Below, in pieces: positions 1-64,000 of a stretch of DNA of 64,000 nt. The DNA comes from Eledone cirrhosa (Eukaryota). Under the pieces are notes generated by a model. The model did not search any database and was not told where the DNA came from. It saw only the letters and a program-made list of their open reading frames with translations. The stretch spans positions 100,006,001 through 100,070,000 of the forward strand of contig OZ024740.1 of NCBI GenBank assembly GCA_964016885.1, written 5' to 3'. How positions within the stretch are numbered: position 1 is the first letter of the stretch; each line of letters begins with the position of its first letter. The position numbers were made by a program, and so were the translations under genes.

Positions 1-340
1 AAAAGCTGTCTTTCTCTTCTTTACCTTGGCCTGACTGGGGAGCATAGGCAGAGATGATTGTCAGTAGTCTCTTGCTTACAACTAAGCTAAGCTTAATTAT
101 TCTATTACTAACTACCTCTATTGTGTTATTGATCCATGTCTCAGCCAGTAATATGCCCACCCCACCTAACACATCATCATTACCCACCGAGAAAAGCTTA
201 TAACTACGATGTTTACCTGAGATTAGTCTTGCAGAGGCACCTCTCCATCTCACCTCTTACACACAGCACACATCCGCATGCCTTCTCCGTAAGCCGCAAT
301 GTAGGCAACTCATCTAGGAGAGATACCATTCTGAATAAAT
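1..340 (-). mobile_element. RTE LINE fragment, N-terminal APE endonuclease region (degenerate; runs off the window)
   Basis: Aligns by eye to ~46805-47165 of the RTE in this window (e.g. gcagaggcacctctccatctcacctc = VRWRGASA on minus). Confidence 0.85.
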
Positions 341-346
341 TAGTGC

Positions 347-657
347 GGGGTAGAGAAGTCCCCTAAGTCCAGAAAAACAACTTCCCTAGTGCTGGTGACA
401 CGAATAAAAACACCCAGTCCATGCTGTAAAATGGAGGGGTGGGTAGGGCCCCTGAGTCCAGTGAGACGTCCTATCTAGTGCTGGTGGCACGAATAAAAGC
501 ACCTAGTCCATGCTGTAAAATGGAGGGGTAAAGAGGGTCCCTGAGTCCAGTAAGACAACCTTTCTATTGCTGGTGGCACGAATAAAAGCACCCAGTCCAT
601 GCTGTAAAGTGGTGCTTGTGTTAGGAAGGGCATCCAACCAGTATAATAAATGCCAAA
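347..657 (+). repeat. Three tandem 89-bp monomers of the RTE 5'UTR plus the terminal tgttaggaagggcatcc motif
   Basis: Units start at 347, 436 and 525; they match the reverse complement of 47220-47370 (RTE 5'UTR). Confidence 0.85.
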
Positions 658-727
658 ATTATGAGCACAACAAATAAGAATAAGAATATATATATATATA
701 ATTACATAATAAACATCATAATATAAT

Positions 728-801
728 TATTTAATTACCAAAGGTTTCGGGAAACTAGACAATCTAAACAGAAACGTCCAGTACGTTCATCAGATGAAAT
801 A
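728..801 (-). ncRNA. Type I hammerhead ribozyme-like motif (left arm of fold-back element 1)
   Basis: Minus strand reads tatttcat-CTGATGA-acgtactggacg...tgtctagtttccc-GAAA-cctttg-GTA-attaaata. Stems I (1 mismatch), II and III (ACC/GGT) can form. Confidence 0.65.
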
Positions 802-941
802 TTTATGTTATGAATATAAGATTTGAAATTAAAATCTATCAAATATGAAAGTGAGCCTAATTAAAATAACGGAAAAGATACATGTACACACAAATTCAGA
901 TATACATAGATGCATATATACATGTGTGCATCCATATGTAC

Positions 942-1008
<67 letters not shown>

Positions 1009-2181
1009 CTAGCTGGCCCGTTCGGCTAGGTATACAAACATTTTATCTTTTCAGGAATCCCCCCTACACTCTAGTGCAAATATACCACATGCTCTCTCAA
1101 GTCAGCGAGATGGGAGGGTTAAAGTGCTCTGATGTTTGGTTTGAATAGTTTTTTAGGATTCCCCAGTTCAGCAGCCAGTACATTAAAGAAAATTGATAGT
1201 TACAACAATAAAGGCTGAACAGAGAACATATTTTTTAAGAAACATTAATTTGTACAACCATTATGGAAATTTCAAGTTACAGAAAATATTTAAATTACAT
1301 TGTTAGAGCCTCAGAGTATACAATATTTTTTGTTCGGCCCTCCGGAACAAAGATGAAGAGATTGTTTGGCGAGCTCACCCTAGAGCATCCTACATACAAT
1401 TGACCATGGGAGAATCACTGATCTCGTAGCTCGTCTCGCGTAGAAGCTCTCTAGATGTTGACCTCTGGACACTCCTGTCAGGAGCAGGTAAGCTGTAGTG
1501 ACTTAGAGGCCTACCACCAATCTCCAGGACACTGTTTTCAAGACAAATGAGCGCCTCATTGAAAACAACATCGTACGTTACGTTCAGATTGTGTCTGCGT
1601 GTGCGGTGGAGGATGTCCTCCGCTAGACTTTCGCGGTGGTTGTTCCACATTGCAAGAGGATCGGTGAGATCGCAGTTGTGCAGCATAATAGCAAAAAGTT
1701 TTCGCAGTGAGAAGGGACTTTAGCAGTTGCTGCTTCTTGCAAAAGTATCTGCAAAATTAATGCAAACATATCTGTACACGAATATATACATTAAAGTTTA
1801 AGCAAAGAATCGCTGCTTTCACGCTGAAACTTAAAAAATCAATCTGTGAACGCAGAAGTAAATATTTCGAAAATCGCTATCTAATGCAGACAGCCAGACA
1901 GACAGCCAGACATACAGACTAAGAGAAAGAGGGGAATGTTGTGCGACGTTATAAGAAAAAGTGAGGAATTACGTGAAAGTGGAAGTGTTGACATTTGAAA
2001 TTTTAAAGAAGTGAATATTTAAATAAAGTATTTAATCTTTTAACAAAATTCAGTAAACAAAAATACCATCACTTTTTTACTTGGAAAAGTTAGATCTATG
2101 GTGCAAATTTGGTGATGTTTGGTTCAGTCGTTTGGCGGAAAGTTTGTTACCCTCATACGGCCGTCAGCTTTATAGTATTGA
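1009..2181 (-). mobile_element. Internally deleted Helitron inserted in a TA/CA microsatellite
   Basis: 5' A|TC at 2181 and 3' CTAG|T at 1009-1012 (minus). The ORF at 1390-1686 resembles the RepHel linker (DPLAMWNNHRESLAEDIL) and is fused to a PIF1 helicase C-terminus (FSHGQLYVGCSRV...TKNIVYSEAL, ~1297-1415). Confidence 0.85.
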
Positions 2182-2325
2182 TATATATATATTATGTTTA
2201 TGTATATATGCATATATGTATATCTGAATCTGTGTGTACATATATTTTTTTCGTTATTTTAATTCAGTCTCACTTTCATTTTTAATAGATTTTAATTTCA
2301 AATTTCAAATAATTCATAAAATATA

Positions 2326-2399
2326 TATTTCATCTGATGAGAGTACTGGACGTTTCCATTAAGATCATTTAGTTTCCTGAAACCTTTGGTAATGGAATA
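2326..2399 (+). ncRNA. Type I hammerhead ribozyme-like motif (right arm of fold-back element 1)
   Basis: tatttcat-CTGATGA(2334-2340)-stem II-GAAA(2379-2382)-cctttg-GTA(2389-2391)-atggaata. Stem I pairs fully with one G.U; stem II is imperfect. Confidence 0.7.
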
Positions 2400-2453
2400 A
2401 TTATATTGTCTGAATAATTATAAGTCCAAGGCATTTGTTGACAGTGAGAGCAA

Positions 2454-2484
<31 letters not shown>

Positions 2485-2499
2485 TCCCTTCTAGTGTCA

Positions 2500-2735
2500 G
2501 TGTCATCCAGTATCAGGCTCTGTAAGATGGGTTCAGCGCAGCCAACTGGCATGTCCCTCCTCATAAAGGTGCCATCCAGGGTCACTCCGTAAATGTGGTT
2601 GGTGTTAGGATGGGCATCCAGCTGTAAAATCCCTGGCCAAATTTACAGTCGTCGTCGGACATGTCTCCCAATGTGGATGACCCGTCTAACCCATACAAGC
2701 ATGGAAAAATGGACGCTAAATGGTGATGATGATGA
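2500..2735 (+). mobile_element. RTE-related SINE / bipartite non-autonomous element fragment
   Basis: ggttggtgttaggatgggcatccagctgtaaaa motif, RTE-like 3' end (catggaaaaatggacgctaaa) and (GAT)n tail. Confidence 0.65.
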
Positions 2736-3007
2736 TATATATAATTATATATATAAAGCATCAATGTGTATTTATATGACATAAATAAGTGTGGATGTGA
2801 TTATACATATTTTTATTTCATGTGTATATATTTTTAATGTATGGATAAACATGTGTGTCTATGTGTATCTGCATGAACATGATAATATAATACACAAGTA
2901 ATTCTAATTATATCTGCCTCTTTCTATATATATAATTATATATGTGCGTGTGCGTTGGTGTGTATGAATGTGCTTATGTATGTATATATGACATATGCTT
3001 CACTATG

Positions 3008-3051
<44 letters not shown>

Positions 3052-5784
3052 TATAATCTATGACCTATTGCATGGGAACTTGTGGACATCTGTGTCTGTA
3101 TGTACATTCTTCCACATGCATTTTTAGATTTAATTCTATGTACAAATATATATATACATGAATACAAATGTATATGTTGACGCACCCAGCCCAGCCACTC
3201 AGAGTCACATACAAACACATGCACACATATATATAACTGCAGTACTTATTGAAAGATTTGTAATATCTAGACATTTTATTGAATCTATTACAAAGATAGA
3301 AACTCTTTTACTGAATAATAAGAATTATTCACATAATGGATGATAGCAGAAATATAAAAGACAACCAGGTGAAATATTTATATTGTTTGTGTTTCATTTG
3401 TCTTTGAGGATATGATATCAATTGAATATCTTCAGGAACATGATCCTTAAGCATTGGGAATAATTTTCGAGGAATTTGTCAAAGGATGACTTGTGCTAGC
3501 ATATGGCATATGTAAAGACAAAAACCTTTTATAGTAAGACCTTTTGAGGAAATTACCCAGACCAAGTACATTACATTGGAGCCAGCAATCAATTTAATTC
3601 ATAAAGCTCATTTGATCAGAAGGAGAGGTCATAGTTGAAAATGAATGTGTGATATTTGATATAATATTTCTTCCTCGTTGGTTTCCATTGAAATGTTATA
3701 ATATTCTCTAATTAATGTACTTGAATGACACAAAGATTCATAGCAATGTTTCCAAACAGTTTGAAGTTAAATTAAGACTAAACTTCAATAATGGTTTTCT
3801 AAGAAAAGGTGCCCAATCAATTATTAGTCTTGTATATGTAATTCATTTAAACTGTGTATCTGCATTTGATAAATCTGTAAGACGTGTGAGATTTCTGAAG
3901 CCATACTGGTTGACTTAACACTGAAGATTAGTTTATTTATTTTCAGTCTTTGAATGTTAATGAATTCTATTAAATTTTAGAGGATGCTTTTATACTAAGG
4001 ATATCCATCATAGCCATATGTACAGTAACAGAATGATTAAGATGCTAGACAAGTAACCTAGAGGAGATAGGATAAATCCTTGCTCAGGTGCACTGTACCA
4101 AATACTTATTTATGTCTTCACTTTGATCTATAATACACTGACTCAGCTTTGAATAAATGTTATTCCACTCTTCTTATCGAACATATTGAGTCGTATTCCA
4201 CTGTATTTGCAGTTTATAGCAGTGTGAACCTATCATTATTATCATTTTACATTCATTTTGTTGGAGTGACTGTCCACTTAGATGGTCCAGGATCAACATC
4301 TAACTTACATACTAGTTGTGGCATGGATGCTATAAATTGATGCTCTTCCTAATGCCAACAGTTTTACTGGGAGCATTTTAGCTTCACACCAGCACTAACG
4401 AGGCTGTTATCATGATGGATACCTAACTGTAGAATTCAGTCTCAAATTCTTTTGCCCAAGCCATGCTAGCATGGAAAATGGACTAATCATGAATACTGAT
4501 AATATGAAATATGGTTCAGTCACAATATATTCCTCTTCAAACCAAATTTATTAAACTAATATCATCTCATTCTGAAACTAAGTGTATAAAGGTAAAAAAG
4601 AAAGACAAAGAAATGAAAATGTGATGTGTTTTGGTATTTTATTGATTCTATCAAATTTGGACACTTAACAACCACCAATGAGAAAATTTAGTGTGACTGA
4701 TGTCTCACTGGTAATGTGTGAGACACATAAGTGTCCGAAAAATTGTGTGAGGAACTTGTTCAAGAATAACAACTTGTATAACTAATTCAACTGAGTCAAG
4801 CAACTCAGTTCAGTATTGTATCTTATATAGCAGACTCAACTTGGTTTAACAATATATACACCATATTAAACTCAGTACAGCAACTTGTATTATGAATTTA
4901 ACTGAGTCTGACAACTGATACAACCAAACCAAACCAGAGAAGTGGGTCAAATGTGATATGCCTGCAATTTTGAGAAAGAAGTGTCTACTCACTTCAAGTT
5001 CTAATTCTTTTCTGTTTCATGTAAGTACATCATGTACATTATATACATGTATATATTCATTAGCTATACATAAGCTTTAGCACTGATATCTAAAATACTT
5101 AATGAATGATTTGAAATGAGGCCTACATTTTACATCTGGCCTGAAACCATTACCAGCTTTATGTAGTGGTGGTACTCACATTTTTTCTCTAGCCTGAGCC
5201 TTTTACCAACTTTACATGTGTCCATTTAACAAATTTACAAAACACTATAATCAAACTTTGAAATGACACTCTTTTATCAATATTTGACTTTGCAAACAAC
5301 TCAGTTATTTTTATGAAACCTATCAAACTTGCTGTATTATTTGTTACAGCCATTGCACACTGAATAACTCTCCCACTGCCTCCAGTTCCTATATTTCTCT
5401 CTAGAGATAAGGGGAGAGATAAATAGATAGATAGATAGAGAGAGAGAGGTGACAGGAAACAATTGTTGAATGTGTAGATCTAACAATATATTTTGGTAAT
5501 GGTTTGATACAATCTAAACTAATATTTGAAGCAGATTAACAACTTCCCCAGAACAATTATTCCTTCTACCGGGGTAATCACCTAACAACTGATCTCATGT
5601 TTGAGGTTTAACTGAAAATAAAGTATTACTCTGTCTTAATTAATCAGCCTGAAGTCTAATGAGCAATGACTTCTCTCATAAATAACAACAGAGACTAACG
5701 AGAGATTTCATTGATTGATTGTCCTATTTTGGGGTTGGTTCAGGGCTATTCTAGATAATTATATTATTCCTACTCTAAACAGCA

Positions 5785-5975
5785 GTGGATTAACTGAATT
5801 GCTAGAGGATGAGAAAAGTGTTTTAATGTGTTTATTTTAGTTCTTTACATTCTGAGTTCAAATTCTGCCAATGTCAACTTTACCTTCCATCCTTCTGGAA
5901 CCAATAAAATAAAGTACAAGTCAAGTATTGGGTGGAAATAATCAACATCACACTCCTTGCAAAATTGCAAGTTCC
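5785..5975 (+). mobile_element. tRNA-derived SINE, Meta-domain-like family
   Basis: B-box-like gagttcaaattc followed by aacttttaccttccatccttctgg...ataaaataaagtac; same family as 13580-13990. Confidence 0.65.
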
Positions 5976-5999
5976 TCTCCCTCCTCCCCTCTTCTTCCC

Positions 6000-6345
6000 C
6001 TCCTCATCTTCCTCCGCCGTCTTCTTCTTCTTCTTCTTCTTCTTCCTCCTGAGAGGGTCATGGGGGCAGAGTCCCCAAACACTCCTTCCAGCAGGTTCTG
6101 TCAGAAGCAACCATGTCCACCTCCTGATTCAGCTGGATCCCCAAGTGAGACCAGCCAAGCTCATGGATGTTATCTAACCATCTTGCTCGGGGTCTACCCC
6201 TGAGTCTCCTGTTGGTTGGTTTTGCCTGTAAAATCTGTCCAGCTATTCTTTCCTGAGACATTCTAAACATATGCTCATAATATTGGAGCTGTGACATCTC
6301 AATTCAGAAAAGTAGCAGTTGTATCTGGAGTGACTCAGGCTTAGA
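6000..6345 (-). mobile_element. 3' fragment of a second RTE family with a (GAA)n tail
   Basis: SQLQYYEHMFRMSQERIAGQILQAKPTNRRLRGRPRARWLDNI is an RTE C-terminus. Related copies at 27105-27230 (-) and 38590-39225 (+). Confidence 0.8.
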
Positions 6346-6499
6346 ATTCTAAAAAAAAAAAATCAACCTGGTAACCAAACTTATTAATCAGAATAGGACA
6401 GGTTTTTACCATATCATTTAACTTGCAAAAAATAGCTCTCAAATCATCTTTATATCTCATTTTTACTGATCGTTGACTCTAATGGTGCTGGCAGTGCCT

Positions 6500-7330
6500 A
6501 TGGCATTTTAAAATCAGGCAGTGCCCATCAGAAAGTCCTTTCGGATGTCTTCATTGGGATTATAAATGAAGGAAATAGTTGAAATTTGAATGAATGTAAG
6601 TTTTTCAAACCTGTTTATGGATTTTACATGAATTAACTAAGCCACTTTCATTACCATATTTTTAATAAAAAATACTGCCTGCAGTTTTCAAATAATTTTC
6701 TAAGTAATCAAAAATTTGAAGAGTTTTTCTCATTATTAAGTTGGTGTTTGGAACATAATTCAACTAATGTTCTTACATAAACTTCTTAGATAAATATTAT
6801 CCCTTTAAGACTAATACATTTGTATCATAGAAATTTTAGACAGGTTGGCATCAAAAGTTTTCAAACACTACAAAAGAGTGAGTTACTAACCAATGGATTC
6901 TTTATTAGTTTCTGGGTTTCTGTTTTTGTTGATACATACAATAATTGTTTTACTTGTTTTAGTTCAGCAAGTGAAGTTGAAAGGCTTCATGGTGGATTTT
7001 TACATTATCAAATACTGCCAGATAACATAATTCCCCAGTGTTTATGATGAAACATTAGTTTCTTAAGGTGTAAATGATGTATATGTAGCACAAAGTATAA
7101 ATGATTGTGATGCAAAGTACCATAGAATTGTTGTTTTATGGAATTATTTACAATCGTTGTCACTGAATGATAACAGGAAAAAATTTAAGTATGTCTTGAG
7201 TCATAGAGTTTTCAGATGCATGTAATCCCACACTAATGCTACTGAAGGAATCTGAAAAAATATCTCATATATTATAAGGACTAAAACATTATGTTGAAAG
7301 AGCTACATTGTTTTGTCTGAAAGAGCTGCA
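6500..7330 (+). pseudogene. Probable hAT-like transposase fossil interrupted by a MITE (~6636-6870)
   Basis: Broken frames give GFLHYQILPDNIIP, VLWNYL and a VIPH-NA-E-like motif resembling the hAT C-terminal region. The MITE matches 61648-61920. Confidence 0.4.
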
Positions 7331-7549
7331 TACATATCACAATATCCACAATAGCTTATACATCAAACTAGTTCTCATGTTTCAAGTGCATTTGTAATTT
7401 TAAGATTTAAAAATCTGTAATAAATGTAATATATAAACTTACAGTAGCTACTTAAAAGTACTACAAACTACAAAAAGTATTTTAATTCATGACAATCTTT
7501 TTCTAGCATTTCTCCAACATATATGTAAGGTTTTACAGCATTTTCTATT

Positions 7550-8030
7550 ATTTCAAATTCTGTGTCATGATGAATCTCCCTGAGAACTACATTATGTGTA
7601 CATGTGTCTGAAGAATGCTCAGCAACCCACTTCTATGTTAATTTCATGAGCAGGTTGTTCCATGGATCATATCAGTAACCAACAGAGTGCTCTTACTACC
7701 ATCCTGTGTGGATGTAGCAGGACCAAAAAGTTTTTTCTCAAACATAAGATCCCAGGTTCAATCCCTGTACATAACATTTTAGGCAAGCGTCAATTTACCA
7801 TATCCTCAGGTCAACCCAAGTCTTGTGAGTAAAACTGGGTAGATGGAGACTCTTTGGAAGTGTATTGAAGAATTGAACCTGTAATTCAAAAGGACAAATT
7901 TGTCACACACTATGTCACAATGAATTTCCCTGAGAAGCATTTTAAGTTTACACTTGTCTGTGGAATGCTCAGACACGTGGATGCTTATTTCCTGCTGTAC
8001 CATTGATTAAACAAATTAATTATCTCTAGA
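7550..8030 (+). mobile_element. Degenerate SINEs of another octopus-type family
   Basis: The body tgaatctccctgagaactacatt...ctcagc...ttaatttcatgagcaggttgttcc recurs at ~7920, ~33735 and ~55530; B-box ggttcaatccc at ~7755. Confidence 0.55.
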
Positions 8031-10898
8031 AAATATAATCATATAACTCCACACCAAAACTGGCAAACGTCACTATTTTTCTGGATTTATAACTTTTATA
8101 GCAGATGTTTCTCTCTAAAAATGTTGCTATTCAGTCATTCATTAAAGCAGATTTTTTGACAAGAAAGGGTCATTGAAATATTGATATGAATCAGGAATTA
8201 TATGATTATATTTTCTAGAAATAATACATCATAAAATTACCATTAAGTTATATAATATTTTATTTGATTCTTAAACAATGAATGCGTTCAGTTTATCAAA
8301 ATAATCCTATTGTTTCAAAAGCAGTAATTTGCAAGGTTTGTTTGACGTATTCAAGTCTGAAATGCTGTTAGCTATTTTAATGAAGTCTTTGATGAAAGTT
8401 TAGAGACACCAAAATTCTTTCACCTTGTACTTTATTGAATGTTATGCTTAGCTAGATATCGAAGGAATCTGTTATATTGAAATGATTGTTTGGAGTCAGT
8501 CACTAGACTTAATGATTGCTGCTAATAATATCCTGATTACTGGAAACTCTTCAGAATCAATGCCTGCAGCTGAGACTAAGATAAAATATAATTAAGAAAT
8601 AAATGTAATGGAAAGAAACTGCTGAGTATGCATATTTCCATGGGGCTTAGTAAAATAAGCATTAATAGATTGAGATTGACAATACAAATTATCATAACAT
8701 CCCCCATGCTACTCCTGTATTGTATTTACACCATCAGGTTCTTTGATAATTGTACATTCCTCTACTTTCCATAATCATCACTATCAATGCTAACACACCA
8801 ATTACCATCATAACAATTATCATCATTACCATTGCTATCACCACCGCACCTCTACCAAGATGATAAAGATCATCATCAACATCATAATTACTATCAGTCC
8901 AAACGCATCTTCTATGATGACGGTGAAGCCATCACCATCAACATTGCTACCATTTCCAACAATAACACCACCAGAATTATGATTATCATCATCATCGTGA
9001 ACTCTGCCACAACTACATCATCATCTTGAATATTATCATATTTATACAATTGAACATTTGTTTTGTTTCTTTCTTTATTTTGTTATACTTTTTTAGAATG
9101 AAAGCAATTTAGCTGAAAATAAGAAACAGTAAAGTACAAATTTTCTATTCATATTTTGTTACTATTCCATTCCTGCTTTCTATTGAGGTTGATGGAAAAT
9201 ATTATGACACACGAATATATGCACTCATAAACATAGTGAGAAGCATAGATTAGAATGAGTGTACACATGCACACATATATCTGAAGAAATACAAAGTCTA
9301 TTTCATTGCAGTACATGGAATATTGAACAGAACCAATAAGGCAAACACAGAAGCCAGATAATTTTATAGTCAACAAAAATGAGATAAACCACTGGCTTTA
9401 AAGACTTATCCTTCCTTGGTGAACACTGCACCATTCAGTATACACTACTGATCCTTAGTTTCAGGATATGAGCTAGACAAACGTAGACACAAGACAACCT
9501 AGAGAAAGAAGGTATGGAAGATGAAAGGTTCCTCAAATAGATGTAACTTCATAGAAGTAATAAGGTGTGCTTATGAAAAGGAGATAAAGTTTTATGTTGT
9601 AAAGAACTACTCAGATTTTCTAAGAAACAACATGTTGTGTGCTTAAACAGCCACTCTCCAAAACATGGTTCTTTTGTAGTGTTCATGATGTAGTATCTGC
9701 TACTTGTCATTACACATAATGTAGTAGATTCTAGATGAGAGCTTGAACTCCTAGAAACTGCAGCCAAATATCCCTCATATCACACTCCAGCATCTTAAAT
9801 AAAAGAAATGATACATGCCTGAAAATAAGATGAGATTTTCACAGCTGGAATGTTATTTTAATATAGGTAAGCTCGATCATAGATGACTCATGGTAAAGCA
9901 ACAGCAAAAACAACAACATTAACAAAAATATGCAAATAAACAACTAAATGAACCATCAAAAATAGTGTATAAAACTCAAACAAAGTACGTTACAACAGAT
10001 TATCCCTTGAAATACAAATACAAAGCTTCAATTCACACTACTATGTAATTATTGATATAATCAATAATGCTGTATGAATTAAGACCTACAAACAGTGGTG
10101 GGAGAGAGAAAAGGAAGGAAAAAATTCCCTGTAGTTGTTGGACCATGACTTTTTGCCCTTGGTCTTGTAAAATGTAAAGGTGGACTGTAGAGGAGGTTTC
10201 CTTGAACTGTTAGGGGCAGGCCGGGTGAGAGGGTAGATTCAGATAAACTATTATCATGCAGAACAACTGTATGAATGTTCTGGGCATATAGCCACTTCCA
10301 CACTAGAGCATTTCTGCCAGGATAATATTTTCTTTGCCAAGTGGCTTGCCATTTAACATTGGCTTAATGGAAAATTTGACTTTTGCCTTAGTTGGGAAAA
10401 TCTGTCAACAATTTTAGAGAAAGAGAATATCTACTAAATATGAATATATATATAAGCATATATGTATAGTTTGTATGCATATAATATTTGTATAAGTCTG
10501 TATTCGTCTCATATTCACCTTGGAATTGAACAATATGTGTATGTGTGTGTGTGTATCATCATCATCACTACTATTATCATCCTTTAATAATTGTTAAATG
10601 GCATTTATTGGAGAGGTTGTCACAAAGTGAGAAATTAATCAGAATTACTAACCTCTCAGATAGGCTGGGCATGAACATCTTGCTTACATATTTTCCAGCA
10701 ATTTACAGAGTGTAATGTATGGGTTTCAACATGGCACCAGTACTTGGGAAGATGTAATGCCCTTGGAACAACTGAATAGATGGTGTAAATAGTTACTAAA
10801 GAATGCTGGAGTGGGGTTCAGATTATAAATGGGTCAGAGTGGGCCAGGTTATGTGAACACAGAGGTTGTGTTCAGTGGGTGAGGATAATGACAATGAT

Positions 10899-10933
<35 letters not shown>

Positions 10934-11095
10934 CACACAGTTATGTTTGGGGAGGCTCATATTGTTATAATATTGCCAGAAATATATAATATAACACACA
11001 CACACATGACAATACAATGGCAGAACATAATAGTATCATTATGATGTCACATGTGTGTGATGAAAAGACACTGAGAGATTATATATATATATATA

Positions 11096-11443
11096 TCATC
11101 ATCATTTTCATCATTTCATTTCACGTCCGCTTCTTCCCTGCTTGCAAGGGTGGGACGGGAACTGATTCTGGCTTGATTTCTACAGCTGGATGCCCTTCCT
11201 AACACCAACCTCATTTACAGTGAGTTCTAGGTGCTTTTTTGCCGTGGCACCTCCACAACCACTTTGCAGTGGAATGATATGGACCCCAATCTTATCATCC
11301 CATTTCTACAGCTGAGTAAACTAGAGCAATGTGAAATAAAGTGTCTTGCTCAAGGAAACAACACATCACCCAGTCTGAGAATTGAACTCACAACCTTTCG
11401 ATTGCAAGGCCAATGCTCTAACCACTAAGCCATATGCCTCCAT
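11096..11443 (-). mobile_element. Full-length tRNA-head, CORE-like SINE with RTE-derived middle and tail
   Basis: A-box (tggcttagtgg) and B-box (gagttcaattc), ccttgagcaagacactt core, RTE 5'UTR motif, and a tail nearly identical to RTE 44187-44224. Confidence 0.85.
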
Positions 11444-11599
11444 CATATATATATACATTTATATATATATTTCTAACTGTTGGTCAATTAATGATAAACA
11501 TTGATTGCCAGCTAAATTAACTATAGAGATGTAAAATTTACGGAAGTGAAAACCATCCCAAATCAAACAGAGAGTGTGTTTTATTATATATTATAACAA

Positions 11600-11870
11600 T
11601 ATGTAGTATGGATAAGAGATCTTTCCATGCTACCAGACTTAGGGCTTTATCTTTCATTTTCTTTTCAGTCCAAGATATTTTGAATATTCTCTGAATGAAC
11701 CGCATTTGAGCTGCATTTGGTTTCTTTGTCATTTCATTGTTTATAATCCAGCAGTCACAACCATATAGAAGGACAGACTATACGTATGCTTTCAAGACAT
11801 GGATTTTTGTGTATACACTGATGTGTCTGTTTGTTAATATGAATTTCAATATGTTAAAAGATATCAAGAA
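11600..11870 (-). mobile_element. Old RTE-type RT C-terminal fragment
   Basis: VLLYGCDCWII...AAQMRFIQRIFKISWTEKK motif. Confidence 0.65.
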
Positions 11871-13579
11871 GCCTTTTTCTTGTGAGTATCAGTGATGCTA
11901 ATTAAATTAGTAACATTTTGGACATTCTTTTCTCCAATGATATCCTGATTTATATTGGCATGCATATTTAAATAATATCCTCAGGAGAGGAGGTTAGTGG
12001 AGGATGTCAGTTTAGGACAGTGAATTCATACTATTGGGGATTTCAGAGATGTTGTACACACTCCTTGCTTCCAGAGCAGTTGTTAAATTTCAAAAGTATT
12101 TTGATGTCATATCAAATGGATATTTCAACACACGTTGCCTCCAAAAAATATTTATTATTTAGGATTAAAATAACTGATAATATAATTGGGCTTTGCTCCA
12201 CAGAGCTTGCTAGTTTCATGCCATTCATTTTGTATCCACCCTGTCCAAAAGGCTCCAAGCTAACCACTATAACCCTTACGTAATGACTAGAATATCAACT
12301 CCTTGAAATTACGCCCTTGCTTACGTCTTTCCAAAGTGTGGACATGTAACACTTTAAACAGCTCATCAATGTGATTGATATTTCTAGTTGTGGAGGTTCT
12401 GTGAAGACCATGGGTACTCCCTCTTTCCCCAGACCTACCAAGTTAAAAAAAAATCATATTTCTGTTGAAAGTTGAAGCTTATTGCAGACTTCTTACTAAA
12501 TCTAAGAATTAACTTAATACATTCTTTATATTAGGTATATCACATTCCTGCATGGTGTAAAATATAATTAAAATGGATGGTACAGGAATAGGCATCCAAC
12601 TGTGAAATATTGTCTCAAAAAAACCCCCACTATGAGAATGCAGAAATCATGGAGTCCGCAAAGCTAATTCCTATTTTAGGAGCGAAAATTTCCTTTAAAT
12701 AATTGGTTCATGTTGTTGATGTATTCTTTTTTTTTTTAATATTGATGTTGGAGCTACATAAGACAGTTGTACTGTAACATTATCATTTACTGAGAACAAT
12801 ATATATACACACTTGTTTTGTAAGCAGATTTTTAAAACCTACCAGAACAGAGTACATTATATCATAATTATCATGTACACACTGATATAATAGATATTAT
12901 GGATACATCTAAATAATTATATAATAAGAAGTGTGTGAATAGAAAGTCTCATATTGGAAATCTGCTGTGATGGAAATGCTATATCGTGGATTCGTGCTTG
13001 GGGATGACTGAGTGATCCAATATGTACAAACAAAATAACAATGGGCTTCATGTCATTATATGCCTCTAATATTCATACCACTGCTTGCTTTTGATCAAGA
13101 TGCAAGCCACATGCTTCCTCATATTATCTGTAAACAACACTATGTGCAAATTCATAGCTTCACAAATTAGAATCATAAAGATCAGAAATTATGAGTTAAA
13201 TAAAGCTACAAAAAGGATTCAAATTACTATTAATGTCCCTTGTAGAATAAAGCAGCCCCTTTACTGCCATGCCCTAGACCCAGAACCTAATCACACTCCC
13301 CCTTCCTGTCCCCATTCTTCTGTGACACTAAAGTCCTTCCCATTCCCTCCCCTTTTCCTGTTGTTTTTTTTATCTTTATATTTTTCTATTTTACATTCCA
13401 TTCTTTCTTCTCAATAAAAATAGTTTCTTCTTACTTTTTCTACAAAAACTATTAGCCTCATATGTGTTGACAATACAGAAAATGACTGTAATAACAGTCC
13501 ACTATAAAATAAAGAAAAAAAACTAATATAAATTATATGACAATATTAGTATTATAGCCAGATGCATCACCATTATTAT

Positions 13580-13990
13580 TGAATTGGCAGTATCTGAAGA
13601 GAGTTGGACGCCATGCTTTCTAGCATTGTTACGTCCCTTTATGGTCTGAGTTCAAATCCCGCCGAGGTTAACTTTGCCTTTCATCCTTATGGGGGTCGAT
13701 AAAATAAAGTACCAGTAATGTACTGGGTAATTGCTGGCGTTGTGCCAAAAGTAGAAACAATTATTATTGATGATATAGCGTTTGACATAGGGCAGTGGAT
13801 TGGCAGTATCGGTAGAGGGTTGGACACCATGCTTTCCCTCTTAGAGTTACGTCCCTTCACAGTCTGAGTTCAAATCCCACTGAGGTTAACTTTGCCTTTC
13901 ATCCTTCTGGAGATCAATAAAATAAAGTACCAGTAATGCACTGCCGTAATTGCTGTCCTTGTGCTAAATGTAGAAACAATTATTATTGAT
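13580..13990 (+). mobile_element. Tandem pair of Meta-domain-like tRNA SINEs
   Basis: Two ~200-bp copies of gagttcaaatccc..gaggttaactttgcctttcatcc...ataaaataaagtaccagtaatg. Confidence 0.8.
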
Positions 13991-14170
13991 GATATAGTGA
14001 AGTATAAATAATATAGATATATCAATGATATGTTGATACAGTTATAGGTTTTGGTGTGTCTATTCATGATTGGATATATATTAAGTGGGTTATTAGTTCC
14101 AAATTTAGTACAAATGTTAGAATCTTAAGGAATCATATGTGAATATAACAATGTTTTGATAAATGCTCGA

Positions 14171-14359
14171 TTGCCATATATACTTGAATATAAGTCGAGG
14201 AATATTTGACCAAAAAATTCAATATTAAAATGGAGGGGAGGGAATGGCTTATATTTGGGATTAATATTTTGACAATTTCCACCAAATTCAAATGCTACAT
14301 AAATAAGGTTTAGATTTCTGCCCATTTCACAGACAGCTTATGTTTGAGTATATACAGTA
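14171..14359. mobile_element. Tigger/pogo-like MITE
   Basis: Decayed TIRs: tgccatatatacttgaatataagtcg ... cagcttatgtttgagtatatacagta. Confidence 0.55.
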
Positions 14360-14554
14360 CATGATATGTCAATAAGTGCAACAACTTTACTTGAGACATC
14401 TAAAATGAGTTTTCCTACAGTTATATTGAACCTTCAACTATGTATTATATTTCATCTGTTATATATTGAGTTCTATATTGTTGATGATTTTTGAAATGTT
14501 CACATCATAGTATATTGATTATTGATAAGATGCATATATATGCATTCATGTATG

Positions 14555-15245
14555 TATGATTATTATGAACCAGATGCACTGGGCTGGTCAAGTGGTCAAG
14601 ATGGAAGATGAAAGGCTACATAAAAAGTTATTTTATGGTGGGCTGAACAGAGGGAAAAGGCCACAGCATAAACCAAAGAAACGTTTTAAGGATGTCATAA
14701 AAACAATCTTAAAGCTCTCAAGATTGATATGGAGAACTGGGAAAAACTGGCTGAAGGCCATACATCATGTCTTTGAGAAAAAGTGAGTGGATCATGCTGT
14801 TTCACTTCGTAAGCAGGACTCAAGTACAGTGCATGCAAAAAGCAGGCAGGAATCGAGGGTGATGTATGTGGTTGATTTCTTCTAACAAAATCTGGTTTTG
14901 CTAACCATCTGAAATCACATGAGCCAGGGAGAAATCGAGTCAACTGTGAAATGGTTCTACTGCCACACACTTCAGGGTACATTTGCAGTGAATGTAGTAT
15001 AATTTGCAAGTCAGCTGGTGGACTGACCAGACATGGTAAAATGCATGAAGACATATCCAAGCTAGTATTTCCAGGAGACGAACAGTTCAAATATCACATC
15101 TGTGAATGTGCCTGCAAAACAAAAGCATGTCTGAAAAGTGACATGTGTGTACATGTTTGTGCAATGTTCAATGAAGGGATAGTATTCTTCTGTCAAGAAG
15201 TAGCAATCAGAATATATGTATGTACATATGTATGTATGTATGTAT
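14555..15245 (+). mobile_element. 3' fragment of a BovB-like RTE LINE with C-terminal C2H2 fingers and an (ATGT)n tail
   Basis: QMHWAGQVVKMEDERLHKKLFYGGL..GKRPQHKPKKRFKD, then YICSECSIICKSAGGLTRHGKMH. Confidence 0.8.
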
Positions 15246-15504
15246 ATCCGGTCACTCTTCAGTGCTACTGGTAACATGTAACCCAGTACAACCTGTCGCA
15301 TGGTTGGGTCATCGGCAACTAAACTGGCAACCCCACCCAGTTTACTTGGTGAAGAGGGTGAGTTTGGACACCCTGCAGGACAAAAAACAAAACCTGACAA
15401 AGGGTGGAAGAACTCAACGGCCATCCAAAAGTGTGGAAATATGTATATACACATATGTATGTATATGTATATGTGTATATACATGGGTGCATGTGCATGT
15501 ATAT

Positions 15505-16100
15505 GCGCGGGGACATAGTAATAGTCGGGCTGGACACCCGATCGCGCGGTTAAACCACTGGTGCACCCAGCACTCACTGTAAATGAGGTTGGTGTTAGGA
15601 AGGGCATCCAGCTGTAGAAATCAAGCCAGAATCAGTTCCTGTATGAGCAAGACAAGGTCAGCCGACTGGACACTGCACACAACAAGATAACCCATCTAAC
15701 CCATGCTAGCATGGAAGAATGGACATAAAACGGTGATGATGATGATACACATGTACCGCGGGGTTAAACCACTGGGAGTGAAGGACACCTAGCCTTTGTC
15801 AGGGCATTCTTCTAGGAGAAGGCAACACAGGAAACTGGGATAACTCCGATATAAAACCTGTGGCTCAGTAGTTACCGATGATGTTGATCTTTTCTTCTAT
15901 TTGGGTTATAGCTACTGTCGCTCAGAGACTGGGATTGGCTCAGTGCACAGTCTTTCCTCACTTTAAAAAATATCTTCACGCACAGGCAATGCACAATAGA
16001 ATTAATTGATAATTATTGATAATGGTATATTGTGCAATGACCATACTCGAAAATGAGGGGGCAACCATCATGTATGTATATGCATGTATGTATGTATGTG
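15505..16100 (+). mobile_element. Non-autonomous (ATGT)n-tailed element interrupted by a SINE 3' part (15562-15750)
   Basis: cgcgg(gg)ttaaaccactgg is repeated on both sides of the SINE piece. The body matches 17538-17745 closely and 16920-17182 loosely. Confidence 0.55.
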
Positions 16101-17233
16101 TGTGTGAACATATGTATATTTGCTTGTAAGTTTGTATGTATGTGTGTTATTGTGCTGTTGTGTTTCCACTTACACTCCTCACTATATCAGAGTCTGGTGG
16201 GGGAGCCGGTTTAGTTACCAACCACCCAAACATGAAACTGGTTTTACTGGGCTACATGGTACCAGTAACTGGGAGATACCTAACCAACAAGAGCTATCAA
16301 AGAGGTGATGAACTACACAGAATCAACTGTCATCCACCCTAACTATGGGTTAAATAGTCTTACCAGCTTGCAATTGGCCAAACAATGTGAGTATGGCTAC
16401 ACCCCATGGAAAAGTTCAATACCATGACAATCATACATGCGTTTTTTGTAACTGTCCTGTTATCTTGCTTTGACTTTTCACGGAACACATAACTGCGGGA
16501 ATCGACTGGGTGCTATGTCTATAGAACAAGCAGGTAACATTGCCATCTTTATGTGCAGATATTTCTTCACAAGTCCCACAGAGTTGGAGGAGTGGCAACA
16601 TGTGAAGACTCAACTGGTGAGAAGCATATAATCACAAATTTACATGTAGACATCTTGAGTCTTATCCTAATGTCGCTACACAGTTAACCTGAATAGCAGC
16701 ATGCTTCAGAGAAATCATGAGGGTCTGGGCAGCCTTTTTGGGGATACACTGCTCCCCCATACCACATCAAACTGACCAGCAGCCTGCAATTGGTAGTAAT
16801 TCATATTAACATGGAATTTGTTGAAGGGATGGCTGTCTTCTGTAAATAAGTTGCAGTTATCGTGTATGTATGATTCTTTTTTCTTTTGAGCAAAAGGCGT
16901 CTAGTCTTCATTTAGACATCTCTTTAGGGGAAGGTCAATCTGATATAAAACTTGGAACTTCATTTGCATCCAATTATATAGACCAGTTCTTCTTTTTAGG
17001 CAAATACATTCGATGTTCAGAGAGTGGGATTGGCTCCGTGCAAAGCCTTTCCTCACTTAAAAGAGCTTCAAAGACATTGATATTTTTTGTGATGCATAGT
17101 ATTGCTGGCTAATAGGCAAGTCTCTAAAAGGGCTAAAAAGCCATGACCGTGATACTCGGAATCGAGTTGCAGCCATCATGCATGCGGAAGAACTCATAAG
17201 AGTCAACGGCCATCCAAAAGTGTGTGGGTGCAT

Positions 17234-17537
17234 CGCTTAGTGGTTAGAGTATTGGGCTTGCAATCGAAAGGTTGTAAGTTCAATTCTCAGACCGGGCGAT
17301 ATGTTGTTTCCTTGAGCAAGACACTTTATTTCACATTGCTCCAGTTTACTCATCTGTAGAAATGAGATTATAGGGCTGCAAAGTGGTCGTGGAGGTGCCA
17401 CGGCAAAAAAACACTCAGCCCACATTGTAAAGTGGACGTGTAGGTGCCACGGAAAAAAAGCACCCAGCACTCACTGTAAATGAGGTTGGTGTTAGGAAGG
17501 GCATCCAGCTGTAGAAATCAAGCCAAAATCAGTTCCC
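17234..17537 (+). mobile_element. CORE-like RTE-partner SINE with two pseudoknot units, 3' truncated
   Basis: High identity to the reverse complement of 11096-11443. Confidence 0.85.
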
Positions 17538-18274
17538 AATGATGTTGATCTTTTCTTCTATTCGGGTTATAGCTACTGTTGCTCAGAGACTGGGATTGGC
17601 TCAGTGCACACTCTTTCCTCACTTTAAAAAATATCTTCACGCACAGGCATTGCACGATAGAATTAATTAATAATTATTGATAATGGTATATCGTACAATG
17701 GCCATACTCGATAACTAGGGGGCAGCCATCATGTATGTATGTATGTGCAAATATGTGAGTAGTACTTGTGAACCTTGAATTAAAAGTAATACATAAATGA
17801 TAACACTAATATTGAAACTATATTATATAATTAATGTTGAAAGTAACACTCATGAGCAGAGTGCACCATGGGTTTTCCTAGATTATGACTGGAGAGAAAA
17901 TTATTACCAGACAGATGAGAAAAGTTGCTGTAATTGAAACAAACTTCAACTGATGAGCTTCTCAGTATATTTTACCTGAAGCCTGTAAAAGTTAGTATAT
18001 ATAGCTGATAAAAATCTTCTCAAAGTTAACAGAAAAAAATCTAATATAATAAAAGTAAATTTAATGTAGATATAAGTAAAGTTTTTTTCAATTAGAAGCT
18101 CTTATTGTAAAAAGAATGAAGTGTCAATACTTTCCATATTCTCTCATATGCAGAAAAAAGAAGAGTTTATCGGTATGAATTTTGGTGATTTTTGTCTCCT
18201 TATCAGATGATAACAGCACTTATGATTCTGTCAATTTTCTTACAGCAACACTATATATATATATATATATATAT

Positions 18275-18525
18275 GAACTCAGACCGGGTGATGTGTTGTT
18301 TCCTTGAGCAAGACAGTTTATTTCACATTGCTCCAGTTTACTCATCTGTAGAAATGAGATGATAGGGACTGTGGTCCATATCATTCCACTGCAAAGTGGT
18401 TGTGTAGGTGCCACGGAAAAAAAGCACTCACCACTCACTGTAAATGAGGTTGGTGTTAGGAAGGGCATCCAGCTGTAGAAATCATGTAGGGAAAAGCGGA
18501 CGTAAAATGATGATGATGATGATGA
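18275..18525 (+). mobile_element. 5'-truncated CORE-like RTE-partner SINE
   Basis: Same family as 24503-24835; (GAT)n tail. Confidence 0.85.
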
Positions 18526-19050
18526 TATATATATACACACATATATATCAAACAAGTTGTAGAATTTAGTTGAAAGGGTCAGTTTAATTTGCATGATATT
18601 TATATATTTGGCTGTATAATTATTTATGCTAGAACATAGCAAACTTTAGATAATTTGAGGTAAATTAAGATTAAATGTAGATATAACTAAGTTTTTAAGT
18701 AGAAGTCTTTGCTTTGAAATACGTAAAGTGTAAACACTTTCTATATCTTGGTGTGCACAAAAAATTAAAAATGGCCATCTTACATTTCAGAGAGTTTTGT
18801 CTCCTCATCATATAGTTTGCCATACAATATATGTCCCTATCATGAAACAAATAATGATACCTTTGTCTTTATCAGTAGAATTATTTATGTCAGTGACATT
18901 ATTAACACCAGATGCTGAACAATGAAAAATTGAATGTTTATTTTTTTTATATTTACTCTTGCATTTAACATTCCTCTCCTACTTTTGTAGACATACCATC
19001 ACATTCTTGGGCCAAATACTTTGTCTACAATTAACTAAAATTTTGTAACC

Positions 19051-19138
19051 TGATAAAGGATCATATTGTAAATTGATAAAGGATTATATTGTAAACTGAT
19101 AAAGGATTATATTGTAAACTGGTAAAGGATTATATTGG
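19051..19138 (+). repeat. 23-bp minisatellite, about 4 copies
   Basis: Unit tgataaaggattatattgtaaac. Confidence 0.9.
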
Positions 19139-19384
19139 ATCAAAATTAGTTAAGTTCTTTTTGAATCTAAAGACTCCATCTGGAGTTTATGCTAGTTAAA
19201 CCCCCAGCTGCTGGTACTCTTTTTCAGCAGAGTAAAGTGCTTTCCTGAAGAACATAATTCACTGCACAGTATATGGATTGAACCTACAATCTTATGATTG
19301 TGAAGGAAATGACCAGACAACAAGGCTACACAATTTCACTTATCCCAATGCTATCAAATTTAATTGTATCAACAAACCAAGTAA

Positions 19385-19760
19385 GGATTGCCCCTTTGCA
19401 GATATATCAGTAATTTCATCAATAATTATTGAAAATCCATTTGAAATATTGACCCCATAAATAACGCCCCACCTTATTATTTCTCCATATGATGTGATCA
19501 GTTCATTTTCTACATGGACACAAGTATAACAAACAACAGAAGAATTTTTCAAATGATTTTCCAGTGTCTAATCTCTTGCTTCAATACAGAACCTATAGAG
19601 GCAGTGTACAGTTTCAGTTGTGCCACCTCTCCACCACAGCCACTGCTGTAAAGGGATGTCACGATTATCACATAATAAAATCGTTTGAGAGTATTGGAAA
19701 TAATTTCTTTTGATTTTTCTCTGCTAGTCATTTCACAGCACTGTCAAGCTGACACAAAAC
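19385..19760 (-). pseudogene. hAT transposase fossil (ZMYM1/THAP12-like DUF4371 region)
   Basis: ENELITSYGEIIR...SNGFSIIIDEITDISAKGQ matches the QNELI...FSILADETTDIS..EQ pattern. Upstream, frameshifted KNQKKLFPILS/TILLCDNRDIPL. Confidence 0.75.
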
Positions 19761-20109
19761 GCTCTTATTCTAGCCAATATCTGACTTTCGATTTAATGTT
19801 AAATATTGGATGATAGAACCTTTTTGATGTATGCTTTGCATTCAAAGAGATGATATTTGAATTTAACAACTTCTCAACCTTTATGATACTCTTGGAATCT
19901 TGTTTATAGATAATATCAGGCTATATAATAAAGCATTTTTCTTGTATCTACCCTTTGAGCGCTGATGAAAGACCCTATATGTATGCCTATATTTATATTT
20001 ATGCTGTTAGCCAGAAACATACCATGTCCAGGAAAATATCAGAATATAGATATTTATTTTCATTTATAAACATTATCTTATTTTCATGAAACCTGCAGCC
20101 CATCCTGTA

Positions 20110-20770
20110 TAGAGGTCATGTTGGTGACACAAAAAACAAAATGCACAGTATACTTTGTAAGGTGGTCATGCTGGTGATATGACTAAAAGAGCCCAGTCCA
20201 ACCTGTAAGGTAATAGTGCTTGTGACACTACAAACAAAGTACCCAGTTCAACCTGTAACCGTGACACAATGAAAAGAGCTCAGGCAACCATGTAAAGTAG
20301 TCGTGCTAGTGACACAACAAAAAAGGAACAAGTCCACCCTGTAATGGTGGTCGTGCTAGTGACACAACAAAAGAATGCCCAGTCCACCCTGTAATGGTGC
20401 CTCTGCTGGTGACATGACAATAAGTGCCTAATCCACTTTGTCACCATGTCACCATATCACCATATCACCATGCTGGGGACATGACAAACGAGCTCCCAAT
20501 CCACCTTGTAACGTGATCGTGCTGGTGACATGGCAAAAAGCACCCTGTCCACCCTGTTAGATCATCATTTTGGTGACACAACAAAAACCATCCTATCCAC
20601 ACTCTAATGTAGTTGGTGTTAGGAAGAGCAACCAATCATAGAAACCAAGCCAAAATACAGATCCATATGAGCAAGATGCGGTCACCTGACCTGGCTTGTC
20701 ACATAATGCAACTAACTGTATAACATAGGCAATCATAGAAAATGGATGTTAAATGATGATGATGATGATG
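20110..20770 (+). repeat. About 10 tandem ~48-bp units followed by an RTE-SINE-type 3' end
   Basis: Consensus gtggtcgtgctggtgacacgacaaaaagcacccagtccaccctgtaa, then gttggtgttaggaagagc... and (GAT)n. Confidence 0.8.
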
Positions 20771-20807
20771 TATATATATATATATAGGATGTTAAATCAT
20801 GATGATA

Positions 20808-21044
20808 TACAAGGTGAGCATAAATTCTTGAGTGAGCATAAAGATTTTCCCTGATTATAAAATACCATATCTCAGATACTATTTGAGATTTTACTTTTTT
20901 ATTGTTTTAATTCATAAATTTCAAGTTTAAAGTTTTTCTCTGAACATGTTTTACATTTTCTCTTCTACAGGGAGTAGTTGTAATTTTTAGTAACAAAATG
21001 GCATCTATGAAACAAAAAGGGAAAGACTTTATGCTCACTCTGTA
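20808..21044. mobile_element. Tc1/mariner-like MITE
   Basis: TA-flanked TIRs: caaggtgagcataaa(ga)ttttccc ... gggaaagactttatgctcactctg. Confidence 0.7.
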
Positions 21045-21244
21045 TATATATATAAGCGTTTCTGTGTGTCGCAAGAACAAATACTCTGGACAAATGCTGG
21101 CTTTTGTCAAAATTTTAGAGCTTAACGTATTTCCACACTCCGCATGTGTGTCTTCAGACTGGTATATTTCCTTGGTTTGGTTAAAATTCAGTTCTACTAC
21201 AATATCTGATATGAGATATGAATACAGTGGTACAAAACATAATA

Positions 21245-21435
21245 ATAATTGTTTCTACTTTTGGCACAAGACCAGCAATTATCTCAATGCATTACTGGTA
21301 CTTTATTTTTTCGACCCTATAAGGATGAAAGGCAAAGTTAACCTCGGCAGGGTTTGAACTCAGACCATATAGGGCTGTAACTCTATGCTGCAAAGTATAG
21401 TGTCCAACCATCTACCGATACTGCCAATCCACCAC
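21245..21435 (-). mobile_element. Meta-domain-like tRNA SINE
   Basis: Reverse complement of the 13580 family. Confidence 0.8.
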
Positions 21436-21439
21436 TAAC

Positions 21440-23413
21440 AAGAAATAGGAGGAGAAGGTTGTCAGAATATCTCTGAATGAATAAACAAAAAAGGTGAAGG
21501 AGGTACTAAAAGACATTAGAATAGAAAATATATATCTGATACAAATAAACGTATTGGTAATATAGTTGTGTTTGTTAAAAGGAAAATAGGATTTGTAAAT
21601 CAATCGAATGGGAAAAAAGAGAAGGGACCAAGGTGGACGAGAAGAATTAGAGAATCAATTAATAAATTAAGAAGGTATATTAACCTCATGGAATATAAAA
21701 AGGGAAGGAAAATAAAGAAAAAGAGTGAATATCTTGAAATAGAATAGAACTATAACATACAAAATAATGGTATAAACGTTGTTATTGAAGAGAGCAAACT
21801 AAAGCGTACAAGCTGAGAATATTTGAACAAAGAACACAATTCAGATTCAATAGAATGTTCCAGTAAGATCAGAAAAGAGTGTACGAAGACCTCGAGAGTA
21901 AAGTAAGAAAGAAAGAATGACACAAGATGCAGTAGAAAGCGAATGATTTTGGTCAAACATCAGACATAATGAGAAACAGCATAATAAGAATGCTGAAGGA
22001 ATTGAGGGAGGATAAAACAAATGTTAAAAAAAGTGATATTGAAATAACAACAGTAATGGTATGTATACAAGCACAATTAAATCCCCAATTATAAATCCCT
22101 TGAATGTAGTTCAGGGCTTTTGGTTGAAGAAGTTGACATTTTTCCATGGGTGTGTCACCGCTCAAATGAATGACCTGTTAACTAACCATGCAGAGATAAC
22201 AATAGATAGGACTGTGCCCTGTGAGAAGGACTCTGCTAAAGACAATTTATAGATCATTTTAAACCCATATCTTTCTTGCCACTAATGTGATAACTTATGA
22301 CTGGAATCTTCTTTGAGACTATGTATAAGTTCTTTGAAGATAATGGAATTCTACTGGAAGTGCAGAAAGGGTGTAAAAAGACCAGCAGGGATACAAAAGA
22401 TCAATTGTTGTTTGATAAAACAACCCTTTCAAATTTTCAAAAGTGGCACAAGAACTAAACCATGACATGCATGGAATATCAGAAAACATACGACATGGTC
22501 CACCATAGCTGGATATTACAGTGTCTGAAATTTACTCATATGCCTAACAATGTAATCAGGCTTATAGAACAATTGATCACCAGCTGGAAAATAGAGTTAA
22601 TTTCCTGTGGAGAACAGTTAGGCTCTGTTAACATGTGAAGGGGCATATTTCAGGGAGACAGGTTATCACTACTCTTATTTGTCATCTGCATGATCTTTTT
22701 GACTCAAGTCCTTAGAAAAGTAAAAAAGAGGGACATGTGCTAGACGGTATTAAGTTCAACAATCTGTTATTTGTGGATTACTTAAAGTTATTTGTGAAAA
22801 AAGAAAACAAAATTGACAGCTTTAGTCAGGATATTGAGATGGAGTTTGTGGTAAGAAAATGGTATCAGATATACCCATTGAAGAATATCTGAGAAATGTG
22901 GGCTTGACACAGCAACTAAATTGTATGAGCAGAAACAAGCAGTGTTGTTAGAAACAGACGAATTTAAGTCTTTGTGTGACTTCACCATTCAATGTGAGAG
23001 AATTATGGAGACAAGAAGGCCAGACATTTTAGTTTTGAACAAGAATAAAAAGACCCTCGTTATCAATATCTCTATCCCAGATATAGTAGAGTAAAGTGAA
23101 GGATAAATAACATGAAAAGATGAGTCACTAAAGAAGTTTGGTATGTTGTGGAGAGTGAAGAAAGTAGAAGTGATTCCGGTGGTTATCGGAGCATTGGGAT
23201 GCATATTGGACAGGTCATGCAGATGACAACACTTCTTGACACAGCAAGGATTTTAATGAAAGTCTTGTCTATGTAAGGCACAGGAGAGAATAAATTTAGG
23301 GACCTTTGTCAACTTGTGTTGACTGCTCCCTAACTGAAATATCCAGATCATTTAACACCTAAATGTCTGAGATTTACAAAAATAAACCATAATAATATCA
23401 ATAATAATAATAA
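21440..23413 (+). mobile_element. Degenerate R4/Dong-like non-LTR retrotransposon (RT plus restriction-like endonuclease), (TAA)n tail
   Basis: Broken frames give QKGCKK..RDTKDQLLFDK, YDMVHHSWI, IFQGDRLSLLLFVICM, NLLFVDYLKLF, DFTIQCERIMETRRPDILV and VEVIPVVIGALG. Confidence 0.8.
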
Positions 23414-24502
23414 TACCTTCTTTATTAACCACAAAAGGGTTTACAAAAAAATACATTAAGGTCAGCACAGGATGGTAGTAATATGGGTTTCTGTGTGTAT
23501 AAACGAAAACAAAAACAAATGATGATGATGGTCATCATCATCATCATTAAATAAAGATGAGACTTCTGAGGGTTACTCGTGGAGAAATCCCACAAAATGC
23601 CATGGTGACCCTGACCACCAGGTAAAATGCCCTCTCCCAGTTTTCCACATCTAGCATACAGGTGCATAATCGGAGCAGGCCCATTCACTTGGGCCATGTT
23701 TGTCCCTCTCACTCATCTTTCAATGAAAAGCAAACTGAATAATAATAGTATCAACAACAACAATAACAATAACTATAATATACAATAACAGAGATGAAGT
23801 TTAATATCTTTATATCCTACATGGGTTTCTGTAGCTATTCTCATTCTTGTGTCTTTTATAAATGGTATGCTGAATAGTATAACTGTCATTACGATATGGT
23901 ATGATCTGCCGAGGTTAACTTTGCTTTTCATCCTTAGGGGGCCGATAAAATAAAGCACTAGTAATGGACTGGGGTAATTGCTAGCCTTTTGCCAACAAGT
24001 GGAAACAATTATGATACAGTATGACTCAGAGTATGTTCACTTCTTCAGAGAAATTTAACAAATGGCCTTAATTTAAGCAACAAAGTCGTTATAAAAACGA
24101 TTTTAGCATGCTTGACACATATACCATTAAAAGGAACACAGCAGTTCAAATTATACAAAATACAGTGTAAAAGAAAAAGACTTTGCAGATTCAAAAAATA
24201 ATTTTAAAAATACAGTGATGAAAGAGCACAATAAAGTTAAAAGACAAGAAATATATGTGAATATGAGTACATCTTCTAGGAAGCAATTTACTGTATTAAA
24301 TATAAAGAATAGAAAAAAGCTAGAATATAAATGTATAGGGTTAATTTTAAGAAAGAAAAGTGTTATTACAATAAATTAGTGGAAACATATTGCTACCAAG
24401 AATTGACCTAGTTAATAAGTAGATTTAATTTTATTGGATCATTCAATAGAATGATTACAAGGGTGATTACATTATTTAGTTACCTTTTAGTAAAATTATA
24501 TG

Positions 24503-24835
24503 ATGGAGGCACATGGCTTAGTGGTTAGAGCATTGGTCTTGCAATAGAAAGGTTGTGAATTCAATTCTCAGACCGGGTGATGTATTGTTTCCTTGAGCAA
24601 GACACTTTATTTCACATTGCTCCAGTTTACTCAGCTGTAGAAATGAAATGATAGGGACTGGAGTCCATATAATTCCACTGCAAAGTGGTCGTGGAGGTGT
24701 CACGGCAAAAAAAGCACCCAGCACTCACTGTAAATAAGGTTGGTGCTAGGAAGGGCATCCAGCTGTAGCAATCAAGCCAGAATCAGTTACCATCCCACCC
24801 TTGCAAGCAGGGAAAAGCGGACGTATGATGATGAT
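24503..24835 (+). mobile_element. Full-length CORE-like RTE-partner SINE
   Basis: tRNA-like head, core, pseudoknot unit, tail cccacccttgcaagcagggaaaagcggacg plus (GAT)n. Confidence 0.88.
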
Positions 24836-25014
24836 ATGATCTAAGAACTTGGTATTTATTTTTTGTTAATTAAGGACACAGCTGTTAAGGGATATGTAAA
24901 ATTGCCTTATTAATTAAAGGGAATATTAAGAGCTGGGAAAATTAATAATTAAAATTATGAAGGTAAGTTTATCTATGCTAGATTGCAAACCAGCTTTGAA
25001 TATGTTCACAGAAT

Positions 25015-25790
25015 CTTTTGCAAGTACTTATGATGATTTCCTGTCTCTACTTTAAAAGAGGTTTATTGGACATTGAAATCTCTACAACTTTGACAGACCA
25101 TAAATCACATTCCTACCCAACTCCTTTATATATGCTAGTTGAATTAATAATGGACCAGTTAAGATTATACCTTACCTTTCAATTGTTTAGTGTCCAGATA
25201 CATTCTTTATGTGACATCGTAGGTTTTTTCTTCATTTTTAAAAGTGTATATATGTGTGAAAAATTATTTTTTAGAACAGTTCAAAATGGCCTCTATGTAG
25301 AGTTTTTACTCTTTTACTCTTTTACCTGTTTCAGCCATCCGGCTGAGGATGTTTTACATCTATCCATTTTATTTCTCCTATGATAGTGGATAATATCTGG
25401 CATTATACAGTTATACTCTGCTCTAAAGGATCTATTTAGTGTAGTTACTCAATTTTGTGGGGGAGGGATTTATGCCAATCGATATTTATGCTGTTAATGA
25501 TCACACTTATTTGTTTGGCTATTCTGTCTATGTTAGCTATAGGCATTTTAGGTATGTATAAAAATGACATACCTATTTTCATTTTCCCTTAGTTGCTAAA
25601 TGGTATATTGTCTGCTAAGTTAGGTGTTGAGGAATAAGAAAACTTAATATTAATTTTACTTATTATTCTCTAGCATCTGTGTGAAGGAAGGAACTTTTGT
25701 ATAATCTCAAAGAATAGCTTTGGTATGTTGGACAATAACTGAATTCTGGATGGAGGATTATGGATGGAGGATTGTCTACTCTTTTTTTAG
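25015..25790 (-). pseudogene. Penelope-like element fossil: RT-EN linker and GIY-YIG endonuclease
   Basis: NPP..SNIPKLFFEII....PSH....INIKFSYSSTPNL resembles WFNPP..TNIGK.FL..ISYSCMPN. ECIWTL..YNLNWSII..Y...CDL....LLK.RQEII.TC resembles the PLE GIY-YIG C-terminus. Confidence 0.75.
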
Positions 25791-26259
25791 GGATTTCTTT
25801 GTCTACTCTTTTTTATGGGATGATCCTTAGTGTTTCTTATTTTATTAGTCCCTCCCACATTATTATAACTTGGGCTTAACTTATTTCTTATTTTTTTCTA
25901 TTTTTTGGGGTTTCTATCATTCTTATTCTCTAATTCTAGGTCACTGTCATTAAGTGTGTATTTATGCCCTGTAACTTAGTACTTTGTTAAATAAAGATCG
26001 ATGAAATATGTATCAGACTTTAGAATATAAGTACTGTGGTCGATATCCTCAACTAATCTATTGAAGGCAGTGCCTCATAATGCCTCCAGTTCAGTAACTG
26101 AAACTAGTAAAAGAGTAAAAATGTATGATAATATAGTTAGAGTAATCAATATTTTTTTTTCTAAAATGAATAAAGCAAATTCATACACATCTCTATAAAG
26201 ATTTTATCTAAGTGAAAATAATCACAATTTTCCTTAGTGTTTTGTACACTTTGACATGG

Positions 26260-26580
26260 ATTGGTGTGAGAAATCTGATTGGTGTGAGAAATCTGACGTG
26301 GTGTGAGAAATCTGACGTGGTGTGCAGGAGAAAAGATTGCATTGGTACGGACCTGGATGATGACCGATGGGTGAGGGAGTGCCAGGAAATGCCAGGAAAT
26401 GCCAGTGGAAGGAAGCTGCAGTAGAGGTAGACTGAGAAAGAACTGGACAGAGGGGGTGAGAACTGTCCTCAAATCGTTGAGATTCACCTAGGAGATGACA
26501 AAGAAATCCAATGCACTGTGAAAGATGTGTTCAACTCACGTGAGTGTGAAAAATGGATGTAAAAACGATGATGATGATAA
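26260..26580 (+). mobile_element. RTE 3' fragment preceded by an 18-19-bp tandem repeat
   Basis: DDDRWVRECQEMP matches the C-terminus of the 44187-44813 ORF; tggtgtgagaaatctga repeated about 3 times; (GAT)n tail. Confidence 0.75.
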
Positions 26581-29500
26581 TGCCACTATCTTTGATTTAC
26601 AGTGTAATATATATGAAGAAAAGGCAAAAATATGTGAAAGATGAAATGTAGCTTTATTATATTTATTTAATTTATGTTAAAGCTCTACCTATTGGCATTC
26701 CATAAAATCTCACTTTAATTAGGTAAAGTAATTTTCCATCTATAGTATCATCCCCTACTGTAATAATTTACCTAATTTTATTAACAGTACCTGATAATGG
26801 CGAAATGTAATCCTTATTATTGTTGATAGCAGAATAAAGATTAGGAATGTCAATGCATAATACAAGCCTAAAACATACATAAATCCTCTCAAATTAATCC
26901 TAGGAAATCTGTAAAACATAAAAAATGTAATAGTTGTAAACTCAAATCTAATTTCAAACATATTTACAGAGGTTTTTTCCCAAAATACAGATGTGAAAAA
27001 TGTTTCATTTAAAATTGAAATAAATAACGTCTACAAAATGTATGTTATTGCATTTTTCAAATGTGTTACCAGCAGACACATTCCACTATTTAGCCAATTT
27101 CTTTTTCTTCTTCTTCTTCTTCTTCTTTGCCCACTTATTCCTGAAAGGGTCATATGGGAAGTATCCTCAAATACTCCTTCCAGTGTCTCCTGTCAGAAGC
27201 AACTATGTCCAAGTGTGTCCAGCCAAACTCATAAACAATTCCAAAAGGACAAATACAACCATTTCCAGAAAGTGCTTTCAAACATATAGGGGCACTAACA
27301 AAGAACTCTTTCAGACACACTACTAGTGATAATGATCATAATAATTATGATGATGATGTTGTTCATGACAACGAGAGTATTGATGATAATAATGAAAGAT
27401 TGGTTTCACTTGTGCTGATTGTTCACTTGTTCAGTTGCTAGACCATGACACCACTTATTTAAAACTAGAAAGATAATTTGCTAATGAACTGACTATATTT
27501 CAACATGGTCTTCTTTGATCTGTTCTCTCTTGTTCATACTTTTCTTCTCCCCATTAGAAATCATAAAGTATTTAATGATTCATGTTTTTTTTTTAATTTA
27601 TTTTGATTTTCAACTTACTAATCAATATTTTAAAATATTTAATTTTCAAGAGTTTTTATTGTTTAAAAATGTTATTATTTGAAGCTATTTGAACGTATTG
27701 ATGAACCTTGAAAATTATTTGTGGACAGTTTATAGAACTAGAATGTTTTCTTTGTTGGCAGAAATTGTCAGACAGTTTGCCAAATATATTCCTCTATCAG
27801 TCAAAAGCATATGAATATGATAAAAGATACTGAAGCAAATGGATGATGGTGTAGTTTAAGTTTGAGACAAAACATGTTATTTGTCTTGTCTACTACATAT
27901 TTGATATCTTCTACGGTTATGTTTTGAATGAATGATAGATGAGATTGAAAAACCTGAATGGTAATTTATTAAATATACTAAAATAAATAAATAAAATAGA
28001 TAAATGAAAAGAAAAACACACTAAAATATATATGTACATAAGTGTCAGAGAAATATCAGGCCTGTGAAGGAGAAAATGGTTTTACACAATAAAGAAAAAT
28101 CAATTTAAAGATGGTAGTTTGATGTGTAATAAAGTTGTTGAGACGCAATAAAAAAAATACAAATACATATATTTTCCTGGAAATTTCACGTTTCAAATGT
28201 ACATCAGATTGCTTTTACTGTGTACAAAAGCAAAAGCTAAAAATGAATATGTTATATCTGTGGTTGAAGAATTTGCTTTAAAGCTGTATCTAAGATAAAG
28301 GAATCTATTCTTGAATTTCTGTTAACTTGCCATTAGCATCAGTACACAAGAGATGTGAATGTTATAAAATGATTGACAGGTTGACAATCAAGAGATTTTA
28401 CCTGAGGGAAGCAAGGTGTTGGCTTTTATCAACAAATAAAAAAACAGGGTCCAAGGAATCTGGTGTTGGAGAAAAATATACAGTGGAATTTGTATAAGTT
28501 CTATGCTATGGGGAGACAAGAATTTTGATGTTGTAGAACTGATTTTTTTGATTGAGAGAAGAATTTCAATGTCAGTCCTAAGACATCAAATTCCTATACT
28601 TTCCAAGAAGCTAAAATAAAGAGAAGTTTCTCCCGGATGAAGGATTAGTCCTGAACTATTAGATTCCATTTCTCTCAGCATAGGTGTGTGGTTAATGAGT
28701 GTGTATCAAAGCCACATGGTTTGGAGTTTGTTCTTACAATTACTATTTGTTTATATCCCATAATTTTGTGATTCACCAAAAAGAGATCATTGAAATAAAT
28801 ACATGACTTGAAAAGTAATTACTGGAATTGCTATATTCAGCTAAATCCTTTCAAAGTGGTGCCACAATTTAATGACTGAAACCAGTAAAAGAAATAATTG
28901 AAAAGGTATAAAAACTTATTCAAATACTGTTTGGTTGTGAGAACTTACTGACAATATTTGACATCAATGGGTTACAAGTAATGTTCTCAACATGGCTGCT
29001 TGACCGACTAAAAATAGCAACCAATTTTTTACAAATTATGCACTACTTATAACAGGAAGGAAACATTATGTAATGTACTCCTGGATAAAGAAAAAGGTAG
29101 ATTGGTCAAAGCTGAAGAGACGTTGATCATATGCTTACTTAAACAGGGCTTATCTAGAATTCAACAACATTAACAATAACTTGAACAGAATTGACAAGAA
29201 ACAGTATGTCTGTTGTTACGTCTGCTGCTTAGCACTTAGTCAGCAAACATATGATCAAAATCATTCTAACCCTGATTATTCCATCTTTTGTTCCAGACAT
29301 TGTGTATTTAAGGTAATATTATACATTTTAAAGATGATGTGGTCTGATTTAAGGAAAATTTGGCTGTTATTTCCAGTAGATCGAGCAAACACATATAAGC
29401 ACCTTATAGTTGCTCTAGATTTGTAACAGATCATTCACTGGCTCACTGTGAAAACCACAATAATATATCTCAGTAATTTGAGTGGAATAAACAGGTTGGT

Positions 29501-29974
29501 ACTTTTTTCTTTGATGCTTTCATTTATTAACAATGGCCTCACATGATGTGTATGTCTATCATAGAGAAATACATATTTTGTAACTAATCTGGAGGATGAT
29601 GTACTCATGGCATGTGTTGGCCCTCTAAGACACATATACACACATACAACTGTGGACAATAATTGTTCCAGTTGTGCATTCCACAGACATCTGTACTCTT
29701 ATCATAGTTTTAAATACAATTCAGCATGATCCAGTGATTAATAGGGCAGCCCTTTCACTTACAGGTACAGTTCATTGGATGGGCTTCCAAACAGTTTCTG
29801 TTGATGCATTCTTTTCTCCCATGGCTTGTGTTGATGTGAAGCTATGGTAAGTGATATTTTGTCATTTTGTCCAAGATACCATACAATGGGATTAAACCTG
29901 AAAATTTACGACTCTGGAGCATGATTAAACTATGCTGCATCCGCACACACACACATACATACATACATGTATAT

Positions 29975-30016
<42 letters not shown>

Positions 30017-30375
30017 TTATTAAAATAACAGATTAAAGTTTAAGCAAAGAATCGCTGCTTTCACCCTTAATGGGATATTCTGAAACTAAAAAATCAATCT
30101 GTGAATGCTGAAGTAAATATTTAAAAACCCGTTGCAGCCGAAGGAAGATAGGAAGATGATACTTTGGTTTGTGGAAAGTTCCCTGGCAAAGACCGGATAA
30201 AAACGAAGATAATACGTCATTATTTGGAGCGTTGAGAACAATTACCCGCAAAGACAAAACCACGTATATGGTATAACCGAAGTTGTAGACTAACATTTTA
30301 GTCTTCAAATTTATTATTATTACTATATATATATACGATATTAATAAATGGAAACTATATTTATAAAACCATATT

Positions 30376-30440
30376 TATTTCATTATACATATTTCAGGGA
30401 TACCAAATTAAATTATGGTATGCCTTCATCAGACAAAATA
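30376..30440 (-). ncRNA. Type I hammerhead ribozyme-like motif (palindrome left arm)
   Basis: Exact reverse complement of 30572-30636. Confidence 0.75.
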
Positions 30441-30571
30441 CAATATATAACAGTTTTACAAATAAGCTTTGACGTACCCTTTTAAAATGCGACCATCTGG
30501 TGGCCTCCAAAAATAATGGTCGCATTTTAAAAGGGTACGTCAAAGCTTATTTGTAAAACTGTTATATATTG

Positions 30572-30636
30572 TATTTTGTCTGATGAAGGCATACCATAAT
30601 TTAATTTGGTATCCCTGAAATATGTATAATGAAATA
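30572..30636 (+). ncRNA. Type I hammerhead ribozyme-like motif (palindrome right arm)
   Basis: tattttgt-CTGATGA-aggcatacca/tggtatccct-GAAA-tatgta-TA-atgaaata. Core intact; predicted cleavage after AUA at 30628. Confidence 0.75.
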
Positions 30637-30763
30637 AATATGGTTTTAAAAATATAGTTTCCATTTATTAATATCGTATATCTACTCCAAATACTTGTTG
30701 AGTGCTTTATATCAGTTATAAAAATATTTACTTGTTGTATCCCAACAATTTAAATAGAAGTTT

Positions 30764-30847
<84 letters not shown>

Positions 30848-31352
30848 TATGTAAAATCCTGACCGGAGAACGAAGCAGTTTTGGCTTGTGTGTTCAGCAG
30901 GCCTTTTCAAGGGTGTAGTAATATTTGTAGGGTTTGAAAATAGATCACTGGTCTTGGTAGCGCTTTGATTTAATTTATCAGTGTAGTAAGCTGGTCTGAT
31001 AGAGAAAGTGGGTTCCCAGACAGTGGTAAGTGTATCTGGAAAAGCAAGGGGTCTGGAGAAGGAAGTAGTGTGGGTGGGGGTGGGGTGATTGATGGGTAGG
31101 AGTGAAGTAGGAGGAGATGGGCAATGGGATCAAACCCAGAATCATTGACATGATACTATATTGATTGATTAATTCTTTGTTTGGAGCCAGGAACATTTTA
31201 AAGAAATATGAGTGTCTGGGAGATATGGTAGAGGCATTACCCCTTTTGTCACCATATTTATTTATAATGACAGACAATGCATGTGATTTTCAAATAAGGT
31301 TGAAAATAATCAATAATTTGGGGGTATTTAGTAAAATAACAAATCTTCTCAT

Positions 31353-31835
31353 TACTAAGCTTGTGTAAGGGTGGTGAATTGGCAGTATCAATAGAGTGTC
31401 AGACACCATGCTTTGCAGCATTGGGTTATGGCCCTTTATGATCTCAGTTCAAATCCTGCCAAGTTTAGCTTTGCCTTTAATCCTTATGAAGTTGATAAAA
31501 TAAAGCACCAGTAATGCACTGATTTTGATTTCATTGACTTTCCCCTCCCCCCAAATTACTGGTCTTGTACCTATAGTAGAAATTATTATTAAGCTTGTGT
31601 AAGAGGGTGGTGGATTAGCAATGTCATTTGTGTGTCAGGCAGAATGCTTTGCAGTATTTAGTTACGAATTTCTACATTCTGAGTTAAAATCCTGTCATGT
31701 TCAACTTTGCCTTTTATCCATCTGGGGTCAATAAAATAAAGTACCATTTAAGTACTGGGATCAATATAATTGATTTTACCCGTCCCTCAAATTGCTTTCC
31801 TTGTGCCATTGCTAGAAAGAATTATCAAGCTTGTG
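31353..31835 (+). mobile_element. Tandem pair of Meta-domain-like SINEs separated and flanked by aagcttgtgt repeats
   Basis: aagcttgtgt occurs at ~31357, ~31591 and ~31827. Confidence 0.75.
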
Positions 31836-34194
31836 TTTGGAAGATAACAATGGTTCTTACTTTATGAAAGGGTTTTAGATAATAATAAAATAATAATAGA
31901 AATGATTGTGTACAGTGCCCAGATGCTCTACAACTCATAAAAACTGCATGTATAGTGCATATAATAACATAGAAAAGTCAGGAAAGTGAACAGTGTATGA
32001 ATTATGCTACATACACACACACACTCACCACAAGCACCATCATTTAAAATGGCATAGAACAAGCGACAGTTTCAGCCAGTTTGGTAGCAAACAGATTAAG
32101 ATAAGATCTAGAAGCATATGGTGAATAAATGAACTTAGATTACCTCTGCAGGCTACAACTGCACAATAGTTATTTATTAATAAAGTATTCTATTTTAGTA
32201 TAGTTTATATGAACCATTATGAGATGATGTAGTTAAACATTTTTTTTCAGGAAAGCCAGTAAAATGTTAGCTAGAAATAACTAAAAATTATAGTAAAGAA
32301 AGTCAAAACAAAACAAGTTTACACTTTTACGTTATATGTCATGATATTTGGGGTTTAAGACACATTTTCAATACCAAAAGAAAATAGAGTGTGATTGTTG
32401 TGGTTGTGGTGGCTGTGGCGGTGGTAGTGATCTAAGTGGGCTGAGATAGATGCAGTGTTTGGAGGGTGTTGAATTGTGCAGATTAATACAGTTCCAAGAA
32501 TCAATTAACTTCATGAACTCATAGTATGTCTACGCTGTTTATATAATCTTACTGGTTATTGTGACGACAATAGTCTAAGTATATCACCATCCCTATTTCC
32601 ATTTTGTTGCCCCTTGCTCTTCTTATTGTCTTTTAATCAGAAAAATTATTTGATGTGAAAGTAACGTTACTAATTATCCACAAAAAATAAGACATCTATC
32701 CTCCTTGTTCACATTTTATACATATATATTTCAAATTAGGAATGTTGTCTTTGTTGTCATTAATAATATTAGAGATAAAGATGTCTATATAAATAAATTT
32801 GTCTGAAAAATTTGTAATTATAATTTATTAATAATGAGTGTAACAAGATATAAGCCCCCAATTGGGTGTATATTGAAAAATTGCATTCAGGTGATTAATA
32901 ACAGAAGTAAAGAGATCTAAAGAATTAGTGATGATAATAAGCAAATTGCCAAAGTGCTGATTAAATTGAGATGAATGTTATTACCAAAAAGAGGATTTCT
33001 TGTTGTTGTTTGTCATAGAAGAGCTAACATACATATCTCTAATGATGAAAATTACTAATATTTCGGAGAATAACATCTAAGTCTTAGTTCTCTGATCTTC
33101 CATTTAATGTTACTCTCCTCAGTTATTATAGCTCATTAAGTACCACAGTTAATTATGTTACATGTACAATATTATCATGTAAAAATGATAATCTCATTGT
33201 TGATAACAATCTTACATAAAACGGTTGTCAGAATGTAATGCTGGAAAAAGAAAAGATAGCACACATTTCTGAAGATAGAACCAGCAGGGTTTAACAAAGT
33301 TTTGAGGTTATTTGAAGAAATTGATGGATGACATTTCCATTGATGACAACTTCTTGACATATGTCTACCAATCTATTCAGTTAGGTTAGCATTAGTAAGA
33401 TGTTCTGGAAACTAACAATCTTCAGGTGGCACATGTTTTTCATAAAAGGTAAATGTGTTGGTAATTCTCAGGGTGATTCAACATAGCACAAGTTTGGACA
33501 TTTGATTTACAAGTACATCCCATATGACAGGTTTCCAAACAGTTTCTCTCAACACAATGTCAGTCACAAAGCTAGGGTTGATCTGAGGCTATGTTAAATA
33601 ACACTAGTACACTGCAATCAGTGGAATCTTGGGAAAGTGTAATTTATTGGTCACACAGAAACTGTTTCGAAGGTTGTTGGCTGACCTATACCTCTAATTA
33701 AAGAACCAGCCCTGTCCAAAAAATGGGTAAGGCTGAATCTTCGTGAGAAGCTGTGGAGTACTCAGCCATTTTTTAATTTAACAAGCAGGCTGTTCCTTTG
33801 ATTGAATAACTGGAACACTCACCAGAAAAACCAGGGGCTTATTATATAACTTATACGTGACCATTTTACATTTCATCAAATATTTCAAAAGTAAAAGCTT
33901 GTTTCTTTGTGATTCATTCAGAATAGAAGAACTATCCAAATGTTTAGTACTGCAACTCTACTGCTTTGACAAATTGGCAAACTCATTAGGGCCTCAGTTC
34001 AATCACACAGATTAGTTTTGCCTTTTAGCATTTTATGTTCGATATAAGGACCGGGAACTCTGGTGTTATATACTAATACAAAAGACCTGCCTTTCCATGT
34101 TCACAGGCTGAAGCTGAAGCATACATATATATAGTATGAACCACCCTCCCCACCCTCACATACATCTCTCACGATGACAATCCTGTAGCATAAG

Positions 34195-34525
34195 TGAAGC
34201 CTCCAGCACACACTGTAAAGTGGCTTTGATGGTGACACAGCAAAAGCACCCAGCCCACACTATAACGTGGTCATGTCACAACAAAAAGTGCCCAGCCCAC
34301 ACTGTAAAGTGGTCATGTAGGTATTGTGACAAAATGCACCCAGTACACACTGTAAATATGGTTGCTGTTAAGAAGGGCATCCAGCCATAAAAACCAAGCC
34401 AGAAACAGTTCTGTGTGAGTGAGACATGGTCACCTGACCCAGCTTGCCCCAAACCGGACAATGTGTCTAACCCATGGTAGCGTGGAAAAATGTACGTTAA
34501 ACGGTGATGATGATAATGATGATGA
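34195..34525 (+). mobile_element. RTE-SINE-type element with 3-4 tandem pseudoknot units
   Basis: Repeated cacccagcccacactgtaaagtggtc units, then aagaagggcatccagcc and (GAT)n. Confidence 0.7.
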
Positions 34526-37399
34526 TTAAAATGTACCAGTCTAGTAGCAGTGAATTAGGAAACATTTTCCTCTTCCATGCCATCCACACACACACCTCAA
34601 TATACACACCAATCTACACCTCTCACTTCACTTCCATTTACACCTCTATCCTCACCTAAATAAAAAGTAACAAACAAAACATATAATTTTAATCAAGTTT
34701 TATTTCATGTATTTTGTTTTAATTTCTTTCTTTCAGCTCCCTGTTTTGCTCACTCTTCTTAACTCCCTTCCATCCTTCTCACCCCATTTCTTCTCCCATC
34801 TTTCTCACTTACCTAACACAACCCTGAACAGAATGCAACTACAACAAATACACTAGCCGCTATACATTATTAATTGGTTGGTCTGTGCATTCTGAATTAG
34901 GAATTCTATCATTTTCTGTCAGGATTTATGACTGGCAGATAGTACCATCAATGGAAACAGTTTCTTTAATCTGATCTAATGATTGGCCTCTTTTCTTTGC
35001 ATAACACCAACTATAGTTCACACACAATGTAACTTCCCACACCTTTTCTTCACAAATTACAGATTTAAGAATGAGAAACACGAACAAAACAATGGCAAAA
35101 CATTTGATATATAGAAAAGAAGACCATTTTCTCCATTTTCTATCTTTAAGAATTCCATTCTACTATTTTGAATAATTAAAAAATGTATATAAAAAGAATA
35201 TAAAATATTTATGGAATCTGTTATTATGAAGAAACTGCACAACAAAAATATTGAACATTATATAAATGAGACAATTAAAAATTGAAATCGTCTAAACTAA
35301 TTGCTAATAACTATATATGAAATAATAAATACTAAAGAAAGCAATCAGAATGGACACAAATGTTTAATATGATATTATTGGTTATACTTTTCAAATTCTT
35401 AAAAATAAAATAAAGAAATACATAGTGCCAAGTTTATTCTACTTGAATTAAATGTTTGACTTAAAAATATGAACTAAAAATAATAATGTTCCATATTTTC
35501 ACACTTATTACATTAAAACTTTTAATATTTTCAGTTTCTTTTTTCCATTTTCATTTATATGATCATAGATATAAATTTGGGAAGGGAAGGGGAGTTGTAA
35601 TTGTTTGCTTTTTATAAATTTTAGTGGAAAAATATATATTTTTAAAATTCATAATTTTCTTTTGAGTGGGGATTGTTTCTTTAAATTTTGTTATGGCTTT
35701 TTTGATGGGTGGGGGCAGTGAGGACTTCTAATCAAGAAATGTAAGAAAAATATGGTTCTGAATATATCATCATCTTCATTTCCATTGCCATTACCACAAC
35801 CATTATCATCATCATTAATATCATCAAAAGAATATCGATTTTTATCTAATTCAGTATTAGATCATGAATTTATAAGATGTAAAAGAGAAGTGAATAAGAT
35901 TGTATGGTGTTTATACTGGCATCAATGAAATGGCTTCAATAAAGAATAAAAACTTGCTTGTTGACTTATTCTCAGTAAGTTTACCGTTTAATAGGAAACA
36001 TATGCAAACAAATATATCATATTATTAAGGTTTTCAGGTTCATTGCAAACATTTTGTGAATATTTCAAGAAGTCAAGTACTGGAGTTAATTTAATTCATT
36101 ACACCTTCCCTAAAATGTGTGGTCTTATAACAAAGCAATATTCTCCAATATTAATAATTACCACTAAACTTTCCTGTTTCATAGACAATATCATTTAATC
36201 AGTTTTTAATCTTAGTGTATATACCTGGTTTAGAATAGACACAGTGTCTATGTATGTCATAAGAGATGATTAAAAGGGCTGGTATTAAAAGGGACATTCC
36301 GTTGTAATATGCCTCTATGATAATTATGAGACCGTGTAAGGTTAACCCTTGCTTAAGCATTGAAAGATACTTTTTAAACATTTGTTCTTAATGTTGTCTT
36401 TCATTATACATTATGTTCAATCAGAGCTGATCTAAACAAAGTTGATGCAGTATAGCTGAATGGTTAAGTGCTTTGCTTCACAATCGTTAGGTATCAGGTT
36501 CAATCCCATTGCATGTCATCTTGAGGAAGTGTCACTTACCATAATCTTTGGTCAACCCACACCCTGGAAGTAAAATTGGGTTGATGGAAACTGCTGCTTG
36601 GAATTCCATTGGATGGAATATACCCGTAATTTCAATCTTTTTATTATCCTTATCATCATTTTATATCTGTTTTCCAAGTTGAAATGGGTTAGAGAACCAT
36701 GTCTTGCACATAATTTCCATTCAGGGCATGCTTTCTACAGTTGGAAGTCTTGTTTAATGCCAACCAGTTTACAAAGCATACTTAGTGCATTTTATTATGG
36801 CACTACCACTACCACTTGCAGCATGTAGTGTGCATTTTATCATGGCACCATATGTGTATTAACATTTGTTTATAACCTTCTAATGCAAACTGGTAATTTG
36901 ATGGGAAATATTTTGTCCCAATTATATTTATAAAAAGGAGTTATAGTAGTCAATAAATGTTCTTTTGTTTTATTATTGTTTTAATATTACAAGCATTGAA
37001 TTGGTACATCAAAAACCAAATGCTATATCTAAACTATACGTTTTTTTAAAAATCCTGTTTGTAAAATAAGTTGGATTACTTTGAATAAATAATGAATGAA
37101 TGAATATTACATAATTTATCTACTCAAATTCGTAAACAAAAATAATTTCGTAAAAATAAATAATTTCAAATTGACTTCTTTTCCAAGTTGCACTTCCGAT
37201 ATATTGTCGCCACCACCACTACTTCAGCTACCATATATATAGAAAGAGAGAGTGTGTGATGAGAGAGATAGAGAGATTATGACTTTCTACACGCTGACGC
37301 ATATGATTGTGCACATACATACATCTTTATGTATAAGTATATAACTATTATGAGTATATAACTTTAATCGCGCAATCACAAACTTATAAAATACACTCT

Positions 37400-37635
37400 C
37401 ACAGACATAATTCACACAAATACACATACTTTCACACAAATATACATACATTCACACAAACATACATACATTCACATATACTTTCACACAAATACACATA
37501 CATTCACACATATACATTTACACAAACATATATTCATTCATACATACTTTCACACAAACATAGATACGTTCACCCATACTTTCACACAAGTATACATACA
37601 TTCACACATATACATTTACACAACCACACACATAC
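37400..37635 (+). repeat. AC/ACAT-rich minisatellite
   Basis: Repeated ttcacacaaatacacatac-like units. Confidence 0.8.
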
Positions 37636-37935
37636 AGTCATGATAGCGTTCGGTGAAGTGGAAATGGGAGGGTAAAACAAGTATAACGTTATTTTTAATT
37701 TATTAACTCTTTCTTTTTTAAAACTCATTTAATATAATGGTTACAGAAGGAAACCACTAACAAATATAATATATACAAAGGAAAAGGAAAGGAAAAAAAG
37801 AAAGATAAATAATACACAAGCACATAATACACACATCTTAGGCCACAGAACAATATGTAGGCGAAAGAGTGGAAAAAAACGAGCCACTACCAGAGCAAAA
37901 GATAGCAATATAACGAGGAGCACTGGGAAACATCT

Positions 37936-38385
37936 CTAATAATTTTTGAAGCAAGCCAGCATGCTCGCAAAATTACCTGTGGTGCTGGCGAGGCTGAGAT
38001 GCTGGAACAACCAAGTGCCCTCACGAGCATCACCAGCTACCTCTGTTTGGCGAGCTGCCAGTGAAGATAAGAACCTCGCTGTCAGTAGCCTGACTGCCCC
38101 AAACGTCTCGAATGCCACAGGCTGGATAATGTATTTAGCTGACAGAACACGGTATTTTAGGATTTTGTTCCATTCAGCTGCGGGTACTATAGCTCTCGCC
38201 CTTACCACTGCATCCAGAATGTGGGATGAAGCAAAAGAGTCACTAACTGAGATGTCCCAGGAAAGGCACCTGCCTCTTGACCAGGATCACAGAGTAAGAC
38301 CGTCTTTTTCCATCAAATCAGGACAACCCAGACGGTTCAAAAATTGAGGGGATATTTGCCCAGGCCAAAGCTCTTGAGTGGTGAT
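37936..38385 (-). mobile_element. CRE-clade-like non-LTR retrotransposon 3' fragment (restriction-like endonuclease)
   Basis: DGLTL*SWSRGRCLSWDISVSDSFASSH...KY..L...QPVAFETFG...GDAREGTWLFQHLSLASTTGNFASML matches the CRE-type RLE pattern. Confidence 0.75.
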
Positions 38386-38589
38386 AGGACAGTGTGTGTA
38401 TGTGCATGTGCGCGAGTTTGTCAGCGTTCTTAAATTAGAGACACGTGTGTGTGTGTCACTGTTTTTAAGTTAGAGACATATATGTGTGTATCACTTTCCT
38501 TCTTTTTACACACACATACATTCACACAAACACACATACACACTGCGTGATGGACGGGTGGACAGAAGTCCCTCAAATTTATATACATG

Positions 38590-39225
38590 TGAATGGAGTT
38601 CTACTGAAGCAGTTAGAGAAGTTCAAGTATCTTAGAGCCGTGTTCATGAGTGATGGAATGTAGGAGGCTGAATTAAGTGCAAGAATTGCAAAAGCTGATG
38701 CAGTAAAGTGCCAGCCTCAGCAATCAGATGAAGTGGGGTAGGTGTAAAAGCCAAACTCACTGTCTTCCTGGTATTCCTGCCAACTCTAACTGAGGTTCAT
38801 GAATCTTGAGTAATGACCAAAAGAATACAATTGCAAATAAAAGTGGCAGAAATGGGATTCCTCCGAAGGGTCTTTGGAGTAACGTTACTCGATAAAGTGC
38901 ATAACTCAGAGACCAGAGAGTCACTCCTGGTCGAGCCGCTACTTCTCCGAATTGAGAGATCACAACTCCGATACTATGAGAATGTGGTTAGAATGTCTCA
39001 GTAAAGAATCACTGGACAAATTTTACAGGCAAAATCAACCGGCAAGAAGCACAGAGATAGACCCTGAGCAAGATAGTTGGATAACATCCATGAGATTGGC
39101 TGGTCATGCTTAGGGATCCAGCTGGATCAGTTAGAGATGTTTGCTACTGACAGACTTGCTGGAAGGAGTGTTTGAGAAGGACTCTTCCCCCACGACCCTC
39201 TCAGAAATAAATGGGTGAAGAAGAT
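38590..39225 (+). mobile_element. RTE 3' fragment, (GAA)n-tail family
   Basis: EKFKYLRAVF...IKVAEMGFLRRVFGVTLLDKVHNSETRESLLVEPLLLRIERSQLRYY. Confidence 0.85.
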
Positions 39226-39572
39226 ATTGTCAATTTACTTTTCAATATATATGCATATATATTTGCGTATAATACCAATATGCGCACTACATATGCCAGC
39301 AGAAAACCGCCCGTGGGCGGTTTTGCTGCAAGTAAACATAATTCTGATAACTTAGGTAGGTTTTGGTCAGTATTCTAAGTTTATTTCATATTTAAGCCAT
39401 ACTTTGTTCTCAAGTAAGGAGTTGTTTTTGGTCAAAACATGTGGTAGTTTATATATTTCTTGAAGTAAATCTTGTGCACATATGAACATTTTAGTATGAT
39501 GTTGAAGAGATTTGGGTCAGTTAAGATGAAATTGTTCTGTCACAGTGTTATGTAATGCAAGCTTATATTTCA

Positions 39573-39960
39573 CTAGCAGTGGTACCCGGCGTTGCACGGG
39601 ATAAGGTATTTTGGAACGCGGGCTGCCAACAGACCTAACCATGGAAAAACTGCATGCCTCGACAATATGTAAAAAAGATAAACCGAATACTCTGATGGCC
39701 GGATACAGACAGCTAGACATATAGACAGATATTATAAGGCGCAATTTTATATGTATGTATCTATCTAAAAAGAGAAAGACTAAGAATTATAGAGAGAGAT
39801 CGCTAAATCGCCTACTTTGAATTTTTTTTTGCTCAGAACACTCCCTGAAACATAAGTATAGTATTACATGTGTAAAGTTTGATTTCACTCGCTCCACTAA
39901 AAGTTGGATTTTCTTTGCTCACGGTATGAAGAAGAGATTGACTAATACATAGTCATCTGC
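39573..39960 (-). mobile_element. Non-autonomous Helitron (3' end clear, 5' end approximate)
   Basis: Minus strand ends cccgtgcaacgccgggtaccactgCTAG|t, a hairpin followed by CTAG. Confidence 0.7.
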
Positions 39961-40009
39961 TTTCTTTTTTAGTGTTGTGTGAAATATATAGCCACCTTAG
40001 CTAAGCTTA

Positions 40010-40480
40010 GTATTGCCACAACCACTGTCTTTTATGATATCTATGATTAGTTAATCTCTCATCAGTGACAATCACTTAACAGGTAGTGAGATGATAATAG
40101 ACTAGAGCTTATATAGATTTTGCATGATGAACATTTGCTGGAGAAGCCAATTTGCACATAGCAAATAGACAAACTTGGCTGGAAATGTTCATTTGCCTGT
40201 AGTGTGAATTTGGCTGGTTATAATCAATTGGCAATAGCCCGAAGATAGCGTTAAGCATAGTAGGCATGTATACGAAAACATATACTTTATGTTTATATAC
40301 TATATGTAAATGAGCATTTCCAGCAGATAGTTTTTATTTTCTACATGCAAATGAGTATTTTTAGCAGATGTTCATCACTCAAAATCTATATAGGCTGTAG
40401 TTTATTTTCATCTCAGTACTGAATGAGTGAATGTCTCTGAAGAGAGATTAACATATCTTGAAACAGCTGTCTGGCATTCT
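40010..40480. repeat. Diverged inverted repeat (fold-back element 3)
   Basis: ~40010-40202 vs ~40300-40480; e.g. gttaatctctcatcagtgacaatcac pairs with gtgaatgtctctgaagagagattaac. Confidence 0.85.
40429..40479 (+). ncRNA. Minimal type I hammerhead ribozyme with palindromic stem III
   Basis: gaatgtct-CTGAAGA-gagat(taacat)atctt-GAAA-cagct-GTC-tggcattc. GUC at 40469-40471; ACAGCTGT is a palindrome. Confidence 0.8.
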
Positions 40481-41834
40481 CTATGTCTACTGAGATATGT
40501 ATGACATGTTCACAGACCAAAAAAGAGAAAAATAATTTTTTCACAAAGAAAACTCCTGTCCCCTTCTACCCTAAACCTGAAGTAACAAAGAGGTTATTTA
40601 ACATTTAGGTCCTTCCCTGTTAGTATTGAACACATACTAGCATGAACATTTAGACCGATTCACCTTGTCTTCTGAACCTTTGCACCCCCGACATTTTCTC
40701 AGAAGGAAATCCTGAAATACTCCAAAATGACTGACACAACCCAAATAGTTGCTCCAAGGGCGCCCCTTTCTCCCACTGCAAAGGGTACATACACGCTCCT
40801 TTTAGACCATCAAGGGAAGGCAGACACATAACACAGTATGTCATATACCATCATTTTGCTTCAAGGCAACAACCATGAGCCCTCTTCCAGCAGTGCAATG
40901 TCTGTAGTCTAGCCAAAATCTCCAGCAATGCCTCTTCACTAAGGCCAAGTACACTGAACACCATAGTGCTCTAATGAAGTAATGCTGGTGTAATGACAAA
41001 CACACCCAGTTCACCTTTGAAGTGGTAGTGCCAGAAGTGCATTAAAATGCTCCAAGTACATGGCATCCAGCTATAGAAATCAAGCCAAAACAACGAGTAA
41101 AAGCAGGAACTAGTCGCCTAACCAGTTGAGCTTTAACACATGACAGCCATCTAACCCATAGATGCATGGAAATGATGATATATCACATATGAGTAAAAAG
41201 AAGGGTACACTTAGAAATATAATGTTATACATACAGAGATGTGTGTATGAGCATCGATTTATATAAAAGAAAATGTAGATGTTTCAACAAAACAAACAGA
41301 TCTGTTATATTTATATTACTACAAAAGAAATGTAGTGATTAAAACGAATTAACATAATTTCATAAGTTAGGAGACACAATACATTAGCCAATTTCAAATG
41401 TGTGAATAAACGCATTAAATCAATATTCTAGGAAAAATATATTTAAGATGATGTAATATTTCTAACCATTATTATGATCATCAATTTGCCATTTTCAAAC
41501 ATGAGTAAAGATTAAAGAAGTGTTCTCTAAGGCATGTGGCTCTATCTTTGCCTTAAAAATAATCTACTTATATTTAAATACACAAACAGATGTGTATATA
41601 CTAACATATTATGGTGCATAAATGCATGTAATTGGCTGACAAATTTGATTGTTTAAAATATCAATGGTTGAGAAATCTCGTGATCTGAAGCTAGAATATA
41701 GCCTTAAAAGAAAACAAGCAAATGTTATATATATTATTGATGTACTTCGTTTGTGAATGCATGTTTGCACAAACACACATACACACAGACACACATATAT
41801 ATATATATATACATACATATACATTTATATATAC

Positions 41835-42100
41835 ATCATCATCCCTGTTTTACGTCCATTCTTCCACGCTAGCATGGATTAGACAGGTTGTCCTGTTGTG
41901 GGCAGTGCCAGGTGAGGTGACCTTGTCTTGCTCATACAGGAACTGATTTTGGCTGGATTTCTAAAGCAGGATGCCCTTCCTAACACCAACCTCATTTACA
42001 GTGAGTGTTGGGTGCTTTTTTTTCTGTGGCGCCTACATGACCACTTCACAGTGTGGGCTGGGTGCTATTTTGTCATGACACCTCCATGATCACTTTGCAG
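41835..42100 (-). mobile_element. RTE-SINE-type element with tandem pseudoknot units
   Basis: gatgcccttcctaacaccaacc motif, (CAT)n tail, two or more units. Confidence 0.75.
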
Positions 42101-42232
42101 TGTGTGTGTGTGTGTGGGGGGGGGGCATATTGTCTATATGCTTCAGCTTTGGCTTGTTCCTGAGCGGGTCAGGTCTTCTGTATTACTGTGTGATGCCAGA
42201 GGTGTCACGGTCCTGTGTCATCGCCTTTGAGA

Positions 42233-42288
<56 letters not shown>

Positions 42289-42333
42289 GAAAGGTATAGA
42301 AATTGTTTTAGCGAGAAGCTAATAGTATTCTAT

Positions 42334-42368
<35 letters not shown>

Positions 42369-43286
42369 ATATATTTATATATATATATATATTTATATAT
42401 ATATGTGTGTGTGTTCAGAAGAGATTGTTTTAGTAAAAACAGGAATAAGCAGGAGAAAGCTTTCAACAATCGTAGTTTTTAGTTACGAAGGAGAGTTTTA
42501 TAAAAATGACAAAATAATATGCTGAGGTTACATATATCATTTAATCATTATAATTATTTCCACGGTTCTCCATGTAATCGAGATGCATTTGCTGTTGTTA
42601 TGAGAATAGTATCCTCAGATGATATCCAATATGTTTGATATGTCGCTGGAAGGAAAAAAACACACGTCCTATTGCTTGTGTGCCCAGCCGACATATGAGT
42701 TCTTTGAAGGGTTTGCCAGCCGTCGTGTTTGCTAGAAAAAGTTATCACGAAAAAAAAAACGAAAAAGCTGTGTAGCCAAAGCCCAGTAGACAGTGGAAGC
42801 ACTAAATGGAGCTCTGATGGAGGGTGGGGTATATATTTTGTTGACAACAACTACAACAAGAATAATGACAATAACAGCAAAATACCGACAGCGACAATAA
42901 CAACAAAACGCCGAGCAATATCGTCCACACTGGCCGCATCAGTCATAATGATATTACTACCCTACTGACAACAACAACGGAAGCAAGAACCACAGTAAAC
43001 AGTTACAACAGCAGAAACACAGACCAGCGCCATGTACATAGGACGTAGCAGTCGTAGTGACAGTATCATCCCGCCAATAATAACAACGATAATACAAAGC
43101 AATAAAAGGAGTTCTGAGTTAGGTGGCTACACTGAATTGGTGGCATCTATCACCATAACTATATATATCAAATAACAATAGTAACGGGAACAAATATTAA
43201 CACCGTCCATCACCTATCCTGGTCGTCGTAGTAGTGGTGATATCATTGATATTAGTATCAAGTCAATGGCAGTGAGCACCCATTAC

Positions 43287-43563
43287 CTGGCTTGATTTCT
43301 ACAGCTGGATGCCCTTCCTAACACCAACCTCATTTACAGTGAGTGCTGGGTGCTTTTTTTCCCATGGCACCTCCACGACCACTTTACAGTGGAATGATAT
43401 GGACCCCAGTCCCTATTATCTCATTTCTACAGCTGAGTAAACTGGAGCAATGTGAAATAAAGTGTCTTACTCAAGGAAACAACACATCACCCAGTCTGAG
43501 AATTGAACTCACAACCTTTCGATTGCAAGTCCAATGCTCTAACTACTAAGCCATGTGCCTCCA
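43287..43563 (-). mobile_element. CORE-like RTE-partner SINE, 3' truncated
   Basis: Matches 11170-11443. Confidence 0.85.
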
Positions 43564-43584
43564 TTATATGTATGTATATATAAT

Positions 43585-43732
43585 AATTGTTTCTACTTTA
43601 GGCACAAGGCCAGCAATTACCCAGTGCATTACTGGTACATATTTTATCGACCCCGTAAGGATAAAAGGCAAAGTCAACCTCGGCGGGATTTGAACTCAGA
43701 TCGTAAAGGGACGTAACTATGCTGGAAAGCAT
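43585..43732 (-). mobile_element. Meta-domain-like SINE
   Basis: Reverse complement of the 13580 family. Confidence 0.8.
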
Positions 43733-43914
43733 ATAATAATGATAATATGGATGAGGTGTCAAATTTTCATTACGTTTATTGAGGTGTGATGGGCATTTCA
43801 CGATTGATCAGCTCAAGGTTTTATCTGTATTGATCGGGCCCAACTCTGGAATCAAAAGCCAATCATTCTTCTGTTAGTGCAATTATTCAATGATTCCTGT
43901 ACAATGTTAAAAAA

Positions 43915-44150
43915 TATTAGTTAGGTGACAAAATCAGCAGTGGAGGAGGGTGCTCTGAAAGTGTAGTAGCCAGAATTAAAACGGGTTGGAAAAAGTTCAG
44001 AGAGCTAATACCGCTGTTGGCCACAAGGGGTTTTTCTCTAAAAATGAAAGGCAGGTTGTGTGATGCATATATATGAATGGCGGTATTACATGGTAGTGAA
44101 ACTTGGGCATTGTGTGCTGATGACCTGCATAGATTGGAAAGAAATAAAGC
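43915..44150 (+). mobile_element. Older RTE RT fragment; left half of a split copy
   Basis: LGDKISSGGGCSESVVARIKTGWKKFRELIPLL...HGSETWALCADDLHRLERNKA; continues at ~48750. Confidence 0.85.
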
Positions 44151-44186
44151 TTGCAAGCTCCAATCATCATCATCATCATCCTCATT

Positions 44187-45827
44187 TTACGTCCGCTTTT
44201 CCCTGCTTGCAAGGGTGGGACGGGTCTTATTCAGCACAGCATCTCTCCACTCGTCACGGTCCCTCATCATCTCCACCGTGAGCTTCAATGATCTGAGGTC
44301 TGTTCTCACCACCTCCGCCCATGTTTTTCGTGGTCTACCTCTACCACGTCTTCCATCAACTGGCATTTCCTGGCACTTCTTCACCCATCGGTCATCCTCC
44401 ATGCGCATCACATGTCCATACCACCTCAGTCTCCTTTCCCTTACACTACATTCTATCCCTCTCAGACACAGTTTCTCTCTCAACACATTTATGCTGGGTC
44501 GTTCACGCACATTTACACTGCACATCCAACGGAGCATGCTTGCCTCATTTTTCTCCAGCCGTCGCATATCCTCTGCAGTTGCTGCCCATGTCTCACTACC
44601 ATGCAGCATCGCGCTCCTCACACAGGCATCATACAACCGGCCTTTCGTACGCAGGGAGAAACCCTTCTTCGTCAACAGAGGAAGCAGCTCCCTAAACTTC
44701 TTCCAACCCGTCCTTATTCTAGATACTATGGCCTCGGAACACCCTCCTCCCATGCTAATCTGATCTCCTAGGTACCGGAAGCTATCCACCACTTCTATAG
44801 CGCCCTCTTGCATTTGAAAAATGTGTCTATCAGTGCGACTTCTACTGTCTAATTTCCCTGTACATCTACTGCATACATATTTCTCCCTACCTGTTAGTTT
44901 GCCTGCTATCCCGCTACATCTCTTGTGTACCCAGGATTTGCATTGTGTGCATTTTATAGAATTTATGCCAGTTCCTTTTCTGCATATCGAACATGGCCAT
45001 TTCCCTGACGGAATCAGGGTTTTGTCCTATTTTCTACTCATCAACACTTTTGTCTTAGCTAGATTCACTCTCAGTCCTCTTGCTTCCAACTGCTGTTTCC
45101 ATAGCCAGAATTTATTCTCTAACTCCTCTACTGATTCTGCTATAAGAACCAGATCGTCCGCATAGAGAAGTTCCCTTGGACAGCCAGTCTTAAACTCCTC
45201 TGTTATGGCTTGGAGGACTATAATGAACAACAGCGGGCTGAGGACCGAACCCGGATGTACTCCTACTTGTATCTGGAATTCCTCACTAAACTTCATTCCT
45301 ACCCTAACTTTACTGACAGAACCTCTGTACAAAGTTTGCACTGTCCTCACAAGCCATTCCTCAACATCTAGCTTCCTTAGGGACCACCAGATGACAGATC
45401 GGGGTACCCTATCAAAGGCCTTCTCTAGGTCAACAAAGGCTAAGTATAGTGGCTTATTCTTCTCTAAGAACCTCTCTTGCATTTGTCTCACCAAGAAGAG
45501 GGCATCTGTTGTACTCTTCCCAGGCACAAAACCAAACTGCATCTCATCTAGTTTGACCCTTTCTCTAATTAGTTGTACTAAAATCTTTTCTGCCACTTTC
45601 ATAACCTGATCTATCAGTTTCATACCCCTATAATTGCTCCTCTCCAAAGCATCTCCTTTACCTTTGTAGCGATTTATGAGAATACTGCTGCACCAGTCTT
45701 TGGGTATGACACCACCATATATAGCCTGATTGATGATGCGTGCAACCAGTTTAGTGTCTACGTCCCCTGATGCCTTCAGCATCTCAGCAACTATTCCCGA
45801 TGGTCCGGCCGCCTTACCATTTTTCAT
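44187..45827 (-). pseudogene. RTE ORF, reverse transcriptase with PHD-like finger; one premature TAG at 45027-45029
   Basis: NYRG, QFGF, FVDLEKAFDRV, GVHPGSVLSPLLF, LLYADDL, FRYLG. ORFs 45027-45827 and 44187-44813 are in the same frame. Confidence 0.92.
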
Positions 45828-47179
45828 TTCCCTAATCGCCTCTTGGACCCTATATTCGTCAATCTCTCATAATGACATTTCCAGGCCTCCTTTTTCTGAT
45901 CATTCGTGACACTAAGTACACCGGCATCATCCCGGACACATTTATCTCCAACGACATCCTGATTTGCATTGACACACTGTCTTGCAATGTGGAACACCAC
46001 ACGCTTCTGATCTTCCCGTCGCAGAACATTGGCAAACCTCCTACTCTCTGCCTCCCTGCGTGCTAAATACACCTGACGTCTAGCTTCTCTCTTAGTGGCT
46101 GTATATTCTTCCCTACTCCCACCCTTTTTCCAAGCCTTCCATGCTAGTCTTTTGTCTCTAATAGCCTTATCTACTGTGCTGTTCCACCACCAGGTCACTC
46201 TCTGTCTGGTTGGAGCTCTGCTCCAGCCACAGGCTTCATCAGTAGCCTGCAGAAAGTTGTCACGTAAGAAATTCCACTTATTATCCATGTCATACGTCTC
46301 TAAATCGTCTTCTTTTTCGTCATATACATCTTGAAGGGCTTTCCTAAATTTGTATTTTAGTGAAAGGTCTTTTAGCTTCCAGACCTTTCTTCTCCACACC
46401 TTCCTATATGTCTCATTCCATCTCTTGCTTACTGAGATATCACTAACAACTAACCTATGCTGTGGGGTACATTCTTCCCCAGGGTATGCCTTGGTATTAG
46501 ACACTATCTTTCTGTCCCGCTGCCTAACTAGCAAGAAGTCAATCTGGCTTATGTGCTCACCAGATTTGTAGGTTATTAGGTGATTGGCAGGTTTCTGGAA
46601 GTTTGTGTTGCAAATAGTCAATGTACTCGCATCACAAAATTCAAGAAGCATCACTCCTTCTTCATTTCTTGAACCGTAACCGTGCCCACCATGTACCCCG
46701 GTGTAACCATCCTGGAGCTGTCCAACATGACCATTCAAGTCTCCTGCTAGCATAACGATGTCTCCGTCCTCTGTCATTGCGGTTGTTTGCAAAAGTTGCT
46801 CATAAAAGCAGTCTTTCTCATCTTTGCCTAGGCCTGCTTGGGGAGCATAGACCGAGAAGATTGTCAGTAGTCTCCTACCTACAACTAATCTAAGCTTAAT
46901 TATTCGATTACTAACTCGAACTACCTCTATTGTCTTATTGATCCATTTCTCAGCCAGGAAAATGCCTACTCCTCCTAGCCCATCATCCTTACCTACCCAG
47001 AATAGCTTATAGCTAAGACGCTTGCCTACGACTAGTCTCGCAGAGGCACCTCTCCATCTCACCTCCTGCACGCAGCACACATCCACCTGCCTTCTCTCCA
47101 GCATCTCCGCTATTTCAGCAGATCTACCTCTGAGAGTGCCAACAGTAAGTTTTGCAACTCTGAGATGCGACGTCTTCAT
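45824..47179 (-). pseudogene. RTE ORF, APE endonuclease portion; frameshift/deletion near 45850
   Basis: CCVQEVRW, SVYAPQ, GDLNGHVG, SQIDFLL and QHRLVV motifs. Confidence 0.92.
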
Positions 47180-48174
47180 ATTTTGTTGTTGTTCCTAGTT
47201 GTTGCTGCGCTGATAAGCGTTTTGGCATTGATACACTGGTTGGATGCCCTTCCTAACACCAGCGCCACTTTACAGCATGGAATGGGTGCTTTTATTTGTG
47301 CCACCAGCACTAGAGAGGATGTCTTACTAGACTCAAGGGCCCTCTCTACCCCTCCATTTTACAGCATGGTCATTAAAAAAAAAAAAAATTATTGACACGA
47401 CGCACACACAAACACTCACACACCAACACTCATGCATACAAACCACAACCACACACACGCCACACATACCAACACTCATCCATGCATACAATCACACACA
47501 CCACTCACAAACACACATATATATACATATATTACCGACAGTACTGTTACAAAATCAAAATCATCAAAATCAAAATCAATATCATGTCAACTGTTGACCT
47601 TTCCCAGTCCAGTTCAGCTTGTATATAATAATAATAATAATTGTTTGCTTTACGCTGGTAATGGCGGTGGTGGCGGTGAATGGTGGTGGATGGTGTCAGT
47701 GTGGTGGTGGTGGATGGTATCAGTGTGGTGGTGGTGGATGGTCAGTGATGGTGGTGGCAGTTGTTGGTGCTGTAGTTGCTGTTGTCGTTGTTGCTGTTGT
47801 TGTTGTTGGTGTTGCTGCTGTTGTTGTAGTTGTTGCTGTGTTGAAATCTGGTCGCTTCCACTGAGATATACATATACACACACATATATATGTATATACA
47901 CATACATACATCAAAAGAGTAAGCAGTATGTCAACAGGGAACAGGGAACAGGTCCGCCACCTCAGATAGAGTAATGAGTACTGTGGTGATGGTGGGGAGC
48001 GAGTGTAGGCGTTATTGTTATTGTGGTGGCGGCGGGTCAGTGAGATGTACAAGTTCATAGATCACATCTCTCTTTTCCTCTCTCTTCAAAATTTTGAATT
48101 TATGGCCTTTTGCAATGGCGGACAAGTATATATAATATATATATATGAAGCAAAGAAAAGAAAATTTCACTGAT

Positions 48175-48558
48175 ACGAAAGATTTCCTGGTAGAAGTTCA
48201 GGTGTATTCAGTGATTGGTATCCAGTTTCGGGGTATCCAATTAGAAAATCCAACGAATCTTTAAGAGGGGTCCACGCAAGCATTGATATACACATGTATA
48301 TATGTAAAATGTAAGCAGAAATAACAACGAAAGATTTTCTGGTAGAAGTTCAGGTGTATTCAGGTGTATTCAGTTCAGGTGTATTCAGGTGTATTCAGTT
48401 CAGGTGTATTCAGGTGTATTCAGTGTATTCAGTGTTCCCTGTTCCCAGTTTCGGGGTATCCAATTAGAAAATCCAACGAATTTTTTAGAGGGGTCCACGC
48501 AAGCATATATATAGATATATATATGTATATATGTAAAATGTAAGCAGAAATAACAACA
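48175..48558 (+). repeat. Direct tandem duplication of ~150 bp with an internal (ttcaggtgta)n expansion
   Basis: acgaaagatt..ctggtagaagttcagg...gtaagcagaaataaca occurs twice; the 10-mer is expanded at 48349-48435. Confidence 0.9.
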
Positions 48559-48749
48559 CATATACTAATGAACATACATTAAACACAGAGGGACTGTAAA
48601 TGATAATAGCAATATTTAGATATAAATATAAATGTACATATCTCTATTGGTCTCATCATTTTTCTCTTTCCTCTTGTGTGTAGCAACACGTGGTTGTGTG
48701 TTGCTGCTGACTATAGCAGAGCCCGAGAAAACACGTCTTGCCCTTACAG

Positions 48750-49155
48750 CCGCTGCTCCAATGGATGTGTAATAATAATGTGCGCGAAAGGTGAAGCATA
48801 AACGAACTAAGAGGGAGACTAAGCATAAGAGATATTAAATGTTGTGGTCTGGAGAGGAGGTTGTGTTGGTATGGACATGTGATGCGTATGAAGGAGGACA
48901 GGTGTATAAAAAAGTTCAGGGCAATGAAAATTGATGGAAGCTGCGGGGTGGGTAGACCAAGAAAAACCTGGGATGAAGTGATAAAAACTGACCTTGCCCA
49001 CGTACACCTCTCTAAGACAATGACACTGGATCGAGACTTTTGGCACCATGCAGTTGTATAGAAGACTCAGCTACCATTGCATATAAACCTACAGTCAGTA
49101 GGCACCTCTTCACTCAATATACACCCCACCGCCATACCCTGATGATGATGATGAT
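48750..49155 (+). mobile_element. Right half of the split older RTE copy
   Basis: LLQWMC..NVRER...RRLCWYGHVMRMKEDRCIKK...GRPRKTWDEV; (GAT)n tail. Confidence 0.85.
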
Positions 49156-49299
49156 GTATATATATATGTGTATATACACTTATAAGTATATATGTATGTA
49201 TATATGTATGCAGGTATTTTGTACTCTTTTAGCTTCTTATCTGTTTCAGCTGATGAACTGAAGTCATACTGGAGCTTCCTTCTTTGGTTTGATCAATGA

Positions 49300-50740
49300 T
49301 GCAAGAAGGAATATTTGTTACTGTTGTCATTTGTTCTTTCTATGCTGTAGGCTCATCTGAGATCTTATAGAGCAGAATGTACATGTCTCAGGTATTTTGG
49401 CTGCATATTAAAGAGCTGGGGGGTTCTATTGCAGTATTTGGTTCTTACTCTAGATATGAAGGATAGGAACTTTGGCACTATGCCTTTTGAATCCTGTTTG
49501 GTGCTAACCATTCCATGATCTTCCATATGTATATCACTGTGTATTTCTGCTAGCTTCACTCCAGATAGTAAAGTTTTAGTTATTTCAGCCTCTCTCAGTA
49601 GCTCATCTCTTACAGTGACGCATTCTACTTGATGTAGCTTTGTTGGATATCTTCAAGTTCAACAGTTAATTTTGGGTGACCACAGCTGAGAGCAATATTC
49701 AAGCTGGCTGAGGACAAATGTCCTCCAGAGTACCAACATCTTTTCCTGGTCTCTTTTGCTGAAGGACCTCAGAACCCAGCTAACCAGTTATCTGCACATC
49801 ATCACCATTTTGGTGATATATGCATGCTTCATTGCTCATGTTAGCTCCCAGGTCTAGCCTGTATTTTGATGCAGGACACCACTTGTCATTAATGTTTACT
49901 TTGAGAGAGCTGCACTGGCTGCAAGAATTAGGCTTCTGTCTTTTAACCCTCTTGCCCTGTGTTCCTGTTACAGCATTTATCTCTGCCAAATTCCTGTTAA
50001 AGCAGTAATGAACAACACACATAGAAGATGAAATACTAAAAATACACAACTGGTCACATTACAGCATTGTAGTTACATGTGTTTTTGACTCATTGTTAAT
50101 AGTGTCCCTTATAGCTGTTGTTTACTTTGTTTTTAATCGAAACACAAACGGATTTTGTTGGCAATAAAATAAGCATGTAATAGACCCAGCACTGTGGAAA
50201 ATCTTTACAGTTGAACAAATTATTGACGATTTTATTCTATAGAAAGAAATTCAACAAATTTATACTTATGCAGAAAGTGAGAGTGATTCGAACAATGAAA
50301 CTGGTGAAAATGTTGAGGAAAGTAGCGATTCAGGTGAACAAATTGGGTGTTGTATTCGCACAGCTGATACTGATATGTGTGTTAGAGATTATGTAAATCT
50401 TGATGAGCATTGAGTAGACACATTCATTGCATATTGTCTTGATTCTGTCCATTATTTTTCCTGCAGTCATTGCCCTTAGTCTGTATATTCAACTATTTAT
50501 TTTTTTGCTCAGGAGCTGAGGTGGAGTGTAAAATTAGACAGAAGTTCCCAGGTCTGAAATGGAAATGGTAAGAAATCATACAGCCACTCTCCTAGATTTC
50601 CAACCAGACTGAGACGACATAGTTTGTGACATACCATTCCATGATCAACTTTATCAAAGGCCTTTGCAAAGTTGAGATATAGCACATCCACATTTGAATT
50701 GTTTAGCAGTTGTTCAGCAACCCTTTTCAACAGCATAGTA
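49300..50740 (-). mobile_element. CR1/L2-group LINE RT fragments (49300-49900 and 50560-50740)
   Basis: VDVLYLNFAKAFDKVDHG...GNLGEWLYDFL; WVLRSFSKRD...LWRTFVLSQLEYCSQLWSP. Confidence 0.75.
49943..50420 (+). mobile_element. Possible piggyBac left end with acidic transposase N-terminus
   Basis: TTAA-CCCT at ~49943, then decayed FTVEQII...SESDSNNETGENVEESSDS. Confidence 0.35.
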
Positions 50741-51019
50741 ATATCTGCCAGATATTACTCCGCCCAAAATATGTTAACATGAATGGACCTGTTATTTTTA
50801 TCTAAAGACATTTTTCCTAATTCCAACCTGCCTGTCCCTTCAATCCATCTTATTTCACATTCTTTCTTCTGATGAAGGACTAGTGTCCCAAACATTAAGA
50901 CCCTCTTTCTGCTATTTCAAACATTAACCTAATATATTCCTTCCATATACTGTACCAATTGTGTTGTTATTTCTGTTTAACTTTTGCATACATATATGTA
51001 AGTAAGAGTTATATCAAAT

Positions 51020-51210
51020 AATAATAATGGTTTCTACTTTTGGCACAAGGCCAGAAATTACCCAGTACATTACTGGTACTTTATTTTATCGACCCTGTAA
51101 GGATGAAAGGCAAAGTTAACCTCAACGGGATTTGAACTCAGACCATAAAGGGACATAACTATGCTAGAAAGCATGGCGTCCAACCCTCTACCAATACTGC
51201 CAATTCACTG
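51020..51210 (-). mobile_element. Meta-domain-like SINE
   Basis: Close reverse complement of 13580-13765. Confidence 0.82.
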
Positions 51211-51277
51211 GTCTTACTAAGCCATGCTGTGTCTTGATGGCTATTGCCATCCAATTGCTCAACAGTAGCAGTGAAGA

Positions 51278-51320
51278 ACAATCAACAAGTTTCTCGGTCA
51301 TTATCCTTCATCAGGACTAT
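51278..51320 (-). ncRNA. Solo minimal hammerhead-like motif
   Basis: atagtc-CTGATGA-aggataatgaccga-GAAA-ctt-GTT-gattgt. Stems I and III pair; stem II is weak. Confidence 0.5.
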
Positions 51321-51963
51321 ATACATCTCTGAGACTATGTATACATAATTGTTTAGATGAGTTGATAACACAAGCATATAAAGGCAAAGAATAATTCAAT
51401 GTTCAAATGTGATTTTATAGTCCACAGCGAGATAGGTAAAAGACAGTTCAGATTTTAATTCAATTGGTAAAATTCCAACCACTGTTTACATTTTCAGAAT
51501 GGAGATATTTGGACATGTGGTTGGTAAATAATTATGTTATTTATGTTGTTCAATAGATTCTGAGGAAATCAATACTGAGGAAATGTATTTTCTTACTGTA
51601 TTGATAGAAACATTTGTAAATCAATTATATAATTTAATGTAATTTAATCCTCGTTATTTTATTCATTTTATCTATCTCTCTCTCTCTCTATATATATATA
51701 TATACATATAGGTGTGTGTGAATATTCTCCTTAGCTCAGCAATTCAGTTACTTACTTTAAAACATGCAATGATTGGCATCAGGATAGGAGAGCATCATGC
51801 AATACATATATACATGTTTGTGTATATATATATATATGATGATGATGATGATATATACAATGATATTAAATAAATGGAAACTATATTTATAAAACTATAT
51901 TTATTCTATTATGTATATTTCAAGGGTACCAAAATTTCCAAACAAATTAAATATCTCTTCTAC

Positions 51964-52032
<69 letters not shown>

Positions 52033-55000
52033 TGTGTGTGTGTATCCATATATGTCCTCTTTGGACATTTCTATAAAAGAATTTCATTCATTGATCAATT
52101 TATTTACGTCCTTGTAGTTATTTAAAAATCTAATTTCATTGCCATTTCATTTATATAACATTTAACATATCTGCCAAATAGCTGTCATCAAAAGCACACT
52201 TAAAGTTTGAGCCAGCAGTAATTAAATTTACTTGTTCCAAAAGTCACCTTTTCATGAGACGCCAAAGGCAATGTTTCTTGGTTACAATGAAATAGAGCAA
52301 AGTTTAGGAGTTTATTTGGACTCATCAAATATATTGTTAATGAAATTGGTAAATATCAATTCCTAATTGCATAGATGCATGAGAGAATTTCCTTGGAGGG
52401 TTTTAAATAAGGATATTATTGATCAAAGATGATAGGATCAATTTTTACTGATAATCTTTCATGCTGTATGAATAAAATTATTTGAAATCATAGTACAATG
52501 AATATTAATTATCCACGTTTTAACAATCTCTTTTCCATGTTACTTCACTGAGTTAGATATGTAAAGAATGTAGCATATTTTCATGTTTTAATCTGTAAGA
52601 CCCATGTTTTTCCCATTTTGCTTCAATAAGTACTTAAATGTAAGCTACCATGCTTAATGTGAGGAGTGAAATATCGATTGAAATAAAATTAATAAGAAGG
52701 ATATTCATAAGCGTAGTTGAAAATTCTTCTCAAATACAAGGGAAGGAACTCCCTAACATTTCGATTGAACAAAACTTATAATGAAATATGCAGGACATGT
52801 TGAGTGAATCTAAGTTTTGCAAGTATAGTGACAAAACATTTTGTTCATATTAGACATCTTCCTTGAAGCATAGTGTAGTTGATAAAATAATGCACTGATT
52901 AGTTAATTGAAAATAATGATATTGGAAAATTTCCCAATGGTATTGTCTGTATAAAGAATATTTTGTTAGGTATCGACTATTATAAGTAATCTGCTGAACC
53001 AAAGATTACTTTTAGTCATTTTAAATTTAAACTCTAGTTAGAAAAACAGTCATTAGTATTAATGAAAATTACTCTTAACAGCAGAAAAGAGAGAAAACAC
53101 TCAATATTTCAATTGACCAAAAGTTAAAAAAGGATAAGCATTGGAAAATAGGCTGTGATTTTTGGTAGCTATAATGACAAAAGTTATTTTATATTCTTTG
53201 CTACAACATTTATTTTCTACAGTTGACTCACAATACATCATCATTCTTCAACTGATGCTCAATCTCTCTTGTACATAAAGTAGCCATCTCCTCTGAACAT
53301 ATGGAATATGTGTGTGGGGAGGAACACATTTGTCTACGTATGTGTTTTCACTTTGCATCGAGACAGTTTGCTGCTTGATGGTGACATTTGTTTATGACCT
53401 GCATATTCAATATTCTCCTTAGTTACTTACTTAAAAACATGCAATGGTTGGCGTCAGGATAGGAGAGCATCATGCAATAGAATACTCCTTTAAATAAATT
53501 CTCATCCATCCCATGCCAATTTGAAAAAGTGGATGTAAAAACAATGTTGATGTTGTTGCTGTTGCTGCTGTTGCTGCTGTTGCTGCTGTTGCTGCTGCTG
53601 CTGATGATGATGATCAGTAAGGCCATGCAGCTTACTTCTGAAATCAGAGAAAAGCCCTAAAGCTTTAATCGATTCTACTTTTCACTGTATTTATTTAAAG
53701 GACAATAAATTGATATAAATAGAATTAAATAAACACAGCAGAAATACTGATTGAATGCTTCATTTGATTGGCAACCATTATGCCTCAGGTCTGCTCAAAT
53801 GGAATAGACTGCGGCTACTCGACAGCAACAACAACATTATCAACAGCAATGGCTCATTTTAATGAATCTGCAAACATAGTTTCTCATTCAATCGGATCAC
53901 TTTCTGTTGTTCTAATCAAGCCTAAACTGCTGCTAATGCAAATCTCTTAATTCTGTAATAATAACTAATCAGTTGTAGAACTCTAATTGCTAAGTCAATG
54001 AACTTTTATTTGAGAATACTGTTTATATGTTATTTTAGCTAACACACATTGAAATGGTTGAGTGAATACCAGTTGGGTGTTTTGCTAATATCACAAACTA
54101 TATACAGGCCGTAGGTAATAATCTAAATATTTCTTCTAGCCTCATTTTGTCTGACTGCAATCAGGTAGTGTGAAGGAAATAATGTTTGGTCATATGCAAA
54201 CTATTTACTTAATCAACCAGGTAAGAAATTAGCATAAATGACGAATTGGCAGAGGAATTACTAGATTACAGGATGAAATACCTTCCAGTGTTTGTTCTGG
54301 CTATCTGCACATTGAGTTCAAATTCCACCAAGGTCAATTTTGCCTATCCTTCTTTTGAGGTAATAAAATAGAAGGCTAATTCAGTGGGAGAGTTTGGTAG
54401 GATTCTTAGAACATCTGATAGAGTACCTAGTAGTACGTTTTGCATCAGAGTTCAAATCCCACCATGGCCCACTTGGGCATTATACTTAATCTGTTGTCCA
54501 CCTTGCCCTTGAGTCCCTTTAGCCGAACCCCCTTTGCTACAAACAATCAGGTGATATCTCTGGTTTGAGAATACATTCTTTCTCCTTCTCTCCAACCATC
54601 CCTTTCTTTATATATAAAAAAAAAAACAATAATAAAATCTAACTAGAAAATACAAAGTTTTGCATTATATCAGAGGCTTCTCAATTATCATGTTGTTTAT
54701 TTATTAACATATATCAATTAGCAAACTAATTCCTATTAACACAGCACAACAAGAACAGTAATTGATATATATATATGTATATGCTATCATTTGATCTGCT
54801 ATAAGTAGCAGTCAAATTTCCATCTAATCATACTCTGCAATTGAAAAGGGAAATATTAGAAAATATAGTCCTGGATAAACTGTTTGAGAAGTGAAAGACA
54901 GGATGGTTGAAGCCAGAATGCATTTTATCATATGATTAGCAGCTCAGATTGATTAGGGCTGACCTTTGTTTAAACAACAACAATTCATATGAATTTTTTA

Positions 55001-56522
55001 TGAGATTAGACGCAGATATGAGAATGTAGCATGGTTTGTTTCACAACTATGAATCCTGAGTTTGATACAATTTCATGACAACTTAGGTGAGCGTCGTTTG
55101 CCATAGCCTTGTGTGTGATACTCTGGTTTATCTTTTCATTGTTCTTTCAGATGTAGGGAATTATGTCACTTGTACTACATTGTTATTGTGAACGACAGGA
55201 ACTAGCAACACTTATAAATTGTGGTCTCCTTGAATTTGAATAGATAGTTACTTGCGTTAACGTTCTTTATGATGCATAATAATTCATGAGACTTGATAGC
55301 TACATCCATTCTGGTAGCCCTTTAATATATGGACTATATAACCAGGATAACAGTCTTGTGTGTTTGAACTCATTGACATTAATCCATTCCTGACCTACCC
55401 AATAAGACATTTTATTGAGTTAACCCATGTAACAAGGAAAATTGGATAGATGGAAACTGTTTGGAAGTATGTTCGATGGGTTGTACCTATAATTCAAAGG
55501 GTCAGTTTTGTCACAAACTGTGCAATGCTGAATGTTCAGCCATTTTCATGTTAATTTCACAAGCAGGCTGTTCTATTGATTGAACAACTGTTGAAGCCAA
55601 CAGAGGTCCATTCAATTCCATTTCAGTTCCAAACCCAGAAAGATAAGGGGAGTAAGTGATTATGACAGATGTATTCATTGATGTGTTACCCAGTTAGCTA
55701 TTGCTACGACCAGGCCCTATTAAATATGTATTTGAATGTTCACAGGAGAAAATACCTTTTACTTTTCTAATACAAAATGTTCGATGTGTATTGGCAAGCA
55801 CTATCTACTGATTGCAATCATCACCCAGAGAGTTGCTATCTGCATTTAGAAATTGTCTGCAACTAATTAATAACCACTTTTCCCTGCCAAATGCAGAGAT
55901 ATCAAAATTTTATGATTGACAATAAAATATTCAACAAGAAAACAAGATAAATGGATGATAGGCTACAAGCAGATTCGTTAACTAAAATGTTAACAGTGAA
56001 TCTACACATTTGCTCTTCTCTGTATAACATTATTTAATATTTTTGAAATCCCAATATCTGTTTTTACTGAATTCCATTTTCACTTATTTATAGAATAAAG
56101 TGTTTTGCATTTAGCTACATATAATATTATATGTCTTGTTTTCAGCCATTACTTTCAGGTATCATTCACTTATATTCCCCAAGTTAATTTACTCTCATTT
56201 GCTGCCATAAATTAAAGAATATTTTTTTCTGTCTTTGCTGAACTTTATTCATTTATTTATCAATTTGATTTCATTTTTATTTCTTCATTTATTATTATTA
56301 TTTAGATAGAAAGGAAACATTTGTATGATTTTGTACACCAGATTTGCATGCGCCTGAGGAATTTGGATTAAGAATCTAATATGCATATTATCCTATGTCA
56401 AAATTCCTTTAAATGTTACCAAGGGAATGTTGTCTTTTCTTTTGTTATATTTCTTCTCCCTTGTTCATATAGCAGAGAGACAATTGCCAGAAGCAAAAAT
56501 CATCACCTATAAATTCCTGAGT

Positions 56523-56568
<46 letters not shown>

Positions 56569-57239
56569 CAGGAGGTAGGATATGGCCATTGTATATTTGT
56601 GTGAGATAGCTAAAGCTCTAATGTAATTACTGTAAGGTAATGGTATAGGAATAAACATAAAATGCATCAATTCTAATTATTTCAAATCTTTCTTAAGAGA
56701 TTCAGATTTGAAATTTGAGCAAAAGAGCCTAATTAAAAACAGCCAAGCAATTAGTAAATGAGAATATGATACGATATACTGGGAATTATGTAACAATACA
56801 TTTGCACAAACCTGGCTAATTGTATATTTTTTGTCTTGCATGTTGTTTCTATAATTTTATACTCTTATAATTAATTAAGCCATAAAATCAGATGAATAAC
56901 ATCTAAGAGTAAACACAAATTAGAAAACAAAGCCAGTAAAACCAGATTCACATCTCAGAAATTATTCTCTTTCATTTATTATATAATCGAAATTGAATAT
57001 ACTACTACTCCAAATATTTATCCTGTTCTTTGGTTTTTCGTACATCAGTAGTCATTGAAAACCATGATTTTGATTACTTGATCAATTGCCTTTTATATAT
57101 ACCTACATAGCTGTTGAGTCCAATTATGGTATGGTGATATTGACTGCACATAGGATACATGTGTTTTGAAGTACCAGCTAAGTGAGCTTTGTGGAGCTCA
57201 TATTTTGTTTCCACTAACAAAATACATGTCTCATCTTAG

Positions 57240-57672
57240 GTTTTACACCTTTATGAATGAGGGTATGGCATAAGTGCCGGCTCTAAGCAAGTTGCTGAAT
57301 GTGGAGAATGAGTGGAATGTGATGGATCAACCCCAGTAGTTACAACAGAGGGAACTGCTATCGCGGTAACCAAGTTATATGGCTAAAGAAGTGATTAAAG
57401 AAATGATGAAATAGGGAGCAGCTGCCTTATCTGGAGTAGTTGCAGAGATGCTTAAAATATCTGGTAAAATAGCATTTGAGTTAGTCAATCATATAGTCAA
57501 CCAGATAATGTTATAGTGTCATATCCAATAACTTGTGTAGCAGTATAATCATTAATTTTTATATGGGAAAGAAGCAAATATATATGCATTAAACTGATGG
57601 ATCAAGTTACAAAAGTATTAAAAAGAGACATAGCTCAAATAAGAATCAAATTGGATGACGATGTTGATGATG

Positions 57673-57735
<63 letters not shown>
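57240..57735 (+). mobile_element. Old RTE RT fragment ending in a long (GAT)n
   Basis: AAALSGVVAEMLKISG...KLMDQVTKV...IAQIRIKLDD; homologous to ~45540-45900. Confidence 0.7.
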
Positions 57736-58559
57736 GAATGAATGATTTACTAATGAAATAATAATGAAGAATTCTATTATAGTCGCTTGCTTGTAAAAAC
57801 AAATTTACAAACCGACCTTTAATAATGTAAGTTAACATAAAAACATCAATTTCGAATCAACTCAGAGAATTGAATATTATAATATTAATAGAAATATATA
57901 TCTTGCAAATATAATGAAAATACATTGTTTGTGTAACTCAGCAAATTGCATGATAAACATGATGTGTATGTTTAAAAATACAATGCCTTGCTATCCATTG
58001 ATGAGGATATCAAGTAATTCTAATATAGTGAGTGCTTAAAACACAAACTTGTGTCTGGAGAAGTTATATATAACATTAAAGGTTAAAAGTTAAATTCTGA
58101 CTTAATCCTAGAGGCTTATCACGCTAAAACTTATCCTGTTTCATTGCCATTGAGTAACTGAATGTAAAAGAGAGCCCCTTATACAGGACAGTCCACTGCA
58201 GTGTTAATTACAGCAGCTGCTGCTGCGCCTGCTGCTGGTGCTAGTTTTCAACTGAGTTGACTGGAGCAATAAGAAATTAAGTGCCTTCCTTAAGAACACT
58301 ACATGCCACTTGGGCCAGGAGTTGAATGTTCAACCTTATAACATTAGCCCAACCCCCAACCCCCTAACCTCTAAACTATGAGGTTACGGTCTTGAAAATT
58401 ATGTAGGTATGTATTTACCTTAAAATTCATAATCTTCTTATTTTTTCTAAGGTAATTTCAATTTAACCATGGATGAATGTTTGAGATATTTGCTTGATAA
58501 GGTTCTTGGTTTAATCACTTTGCATGGTAAAATGCACATGTGACATTTAGCATAATCCC

Positions 58560-59870
58560 TGGGCTGAGCCAAGATTTACAAGAGAAATTGCGTAAAGGGA
58601 AAATATGTAGAAGACTGACTGTCCACATTCCTGAGATGTGTGCAGCATTGTGTGTTCTTGTTTTCGTAGGAATTGTAGGAGCATAGACTCATCTTGGGGT
58701 TTAACTTGTTGTCTCTATAATGCTTATTTTATTGTGTGTGATGTATGTAATGTGAGATGTGCTATTTTATTGAGCACTAATATTGTGTTGTTTTATTTAA
58801 TTAGGTGCTTACTGTATAGGGTGTATGTTGTCTGTGAAGATTGTTCTATTTGAGCTATTGTATTGAATCAATAATGACTTGTGCAGAATGTGAGTTCTTC
58901 ATAGCAAATCTATTTTGTGGGTATTATGTAGTGTTATGAGCCTTGATATAGCTTTTATATTTTTGTTAATATTTGTTATCACACATCGTGCACTCTTTAT
59001 ACCATCATGCTCCACATCTTGAATATTTCAATTTTACGATCCTTGTATTATTATAGTTTTTTCCACTTCTTTTTGGCAAACATTTTGATCAGAGCAGATT
59101 GCAAATGTATATCAATGAGCATGAACTTTTTTTCCAGTCTTTGATTATTATGTCGTGGTGGTTTGATTGATCTCTTTGTCAGTTTGGGTGAGAATAGTCA
59201 AGATGATTATGATTAGTTCATTGTTATATACAAGCTTTGGTACATGTTTATACCACTTTTGTCTGTTTTCACATCAAAGTGTTAGCAGATTACTCAGTGG
59301 ATATAGCAGCAAACTGAATTATGTCTGTATAGATTCAGAATTTGATGTCGCAACCCATTTCATCAGGGACTTCTTCCACTTCATTTTTAATAGATTAGTA
59401 TTCTCTGGATGTTTCCCACAGCAGGGCTACTTGGAGTGACATACTAATTGCTTTGCCAGTTAGTGTGTAACAAGGTATTCTCACTTTTGTCTTCCTATAT
59501 ACATTCTCGATACACTTTAATTCTCTTCCTTCATCTTTATATTTTAAGTACAAACTTTCATCACTAGATTGCCATGCATTCATTCGTGCCTCAATGACAT
59601 GTACATTTTCATACATATATGTTTATCTAGTGAAGTGTTTGTATATTTTATGCAGCTTATGTGCATAAGTGACCATGTAAAAAAAAAGGGATTTATATTT
59701 GTGGGCATTGTAGGTAATTTCAATACATATTTATTATCATTCTCTAAATGCCTTTATTTATTATCATTCTCTTTATGCCTGCCTGAAATATCTTGAAAGT
59801 GACTTTTGATCTCGAGATCAACAGCAAATATTTTAATAGAATGAAGTTCTAACTTAACACAAGCTATAAA
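58560..59870 (-). mobile_element. Degenerate R4/Dong-like LINE 3' fragment
   Basis: LYLKYKDEGRELKCIENVY and decayed PDIII...LIDI RLE-type motifs. Confidence 0.55.
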
Positions 59871-61109
59871 TATCTATAAATATCTATAATATAAAAATAT
59901 AATTCTTTATTCTTTATCTCGCTTTTTCTTTGACAATCTCCATTTTCATCATTTTTTTAAATTAGCAAATATTTATATTTCACGATGTTATGAAACCAAA
60001 AAAGAAACAAATGAGTAGTGTGAAGAATAAATTTTATATTAGATTTATTGTCTATTCTAAAATGTGTGTGTATCTCAGTTTTTAGATCAGCTAATCTACA
60101 GAGTCATAAAGGATGACATAAAGATGAACATCCAGCTGTAAAACACTGCTTCAAAAACTCTTATCCCATCATTGCCAGTATGGAAAAGCAGATATAAAAA
60201 TAATGACGATGATGATGATTGTTATCTATCAGTGTATGCATCCATATATGTGTACATGTGTGTATTTATATATATATATATATGTGTGTGTATGTATGTG
60301 TGTGTATGTATGTGTGTGTGTGTATGTGTGTGTCTGTATGTATGCATATGTCTTTACATTGACATAACTTAAAACTGGTTCTGTATGTTTATGTCCCATA
60401 ACTTGGTGTCTCCACAAATAAATACCACTTACATAAATGTATGGTTTAAGCAAATACGTTCTAGAGTCGGCAATATAATTGACAAAAGACTTCAAGGCAT
60501 TGCCCAGCAGTGCTGCAGTCCAATGTCTAAAACTAATAAAATAATAAAAGTATTGTTTATATTTTAGGCAGACTTCAATGGCTAAAAATACATGTATAAT
60601 ATGAAATAATCTGCAATGAAAGGAGAAGTATTCTAACACGATATACACAAAGATTCTTCATGGCAACATAGTTTAGCTATATAGGTTTTTTTCTGTATGC
60701 AAGATTTTAACGGCACTAAATACTAGAATGTTTCTGACTATGATGGATGCAATATTTATGTTAAAATTTTGTTAAAAATGGGTGACATATTATTCTATTT
60801 CTTCTCTTGATTACTGTTGTCTTAAATCAGTTCTGATTGAGAAGGCTTATGATCAAAAGCATTGAGGCCCTAACTTCCTGTTTGTTTTCTCAGCATTAGT
60901 GTATATTGAACTAAATTACTCATTGTGTTCATTTAAGAGATTAGGTTTCTATTTGAAGGAGATTTAGCTGTCACATTTAGTAGGTTGGGTGATCATGTAA
61001 TATCATTCTTGTTGACTTTTCATGAGTTTAGTATTCAATTTATTTCTTCCTTTTATACATTCTAGTTTCTCATAAGAGCTGCTTTTCTCAGCACCACCTA
61101 AAAAGTGTG

Positions 61110-61350
61110 TGCATCTCCAAGATGCATTGATTATTTTTCTGTTAATAAAACTGTGTAGGTTTGTTATGAATGTAGTAGGAGGATTAGAATCTATATTAAT
61201 ATATAGTAGCTATTTGATTGACGACTTGCTATCAATATAGTATTTACCTGTATAAATTTTAATGTTATGTCTAAAATTTTGAAAGTATGTAATTTAGTTC
61301 TAATGATGCTTTTCTGGCTTGGAATCTAGAAATGTTTTTGTTATATTCAT
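61110..61350 (-). pseudogene. Penelope-like RT fragment (motif 7/thumb)
   Basis: ILDITL, TGKY and LLYINIDSNPPTTFITNLHSFINRKI resemble FLDITL..YINKDSNHPP.IIKNLP. Confidence 0.7.
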
Positions 61351-61379
61351 TTTAATTACTGTGATAGTTTGCCATGTCC

Positions 61380-61605
61380 CTACAGCTGCAAACCTATACA
61401 ACAGGATCTATTCTTAAACTCTTCTAGAATGTACAAACTCACTCACCACGGCTATCTGTGATTACACCAAGTTGAAAATTATCACAACAGAATAGCAATA
61501 CCATACAGTAATGAAGTGGTCTGATATTATAAAATATCTCAGAAGAAAAATGCAAAATTTATGAATTTTGACATAATAGAGTTTTACCTGTCAATTATAA
61601 ATCCC
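61380..61605 (+). pseudogene. Penelope-like RT fragment (motifs 2-3), inverted relative to 61110-61350
   Basis: KKNAKFMNFDIIEFYLSI resembles the PLE FDIV(D/E)FYPSI motif. Confidence 0.7.
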
Positions 61606-61647
61606 TTCCCCCAGAAGCTTTTGAGTTCTGCAATAAATTCACCACTA

Positions 61648-61920
61648 AATCCTTTTGTGACAATATTTCTAATTAAATACACTGTTTGTGAGTTTCAATT
61701 AATTTTGAAAATAATCAAGACTTTGGAGGGTTTTATCAAAATAACTGACTTTTTCATTATTAGGCCATTGTTTGGAACATAATTTAACAATAGATTCTCA
61801 CATAAAGTTATGATGGAAAGGTTTTAATTTAAATAAGAACACTTTATTGTCAGAGATTTTGTATTATATTATAAAACCAGAGGCGATCTCAGCCAGATTG
61901 GTATCATAACTGGTTATTAA
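61648..61920. mobile_element. MITE, probably piggyBac-like
   Basis: Homologous to 6636-6870 (tcattatta..tgtttggaacataatt); decayed TTAA-type ends. Confidence 0.5.
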
Positions 61921-62221
61921 TGACATTAACATCAATATAATAAATCATGCCAGGAAATGTACTATGATGACTGCTTCAAGGGGAAGAAGTAGGAGAACAG
62001 TGACTGGAAAGTACAAAGGCTTGTTAGATACAAAAGAAAATACATGAGATGATATGGAAATAGGAACAGGACAGCAATTATTCTTAAACCCTTTTGATAT
62101 GAACATGGCCAAAACTCGATCTGGTTTTATGACCCCACAAATATTTTAAAGAGTTCCTATGTTAAAATTTTCCAATATGATCTTATATAAGAATCAGCTA
62201 AGTTACCATCCTAGAAAGGAA

Positions 62222-63440
62222 ACTAACAGAAGTACCTAGTGTTGCCTGTGTTAAATACAATAATGAAATGTCATTCAAAACTTTTTCAATAGTATATTAA
62301 AAACTTCTAATATAGCTGTTACTTGTATGTAACATACCTTATAATTACATTTTGATTTCATACTGTTTCTTTATTCCTTTCATATCTTGTCTGTACTTGG
62401 GTTTTAAAATCACTGATGAAATACAGTTGTAAATATTCTGGTTCTTCTTCTGAAAGTGGCTGAAATGGTCCAATTCTATGGTACATTTTCTCTTGGATCT
62501 TGAAAGTGGGCATAAAGCCACCTTTATAGATGTCATTTGCACCAAAAGATCTCATTTAGAATTCATTATTGTACTTCTTGATATTTTGAAGAAAGTCACT
62601 TCATTCAGTAATTCTACCAGTCAGCATTCCCCTCAAAAGTTATGGTAGTTCAGGTAACTTAATCTTTCTATTCAAACAGCACAATCTAGTTGACTCATCA
62701 TTCCATTTTTTAGCACTACAATTTGGAAAAATGTTGTTCTCTGAGGAAATTTGAATTAAAGTTTCTGAGGCTTAGTGTTCATGTGGATTGTAACTAAAAG
62801 CAGCAAAATCCTACTTGGCAACCTTTTTGAATTTTTAAATCGTAAATCTTCCGTTTTACTCTCTGTTCACATAGCCTTTGAATGGTTTCAGGTTCAGTTT
62901 CTTCATGCTGCCTTTGAGCTGCTCTATTCCTCTCCATTTGCTGTCTTAATGATTTTCGTACATCTGATTCCTATTGACGAATAGGTGCTTTCATTGCCCT
63001 ATATTTAGCAAGCCTTTTTGGTCTTTATTCCTGATTTATCTTTTTTATTCTGTGCACTTCTTATTCTTTGTTGTTAAAGCCTTGGTGGTTTTTGTGCATT
63101 TGATTCATCTTCACTATTTTGTGTTGTAGTTTCACACATTTAATTCCTCTTGACAAACAGTTGCTTTACTTTTCTCATCACCAGCAAGCCTTTTATATTT
63201 TTCTTCTTCTGATTCATTTTGCCTATATTTCTCTGTTGTTTTTCATTGTTTTTGGAGTCTTTTGTGTCACTGCTCTTCACTTTCATTCTCCCTCTGAAGC
63301 TGCTTTATGATACCTTCTTCAAAATGAGGGTTTGTTATTCAGTGGCAATTTTTGCTTGCAGATTCCAATGTAATTATTATTTATCTAAAAGAGTTTTTAT
63401 TTTTCTGTTAATGAGGGATCTAGATCAAGTTAAATCTCAT
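62222..63440 (-). mobile_element. Degenerate Helitron carrying the RepHel N-terminal region
   Basis: CSAKKWNDES..CCLNRKIKLP...FLQNIKKYN..SFGA..GGFMPTFKIQEKMYHRIG..PEYLQLYFI. Decayed 3' end (actaacagaagtacctagtgttgcc) at ~62222. Confidence 0.8.
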
Positions 63441-64000
63441 TGAATGAAGACTCAATGCATTAATTTTCAGTAAGTTCTAGGAAACAGCAGCCAAAAACTA
63501 ATGGAAATGTTTATGCTAAAAGATATGTGTTGCAAATATTATTTTTAGAAGTGTTTCCCTAAACCGAATAAAGAACCCACAATTTAATGAGATGTTGATA
63601 CACACACATCTACATGTGAAGCTTATACGAAAATGTGGCATAAATACACACAGAAAAGATATGAAGAAGATAGTGGTAAGAAATTTCAGGAGAGCTGGAT
63701 AGCAGAAGGTATTCAGAGAAGAAACCTCCCTCAAGCAAGTCTTTTGGCCCTTAGCTTCTTATTCTTTAAAGGAGTTCTGTCACATCCAAGTCATATCTCC
63801 TGGGAACACTTCTGCTTGTATTTCCTTGGTACTTTGGTAAGGAAAGGTTTGAAGTACATCCCAGGAGTAGGAAATCAACAATAAAGAAAGATTTATGTTT
63901 CAGGTACAAATAAAGAAGTATACGCTAATTTTTTAACTTAAATTTATTTTGTATTGGATTTTTCTATAGAAAAGGATTGTGCCTATGGTTTTTTGTCACC

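Follow-up and report, generated by a model that had tools for sequence, protein, structure and literature searches.

A hammerhead-bearing palindrome in Eledone cirrhosa, probably two head-to-head 3′ ends of a Hydra-type Penelope-like element

The window analysed here, a stretch of 64,000 nucleotides of the Eledone cirrhosa genome, carries a near-perfect DNA palindrome with a hammerhead motif on each strand. Judged by its sequence, the locus is almost certainly a stump of a young, autonomous Penelope-like element (PLE) of the Hydra type. We propose that the palindrome consists of two 5′-truncated 3′ ends of this protein-coding element, lying head to head in a (TA)n microsatellite, and that they probably arose, likely in one insertion event, when both cut target strands primed reverse transcription at two fixed sites in the RNA, 86 nt from each other. 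Hundreds of such stumps exist and this one is ordinary; the family is young and abundant enough for its insertion structures to be counted. Inverted, one-tailed ends of PLEs have already been published; the contribution of this family lies in two fixed 3′ ends that overlap the (TA)n target, a one-tail rule supported by counts, and arms that in 24 of 42 short pairs are not nested in one another. A literature search for a counted one-tail rule or for double priming in PLEs gave only the papers cited here, and its coverage was mostly without subscription journals, so earlier publication is possible.

As the initial annotation had described, the palindrome is 351 bases long, with arms of 166 bp each (30331-30496 and 30516-30681), a spacer of 19 nt (30497-30515) and a single, internal mismatch between the arms (30363 A/30649 A). 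Among 42 family arms this site is T in 41 and A in one, making the right arm the deviant from the family. The length given for the 19-nt loop was correct, but its larger part, 30501-30515, is ordinary sequence of the element and belongs to the right arm. The one-sided extension of the right arm likewise exists; it is, however, not ~40 nt long but 86 nt, reaching 30767 and followed by (AT)n. The resulting parts are listed in Table 1, where element positions (+/-) are numbered from hammerhead C3. All but 4 nt of the untailed arm lies within the tailed one, and the CTGG filler likely stems from templated insertion or from a jump over a CCAT repeat. The tailed arm begins at -79 and the untailed arm at -64; the locus lacks the Inr-like site. 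The sequence of the tailed arm recurs in long ORF-bearing copies, both at their 3′ end and ahead of the ORF. Of the arms that possess either fixed end, 142/151 adjoin (AT)n, a preference for insertion into (TA)n; a target-site duplication is unreadable inside such a microsatellite.

Table 1. Parts of the palindromic insertion, in window coordinates
Feature	Positions	Strand	Basis or remark
Left part of (TA)n target	30324..30330		Border with element blurred by TATAT overlap
Untailed arm, PLE 3′ end (pLTR), -64 to +101	30331..30496	-	100% identity to natural copy L017 over the span
Minimal type I hammerhead, mirror copy, predicted cut after 30384	30376..30440	-	Exact core match 30432-30384
Junction filler CTGG, 4 nt, matching antisense element -83 to -80	30497..30500	-	Sequence
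Tailed arm, PLE 3′ end, -79 to +187	30501..30767	+	98.9% identity to L017
Minimal type I hammerhead, predicted cut after 30628	30572..30636	+	Motif and covariation
86-nt tail, the 5′ UTR in full-length tandems	30682..30767	+	34 read-through copies
Right part of target, (AT)16 then (AG)23	30767..30844		Sequence

A protein search of the species' own genome, together with 14 regions, gave full-length copies with the order pLTR, tail, ORF of 735-745 aa, 3′ UTR and pLTR, in a unit of ~3.8-4.2 kb that includes a 3′ UTR of ~1.7-1.9 kb. In all five copies checked the frame is open, with YRDD at 352 and VVY..YVG at ~620, motifs that identify a reverse transcriptase (RT) together with a GIY-YIG domain at the C terminus. 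All five translations also contain DKT (not DKG) at residue 118 and, along with the C-terminal endonuclease (EN), a CxCX5C linker in the form CNCRNKSNC or CNCRDRSKC. The EN has no CCHH and a single Cys in the GIY-YIG core; its conserved E and N are flanked by CxxC and CxH, which read CDLCIEE and NLFSCCRH. At the N-terminal RWK position, four of the five copies have RWR and one has RSR, a conservative variant. Pfam and PDB sequence searches with the ORF returned nothing significant; a protein search returned 236 relatives at E<=1e-20 among 7,998 scored, the best with 39% identity over the full length. The hammerhead lies in the pLTR on the sense strand of this parent element. Partial tandems of the form pLTR+tail-ORF-3′UTR-pLTR were found at loci L094, L095, L098 and L105. 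In full-length tandems the tail runs on for 47-48 nt to the ATG of the ORF, with 34 exact read-through copies, and is thus the start of the next unit, that is, the element's own 5′ UTR. PLE-like ORFs of other families lie beside some copies (L105:7766-9001 (-), L064:3670-4548 (-) and L066:6114-6782 (+)).

By its motifs, and by reference proteins compared by eye, the family fits the Hydra clade (Craig et al. 2021, PMC8557442), of which Hydra-1_Obim and Penelope-13_HM are examples. The family and the clade share a single ORF with RT and C-terminal GIY-YIG, the DKT, CxCX5C and CxxC/CxH motifs around E and N without CCHH, a sense 3′ hammerhead whose small helix III is palindromic, and the (TA)n target. 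The clade's elements are generally <3 kb, a descriptive tendency that is not diagnostic, whereas the units here are longer; the clade has RWK where this family has RWR, and the ten positions of stem II with their conserved C.C are unlike the Hydra clade examples. By eye, the hammerhead differs from all those in supplement S2 of the paper, Hydra-1_oBim included, indicating a different family. Penelope-13_HM has an inverted 5′-truncated copy (PMC8557442 supplement S1).

Two fixed 3′ ends characterize insertions of this family. We sampled the first 100 exact-core matches on contig C1, taking 1.5 kb flanks for 30 of them and flanks of up to ~5 kb for the others, and mapped 158 arms near those cores, older relatives included. 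The ends lie 86 nt apart, 151 of the 158 arms terminating within +95 to +105 or within +176 to +187; among the 100 exact-core matches, +101 is the exact end of 51 and +187 that of 39, with no end at the cut site +48, in a sample whose requirement for an intact core makes 3′ ends upstream of +48 invisible. Hammerhead cleavage was rejected as the source of the insertion ends, given this absence of ends at +48 (0/100) and of any 5′-end pile-up at +49. Both fixed ends have 5-6 nt in common with the (TA)n target (CG-TATAT and GC-ATATAT), although at the tail end of the older L105 subfamily this overlap is imperfect. The 5′ ends, for their part, pile up at -90 to -81 (25/130 arms, against 1-6 per neighbouring 10-nt bin), at an Inr-like TCACT that adjoins a micro-palindrome, and this cliff at -89 may be a product of the nearby micro-palindrome instead of a transcription start.

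Head-to-head pairs numbered 59, of which two were dropped before counting (L158, an inverted duplicate of L157, and L160, with overlapping alignments) and 4/57 were unclassifiable. Exactly one arm is tailed in 51 of the 53 classed pairs (P=1.6e-13 against 0.5), the two exceptions being L175, a pLTR internal to a tandem, and L155, from an older family; 40 further arms had no partner within the flanks analysed. The initial annotation was correct on the Penelope-like origin, the inverted pLTR ends, the one-sided tail, the minimal type I hammerhead and its predicted cut after 30628. At 33 short junctions we found microhomology of >=2 nt in 17, fillers in 13, and blunt joins or 1 nt in three. Templated fillers are typical of polymerase theta end joining.

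These observations suggest the following course of insertion. The GIY-YIG domain would cut both strands of (TA)n; one target end would prime at +187, on RNA GCAUAUAU, and the other at +101, on RNA CGUAUAU, probably helped at both sites by pairing with the TA repeat. Both cDNAs would extend toward the RNA 5′ end, likely the Inr-like start at -89, and their truncated ends would then be joined by microhomology-type end joining. We regard such double priming as the probable mechanism and favour it over snap-back of a single cDNA because of the two fixed, target-overlapping ends, the 51/53 one-tail count and the non-nested arms of 24/42 short pairs. Whether the whole family is a readable record, in which one complex uses two fixed (TA)n-pairing RNA sites, one for each strand, with cDNAs running to the pLTR-internal start at -89 and the stumps then joined, is in our judgement an evenly balanced question. 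If it is true, a single mechanism would explain why the pLTR is inverted, why the tail is one-sided and why (TA)n is preferred. Predictions testable in the published in vitro PLE assay follow from the one-tail rule, from the two ends that match the target and from the 5′ cliff.

Snap-back, or self-priming, we consider unlikely, though it has real points in its favour. Here the cDNA would start at the tail end, fold near the micro-palindrome at -86 to -79 and copy itself, the endonuclease would resolve the product at +101, and later central deletions would create the asymmetry, which is close to models in PMC3846280 and PMC8557442. Such a course accounts for one tail per pair and for subfamily variants shared by the arms. 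Junctions do recur at ATCCGGAT or ATCCAGAT (L109, L147, L151, L144 and L171), and the ATCCGGAT micro-palindrome is the centre of 3/6 symmetric short pairs. These six symmetric pairs among 42, and the tiny local inverted pieces at L116, L148 and L178, fit fold-back and count against double priming, and at the present locus the untailed arm is nested in the tailed arm save 4 nt. Across the 42 short pairs, however (after the two drops), it is the untailed arm that extends further 5′ in 24 and the tailed one in 12, with both level in six, and five pairs do not overlap at all; a single fold-back cDNA cannot yield an untailed arm that exceeds its template, unless the centre was later deleted. Long palindromes do lose their centres asymmetrically, which could mimic pairs with neither arm containing the other. 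Also against snap-back stand L067, with a short tailed arm opposite a 3.4-kb untailed arm, the lone untailed copies L163 and L169 (-89 to +101), flanked by (AT)n on both sides, and the two start sites seen in vitro (PMC11167929).

The initial annotation had taken the palindrome for a coding-free fold-back retroelement. A separate, non-autonomous palindromic element of this kind, whether fold-back or retrozyme, that spreads as a unit would suit the abundance of short palindromes genome-wide, a few of which share a common centre, and yet we hold it to be very improbable: most centres differ in position and filler, junctions varying by locus; arm lengths form a continuum between <100 nt and 3-4 kb with the ORF included; copies with the full RT-GIY-YIG ORF have identical ends and tail; and no retrozyme-type tandem monomer array of the family was seen in the loci analysed. 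Retrozymes form tandem arrays (bioRxiv 10.64898/2026.07.22.740005), and in place of the head-to-tail monomers of a non-LTR retrozyme, each with a hammerhead and none with an ORF, we find head-to-head arms and an ORF-bearing parent. Since (TA)n draws many insertions, and several loci have more than one, the arms could also be two independent insertions in one microsatellite, or the product of later recombination or conversion. This too is most improbable given junctions without (TA)n, the one-tail rule, and the distribution of variants in 21 pairs, where subfamily variants are shared by both arms in 12 cases and unshared in one, while private differences are unshared in 37 and shared in three. 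The latter ratios point to one source element and independent decay afterwards, with no sign of conversion. An assembly or chimera artefact, finally, deserves almost no credence: each arm terminates precisely where elements of the whole family do, the two differ at a single base and their flanks are dissimilar, the same asymmetric design recurs at hundreds of loci, and, among contigs from four of five public runs, those of X1 and X2, possibly from the assembly's own sample, show the untailed end at 30681 entering (AT)n.

Inverted pLTRs and a one-sided tail are standard PLE features (PMC8557442 and PMC8969392), and PMC8557442 poses the formation of PLE inverted repeats and tails as an open question. 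For rotifer PLEs with a TCACT Inr and junction palindromes, self-priming was proposed (PMC3846280). Inverted-pLTR insertions described in that paper (Arkhipova et al. 2013) and by Craig et al. (2021) are like ours in the head-to-head copy, the tail at one end, the junction palindromes and the Inr-like TCACT in the pLTR; their tail measures 30-40 nt against 86 nt here, and in our family the one-tail rule has counts behind it, while the geometry of the arms speaks against self-priming alone. The Poseidon element PAc of Anolis (Frangieh et al. 2024, PMC11167929) cuts and extends both target strands in vitro, with two RT starts that bound the tail and with hammerhead cleavage dispensable. Our family shares the two starts bounding the tail, the AT-rich target and insertion ends that are not set by hammerhead cleavage. 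The PAc starts, however, lie inside the ORF at an AC-rich stem-loop and have no target homology, whereas both ends here are upstream of the ATG and have the 5-6 nt (TA)n overlap. LINE-1 twin priming also produces an inverted 5′ part with junction microhomology, from a second primer at an internal RNA site, and its inversions are not known to overlap; in our family, by contrast, a fixed second site and arms that overlap in most cases yield a palindrome.

A DNA search of the own genome with the palindrome gave 760 candidates, and the 40 scored were all 98-100% identical, many with an inverted partner. The 49-nt ribozyme core has 1,312 exact genomic copies (0 for the reversed control). Exact untailed ends number 2,022 genome-wide and tailed ends of one variant 1,384. 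Counting palindromic copies, as the initial annotation had proposed, gave at least 664 head-to-head centres for the family and its subfamilies, mostly with different junctions. One insertion cluster occurs twice, inverted and ~60 kb apart (L157 and L158, at about 211.60 and 211.66 Mb of contig C1), and is either a segmental duplication or an assembly duplicate.

Each arm carries the hammerhead in the form first described, with an intact CUGAUGA/GAAA core, a ten-position stem II, an 8-bp stem I and a tiny palindromic stem III. On the + strand, the sequence reads CUGAUGA at 30580-30586 and GAAA at 30617-30620; stem II pairs 30587-30596 with 30607-30616, C30590.C30613 included; stem I pairs 30572-30579 with 30629-30636, including two G.U pairs; and the self-complementary helix III, AUAUGUAU, occupies 30620-30627 with a 2-nt loop. 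The recommended comparison with Rfam hammerhead models came out negative, with 0 matches in the whole window at gathering score and in 30000-31000 and 30555-30655 at E<=10, in the context of minimal hammerhead variants without a normal helix III. Matches to miRNA-precursor models of Rfam, below gathering score, were set aside as generic hairpin matches. We accordingly base the ribozyme call on the motif together with its covariation. A motif scan of the loci analysed gave 365 matches, 106 of them distinct, from which 19 hand-picked subfamily representatives were aligned. The core columns CUGANGA, GAAA and NUH are invariant across these 19 natural variants. Two-sided changes occur in 12/20 pairs, and in 12/17 pairs of helices I and II; 93.9% of alignment cells are paired, compared with 36-54% in slid controls, and 0/500 shuffles scored as high, a count that is not a probability because the aligned sequences are related and hand-picked. 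This pattern supports the stems of a type I hammerhead with predicted cleavage. Several other hammerhead families, with different stems, intact cores and a palindromic helix III, are present in the loci analysed (L098:2533-2587, L138:2023-2077, L124:1085-1154, L020:281-349, L059:3169-3247 and more), indicating that the genome has many PLE or retrozyme families.

The C.C mismatch of stem II (alignment columns 23 and 49, window positions 30590 and 30613) varies little if at all, whereas the pairs next to it covary, and may be a functional tertiary contact. It is present in all 1,312 exact-core copies and kept across diverged subfamilies, and the G.U in the flanking stem is family-wide as well. 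Imperfections shared by the arms had been read as a sign of recent snap-back or conversion; being family-wide, they are uninformative and demonstrate neither. Metazoan minimal PLE hammerheads (Cervera and De la Pena 2014, PMC4209133) and those of non-LTR retrozymes (bioRxiv 10.64898/2026.07.22.740005) have the same type I topology, long stem II and dimer-suited palindromic helix III, with a bulge plus G10.1-C11.1 where this family has A10.1-U11.1. Close opposite-strand hammerhead pairs were already noted in Schistosoma (PMC4209133).

Folding energies bear on the expected activity of this copy. Competition between hairpin and ribozyme folds, as anticipated, holds in outline, but the balance is lopsided: the whole-palindrome hairpin has -266.7 kcal/mol against -172.5 with the ribozyme enforced, making it 94 kcal/mol more stable, and pairing probabilities of stems I and II in that fold are 0.0. 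MFE folding of a single arm did not recover stem I (probability <=0.02), so folding energy lends no support to a monomer ribozyme. Hammerheads with such a helix III (2-nt loop, self-complementary) were found to be inactive as monomer and weak as dimer (PMC4209133), and we predict that the family hammerhead works only as a dimer or with the protein of the element. A read-through transcript from either side would make the antisense arm first. Given the stability of the hairpin and a helix III form that was inactive as monomer (PMC4209133), we expect the hairpin to silence the hammerhead of this copy in such a transcript, leaving it without catalysis, and the locus is likely an inert by-product. 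If transcribed, the hairpin centres of the family would be a sizeable potential source of dsRNA; among the public sequencing runs listed, none was of RNA. At 29765-29846 (+), 480 bp upstream of the palindrome, lies a candidate exon with good splice signals and a 26-aa open frame, for which a Pfam search gave a weak match at best (E=0.13); if the exon is real, the palindrome would be intronic and read through.

Elsewhere in the window, an older relative of the pLTR end (85% identity over 81 nt) lies between (AT)n runs at 51853-51933 (-), and a loose hammerhead-like motif from a regex scan, probably due to chance, at 51548-51630 (+). A degenerate inverted repeat at 40045-40457 (159-bp arms, 75%) is overlapped at its right end by a hammerhead-like CTGAAGA..GAAA motif at 40437-40471; the two are possibly an old PLE-like insertion, or chance. 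A tRNA-like Rfam match at 43492-43555 (-), of 34.9 bits and within a dispersed repeat, is probably the head of a tRNA-derived SINE.

Follow-up and report, generated by a model that had tools for sequence, protein, structure and literature searches.

How does a short inverted repeat come to carry hammerhead ribozymes that face outward? The question is raised by a fold-back at 40045-40552 of a 64-kb stretch of the Eledone cirrhosa contig OZ024740.1 (the window, meaning here the whole stretch analysed), for which the original prediction had considered a recurrent mechanism or a class of non-autonomous hammerhead fold-back elements. The locus is very probably a decayed head-to-head insertion, of the type made by Penelope-like elements (PLEs), of a non-coding hammerhead unit of ~389 nt. 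Judged by its sequence, this unit is likely to be a non-LTR retrozyme, and the RT and GIY-YIG endonuclease of a PLE likely copied it into the genome.

A fold-back search of the window recovered the inverted pair, 40045-40203 and 40299-40457, so that the fold-back itself is real, but the paired arms are 159 nt long and 75% complementary (120 of 159 identical) and not ~190 bp as first described. Comparison with other genomic copies extends both arms beyond this paired part (Table 1). The interval 40204-40298 maps to the family unit on the minus strand, and the seeming spacer is therefore left-arm sequence; neither this nor the continuation of the right arm to 40552 had been noticed before. The left arm is 87% identical to the family majority and reaches back to unit position -78, which belongs to the end of a preceding tandem unit, while the right arm stops 84 nt before the nearer usual 3' end of the family unit. 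The internal duplication of ~40 bp that had been predicted in each arm is present, matching at 26 of 36 positions in the right arm, at 21 in the left and at 30 in the family majority, and is reduced to a single repeat in some family copies. Of the 159 sites, 22 in one arm and 24 in the other depart from the majority; five of these differences fall at common positions (3.3 expected) and two are identical, which fits independent decay of the arms.

Table 1. Features of the fold-back locus and its left neighbour, in window coordinates.
Feature	Position	Strand	Description
Unrelated younger high-copy repeat	39572..40025	+	Truncated at 40025; not part of the fold-back element
Filler	40026..40044		19 nt separating the younger repeat from the shortened left arm; no match to either family
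Left arm	40045..40304	-	260 nt, unit positions -78 to 181 (running from 40304 to 40045); outer end lost
5' half-hammerhead	40045..40073	-	Stem I 5' strand, CUGAUGA at 40065-40059, stem II
Apparent spacer	40204..40298	-	Single-copy loop; family sequence of the left arm, spanning the unit end-to-start junction
Head-to-head junction	40299..40304		Arms overlap by 2 exact bases (40299-40300), 5/6 when extended
Right arm	40299..40552	+	Unit positions 23-274; 85% identity to family majority; outer end lost
Internal duplication	40300..40376	+	Period 41; mirrored at 40126-40202 of the left arm
Minimal type I hammerhead	40429..40479	+	Stem I 40429-40436/40472-40479, core CUGAAGA 40437-40443, stem II 40444-40459
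Right-arm hammerhead, 3' part	40460..40471	+	GAAA 40460-40463, palindromic stem III ACAGCUGU 40463-40470, triplet GUC ending 40471

The right-arm motif, described earlier as a textbook minimal hammerhead, does have the core, the GAAA, the palindrome and the GUC, with a predicted cut after 40471, but two U.U pairs make it less than perfect: one is the first pair of stem I, next to the core, which is A-U in 71 of the 83 family rows of the hammerhead alignment, and the other replaces the sixth pair of stem II, a stem of 5 bp. A hammerhead pattern matched 71 times in the 3.0-Gb genome and its reversed control not once, which indicates that the motif is not due to chance; an Rfam scan of the whole window up to E 1 returned 40 matches with no hammerhead family among them. 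The family stems show compensatory changes from one subfamily to another (AU in 54 rows and GC in 15 at pair 21-34), and none of 500 shuffles reaches the covariation score; relatedness among the copies inflates these counts, however, and the pattern by which most rows were picked already imposes the core and stem III. For this alignment, six of the 87 motif rows were omitted (four with indels, two partial), two were trimmed by 1-2 bases and two rows of a third subfamily were added. Among 15 new loci, six (L191, L199, L200, L204, L206 and L210) have a stem III palindrome with two extra middle bases and the look of a decayed CG. The short palindromic helix III, the compensatory changes and a palindrome variant with two extra bases are also features of the minimal PLE hammerheads treated in sections of Cervera and de la Pena 2014 (PMC4209133).

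The whole but decayed hammerhead that had been placed in the left arm at 40012-40072 does not hold up. Family homology ends at 40045, after stem II, the 'tggcaat' that was to supply a stem I strand belongs to the unrelated repeat, and 63 of 1260 background windows match the continuation past 40045 as well. Since the homology ends there and the neighbouring repeat is foreign, what is left is half a ribozyme that a subsequent deletion or insertion has severed, with the cleavage site, stem III and GAAA all missing. The neighbouring repeat has 1122 candidates in the genome and is 92-97% identical to other copies, the best of which extend beyond its stop at 40025; its start is reminiscent of Helitron/DINE-1-type elements. 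When the missing outer part of the left arm was sought beyond this repeat, 570 of 1250 background windows scored as high, and comparison across the whole window found no missing outer part of either arm. With both outer ends gone, tail, target and duplication cannot be read at this locus.

These properties can be read from the family. A genome search with the right arm gave 697 candidates, of which 40 were scored, the main matches being 77-85% identical. Seven duplicates and 10 loci of the neighbouring repeat were dropped beforehand, and 87 loci were examined, 82 matching the unit and five without a match; the loci are top hits and pattern hits and thus a non-random sample. The aligned copies define a unit of ~389 nt that follows directly on itself, end to start, and 37 of the 82 loci cross this junction. 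Two same-strand hammerheads lie 394 nt apart in L208, and L201 holds ~2.2 units. Most copies are dispersed pieces of 0.5-1.5 units that differ by ~15% from the majority and are old. The unit has a GC content of 33%, its longest ATG frame is 44 codons, and its predicted circular fold of -101.3 kcal/mol has a z of -7.1 against 40 shuffles (antisense, -4.0). Thus, the tandem unit (period 389) falls within 150-450 nt and below 45% GC, is non-coding and, according to the predicted fold, highly self-paired as RNA, and there is one type I hammerhead per unit, complete in the right arm and half in the left. A dispersed, non-coding tandem unit with a hammerhead fits a non-LTR retrozyme.

Metazoan non-LTR retrozymes, in the sections of Cervera and de la Pena 2020 (PMC7229834) and of the preprint of Li, Clavereau and Pollet 2026 (bioRxiv 10.64898/2026.07.22.740005) that describe them, resemble the unit in having a type I hammerhead, a length of 150-450 nt, low GC, no coding capacity, a self-paired structure, both monomers and tandems, and a proposed PLE origin. 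The ~389-nt family differs from them in consisting mostly of dispersed copies of 0.5-1.5 units with PLE-type inversions rather than of long arrays and in being old. The word 'inverted' does not occur in the main text of the former paper and occurs once in the preprint.

Could the arms be stumps, left by 5' truncation, of a coding PLE's end (its pLTR), with no independent non-coding unit behind them? All insertion marks of the family are of PLE type, and the genome does have coding PLEs with minimal hammerheads near the 3' end: a GIY-YIG search (PF01541) gave 10,596 candidates, in which the long frames carry RT + GIY-YIG and several coding GIY-YIG frames have a minimal hammerhead downstream. 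A stump, however, should not be preceded by its own end, as the unit so often is, for up to ~2.2 units. Unlike the PLEs covered in parts of Arkhipova et al. 2013 (PMC3846280) and Craig et al. 2021 (PMC8557442), the unit has no RT or GIY-YIG frame, let alone the combined open reading frame of an autonomous PLE, and BLASTN of the unit against 46 GIY-YIG loci from the 10,596 candidates found no match. Tblastn with 14 PLE proteins over 168 loci and the window found a single match, in L056, ~1 kb from the family segment. In the family majority, the frame opened by the core ATG of the hammerhead reaches a stop after three codons, whereas the coding element PAc, the Poseidon PLE of Anolis carolinensis, has an ORF that begins in the hammerhead, as stated in passages of PMC11167929. 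With the unit's own end upstream of it and no PLE protein match alongside, a PLE stump is probably the wrong reading, and we consider an origin of this kind quite improbable.

The divergent hammerhead of L079, followed for an autonomous partner, led to a third, distant non-coding subfamily, L150-L169, with 356 candidates, a tandem period of ~320-330 and different stem I and stem II pairs. It shows the two-ended tail pattern and the head-to-head pairs of the main family.

The orientation of neighbouring copies in the 82 loci, all of them top or pattern hits, is not random. Among opposite-strand neighbours within 500 bp, the window included, 27 are head-to-head, with 3' ends outward, and two are tail-to-tail (two-sided binomial, ~2e-6); the two exceptions, L083 and L099, each also hold a head-to-head pair. 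The recurrent outward polarity proposed for the window is thereby upheld, as it is for its other two fold-backs, in 14 of 15 loci of the family found at 30328-30684 and in the cores at 793 (minus) and 2334 (plus). The latter belong to a fold-back at 720-923 and 2200-2407, with arms ~86% alike, a long stem II and a stem III of 3 bp.

The ends of the copies carry a further signature. Of 119 3' ends, 24 lie at 355-360 and 32 at 383-401, which marks two sites ~30 nt apart (~358 and 388-390), and 63 lie elsewhere; 5' ends are scattered over the unit. When both ends of a fold-back are at preferred sites, as in 11 cases, eight combine a long with a short end, two are long-long and one is short-short, so that at the family level the tail is one-sided in 8 of 11. 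A dinucleotide repeat adjoins 33 of 59 preferred-site ends, compared with 10% of random background positions, and in a search for target-site duplications at the 11 intact fold-backs only microsatellite or common words of 4-6 nt were found. The family thus combines inverted, 5'-truncated head-to-head copies and ragged 5' ends with AT-rich or microsatellite targets, as PLE insertions do.

The parallels are close. Arkhipova et al. (PMC3846280) describe, in the parts dealing with insertion structure, adjacent inverted pLTRs, most frequently head-to-head, with an optional 31-bp tail on one of them, which these authors read as self-priming on an antisense template. The corresponding parts of Craig et al. 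(PMC8557442) give the same layout with its tail, (TA)n targets and hidden duplications, and name the way in which PLEs make inverted repeats as an open task. In both, insertions of endonuclease-bearing PLEs share with the ~389-nt family the inverted, 5'-truncated head-to-head copy, partial tandems, a tail of 30-40 bp that is usually one-sided, microsatellites that hide duplications, and a hammerhead in the terminal repeat. Passages of PMC11167929 report two internal start sites that define the tail, cutting of AT-rich DNA on both strands, and hammerhead cleavage that is dispensable in vitro; PAc resembles the unit in its two preferred 3' ends, its AT-rich targets, an AC-rich stretch near the end and ends that lie off the hammerhead cut site. 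The outward-facing head-to-head layout with a one-sided tail is, according to these portions of PMC3846280 and PMC8557442, already published for PLEs, and the outward polarity is a known by-product of PLE integration. A literature search found no paper devoted to non-coding hammerhead fold-backs, although subscription papers, supplements and figures may hold such cases.

Inverted arms in TA-rich flanks could mimic the terminal repeats and TA duplication of a MITE or foldback DNA transposon, in which the hammerhead-like motif would be incidental, and the earlier warning of misannotation as MITEs is well founded for fold-backs in (TA)n. Yet family copies are mostly single arms or tandem units, most have no symmetric terminal inverted repeats, their ends are usually unequal, and the centre varies, so that no one internal structure is common to them. 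The stems covary as RNA structure, and no non-microsatellite duplication is evident at the 11 intact fold-backs. The solo and tandem copies and the changing junctions refute this reading, the least probable of all those considered, which had been named (arms that are DNA-transposon TIRs with TSDs) as a case that would refute the original prediction. The view of a non-autonomous, PLE-related element that is not a MITE is supported.

Movement as a fold-back is another matter. A class of hammerhead fold-backs could be transcribed and mobilized as a hairpin, with outward ribozymes trimming the ends; fold-backs are common, at 27 of 82 loci here and 14 of 15 in the family of 30328-30684, and the window has three that are unrelated. 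The junctions, however, speak for separate formation, since all 27 fold-backs differ in their pair of junction positions, and a head-to-head partner is absent from 55 of the 82 loci. Elements end ~160-195 nt beyond the hammerhead cut site and not at it, and nothing suggests that the two arms have been maintained together. Whichever strand of the locus is transcribed, the RNA contains only one sense hammerhead, and in predicted folding, forcing the hammerhead costs 25.9 kcal/mol across the fold-back transcript compared with 5.1 in the right arm alone, so that the hairpin is predicted to trap the right-arm ribozyme. A hairpin that moves as such is therefore very improbable, and a class of elements that does so is not supported. 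Nor does cleavage as a dimer through the palindromic stem III apply to these arms: in the sections of PMC4209133 that present it, the model concerns tandem copies, whereas the second copy at this locus is partial and lies on the other strand, and a ribozyme dimer thus cannot form in cis.

If the locus is a PLE-type insertion of the non-coding unit, how was the second arm made? On that condition we moderately favour snap-back of the cDNA, and two-ended priming appears rather doubtful. For snap-back, the PLE protein would be recruited by unit RNA in tandem or circular form, probably after processing by hammerheads that pair at their palindromic stem III; the endonuclease would nick AT-rich DNA, and reverse transcription would begin at one of the two internal sites. 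The cDNA would halt early (here at unit position -78), fold back on microhomology (position 23) and prime itself; self-copying of the folded-back cDNA would place both 3' ends, and hence both hammerheads, outward. Resolution of the second end would follow, in most cases at the start site that had not been used first. The fold-back would be a dead-end product, newly made at each insertion, in which the arms later decayed independently while deletions or insertions presumably took the outer end of each arm, together with half of the left hammerhead.

Two other sets of loci bear on this step. At 30328-30684, with a tail to ~30770, the window holds a copy of an unrelated and very young hammerhead-like family (L170-L184, 98-99% identity), the best candidate for a family that is still active. 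The head-to-head fold-backs that make up 14 of its 15 loci lie in (TA)n and have different junctions; there is one tail-to-tail pair among its rows. Each of the 14 pairs a short end with a long one that carries a tail of ~90 nt, longer than the 30-40 bp given in the PLE papers cited, as far as their sections on tails go. Its arm lengths are paired, both being at least 231 in three loci and both at most 187 in 11. The second is a coding PLE. L139:1760-5025 (G000:C1:97885500-97892500) is a 99.7% palindrome of ~3.3 kb, 5'-truncated, each arm of which carries a hammerhead and a GIY-YIG ORF; its loop is 8 nt long, only one end is tailed, and (TA)n flanks it on either side. Head-to-head GIY-YIG frames also occur in L140 and L149.

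The 8-nt loop of L139, the paired arm lengths of the young family and the near-equal 5' ends of the ~389-nt family (at most 10 nt apart in 5 of 27 fold-backs) argue for snap-back. The arms may instead be separate cDNAs, begun where a PLE protein dimer nicks both strands and primes at both start sites, and joined by microhomology. The PLE protein of the anole works on both strands, cutting and extending each, has two start sites and is a predicted dimer, according to portions of PMC11167929; long and short ends are combined in 14 of 14 and 8 of 11 fold-backs of the two families, either arm may be the longer in the ~389-nt family, and the junction microhomology fits two cDNAs equally well. Independent truncations, on the other hand, are unlikely to end within 8 nt of each other at 1.6 kb from the end, as they would have to in L139, and paired arm lengths would not be expected of them. 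Overall, we regard two separate cDNAs as an unlikely explanation of the locus. Since either route orients the hammerheads outward, the polarity does not need selection.

The coupling of ends, one tailed and one not, in the young family, the ~389-nt family and the coding L139, taken together with the paired arms, leads us to suggest, tentatively and at somewhat less than even confidence, that snap-back followed by resolution at the second site is a fixed reaction, performed in trans on protein-free retrozyme RNA. The arm that carries the tail exceeds the other in length in 3 of 8 fold-backs of the ~389-nt family but in 11 of 14 young-family loci (the calls for L175 and L182 being taken from a separate mapping because the comparison reference is itself a fold-back), and this discrepancy means that no single order of events fits both families.

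As a single locus, 40045-40552 is an ordinary, old and broken copy of a known kind of parasite. The insertion scars of its family support the proposed link between PLEs and retrozymes by a line of evidence distinct from homology, and the counts of end pairing and loop length bear on how PLEs form inverted repeats, a matter for which an in vitro PLE system is already available as a test. If a fixed snap-back reaction in trans does take place, the spread of retrozymes would be tied to PLE enzymes by mechanism and not by homology, short hammerhead fold-backs would constitute a large natural record of an unresolved step of PLE integration, and there would be exact product structures to seek in that system.

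Additional features of the genome and the window were recorded. At least four PLE lineages are present in the genome at 41-57% identity, one with copies that are 97% identical. Uninterrupted RT/GIY-YIG frames occur at L134:1275-4562 (1096 aa), L135:2309-5122 (938 aa) and L136:1988-4519 (844 aa); ahead of the endonuclease they have a CX4CxxC motif such as PMC8557442, in its account of the clades, gives for Neptune and Nematis. In the window, tRNA-like matches at 43492-43555 (minus) and 11371-11434 (minus) lie inside a repeat of ~300 bp, with copies at 11123-11475, 17231-17538, 24497-24824 and 43287-43595, that is probably a tRNA-derived SINE. A further inverted pair, 43922-44109 and 44583-44770 (71%), consists of LINE-like coding fragments and is devoid of a hammerhead core.
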